The notes under the pieces were generated by a model. It was not told where the DNA came from and did no database searches. It saw only the letters and a list, made by a program, of their open reading frames with translations. From a virus, in the UHGV virus genome UHGV-0112874: a stretch of DNA of 10,456 nucleotides; one strand, written 5' to 3'. Positions 1 through 10,456 of the stretch are shown piece by piece. A program made the translations under genes and the position numbers. Every line of letters begins with the position of its first letter. Position 1 is the first letter of the stretch.

Positions 1-16
1 TTTTAATAAATGACAT
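1..16 (-). CDS. 5' end only (first codons, MSFIK...) of a leftward gene that continues beyond the window start; possibly YfdR-like
   Basis: Minus-strand ATG at 16..14 preceded by GGAG with 6-nt spacing (rc of 17-30 reads ACGTGGAGAACAAAATG); the frame runs off the window edge. Position after yfdQ-like matches the yfdP-yfdQ-yfdR order recalled from E. coli CPS-53. Confidence 0.3.
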
Positions 17-109
17 TTTGTTCTCCACGTATATGCGCTGCACCGCGCTGAATTCTGGTAAAAGGAAGCCCTCACTATCCGGCGATTATTGAGTAAATTA
101 TGTTTCCAT

Positions 110-130
110 AAATGCCCCGCAGGGGCATTT
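110..130 (-). terminator. Perfect 9-bp stem / 3-nt loop hairpin 13 nt downstream of the yfdQ-like stop; possible terminator or attenuator
   Basis: AAATGCCCC-GCA-GGGGCATTT (110-118 pairs 122-130). Flanking sequence is only moderately T-rich on the minus strand, so termination efficiency is uncertain. Confidence 0.4.
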
Positions 131-142
131 GCAGTAATGAAA

Positions 143-967
143 TCAGGCGGTGAAAGTACCAATAAAGGTTTCTACTTTGCTGTCTTTAAATTTCTCAACA
201 AGCAGATCACGAAATTCGTTAGCCATTTCTTCCTGCACCGCTTCCAGCTGAATAATGCGCAGAACCAGTACAGGACGATCGCCAGTGATAATGCTGAGGC
301 GTAATTTAAACGGACGTTCTTTAAGGCCTTCAAACGGAACGCATTTAAATTCAAATGCCACTGGCATAATGTCTTTGGTCTTCGCTTCGACAGACTCCAT
401 CAGGGAGCGTTTGCCGCTGAAGTCATTATCTTCAAAATCAGCGGTCTGGTTTGCTTCAATCGTGATTTTGCGGACTGCCGCAGCCGCTTTTGTTGCCTGA
501 ATGGCGTCACCATTCGCATCAAAGCCCACAAGGTAGTCGGCCCAGTCTTCAATCCATTCTGCCAGTGACTTCTGGGAGTTACGCTCGCCGTTAACAGACA
601 ACAGGGCAGAGAACGGTGCTGTCTTTTTCAGTTTGAGAGTGGCGGTGTTATCTGCGTGACCTGGTTCATCAATAGTACCCAGGTTAAGTACACTGACGGC
701 ACGCATATTATCAGCATCGATAAAGCAGCGGGTGCCTTCATCTGCAAGATCTTTAGAATAACGGGTAAAGTCATCGATGCTGGCAGTGGAAAGCGCACCA
801 CGGAAACGGAAGCGATTTAAATTAAATTTTTCCAGATCATGAATGAGGAAATTCTCAGGCAATGCCACAGCATCGGCACCAATCTTACTGATAATTTCAT
901 TAACACCCTGAGCAGAAATAAGGGCATGGATTTGATTAATTGCGGTTGCGTCTAAGTTCTGAGACAT
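143..967 (-). CDS. yfdQ: YfdQ-like prophage early protein (DUF2303-type, function unknown)
   Basis: 274-aa ORF with protein-like composition; SD GAGGA 6-7 nt upstream of ATG at 967. Length identical to E. coli K-12 CPS-53 YfdQ as I recall it, and it is followed and preceded by genes matching YfdR and YfdP. Identity is recalled, not searched. Confidence 0.8.
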
Positions 968-1032
968 AATAAGTCCTCACTATATAAATATATTCAGTGA
1001 TGAGATAAATAATCAGTTAATTAAGAACGATA

Positions 1033-1395
1033 TTAATGACCTGCTGCGCGTAGTTTTCCGTCAGGCTCACCGGCAAGAGTCAGTAATTGTCCCTGGTCTT
1101 CCTGCAGAATAGTCAGGCGACCACCGCGATTGACATACATCGGCGTTTCGGTGGTGTCTTCTTCGGAAATTTTCCCGCGGTTAGTCGGGCGAACATATGA
1201 GAGTTTGTGTTTGATTTTCACACGGTTCTCATCAAATGGTTCGATTTCCAGGTTGAGTGAGACCTTACCTTTGGTTTTCGTGTTCATCACACCGGAAGCG
1301 ACTTCACTGAGAACTGCGCCGATTTTGGTTTCAAATACGCCGCCGTCCAGCTCCCCGATAAATGCCTGCACATCAGTACTGCGTTCGCTAGCCAT
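1033..1395 (-). CDS. yfdP: YfdP-like small prophage early protein (120 aa)
   Basis: The track ORF 1033..1581 starts at a TTG inside a structured region. The internal ATG at 1395 (MASERSTDVQAF...) has SD AGGAG upstream (rc reads ATGATGAGGAGCAGCAAAATGGCT) and gives 120 aa, the size recalled for K-12 YfdP, directly upstream of yfdQ-like. Confidence 0.7.
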   Translation of the reverse strand: MASERSTDVQAFIGELDGGVFETKIGAVLSEVASGVMNTKTKGKVSLNLEIEPFDENRVKIKHKLSYVRPTNRGKISEEDTTETPMYVNRGGRLTILQEDQGQLLTLAGEPDGKLRAAGH

Positions 1396-1443
1396 TTTGC
1401 TGCTCCTCATCATATCGACCCTGCAAGGTCGGTTGGTTTCTCC

Positions 1444-1532
1444 ACAAAACAGAGAAGAACACCTGCGGTGGCAGCCGCCCGGATGTATTGGGTTATGAGC
1501 CCGTCGTCCGGTGATGCTCTTCTCTGTTTTGT
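1444..1532 (-). promoter_or_regulatory. Large inverted repeat (15-bp perfect stem, 59-nt interior) in the pL leader, just upstream of the yfdP-like RBS
   Basis: ACAAAACAGAGAAGA (1444-1458) is the exact reverse complement of TCTTCTCTGTTTTGT (1518-1532). A further 5-bp hairpin CGACC/GGTCG sits at 1416-1431 between it and the RBS. Confidence 0.5.
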
Positions 1533-1578
1533 AAAAAGAGCGGTACCAGCCGGAAGCAAGTGTACAAACTGGTACCGC
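1530..1578 (-). terminator. Intrinsic-terminator-like hairpin (10-bp perfect stem, 19-nt loop) followed on the minus strand by UCUUUUUAC; the overlapping sequence CGCTCTTTTTACA resembles boxA
   Basis: GCGGTACCAG (1540-1549) pairs with CTGGTACCGC (1569-1578). On the transcribed minus strand the hairpin is followed by CTCTTTTTAC. CGCTCTTT matches the lambda/rrn boxA core CGCTCTT(A/T) as I recall it. Confidence 0.45.
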
Positions 1579-2009
1579 CAAAGCAGTGGCTGTTGTGGTG
1601 ACCGGTGCTGATCTCCGGTTTGCGGTTATTTCAGACTCTCACGGGCATTTAATTGCCCCGCCGAACAGCTCTTTTCCGCAATAGCTGCAATGTCTTTCGC
1701 GCATCAGCCTGCGCATTCACCACAACGCTGAGAGCACTTAGCCAGTTACGGCACCACACTTTGTCGCGGTTCCATAAATGCCCTCATCGTTGCACCCTGG
1801 TCTCTTCCCAGGCGTCAAACCGAATCGCCACGCTGGTTAGGCGTCTTATCAGCATCCTCATTGACTTGCACATTCCGGCTACCTGGTTTGTTTGCCCGAG
1901 CAAGGAGTGGATTGGCCCCTTTAACGTCCCCAGACCGCTAACGACGCATGTGCCATACGCCGTGTTACAACCAAATTTTGTTAGTACCTTGTTTGTTGGT
2001 CTGGAAAGA

Positions 2010-2061
2010 AAGATAAAATGAAGTTGCGCATTATGCAAGTGTTTTGTTGCGAGATATGCAA
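2010..2061 (-). promoter_or_regulatory. oL/pL: two 15-bp operator-like sites (TTGC-N7-GCAA) overlapping a leftward promoter
   Basis: TTGCGCATTATGCAA (2024-2038) and TTGCGAGATATGCAA (2047-2061), centres 23 bp apart. On the minus strand -35 TTGCAT (2038..2033), 17-nt spacer, -10 TATCTT (2015..2010). Same half-site family as the cI-cro intergenic sites. Confidence 0.5.
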
Positions 2062-2070
2062 CTTGGTGGG

Positions 2071-2096
2071 TAATGAAAAGCCACCTTCGGGTGGCT
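2071..2096 (-). terminator. Rho-independent terminator of the cI transcript
   Basis: Stem AGCCACC (2079-2085) / GGTGGCT (2090-2096) with TTCG loop, 20 nt downstream of the cI stop, followed on the minus strand by UUUUCAUUA. Confidence 0.6.
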
Positions 2097-2116
2097 AATT
2101 GATGAGGAGGTAAGGG

Positions 2117-2809
2117 TTAATTGTGTCGCTTAAGGGTTTGTGACTGGCTGATTAAGACCTTTCCAAAGACCATAAACCGGTGTTCATTTTCGCTGGTAAT
2201 TCCCCATTCACGGTAAATCTGGTTATCAGAAATCACCAGTAGTTTGTCAGGTATCATTTGCAGTCGTTTGACATAAATTTTATCATCAAAACCAAATACA
2301 TAGATACCATCTCCATCAAACTGATTGATACTGACATCAACGAAGATGAGATCTCCTGGCTCAATGGTTGGACACATACTGTCCCCACGAACGTTGATAA
2401 CTTTAATGTGATTGGCTGGTCGTCCGCCAAACATCGATACAGCATTATCAGTTCTGTATTCAATGGCATGAATCACATCAATGACATCACCGCCCTGGAT
2501 AAGGCCATTTCCCGCACTGGCACTGACATCCAGCATTTCAATACGGAATACATCCTTCACCTGCGCAACATCCTCATTAATACTGTTTTTACATACAGTA
2601 TTACTTTTGAAGTCTGAGGTAAAGAGATCAGCAATATCAACACCTAAGCTCCTGGCAATATTACTCAGGGCTTGTTCAGTGAATTGTTTCTGCTTACCTG
2701 TTTCCAGGCGCGAGATATTCGCCGCATCCACTCCTATTGCTTCAGCGAGATCGGCGATTTTCATGTTCTTCGCCTGGCGAAGTTGTCTGACTCGATTTCC
2801 TATGTTCAT
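2117..2809 (-). CDS. CI-type phage repressor (N-terminal XRE HTH, C-terminal S24/LexA-like autopeptidase domain)
   Basis: 230 aa. N-terminus MNIGNRVRQLRQAKNMKIADLAEAIGVDAANISRLETGKQ is a typical HTH; C-terminal ...VRGDSMCPTIEPGDLIFVD...KIYVKRL carries the Ser (GDSM) and Lys (KRL) catalytic pattern of LexA/CI-type repressors. Divergent from cro-like with operators between. No SD upstream of the ATG. Confidence 0.9.
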   Translation of the reverse strand: MNIGNRVRQLRQAKNMKIADLAEAIGVDAANISRLETGKQKQFTEQALSNIARSLGVDIADLFTSDFKSNTVCKNSINEDVAQVKDVFRIEMLDVSASAGNGLIQGGDVIDVIHAIEYRTDNAVSMFGGRPANHIKVINVRGDSMCPTIEPGDLIFVDVSINQFDGDGIYVFGFDDKIYVKRLQMIPDKLLVISDNQIYREWGITSENEHRFMVFGKVLISQSQTLKRHN

Positions 2810-2906
2810 GCGTTTATTACATTTCTTTATTGCGCGTTAAGCAAATCAACTTGCGCAAAATATTTGCGTGAAATAATATGCTCATCACGCAATATGTGGA
2901 GGTTAT
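2810..2906. promoter_or_regulatory. oR region with divergent pR and pRM-like promoters; three operator-like sites at 24-bp centre spacing
   Basis: Sites TTGCGCGTTAAGCAA (2830-2844), CGCAAAATATTTGCG (2854-2868), ATGCTCATCACGCAA (2878-2892), centres 2837/2861/2885. pR: -35 TTGCGC (2851-2856), 17 nt, -10 TAATAT (2874-2879), then SD GGAGG (2898-2902) and cro ATG 2907. Minus strand: -10 TAATAA (2819..2814) ends 4 nt before the cI ATG, suggesting a leaderless cI mRNA as at lambda pRM. Confidence 0.6.
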
Positions 2907-3167
2907 ATGCAATCACCATTACGGAATGTGCGTAAGGCGCACGGATTTACTTTGCAGCATGTTGCTGCTGGCGTTCAGGTCAATCCAGCGACGCTGAGTC
3001 GTATTGAAAGACTGGAACAAATTCCATCTATCGATCTTGCAGAACGTCTGGCCAATTTTTTTAAGGGTGAAATCAGCGAAATGCAGATTCTTTATCCGGC
3101 ACGTTTTCAATCTAGCCAAAACCAGAATGGGTTTAAACCACAGGAACAGGAGGTAAGCCGTGGGTAA
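2907..3167 (+). CDS. Cro-like HTH (XRE-family) regulator
   Basis: 86 aa. HTH ...KAHGFTLQHVAAGVQVNPATLSRIERLEQIPS...; SD GGAGG 4 nt upstream of the ATG; divergent from the CI-like gene. Confidence 0.85.
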   Translation: MQSPLRNVRKAHGFTLQHVAAGVQVNPATLSRIERLEQIPSIDLAERLANFFKGEISEMQILYPARFQSSQNQNGFKPQEQEVSRG

Positions 3168-3711
3168 TCATCACTGGAAAGTGGAAAAACAGCCTGAGTG
3201 GTACGTGAAAGCTGTCAGAAAAACTATCGCGGCGTTGCCGGGGGGTTACGCTGAAGCTGCTGAGTGGCTGGATGTAACAGAGAACGCTTTATTCAACCGC
3301 CTTCGTGCAGATGGCGATCAGATTTTCCCGCTGGGATGGGCAATGATTTTACAGCGTGCTGCTGGCACTCACTACATTGCGGATGCTGTCGCACAGTCTG
3401 CTGGTGGGGTGTTTGTATCGCTTCCTGAAATTGAGGAAGTAGAGAACGCAGATATAAACCAGCGCCTGCTGGAAGTCATCGAACAGATCGGGAGTTACTC
3501 AAAGCAGATTCGTTCGGCAATCGAAGATGGGGTAGTGGAGCCACACGAGCAGACAGCAATTAATGATGAATTGTATCTGTCAATTTCGAAGCTCCAGGAG
3601 CATGCGGCACTGGTCTACAAAATTTTCTGCGCTCCAGAAAAGAGTGACGCCCGCGAGTGTGCAGCTCCGGGCGTCGTGGCGTTTTGTGTCTGTGGAGAAA
3701 CTAACGCATGA
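3160..3711 (+). CDS. CII-like / YdaT-like early regulatory protein (positional analogue of lambda CII)
   Basis: 183-aa ORF with GTG start at 3160 and SD AGGAGG (3148-3153) at 6-nt spacing, overlapping the cro stop by 8 nt (translational coupling). Position directly after cro and the size fit YdaT/CII-type proteins of Rac-like prophages; assignment by recollection and context only. Confidence 0.7.
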   Translation: MGNHHWKVEKQPEWYVKAVRKTIAALPGGYAEAAEWLDVTENALFNRLRADGDQIFPLGWAMILQRAAGTHYIADAVAQSAGGVFVSLPEIEEVENADINQRLLEVIEQIGSYSKQIRSAIEDGVVEPHEQTAINDELYLSISKLQEHAALVYKIFCAPEKSDARECAAPGVVAFCVCGETNA

Positions 3712-3856
3712 ACAGTTTAACGGCAAATAACCGTTTGTCGCAACAGCTGGTGGTCAGCGTCGCTGAACACCTGTTGTTACGGCATGAATGCAGATTACCA
3801 AATCACCTGGCTGTAAGTAACCACAGAGAACTTTACCTGACTGTGGGGGGCGAGTT

Positions 3857-4036
3857 GTGCAGGAACTTAACCGCTGGTTTCGTGACGGAAGAGGGCTTTA
3901 TGTCCATGTTATTCGTTGGGAGCCAGAAACACAGCGCGTTATCTATCTTCGCAAAGACTACCCGCATGAGTGCTTTAGTCCTTTGTGGAAATTCAGGCGT
4001 GATTTTGTTGAGTGTGAAGGACCACCAGCACATTGA
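3857..4036 (+). CDS. Small hypothetical protein (59 aa, GTG start) not in the ORF track; lies in an alternative frame inside the 5' part of track ORF 3708..5189
   Basis: GTG 3857 preceded by GGGGGG (3845-3850). Translation MQELNRWFRDGRGLYVHVIRWEPETQRVIYLRKDYPHECFSPLWKFRRDFVECEGPPAH has a balanced, protein-like composition (W, Y, charged residues), whereas the overlapping frame-0 translation is Leu/Ser/Val/His-rich and looks non-coding. Confidence 0.4.
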   Translation: MQELNRWFRDGRGLYVHVIRWEPETQRVIYLRKDYPHECFSPLWKFRRDFVECEGPPAH

Positions 4037-4121
4037 TTCTGCCATTCCGGGACGTTACACTGTTCAGGCACCTTATAAAGCGGGTGCCGGGATTGGCGTC
4101 CTGGAGAAGGCTACCGCGTAC

Positions 4122-4144
4122 AACCGCGTAGATGCGGTTTTTTT
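4122..4144 (+). terminator. Candidate intrinsic terminator (tR1-like) between the small ORF and the Rha-family gene
   Basis: AACCGC (4122-4127) - GTAGAT loop - GCGGTT (4134-4139) followed by a T-run to 4144 (7 T including the stem end). Confidence 0.35.
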
Positions 4145-4310
4145 GTACGCATTATTTTGTCACGCCCAAATTATGGTGGGGCGTACAGGGGCATCGCAAG
4201 ATGCGCCGGTAAGGGTAGCCGCCGGTAACGCCAACTCTGTACGTCTCACCACCTCTATGATTGGCGTCTTATGTGGTGAGTTTTTTAAGCTTGCTACCGA
4301 GGCTGCCATT

Positions 4311-5189
4311 ATGGCTACGATCCCAACCTTTGTTCACCCTGAAATCACGATCATCAATGGTCGTGCTGTCACTACATCTCTTGCAGTTGCTAACTACTTT
4401 ACTAAACGGCATGAGCGGGTTTTAGATAGAATTCGAAACCTTGAATGCTCCGCTGAATTTGCTGAACACAATTTTGTGTTAAGTGGTTACCAGCATATTG
4501 CTGACCAGTGCGAGATTAGCAAACGTTCTGTGATGAATCATATTGCGGCCCTTTGTGAGTCCGGGCTGGTAAAAAAAGTCACCCGGAAAGGTGAAAAAGG
4601 TAACTCAAGTAATATCTATCTCCTTCATCTGGATGGTGCAGGAGATTCACTAGGGGGTAGTGCAAATAATTCACTATCTGGTGCAGCAAATTCACCAGGT
4701 AGTGCAGGAGTTGCACCAGGGGGTAGTGCAGGAGATTCACCCAGAACCAGTCACTCTTTTGAACCAGTCAAAGAACCAGTCAATGAACCAATAGCTGTTG
4801 GTGCATCAGTTGATGAGTCCGTGCGAGTTCGTTCAAACCGACCGGAATATTCTCCGGAGTTTGAGCAGGCATGGCTGGCATATCCCAAACGTGCTGGTGG
4901 CAATTCAAAATCTGCAGCCTTCAAAGCCTGGAAAGCCCGTTTGAATGAGGGGGTAAACCCCGAAACCATGCTGGAAGGTGTGAAACGCTACGCGGGCTGG
5001 GTATCTGCGATGGGTAACAGCGGCACACAATTTGTGAAACAGGCTGTCACGTTCTTTGGTCCGGATCGTCATTTCGAAGAATCCTGGGAAGTTCCTGCGG
5101 TATCTGCAGCCAGACGCGAGGATCCGTACTTCAAAGCCAGTTACGACAACGTGGACTACAGCCAGATCCCGGCAGGATTCAGGGGGTGA
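4311..5189 (+). CDS. Rha-family (Phage_pRha-type DNA-binding domain) protein with a C-terminal replication-initiator-like domain; start uncertain
   Basis: N-terminal ...ITIINGRAVTTSLAVANYFTKRHERVLDRIRNLEC... is the hallmark Rha motif; C-terminal ...FEQAWLAYPKRAGGNSKSAAFKAWKARL... resembles phage replication-initiation/replisome-organiser domains. ATG 4311 has GAGG at 8-nt spacing. The frame is open back to 3708 but the upstream part looks non-coding; 4173 and 4257 are alternative starts. Confidence 0.7.
   Translation: MATIPTFVHPEITIINGRAVTTSLAVANYFTKRHERVLDRIRNLECSAEFAEHNFVLSGYQHIADQCEISKRSVMNHIAALCESGLVKKVTRKGEKGNSSNIYLLHLDGAGDSLGGSANNSLSGAANSPGSAGVAPGGSAGDSPRTSHSFEPVKEPVNEPIAVGASVDESVRVRSNRPEYSPEFEQAWLAYPKRAGGNSKSAAFKAWKARLNEGVNPETMLEGVKRYAGWVSAMGNSGTQFVKQAVTFFGPDRHFEESWEVPAVSAARREDPYFKASYDNVDYSQIPAGFRG
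4633..4790 (+). repeat. Imperfect short tandem repeats inside the Rha-family gene, encoding a Gly/Ser/Ala-rich linker
   Basis: GTGCAGGAGATTCAC occurs at 4636-4650 and 4726-4740; GGGGGTAGTGCA occurs twice; GAACCAGTCAA is repeated at 4761-4783. Protein: GDSLGGSANNSLSGAANSPGSAGVAPGGSAGDSP...EPVKEPVNEP. Confidence 0.5.
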
Positions 5190-5191
5190 TC

Positions 5192-5565
5192 ATGAGTCTT
5201 TTGAATGAAGTTCAGAAATTCATTGAAGCCCATCCGGGGTGTACTTCCGGAGACATTGCGGATGCTTTTGCAGGTTACTCACGGCAGCGCGTTCTGCAGT
5301 CAGCAAGCAAGTTACGTCAGAGTGGGCGTGTGGCTCACCGTTGTGAAGGAGATACACGCAGACATTTCCCGCGCCTGACCGGATCCGCGATCTGGACAAC
5401 TATAACAAGGCGCTGTTTGACGCCCTGACCCACGCGGGTGTGTGGGAAGACGACAGCCAGGTGAAAAGAATGCTGGTGGAGTGGGGACCGGTTATCCCGG
5501 AAGGGAAGGTCGAGATCACTATCAGTAAGTACGAAAAAGCGAGTGGCAAATTAGCAACTCGGTAA
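5192..5565 (+). pseudogene. rusA: rusA-like Holliday-junction resolvase gene disrupted by frameshifts
   Basis: Frame starting after the stop at 5344-5346 translates to ...FPAPDRIRDLDNYNKALFDALTHAGVWEDDSQVKRMLVEWGPVIPEGKVEITISKYE..., closely matching the RusA C-terminal half (RDLDN...FDALT.AG.W.DD.QV) as recalled, but with no in-frame start. An ATG ORF (5192..5428, 80 aa) runs in another frame over the same DNA, and short RusA-like pieces (GRFYRH; VVKEIHAD) appear in other frames upstream. Total span (~124 codons) equals a RusA-sized gene. Confidence 0.5.
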
Positions 5566-5716
5566 CGGAATTGAGCAACACCTTAAATTTGAATATTACC
5601 TCGTTAGAGATACTGTATTTATGAACAGTGTATCCTTGATTACTATTAAAAATCGCAGTAAGTTCATCTTGCATCAACAAAAAGGGAGTGCAGTCCCGAA
5701 ATTTGTGGAGAAACCA

Positions 5717-6385
5717 ATGAATCAGTTGCTTGTAATTGATGGCGTTTCTGTGCGCCAGTACTTCGAATCTAACTACTGTCTTAACGACCTTCAGAAAGCT
5801 GCTCTTCTTGCCGCTGGTGAGAAGCGTTCCTCCCGTTCGCTGGAAGTTCACGAGTTTATGCGTCGTCCTGAAACGAAGGCTCTTGTGGAATTACTGGAAG
5901 AAGAAACTACGGGAGATTCCCGTAGTATTCCTGTCATCACCATTCAGGGGCGCAATGGTGGGACGTATGTCTGTAAAGAGCTGGTCTATGCATATGCAAT
6001 GTGGATCAGCCCGGCATTCAGCTTAAAAGTGATACGTACTTTTGATGCGCTTCATAATTCATCACCAGAAGAAACCACATCCGACAAAATTAAATCCGGG
6101 GTCATTCTGCTTGAATCAGCAGCAAAGACTCTAAATCTGTCAAACTCCTCGAAACTTGGTGCATACCAGAAATTATCAAAGGTAGCTGGTCTTCCTGAAC
6201 TTATGCCGATCTATGCCATTGATGCACCTGCTGATGCGCCAGATGGTTCAAGCCGCCCTACACTGTCGCTGAGTGCACTGCTGAAGCAGTATGGTACCGT
6301 GGCATTTGAAGAGAAGTATGGCTCCCAGCTGGAGCTGATATTTCGTTTTATCGATCGTGCGCTGGCAATAGGCGTACTGGCGTAA
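5717..6385 (+). CDS. KilA-N domain protein
   Basis: ...GGTYVCKELVYAYAMWISPAFSLKVI... is the characteristic KilA-N core. ATG 5717 has SD GGAG 6 nt upstream; the track ORF start 5621 has no RBS. Confidence 0.8.
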   Translation: MNQLLVIDGVSVRQYFESNYCLNDLQKAALLAAGEKRSSRSLEVHEFMRRPETKALVELLEEETTGDSRSIPVITIQGRNGGTYVCKELVYAYAMWISPAFSLKVIRTFDALHNSSPEETTSDKIKSGVILLESAAKTLNLSNSSKLGAYQKLSKVAGLPELMPIYAIDAPADAPDGSSRPTLSLSALLKQYGTVAFEEKYGSQLELIFRFIDRALAIGVLA

Positions 6386-6398
6386 GTGGAGAACGAGC

Positions 6399-10456: not shown

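Follow-up and report, generated by a model that had tools for sequence, protein, structure and literature searches.

The non-coding stretch between oL/pL and yfdP in a lambdoid prophage of the mEp460/cdtI/Stx2 type is a mosaic of RNA modules rather than a single leader, each module being common to unrelated phages. It occupies positions 1396-2009 of the 10,456 nucleotides of virus genome UHGV-0112874 analysed here (in the following, the window). Among these modules, the one designated C is an undescribed, widespread structured RNA that is annotated nowhere, and the one designated B is identical to the published small RNA sRNA-17, whose 3' end coincides with an intrinsic terminator, in a layout that recurs in many phages. 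We give about an even chance to the view that these 600 bp represent a non-coding RNA cassette, transcribed leftward from pL, that yields sRNA-17 by processing and termination and attenuates the early-left genes, and a smaller one, roughly one in three, to a cis antitermination role of C within it.

Organization of the locus

The elements of the locus are the following, in descending order of coordinates:

3160-3711 and 2907-3167: CII-like gene and cro, overlapping by 8 nt
2117-2809, minus strand: cI-like repressor, with its own terminator downstream
2079-2096, minus strand: intrinsic terminator after cI (terminator scan; 7-bp stem with five G-C pairs, UUUUC tail)
2010-2061, minus strand: oL/pL, two 15-bp operator-like repeats with overlapping -35/-10-like hexamers, as read from the sequence
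1963-1793, minus strand: module C, a pseudoknotted RNA of ~170 nt with P1, P2, a variable P3, P4 with pseudoknot PK2, and P5
1865-1882, minus strand: 18-mer GUAGCCGGAAUGUGCAAG of module C, identical in 31 of 31 aligned sequences
1729-1736, minus strand: boxA-like motif UGCUCUCA, conserved across relatives, unlike the string at 1542-1535
1592-1726, minus strand: module B, a tRNA-shaped, STnc100-like RNA that forms the body of sRNA-17
1534-1727, minus strand: sRNA-17, from the primers of Sun et al. 2020 (PMC7719688) mapped onto the window
1579-1533, minus strand: intrinsic terminator, 13-bp stem (1579-1567/1551-1539), 15-nt loop, then C + UUUUU (1537-1533)
1532-1444, minus strand: module A, an 18-bp outer stem with a branched top, in the yfdP 5' UTR
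1396-1431, minus strand: yfdP start region, with a hairpin (1431-1416), a Shine-Dalgarno GAGGAG (1407-1402) and AUG (1395), located by eye in the sequence
start at 1395, minus strand: yfdP (phrog_204), the first leftward gene, with yfdQ/DUF2303 behind it

The operator-like repeats, TTGCATATCTCGCAA and TTGCATAATGCGCAA, lie at 2060-2023 and match the oR repeats (similar ones are present at 2830-2880), and leftward transcription from pL probably starts at about 2000-2022, judging by the promoter-like hexamers. This start is approximate, as a consensus promoter scan called neither pL nor pR; a scan that misses even these two is too strict, and a weak guide to internal promoters. The terminator after cI is ahead of the leader, so that any read-through from pRM would enter it, and in the lysogen the cassette is probably also transcribed by read-through from cI. 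Elsewhere in the window, tRNAs are found only at 8022-8251 (ARAGORN and Rfam), and a bona fide STnc100 is present at 10232-10449 (123.8 bits, Rfam).

A preliminary description of this DNA had proposed that 1396-2009 is non-coding and rich in RNA structure, and this holds: all the features that it named are found at the positions it gave or within a few bases of them, and the minus-strand RNA, folded as a whole (615 nt), beats 20 of 20 shuffles (z = -4.7). It had also noted the overlap of cro with the CII-like gene, which is indeed seen. The hairpins that it listed correspond to the terminator, the 5'-UTR hairpin and an arm of the sRNA; module C, the most conserved and least explained element, had been treated as junk ORF sequence.

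The two long ORFs of that description, 1784..2038 (minus strand) and 1653..2021 (plus strand), are present; it had called their translations junk-like, and neither ORF has a match in Pfam or PHROG. It is hardly credible that the leader encodes one or more small proteins overlooked by annotation. Hypothetical ORFs have been annotated here in various records, but their strand and frame differ between annotations. The sole PHROG matches in the leader are to two families, yet they concern ORFs on both strands of one palindromic element, hairpin A, and are ORF-caller artefacts. None of the leader ORFs matches Pfam, and comparison with cdtI, phiV10 and P1 reveals no excess of substitutions at third codon positions and shows the frames broken by numerous indels whose length is not divisible by three; on these three grounds a protein-coding leader was ruled out.

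Module C, a widespread structured RNA

Module C is a conserved RNA structure. In an alignment of 31 diverse sequences, 98% of the cells pair, and both partners vary in 11 pairs (65 cells), where shuffles give 5.6 pairs (18.7 cells) and none of 500 reaches the observed value; the covariation lies in P1, P2, P4, P5 and PK2. The covariance model of C, R1, recognizes a single copy in the window (131.9 bits, E = 8e-39), and the pR operon has none. In about half of the relatives, conservation continues on the 3' side as far as about 1770. The GUGC of the 18-mer could pair with the GCAC of the P1 loop, a pairing that is invariant and hence outside the reach of covariation.

This RNA is abundant. The 18-mer is matched exactly by at least 120 contigs of IMG/VR and by 27 species genomes of GTDB, and C is present in 25% of complete E. 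coli genomes, its usual sites being right after pL or beside a tRNA. A same-strand gene for a cI/LexA-type repressor accompanies 70 of 145 unique contexts, and in most of these the repressor stop codon lies 175-236 nt upstream of the 18-mer, which is the window's own spacing; in the window, C begins ~40 nt after the pL start. A tRNA is the neighbour in 32 of 120 unique contexts, always co-oriented with C, and is either a tRNA-Arg starting at least 164 nt after the 18-mer or a tRNA-Ile2(CAU) ending 95 nt before it (the latter carries the ARAGORN label tRNA-Met(CAT)). C is also found inside the ban operon of P1 and in D6, and in epsilon15-like phages it opens a short tRNA-Arg unit. A hairpin followed by a U-tract is present within 600 nt downstream of C in 78 of 117 contexts, compared with 61 upstream and 44 on the antisense strand.

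In the scan against Rfam that the preliminary description recommended, no family was recognized in the leader, either at gathering thresholds over the whole window or at E<=10 over 1300-2200; the second of these searches, against Rfam 15, gave nothing beyond a 14.5-bit match to the Hairpin ribozyme that is due to chance. No description of C was found in the accessible literature, sequence-string searches included.

The phages SfV and ST64B keep the block formed by B, the terminator, A and yfdP without C, which is therefore not required for that block. These two phages carry another undescribed RNA of ~62 nt, element D, at pL +1.

Module B, a tRNA-shaped RNA identical to sRNA-17

The preliminary description had also advised looking for conservation of the stems in related phages, and covariation, which is strong in C, is seen in B too. 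Module B consists of a closing helix (1726-1718/1600-1592), a D-like hairpin (1714-1699), a variable middle arm, and a T-like hairpin (1619-1601) that abuts the 3' strand of the closing helix; its minimum free energy fold is a cloverleaf. B is a conserved RNA structure: among 46 distinct end pairs, whose 5' and 3' strands were paired by a motif-anchored search, both partners vary in 10 of 19 base pairs, which amounts to 40 cells where shuffles give 7.0, and none of 500 shuffles reaches this value. The fold is conserved in T1-like, Vi1-like, P1-like and late-operon contexts, and in HK620 and HK629 a B unit lies between pR' and the holin gene. When judged by tRNA criteria (a 7-nt T-loop UUCRANY and an anticodon arm), B differs from a tRNA in having a 9-nt AGAUCAGCA loop, a variable middle arm of 40-170 nt and no CCA, and it matches no tRNA model in ARAGORN or Rfam.

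The B units of other phages have no upstream sequence in common except a boxA-like motif, present in most of 80 unique units, and 2-4 nt separate its end from the closing helix of B or from a real tRNA. The consensus in this family reads AGUGCUCUUUCC, some members having CGCUCUUUUU instead, and the window copy deviates from it. In SPC32H, the same boxA-like leader precedes a real tRNA-Arg that takes the place of B. The boxA element, bound by NusB/NusE, is known in rrn leaders and ahead of CRISPR arrays, and the layout in the window is similar.

By inspection and by covariation, the architecture of B appears to match that of STnc100 (Rfam RF02076) and, by description, of PasD (Zhu, Shabalina and Storz, bioRxiv 2026), to which it may be related. 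The layout comprises a closing helix UGGUG/CACCA, AAU, a hairpin, a variable middle, and a CCGG...CCGG hairpin abutting the 3' strand, followed by a spacer and an intrinsic terminator, which in that superfamily is expected about 20 nt downstream. The habitat is also the same, namely the untranslated leaders of lambdoid prophages, whereas the loops and middle arm of STnc100 differ from those of the window's B. The ST64B version of B scores 35.1 bits against RF02076 (E = 6.7e-6), short of the 47 bits set for gathering; that of the window gives no match over 1300-2200, even at E<=10. Other structured phage RNAs, namely the stable RNAs C and D of the T4 tRNA cluster, the C4 RNA of P1/P7 and the M3 RNA of phi80, are processed by RNase P. 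By analogy, B and C would resemble them as structured non-tRNA RNAs beside tRNAs with ends set by tRNA-like helices. The "M3-like RNA" of HK639 was considered as a relative of B and rejected, as it bears no resemblance.

Of the possibilities raised in the preliminary description, that of a small RNA or attenuator proved right: ~1534-1727 on the minus strand is sRNA-17, a published RNA of 193 nt defined in E. coli K1 RS218 by 5'/3' RACE and Northern blot (PMC7719688), and its 3' end is the hairpin at 1540-1578 with its U-tract. We placed sRNA-17 on the window via the published primers: the "full length" pair (suppl. Table S2) maps to 1534-1565 (plus strand) and 1727-1695 (minus strand), and the full-length, Northern and RACE primers all match within 1534-1727, with a few mismatches inside the variable arm. 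The locus is the same in both cases, a mEp460-like prophage, beside yfdP. The paper treats sRNA-17 as a stand-alone, ArcA-regulated, trans-acting sRNA, without the tRNA-like fold, the likeness to STnc100, the location in a pL leader, or C (PMC7719688). PasB was rejected as a counterpart of sRNA-17, as it sits within a structural-gene operon.

Several details point to processing. The 5' end of sRNA-17, at 1727, precedes the closing helix of B by a single nucleotide, and the -10 position for such a start is occupied by the conserved boxA-like motif, not by TANNNT; we infer that this end arises by processing of the RNase P/E type and not from a promoter of its own. It is, however, conceivable, at about one chance in four, that sRNA-17 is a gene in its own right, driven by an ArcA-repressed promoter in 1728-1977, in which case the leader would be an sRNA gene set between pL and yfdP. 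This would agree with the binding of phospho-ArcA in EMSA to a fragment equivalent to window 1728-1977, reported as the sRNA-17 promoter (PMC7719688), which, if right, makes the 5' end primary, and with levels that vary with oxygen and growth phase and an expression in the lysogen, where pL should be repressed (PMC7719688). That promoter fragment is, however, module C, itself a structured RNA with covariation; no sigma-70-like promoter was called on the minus strand at 1730-1990, in a scan too strict for pL/pR; and the other B units share only the boxA-like motif upstream. In addition, the primers of the published qRT-PCR amplicon span window 1581-1977 (PMC7719688), so that an RNA longer than sRNA-17, covering C plus B, exists, and the RACE, as far as its methods describe it, did not distinguish primary from processed ends (PMC7719688). 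Upon replacement of 1585-1702, yfdP rises about 95-fold (PMC7719688); this phenotype, the strongest that the deletion has, is probably a cis effect, although it could also stem from the own promoter of the resistance cassette.

The terminator and hairpin A

The preliminary description had seen terminator-like structures ahead of the early-left genes, among them a 10-bp perfect stem at 1540-1578, and this is correct: the core extends to 13 bp and is followed by CUUUUU, and the terminator at 1533-1579 folds with -21.2 kcal/mol (z = -4.1; hairpin and U-tract scan, with shuffles). The program's own terminator scan misses it because of a loop limit of 8 nt. The terminator coincides with the published 3' RACE end of sRNA-17 (~1534), and in ST64B and SfV a hairpin with a U-tract occupies the same place, with a stem that in ST64B differs in sequence. 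Since sRNA-17 accumulates, termination at 1540-1578 must be efficient even on transcripts that contain C.

The inverted repeat at 1444-1532 is also present, and very stable (-48.5 kcal/mol, z = -8.2), its stem being not the 15 perfect pairs previously claimed but 18 bp with one G-U. This hairpin A is common to SfV, SfIV, SfII and ST64B, always beside a yfdP homologue, and shows one compensatory change with respect to ST64B, from G-C to A-U. The 5-bp hairpin described at 1416-1431 exists, but is no better than shuffles (z = -0.6).

Comparison with the put and N/nut systems

In an N-less lambdoid phage, an RNA placed just after the early promoter, as C is, recalls the put sites of HK022 and HK639. 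Put RNA of the HK022 type acts in cis to suppress terminators, by way of the zinc-binding domain in the beta-prime subunit of RNA polymerase. Still, the leader is very unlikely to hold a true member of this antiterminator RNA family. C occupies the same position as putL, and its first hairpin (ACGGCG...AUGCGUCG) has 15 nt, in the same order, in common with the base of put stem I of HK022 and HK639, a likeness noticed after the fact; C is, however, an RNA of 170 nt with five helices, compared with about 70 nt and two stems in put. Rfam has no model that detects HK022 put, and the covariance model R2, built from only three sequences (HK022 putL and putR, HK639 putL; self-scores 70-93 bits), finds no match over window 1396-2060 (E<=10, filters off), or, with filters off, in five other loci bearing C, D or B. 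The C model, in turn, is blank at the put loci of HK022 and HK639, also with filters off. Homology with HK022 put, as could be read from the preliminary description, is therefore not upheld. C and put are alike in being structured RNAs close to the promoter, in the early-left leader of lambdoid phages that lack N, and in having a short motif at the foot of the first hairpin; unlike put, C also adjoins tRNAs in P1-like and epsilon15-like phages. A put-like reading is possible only as an analogy, and for module C.

That the leader holds a nut site, with boxA and a boxB hairpin, for an N protein whose gene lies elsewhere has next to no likelihood, even though boxA-like strings occur at 1736-1729 and 1542-1535, the former followed 14 nt later by a 5-bp hairpin. 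This hairpin, GCGCA/UGCGC at 1699-1714, is present as previously noticed, but it is the D-like arm of the conserved, tRNA-shaped four-way fold of B, and its loop is a 6-nt GGCUGA and not a GNRA-like boxB pentaloop; moreover, the same fold is kept in the T1-like, Vi1-like, P1-like and late-operon contexts, where N is irrelevant. The second string, CGCUCUUU, which had been singled out as boxA-like, is real but merely the 3' arm of the terminator with its U-tract. The absence of an N-like gene, already reported for this DNA, extends from the window to the complete genome of mEp460, a 98%-identical phage that we used for this check: no arginine-rich N gene comes first in the pL operon of the window, and the early-left operon of mEp460 carries no N annotation. 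With lambda N/nut, the window has in common a boxA-like UGCUCUUU/CGCUCUUU just upstream of an untranslated structured RNA, but it lacks N and the boxB pentaloop, and its own copy, UGCUCUCA, is off-consensus. The orf33 of SfV (98 aa, between pL and the B-like unit) was considered as an N analogue and discarded, since by eye it is not arginine-rich.

A proposed model for the cassette and a possible role of module C

In the model that we propose, C would fold ~40 nt into the transcript, and the boxA-like motif and then the tRNA-shaped B would emerge next. Cleavage at the foot of the acceptor-like helix of B, plus termination at the intrinsic terminator, would yield sRNA-17, and the same cleavage should also free a 5' fragment containing C. 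The terminator would then both make the sRNA and attenuate yfdP, yfdQ and the genes beyond, and we infer that it acts as an attenuator of the early-left genes. The fraction of transcripts that reads through would carry hairpin A as the 5' UTR of yfdP.

For C itself, we tentatively favour, at roughly one chance in three, a role as a leader RNA that acts in cis, perhaps jointly with the boxA-like motif, to let the elongation complex withstand termination, as a functional analogue but not a homologue of putL. Some observations speak against this role: C is present in the ban operon of P1 and in the tRNA-Arg units of epsilon15-like phages, where processive antitermination is not obviously needed; the pR operon has no second C and the enrichment of downstream terminators is modest; and C is absent from the block of SfV and ST64B, while termination at 1540-1578 is efficient on C transcripts.

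Only slightly behind, and hardly less plausible in our estimate, C may be a processed, stable RNA acting in trans, with no part in termination. Its release would follow tRNA-type processing: on the 3' side of C, RNase P would cut where B or a tRNA begins, and on the 5' side, in phage P1, the maturation of a tRNA 3' end would free it. The partner of C would be a conserved host or phage factor, for example as a protein sponge, as an anti-defence decoy, or through a factor related to translation or tRNA. The direct adjacency of C to tRNA genes or to the tRNA-shaped B, on the same strand and on either side, and its occurrence in the non-lambdoid P1, D6 and epsilon15-like phages fit such a role, and its 18 unpaired nucleotides, all invariant, point to a binding partner that is itself conserved. 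On the other hand, about half of the contexts of C place it 20-40 nt downstream of an early promoter under repressor control, where it leads an mRNA operon and has no tRNA nearby. A riboswitch-like leader, sensing a ligand or a tRNA and deciding whether the downstream terminator forms, seems improbable. It would fit the position of C ahead of a terminator and its intricate, pseudoknotted fold, in which many unpaired bases are invariant, and also the P4 loop YU(C/A)ACCA, which looks like the 3' end of a tRNA and forms pairs with GGU(G/U); but about 215 nt and the whole sRNA separate C from the terminator, no alternative pairing between C and the terminator was found, and the sequences downstream are wholly different between contexts.

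Significance

To our knowledge, HK022 put is the only well-understood protein-free RNA that reprograms bacterial RNA polymerase, with a handful of relatives known. Many N-less lambdoid phages have been sequenced, for which specialists guess that they "may have a put-like mechanism" (PMC12315714). C and D are two concrete candidate RNAs, supported by covariation, at the position expected of an antiterminator. There is perhaps one chance in four that C and, separately, D represent novel RNA classes, unrelated in sequence to put, which act in cis on the RNA polymerase of E. coli to render it resistant to termination. If so, they would explain how the early operons are expressed in the N-less mEp460, cdtI, many Stx2 phages, SfV, ST64B and LLS. 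The virulence-linked sRNA-17, in turn, can be re-read as a member of a widespread family of tRNA-shaped, STnc100-like phage RNAs in operon leaders. Even if C is no antiterminator, it would still be a new, abundant, tRNA-linked phage RNA.

Setting and composition of the leader

The window spans the immunity and early region of a lambdoid prophage that belongs to the mEp460, cdtI and Stx2-phage type. Its leader (1396-2009, minus strand), located between oL/pL and yfdP, shares 98-99% identity with phage mEp460 and with many E. coli chromosomes. The surroundings, which had been mapped essentially correctly in the preliminary description, are the following:

143-967, minus: yfdQ/DUF2303
1033-1395, minus: yfdP
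2060-2009: two operator-like 15-mers with overlapping promoter hexamers, 3' of the cI terminator
2079-2096: intrinsic terminator downstream of cI
2117-2809, minus: cI-like repressor gene
2907-3167, plus: cro
3160-3711, plus: CII-like gene, overlapping cro

Within the pR operon there are also an IsrK-like match (4068-4144, plus) and a match to the C4 antisense RNA of the P1/P7 immI type (4169-4256, plus). A mechanically called ORF of 493 aa (3708-5189) overlaps both, and its first part is probably no real gene.

The leader is a non-coding cassette of conserved RNA structures. The two long ORFs already noticed in it do exist, yet they belong to no Pfam or PHROG family and, compared with their cdtI, phiV10 and phage P1 homologues, show no codon-position bias, with substitutions spread evenly and frames interrupted by many indels of 1, 2, 4 and 7 nt. 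The hypothetical ORFs annotated here differ between public records and lie on different strands, and the only PHROG matches come from ORFs that cover a single palindromic element, the long hairpin A, on either strand and look like ORF-caller artefacts. Those families, phrog_33599 and phrog_3651, match opposite strands at 1410-1611 and probably derive from ORFs wrongly called across a non-coding element. A protein-coding gene is thus an unlikely explanation of the leader. Its RNA is structured, as had been claimed: the minus-strand fold of 1396-2010 beats all shuffles (z = -4.7). All the hairpins named earlier are present. Two are significant, the terminator with z = -4.1 and the long inverted repeat with z = -8.2, but the small hairpin next to the SD is not.

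When compared by BLAST with phage genomes, different stretches of the leader are common to quite different phages, and it is a mosaic of three modules, A (with the terminator), B and C:

1396-1580: A and terminator, common to SfV, SfIV and ST64B
1591-1740: B, common to P1-like plasmids, HK629 and Klebsiella phages, with a 45-nt core also in T1-like and Vi1-like phages
1720-1976: C, common to phiV10, other epsilon15-like phages, phages P1, P7 and D6, and mEp390

Module C, a conserved pseudoknotted RNA

Module C is the real surprise of the leader. Ten homologues show invariant blocks with variable hairpins between them. The 18-mer GUAGCCGGAAUGUGCAAG, which is invariant, is present in at least 120 IMG/VR contigs and in 27 species genomes, almost all of Enterobacteriaceae; by megablast, 1372 of 5426 complete E. 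coli genomes carry module C, and none of the eight matches listed has any annotation beneath it. Its structural model, tested on 31 diverse sequences, comprises five helices:

P1: ACGGCGUAU/AUGCGUCG
P2: GCGGUCYGG/CCRGGUAGC, enclosing a variable hairpin
P3: variable
P4: 7-nt loop YU(C/A)ACCA, with a pseudoknot between (C/A)ACC of this loop and GGU(G/U) further downstream
P5: CCUCG-GAAGAGA-CGAGG

In this model 98% of cells pair. Changes of both partners are seen in 11 pairs (65 cells); the shuffles give 5.6 +/- 1.3 pairs and 18.7 cells (0/500), and slid controls at most 6 pairs. A second pseudoknot, between GCAC of the P1 loop and GUGC of the 18-mer, is possible, and lies beyond the reach of covariation because the pairing is invariant. 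The covariance model of module C gives one match in the window (1793-1963, minus, 131.9 bits). The Rfam scan proposed in the preliminary description returned nothing for this module at E<=10, and a sequence-string search of the searchable literature with its invariant strings found nothing relevant.

Among 145 unique contexts listed, a cI/LexA-type repressor gene lies upstream of module C on the same strand in 70, its stop codon being 175-236 nt before the 18-mer in most of them, and yfdP is the first gene downstream in 53. The order repressor, terminator, oL/pL and module C is that of the window and of most repressor-linked contexts. Module C is independent of immunity type, since some phages carrying it have HK022-like operators. 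A hairpin with a U-tract follows within 600 nt in 67% of contexts, a modest enrichment over upstream (52%) and antisense (38%) sequence.

A tRNA adjoins module C, always on the same strand, in 32 of the 120 contexts listed. In epsilon15-like phages a tRNA-Arg begins at least 164 nt after the 18-mer; in the phage P1 family, upstream of ban, a tRNA-Ile2(CAU), labelled tRNA-Met(CAT) by ARAGORN, ends 95 nt before it. The tRNA-Arg that ARAGORN calls in phiV10 downstream of module C (retrieved locus L007, ~1760-1840) is absent from the RefSeq annotation, and that record has ORF p04 there on the other strand. Module B takes the place of the tRNA-Arg in the window and in 21 other contexts. The prophage also carries three tightly clustered tRNA-like genes (8022-8251, plus) downstream of a Q-like gene (6399-7151), called with a CAT anticodon, with an odd 2-nt "anticodon" and as Arg-TCT; the types Ile2/Met-CAT and Arg-UCU are those flanking module C in P1-like and epsilon15-like phages.

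Module B and sRNA-17

The MFE fold of module B is a cloverleaf with the following parts:

1726-1718 paired with 1600-1592, minus: closing helix of 9 bp, GUUGUGGUG with CACCACAAC
Two to three nt after the closing 5' strand: D-like hairpin, GCGC-AGGCUGAU-GCGC
After the D-like hairpin: variable middle arm
Directly abutting the 3' closing strand: T-like hairpin, (A/G)CCGG-AGAUCAGCA-CCGG(U/C)

At least 120 IMG/VR contigs match a degenerate 22-mer of its 5' side, and in 116 of the 143 occurrences listed the T-like hairpin and a complementary 3' strand follow 68-320 nt downstream. Both sides change in 10 of 19 pairs (40 cells against 7.0 +/- 2.4 in shuffles, 0/500; 46 distinct end pairs); because complementarity helped to decide the 3' partners, the paired percentage is inflated. 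The D-like stem was outside that selection and covaries all the same, from G-C to A-U eight times and to C-G once. In phage SPC32H a tRNA-Arg stands where module B would be, and module B can be aligned with its acceptor 5' strand and its D arm. A tRNA identity was rejected for module B: its T-like loop is 9 nt long, an anticodon arm and CCA are both missing, and ARAGORN and Rfam call no tRNA here.

By inspection and by covariation, the architecture of module B resembles that of STnc100 (RF02076), and the ST64B version hits the model of this family (35 bits, E = 6.7e-6), below its gathering score. B-type units with a boxA-like leader also occur in the late-operon leaders, from pR'/qut to the holin gene, of HK620 (locus L004, 1438-1544) and HK629 (locus L005, 1501-1631), where Stx phages are reported to carry PasA/PasC/PasD and STnc100; STnc100 and PasD have recently been described as structurally related prophage sRNAs near Stx-phage lysis genes (bioRxiv 10.64898/2026.05.13.724894). 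On these grounds we regard module B as related to STnc100 but outside the Rfam family itself. Since a true STnc100 copy lies in the late region (10232-10449, plus, 123.8 bits), the prophage probably has two RNAs of one tRNA-shaped architecture. Phage P1 carries a B-type RNA directly after tRNA-Thr (locus L006, ~3760-3910; AF234172, ~69.8-70.0 kb), on the strand opposite to the annotated upl/plp ORFs.

Module B is the published sRNA-17. In E. coli K1, Sun et al. 2020 (PMC7719688) used 5'/3' RACE and Northern blots to map this 193-nt RNA, which an mEp460-like prophage carries. The primers of that study place it at ~1534-1727, minus strand, with its 3' end exactly at the hairpin and U-tract of 1579-1533, a strong terminator before yfdP whose position is kept in relatives. 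The "promoter" fragment of Sun et al. (1728-1977) is module C, and their qRT-PCR primers span 1581-1977, so that the RNA quantified runs through both modules. The fragment used in their ArcA EMSA (1728-1977) is essentially the DNA of the structured RNA; a candidate ArcA site, GTTA-N17-GTTA at 1915-1941 (minus), fits the half-site pattern that they screened and falls within helices P1/P2. In their deletion strain, where 1585-1702 was swapped for a resistance cassette, yfdP reads rise from 0.5 to 47 (PMC7719688), which looks like a cis effect on the directly downstream operon.

The 5' end of sRNA-17 lies 1 nt ahead of the closing helix. The 12 nt upstream hold a conserved boxA-like motif, AGUGCUCUUUCC or in some members CGCUCUUUUU, and no -10 element; this motif is all that is conserved upstream between the contexts of the B units compared. 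For these reasons, and because the qRT-PCR primers point to a longer RNA, this end more likely arises by processing at the tRNA-like helix than from a promoter of its own. The processing of the C4 RNA of P1/P7 and of the phi80 M3 RNA provides RNase P precedents.

Element D in relatives lacking module C

SfV and ST64B are without module C, yet they keep a block B-like unit, the hairpin with U-tract, A and yfdP. At their pL transcription start begins a different element of ~62 nt, D, with the consensus (A)GCGAAC-AGGCAGGACGCCCACGAAGUAGCCGCC-hairpin-GGAUGA-UUCGC, where AGGCAGGACGCCCACGAAGUAGCCGCC is an invariant block of 27 nt:

Locus L263, ~2790-2720, minus: D in SfV
Locus L015, ~2165-2100, minus: D in ST64B
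Window, about 1996-1985: remnant, first ~12 nt only

At least 120 IMG/VR contigs carry element D; among 94 contexts listed, it lies behind a repressor gene in 62 and has a well-placed promoter-like motif in 63. Changes on both sides affect 7 of 15 predicted pairs, with the closing stem and the inner hairpin covarying. It has no match in Rfam, with the put model described below or in the searchable literature. D, C and B stand in series in one contig (L032), and elsewhere D and C are mostly alternatives. Both are robust, widespread RNA motifs, undescribed as far as could be searched. Since relatives without module C have D at pL, promoter-proximal structured RNAs are a general feature of these N-less phages.

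Proposed mode of action of the leader

A single leftward transcript would be processed at the foot of module B and would mostly end at the terminator, which would yield sRNA-17 and hold the early-left genes low; read-through would give a yfdP mRNA whose 5' end carries hairpin A.

Three readings had been offered for the ORF-less leader; that interpretation is supported in part, and the observation itself is confirmed, as is the missing N gene, found neither in the window nor in the complete mEp460 genome searched as had been suggested. The sRNA reading was borne out by sRNA-17. A nut site for an N encoded elsewhere does not fit that missing gene, and the hairpin that could pass for a "boxB" belongs to module B as one of its arms. 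The comparison with put used HK022 putL/putR and the annotated HK639 putL, which at the base of stem I have ACGGCG...AUGCGUCG in common with the first hairpin of module C. Even when the filters are switched off, the model of module C has no match in HK022 or HK639, and the model of the put sites recovers only its three source sequences, with none in the window leader, ST64B, mEp390, cdtI, phage P1 or phiV10. By these models, which match in neither direction, the leader falls outside the put family, and a true put or nut element is unlikely. A put-like mode of action is possible, and it is all that Casjens and colleagues could suggest for the related phage LLS; in its position, element D resembles putL more closely than module C does.

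For module C we tentatively lean towards a cis-acting role in which elongation would be made resistant to termination, on account of where it lies, of the absent N gene, of the terminators downstream and of its invariant unpaired bases. Almost as likely, it would be a processed, stable, trans-acting RNA, as would be suggested by the tRNAs to which it is tied in P1-like and epsilon15-like phages and by the fact that SfV and ST64B manage without it; a riboswitch-like sensor is unlikely. Part of this region is already published as sRNA-17; module C, and element D in the relatives, hold a position of real mechanistic interest.

Follow-up and report, generated by a model that had tools for sequence, protein, structure and literature searches.

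The window analyzed here is a 10,456-nt stretch of viral DNA (UHGV-0112874), in which the open reading frame (ORF) list places a 493-aa ORF at 3708–5189; this and every other feature described below lie on the + strand. A preliminary description, which gave this long ORF correctly, had regarded it as mis-called. Its first 200 codons were taken to be an out-of-frame artefact that conceals a 59-aa gene and a terminator, with a Rha gene beginning only at ATG 4311. The small gene, the terminator and the start at ATG 4311 are all real, but the first 200 codons are not simply an artefact. The first 600 bases of the long ORF contain the hidden 59-aa gene and an antisense-RNA immunity switch of the P4/P1 type, and every component found at 3708–4310 is of an already known kind. 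We consider it probable (roughly 0.7) that several elements are piled on one another at 3708–4310, within the early right operon of a lambdoid prophage resembling e14 and cdtI. The long ORF itself is, just as probably, a conserved read-through frame, neither a protein domain nor a pure artefact. The comparisons rest mainly on 29 specificity types of the RNA module drawn from other phages, and sequence counts given for them are not phylogenetically independent. Among 62 close relatives, variation is confined to 4080–4330 and positions 3690–4079 are nearly invariant.

The long ORF opens at ATG 3708, in an ATGA overlap with the ymfL stop codon, and its first segment (3708–3856) is the 5′ part of a ymfM-like ORF in the long-ORF frame. 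Both position and N-terminus (MNSLT...) agree with e14 ymfM and phrog_1170, and the window and e14 YmfM share the first 13 residues. ATG 3708 is most probably the conserved ymfM start. Codons 1–50, supposedly part of an out-of-frame stretch, are probably the beginning of a ymfM homologue with the same ATGA overlap as in e14. The e14 prophage of E. coli K-12 carries ymfL, a ymfM frame coupled to it by ATGA and, nested in another frame, a DUF4222 ORF, just as the window does. It differs in having no IsrK–C4–Rha module and in that its ymfM stops 10 nt before the replication gene, whereas the window lacks that stop and the frame continues. Among the relatives, the differences in the 3708–3856 part point to coding in the long-ORF frame, as 793 of them fall at third positions and 468 and 351 at the other two (synonymous fraction 0.43). 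Comparison of the window's lineage with Citrobacter braakii L239 gave no sign of amino acid constraint in this part (3 synonymous and 14 non-synonymous changes), and the YmfM-like N-terminal domain has diverged and is apparently unconstrained in that lineage. A Pfam search of YmfM-like proteins returned no match, nor was any Pfam family matched by residues 1–116 of the long ORF. The phrog_1170 match is limited to residues 47–98, the part that overlaps the 59-aa gene.

That gene (3857–4036) starts with GTG, is preceded by a G-rich Shine-Dalgarno sequence (GGGGGG, 3845–3850) and lies in a different frame inside the ymfM-like and long ORFs. Its product matches Pfam DUF4222 (PF13973; E = 9.5e-14, 51.1 bits against a cut-off of 27) and phrog_1343 (E = 1e-36). 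In comparison with relatives, 26–30 of 37–58 differences fall at its third codon positions. The codon changes are 21–23 synonymous against 8–9 non-synonymous for the two closer relatives, and 17 against 18 for the most distant. DUF4222 is conserved at 35 loci across the Enterobacteriaceae. Database matches and synonymous-biased divergence alike indicate that the 59-aa gene is real and coding, as had been proposed. A single-sequence AF2 model gave a three-stranded β meander (residues 2–36, pLDDT 67), too weak to warrant a fold search, and a search of PDB sequences returned no match. The SfiC block to cell division in E. coli K-12 is attributed to ymfM, but the clone used to test it includes 53 of the 59 DUF4222 codons as well; the ymfM/DUF4222 overlap thus raises the question of which frame encodes the SOS-inducible division inhibitor of e14.

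When the same differences over 3857–4036 are read in the long-ORF frame, only 1–2 are synonymous against 27–33 non-synonymous, and among the relatives the synonymous fraction in this frame is 0.12 for the overlap. Amino acid constraint over this interval therefore belongs to the DUF4222 frame. This would fit a reading in which codons 1–200 are open by chance or as an out-of-frame stretch without biological meaning, leaving DUF4222, the terminator and the ORF that begins at ATG 4311 as the sole genuine elements. The lack of a Pfam family for residues 1–116 and of a coding signature against L239 in the window-type N-terminal part would fit it too. We regard this reading as unlikely. DUF4222 codons that would create a stop in the long-ORF frame are absent (0/156), compared with 60/182 in the remainder of the gene and 484/977 in its neighbours. 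The long-ORF frame above DUF4222 is thus held open through codon choice. The conserved ymfM start at ATG 3708 speaks against a chance stretch as well.

The main feature of the locus, which the preliminary description overlooked, is a pair of structured RNAs: an IsrK/seqA-like RNA with its own candidate promoter and a C4 antisense RNA. The first of these, an IsrK / P4 seqA-like small RNA (4068–4144; Rfam RF01394), scores 60 bits against a gathering score of 50. Hairpin 1 (4068–4087) is followed by hairpin 2 (4088–4103), which presents the target b1 (TTGGCGT, 4093–4099) in its loop, and by the target a1 (GGCTACC, 4109–4115). The hairpins are supported by 89% paired cells, by compensatory changes in 9 of 12 pairs and by a covariation of 0.376 against 0.150. 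The RNA ends in an intrinsic terminator (4122–4144) with a stem at 4122–4139 and a T7 run that ends at 4144. A terminator scan alone over 2700–5400 found five sites against 3.0 expected, not above chance. The terminators were checked by folding each type separately, since MAFFT had put the stems of different types out of structural register. A hairpin with a run of T6–T8 was present at the same place in 29/29 types, with at least four different stem sequences. The hairpin and T7 run that had been noted at 4122–4144 are thus a real and conserved intrinsic terminator, that of the IsrK-like small RNA. The earlier suggestion of a tR1 equivalent fits as regards position only; the hairpin is that of the small RNA.

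The candidate σ70 promoter of the IsrK-like RNA (4033–4061) comprises TTGATT (4033–4038), a 17-nt spacer and TACACT (4056–4061), with a start near 4068. It has 8/12 consensus matches and was picked by eye, being absent from a simple promoter scan. In the alignment of the 29 types, almost every one, P4 included, has the pattern TTGnnn, 17 nt and TAnnnT at a constant distance from hairpin 1, and the P4 promoter PLE presumably occupies the aligned position of this motif. The isrK promoter of Gifsy-1, which was not aligned with that of the window, was found with fusions to drive anrP transcription (PMC4825925). The stop codon of DUF4222 falls within the −35 hexamer of the candidate promoter.

The second RNA (4169–4256) belongs to the C4, or P4 CI-type, antisense family (Rfam RF01695) and scores 68.4 bits against a cut-off of 45 over the full-length model (1–87). 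It has a 17-bp outer stem, a hairpin with a GCAA tetraloop, a hairpin with a′ (GGTAGCC, 4214–4220) in its loop, and b′ (ACGCCAA, 4228–4234), which is single-stranded. Its stems are nearly perfectly kept (99.9% of cells paired), with double-sided changes in 15/27 pairs. Covariation reached 0.494, compared with 0.222 for shuffled alignments and at most 0.10 for slid controls, and 0/500 shuffles reached the score. Members of this family are characteristically cut out of a longer transcript (RNase P processing) and act as immunity factors.

Between C4 and the downstream gene lies the mRNA target region (4257–4318), which holds b2 (TTGGCGT, 4261–4267), a segment (4273–4280) complementary to the C4 3′ arm (4245–4252), a2 (GCTACC, 4293–4298) adjoining the Shine-Dalgarno sequence GAGG (4299–4302), and ATG 4311. 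A second match to a′ (GGCTAC) is found at 4313–4318. ATG 4257, a conceivable alternative start, was discarded for lack of conservation. The segments a′ and b′ are exactly complementary over 6–7 nt, in the correct order, both to b1/a1 upstream and to b2/a2 at ATG 4311, and the types display a three-way covariation. Across 19 types, the b′–b2 helix is fully paired (100%), the a′–a2 helix is 92% paired and the 3′-arm helix 96.5%. Double-sided changes occur in 18/27 of these pairs, with a covariation of 0.638 against 0.180. The 8-nt complement at 4273–4280 is chance-like in the window alone (about 0.6 expected) and was kept because it covaries across types. Cognate antisense–target duplexes are 4–9 kcal/mol stronger than non-cognate ones (means −12.6/−5.5, −17.7/−8.4, −14.0/−6.9 and −9.6/−5.4 kcal/mol). 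In the window's own type the a′–a2 duplex is a short one of 6 bp (−12.9 kcal/mol, where the family averages −17.7) and leaves the Shine-Dalgarno sequence uncovered. The a and b specificities reassort independently among the 29 types.

Downstream of the target sites, the presumed regulated gene (4311–5189) encodes a 292-aa chimera, in which about 60 residues resembling Rha or an antirepressor are fused in frame to a replication-initiator protein. Comparison with an intact relative, L001, revealed a 701-bp deletion with its junction at 4488/4489. Consistent with this, phrog_821, phrog_995 and phrog_518 cover residues 1–63 of the chimera and phrog_270 covers residues 55–291. The Rha similarity does begin late in the long ORF, as had been noted, with the Pfam Phage_pRha match at residues 222–263 and GAGG preceding ATG 4311. 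No full Rha domain was found above the curated thresholds. Pfam Rha (PF09669, cut-off 29.9) gave 29.7 bits with the long ORF and 31.4 bits with the ORF from 4311, over 47/91 profile positions only, and TIGR02681 gave 32 bits against 46. The domain is partial because the deletion removes the remainder. As the downstream gene is a deletion chimera, the window's copy of the system may be defective. The context of ATG 4311 (EAAIMATIPTFVHPE) is homologous to that of the P4 kil start (EAAIMATTLTPSHPE), and ATG 4311 with its GAGG is by this homology a genuine, regulated start.

The long-ORF frame runs through all of these elements. Its last segment before ATG 4311 (4014–4310) is an Ash/Eta-type reading frame, in the same frame as 3708 and 4311, that spans the promoter, both RNA genes and the target sites. 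Pfam Phage_ASH (PF10554) matches residues 117–211 of the long ORF (E = 3e-14, 53.9 bits against a cut-off of 26), and P4 Eta covers the whole Pfam Ash model (E = 4e-23). We take Pfam "Ash" to be P4 Eta, as a 197–199-aa ORF of P4 that ends in a 65-aa Kil agrees with the P4 eta and kil genes. GTG 4014 aligns with the usual start of the Ash ORF in relatives without DUF4222, in which the ORF begins just upstream of the −35 hexamer, about 99 codons before the ATG. GTG 4014 has no good ribosome-binding site in the window. Candidate ribosome entries to the long frame are ATG 3708, ATG 3900 (GAGGG five bases upstream) and GTG 4014.

Conservation of residues 117–201 is accounted for by the RNA genes beneath them, which is a further point for a chance open stretch. 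Against it, 27/29 diverged types keep the frame open from a point 5′ of the RNA promoter into the next gene. Over the 81 codons that precede the ATG these types have no stop in it, whereas the other two frames have means of about 2 and 3.5. Distinct stop columns number 25 and 31 in those frames and only 5 in the long frame, and all 5 come from two frameshifted types. The distance from hairpin 1 to the ATG varies among 243, 246, 282, 285, 288 and 327 nt. All length variants are multiples of 3 except in those two types (c11 and c20), which combine a frameshift with in-frame stops, and the same nested arrangement occurs in P4. Codons 103–201, which the artefact reading had also claimed, are thus an Ash/Eta-type frame. 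Homologues keep the whole long ORF in 62 unique variants from IMG/VR (a public collection of viral contigs) and in C. braakii L239, the very observation that the preliminary description had named as counting against an artefact. The long ORF is not a simple mis-call, because selection holds the frame open over all of the first 600 bases.

Conservation of this kind might instead reflect a genuine multidomain protein, whose N-terminal 200 residues (YmfM-like plus "Ash") have a function attached to Rha. Pfam, PHROGs and PGAP do treat the sequence as a protein family (Phage_ASH, phrog_821, phrog_3960, phrog_995), the ORF is conserved from E. coli to Citrobacter, and a phenotype has been reported for e14 YmfM (bioRxiv 10.1101/2020.11.19.390815). 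However, the Ash region changes where the RNA model predicts, with compensatory stem changes and hypervariable a and b segments that rewrite the peptide. The low synonymous fraction over the DUF4222 overlap points the same way. Relatives without the module end ymfM before the next gene, and elsewhere the Ash ORF starts by itself. A multidomain protein is therefore very unlikely, and we return to a conserved read-through frame as the preferred reading.

A frame could also be kept open only for translational coupling, from ymfL to ymfM to the next start and from an internal AUG to ATG 4311, with no override of the terminator or antisense RNA. Several features are suggestive of coupling. In addition to the ATGA overlap at 3708, the ymfM frame of relatives lacking the IsrK–C4 module stops 3–10 nt ahead of the replication-gene ATG. 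At the 5′ base of the C4 stem, an AUG (4173–4175) is conserved in 101/101 unique sequences, 138 or 141 nt from the downstream ATG. The start codon of Gifsy-1 orf45 (STnc1160) is this same AUG; orf45 ends in ATGA at the anrP start, and its translation is needed for AnrP synthesis (PMC4825925). Coupling alone leaves unexplained that the stretch from the promoter to AUG 4173 is stop-free as well (105, 144, 147, 150 and 189 nt), the restriction of lengths to multiples of 3, and the ORF start that always lies just upstream of the −35 hexamer. We consider coupling as the sole purpose quite improbable. Coupling and override are not mutually exclusive. An unbroken frame is not obligatory, because c11 and c20 have in-frame stops and Gifsy-1 uses the coupled orf45.

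The RNA pair at 4068–4256 is the IsrK–C4 immunity module known from satellite phage P4, P1 and Gifsy-1. In the P4 immunity region, with PLE, seqA, CI RNA, seqC and the nested eta/kil genes, the order of elements matches that of the window, with Rfam isrK/c4-a1b1 and then C4 matches in both. The antisense loops are complementary to upstream sites and to sites at the Shine-Dalgarno sequence of the first gene, and the Shine-Dalgarno and ATG context (GAGGCTGCCATYATGGCTAC) is homologous to that of the window. A long ORF from upstream of the P4 promoter ends in frame with the regulated gene and matches Pfam Ash. The window differs from P4 in its setting within a lambdoid prophage, between the cII-like ymfL/ymfM/DUF4222 genes and the replication genes, and in its regulated gene, which is Rha/antirepressor-like rather than an Icd-like Kil. 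Its a and b specificities are not those of P4, 243 nt rather than 327 nt separate hairpin 1 from the ATG, and its long frame is in addition joined to ymfM and runs over DUF4222. Judged by its family description, the P1/P7 immI locus likewise has an RNA of the C4 family with the elements a′ and b′, and its targets come in two copies, a1b1 upstream and a2b2 at the first downstream gene. The immI c4 antisense RNA (with icd and ant) is said to control the antirepressor operon. The window departs from immI in that the c4-a1b1 Rfam model matches weakly (21 bits, cut-off 46.7) and an IsrK-type terminator is part of the upstream element.

The Gifsy-1 isrK locus follows the same order, with an IsrK-like RNA and its terminator first, then a C4-like RNA and then a gene of the antirepressor type, and its b specificity (TTGGCGT) is identical to that of the window. 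It differs in lying after a Q-like antiterminator gene, whereas the window's module is in the early operon, and orf45 stops at the anrP start whereas the window frame continues into the gene. In the Gifsy-1 model, IsrK activates translation in trans (Hershko-Shalev et al., 2016; PMC4825925). Pairs of the IsrK/C4 kind that occur in lambdoid prophages have previously been equated with P4 seqA/CI (PMC3632133).

The mechanism that we propose for the module is taken from P4, P1 and Gifsy-1. In a lysogen, the internal promoter would make mainly the short terminated RNA. Transcripts that read through would yield C4, whose pairing with b2/a2 would block translation of the Rha-like gene, and blocked translation would permit premature termination, leaving the Rha and replication genes silent. 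The a1/b1 copy may act as a competitor or co-regulator. Translation of P4 eta reportedly keeps transcripts that arrive from the upstream promoter from terminating too early. By analogy, ribosomes in the long frame on upstream (pR-cro-ymfL) transcripts could keep the terminator and antisense sites from forming, and lytic transcription would thereby be insensitive to the RNA immunity. ATG 4311 would give the regulated short product and the long ORF would serve as the read-through frame. More tentatively, at rather less than even odds, a single frame may be kept open over DUF4222, the promoter and terminator and two structured RNA genes solely as a ribosome track that lets lytic transcripts override RNA immunity, with the family-wide ymfM/DUF4222 overlap as part of the track. 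The conserved open frame offers a case in which an override of terminator and antisense RNA by translation can be tested.

Many lambdoid and Stx-converting prophages would, on these comparisons, carry a second, RNA-based layer of immunity with at least 29 mix-and-match specificity types, which bear on prophage cross-talk, superinfection and satellite–helper conflicts. The layout also corrects inconsistent records in many E. coli genomes. The region appears variously as a 382-aa "Rha family" protein or an "ash family protein", and DUF4222 is called in some records and left out of others; in some genomes it stands together with "ash family protein". No RNA gene was annotated in the regions examined. 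It had been predicted that automated annotation would call the long ORF and miss the rest, and this is the case both for PGAP in L001 and for the authors of the phage cdtI sequence (orf44), neither of which calls DUF4222. A fuzzy search for a kil-like start 3′ of the 35 DUF4222 loci found none; even L239 escaped it, because its start context is different. When 20 of these loci were scanned with Rfam, the IsrK–C4 module was located in L239 only. Sequence similar to the region is common in E. coli, being present in 2822/5426 complete genomes (about half), of which 845 carry most of the region. Positions 3600–4450 of the window have a 100% identical match in the PGAP-annotated L001 genome.

The DNA of the window comes from a lambdoid prophage and comprises its immunity and early-right region; across 3600–4450 its identity is 99.5% to phage cdtI and 100% to Escherichia coli strain 14EC007. 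A cI-like repressor (2117–2809, minus strand) is followed by a cro-like gene (2907–3167), ymfL, which is CII/CP76-like (3160–3711), and a long ORF of 493 codons (3708–5189). The preliminary description took the long ORF to be a probable mis-call hiding a 59-aa gene and a terminator, and every item it listed was found. The Rha match starts only at residue 222, and GAGG (4299–4302) precedes ATG 4311. The hidden ORF runs from GTG 3857 to 4036 behind a G-run (3845–3850) and matches DUF4222 (Pfam, E 9.5e-14; phrog_1343, E 1e-36). A stem at 4122–4139 leads into a T7 run ending at 4144. As had been expected of automated annotation, PGAP on the 14EC007 prophage and the cdtI authors call the long ORF, whose length in the intact phage is 382 aa, without DUF4222; other genomes are annotated with DUF4222 and an 'ash family protein'. 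The interpretation was supported in part: the RNA-covered frame, the ymfM start and the DUF4222 overlap all speak for a frame that has been kept.

The supposed junk contains two RNA genes, detected with Rfam, that had been overlooked: isrK (RF01394, 4068–4144; 60 bits, cut-off 50) and the C4 antisense RNA (RF01695, 4169–4256; 68.4 bits, cut-off 45). The terminator of the preliminary description is where the IsrK-like RNA ends. A Pfam 'Ash' match at residues 117–211 of the long ORF covers exactly the stretch of both RNAs. C4 carries a′ (GGTAGCC, 4214–4220) in its loop and b′ (ACGCCAA, 4228–4234) in a single-stranded segment. Complements of these elements lie at b1 (4093–4099, the loop of IsrK hairpin 2), a1 (4109–4115), b2 (4261–4267) and a2 (4293–4298, directly 5′ of the Shine-Dalgarno sequence), and a further one, GGCTAC (4313–4318), lies right behind the start codon. 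On either side of the terminator hairpin, GCGTACAA (4116–4123) and TTGTACGC (4143–4150) could lengthen the stem through the T-run; similar complements, e.g., CGCATAA/TTATGCG, were seen in other types by eye only.

Comparison of 80 IMG/VR loci, anchored on DUF4222, along 3690–4330 separated a nearly invariant part (3690–4079) from a hypervariable one (4080–4330). About 120 further loci came from scanning for GGCTGCCATYATGGCTA, the conserved start context; the combined set comprised 29 sequence types, including P4, with 130 unique upstream regions. Every one of the 29 types has two IsrK hairpins, a hairpin/T6–T8 terminator, the C4 fold with AUGG at the base of its stem, b2, a complement of the C4 3′ arm and an a2 adjoining GGAGG-ATG. 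A candidate promoter (TTGnnn/17 nt/TAnnnT) at constant spacing to hairpin 1 is present in nearly all. Within C4, 99.9% of cells are paired and 15 of 27 pairs show double-sided changes, with a covariation of 0.494, where shuffles gave 0.222 and slid controls no more than 0.10; the IsrK hairpins gave 0.376 against 0.150. The antisense–target pairs and the 3′-arm helix were 95.5% paired, with compensatory changes in 18/27 pairs and a covariation of 0.638 against 0.180. Cognate duplexes are more stable than non-cognate ones by 4–9 kcal/mol and rank first in 21–27 of 29 cases, and the a specificity reassorts among types independently of the b specificity. Judged from the sequences, such pairing, covariation and reassortment mark a heteroimmune antisense system. 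One IMG/VR contig (2671181028_000005, minus strand) has the kil-like start context twice, near 9650 and 10962; the copies, ∼1.3 kb apart, belong to two C4 specificity types (c9 and c10).

In 27/29 types, the reading frame of the ATG crosses these RNA genes free of stops over 81 upstream codons and is open for at least 100 codons, past the promoter; stops in the other two frames average ∼2 and ∼3.5 over the same stretch. Among 101 unique sequences, distinct stop columns per frame number 5 (in-frame), 25 and 31. All five in-frame columns are confined to types c11 (e.g., locus L103) and c20 (e.g., L144), the only types in which the distance from hairpin 1 to the ATG (242 and 265 nt) is not a multiple of three; the remaining lengths are 243, 246, 282, 285, 288 and 327. 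These two types may represent decay, sequencing errors or adoption of a coupled design like that of Gifsy-1 orf45. AUG occurs at the C4 foot in 101/101 sequences, and its distance to the ATG is 138 or 141 nt. In relatives lacking DUF4222 the ORF starts ∼99 codons before the ATG and just upstream of the −35 hexamer, a position that aligns with GTG 4014 of the window.

ATG 3708 is the ymfM start. In prophage e14 of E. coli K-12, the start of ymfM ('cell division inhibitor') overlaps ymfL in the sequence ATGA, and its 3′ half holds an unannotated DUF4222 ORF. Over 35 loci from diverse Enterobacteriaceae, the N-terminal part of ymfM carries a coding signature in the frame of the long ORF (793 third-position differences versus 468 and 351; synonymous fraction 0.43 versus 0.14 and 0.06), and the overlapped part has a coding signature in the DUF4222 frame only (0.45 versus 0.12). 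Codon usage indicates that the ymfM frame is held open over DUF4222 through codon choice: before a purine-starting codon in DUF4222, 0/156 Leu/Ile/Val codons end in A or G, against 60/182 elsewhere in the gene and 484/977 in neighbouring genes (Fisher tests, p ∼1e-19 and ∼1e-42, on counts that are not phylogenetically independent). In module-less relatives the ymfM frame ends 3–10 nt ahead of the replication-gene ATG; in the window lineage and in one Citrobacter braakii locus (L239) the ymfM stop is missing and the frame continues into the Ash frame and then Rha. The ymfM-like N-terminal part showed no amino-acid constraint within the window lineage (3 synonymous, 14 non-synonymous changes).

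Third codon positions of DUF4222 hold 26–30 of 37–58 differences from three diverged relatives. Against the two closer of these, codon changes were 21–23 synonymous versus 8–9 non-synonymous in DUF4222. Read in the long-ORF frame, the changes were 1–2 versus 27–33. A single-sequence model predicts, with low confidence, a three-stranded β meander, and no relative of DUF4222 was found among solved structures. In e14 of K-12 (L241 1323–1681; also L206–L238) the ymfM and DUF4222 ORFs share ∼52 codons and both appear maintained. K-12 reference annotation has ymfM and no DUF4222; other K-12 assemblies under PGAP have DUF4222 and no ymfM. Filamentation was ascribed to a ymfM clone described as 'the ORF' (bioRxiv 10.1101/2020.11.19.390815). 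That clone contains the DUF4222 start and 53/59 of its codons, so the frame causing the phenotype was not separated.

The module is of the P4/P1/Gifsy-1 IsrK–C4 class, set in an e14/cdtI-type prophage, and every component is of a known kind; less expected, on comparative grounds, are a multiply overlapped reading frame apparently maintained by selection and the ymfM/DUF4222 overlap. P4 has the same Rfam families in an identical order, a Shine-Dalgarno and start context homologous to that of the window, and an ORF of 197–199 aa that matches the full Pfam Ash model and ends in Kil (last 65 aa, Icd-like), which we take to be eta/kil. Translation of eta from an upstream promoter is said, in work by Forti et al. 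from 1999, to prevent immunity-dependent termination. The anatomy, RNA folds, antisense–target covariation and conserved open frame are established here. Homology suggests that in a lysogen the internal promoter would yield chiefly the terminated IsrK-like RNA. Read-through transcripts would give C4, whose pairing with b2/a2 would prevent translation from ATG 4311; the ensuing premature termination would silence the Rha-like gene together with the replication genes downstream of it. The a1/b1 copy would be a competitor of, or partner in, C4 control. On the analogy of P4 eta, ribosomes on pR transcripts, reading the frame of ATG 3708 and ATG 4311, would translate across terminator, C4 and targets, and their passage would keep the structures and pairings from forming, so that lytic expression escapes RNA immunity. 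Possible entry points are ATG 3708 (coupled to ymfL), ATG 3900 (GAGGG five bases upstream) and GTG 4014. That the frame serves coupling alone is a live alternative; Gifsy-1, which shares the families and their order, employs a coupled orf45 in place of the in-frame run-on. Gifsy-1 (L242 34131–34316) and the window (4093–4267) have the b specificity TTGGCGT/ACGCCAA in common and differ in a; partial cross-talk between prophages with a common b specificity is conceivable. IsrK/C4 have been equated with P4 seqA/CI and such pairs noted in lambdoid prophages (PMC3632133), and IsrK–orf45–AnrP regulation has been described for Gifsy-1 (PMC4825925).

Downstream, the window has a 701-bp deletion at 4488/4489 relative to the 14EC007 prophage (L001, there 3391–4091), to which the rest is 97–99% identical. 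It joins the ∼60 N-terminal Rha-like residues in frame to a replication-initiator protein; the remainder of rha, the initial ∼39 codons of the initiator and a 74-aa ORF are lost. The label 'Rha family' thus fails a domain test in the window, and the prophage may be a defective copy. A tRNA cluster at 8022–8251 comprises tRNA-Met (CAT) and tRNA-Arg (TCT), with an ARAGORN call between them (8100–8173) whose anticodon the program left undetermined. Near the right end, the Gammaproteobacterial small RNA STnc100 (RF02076) is matched at full length at 10232–10449 (123.8 bits).
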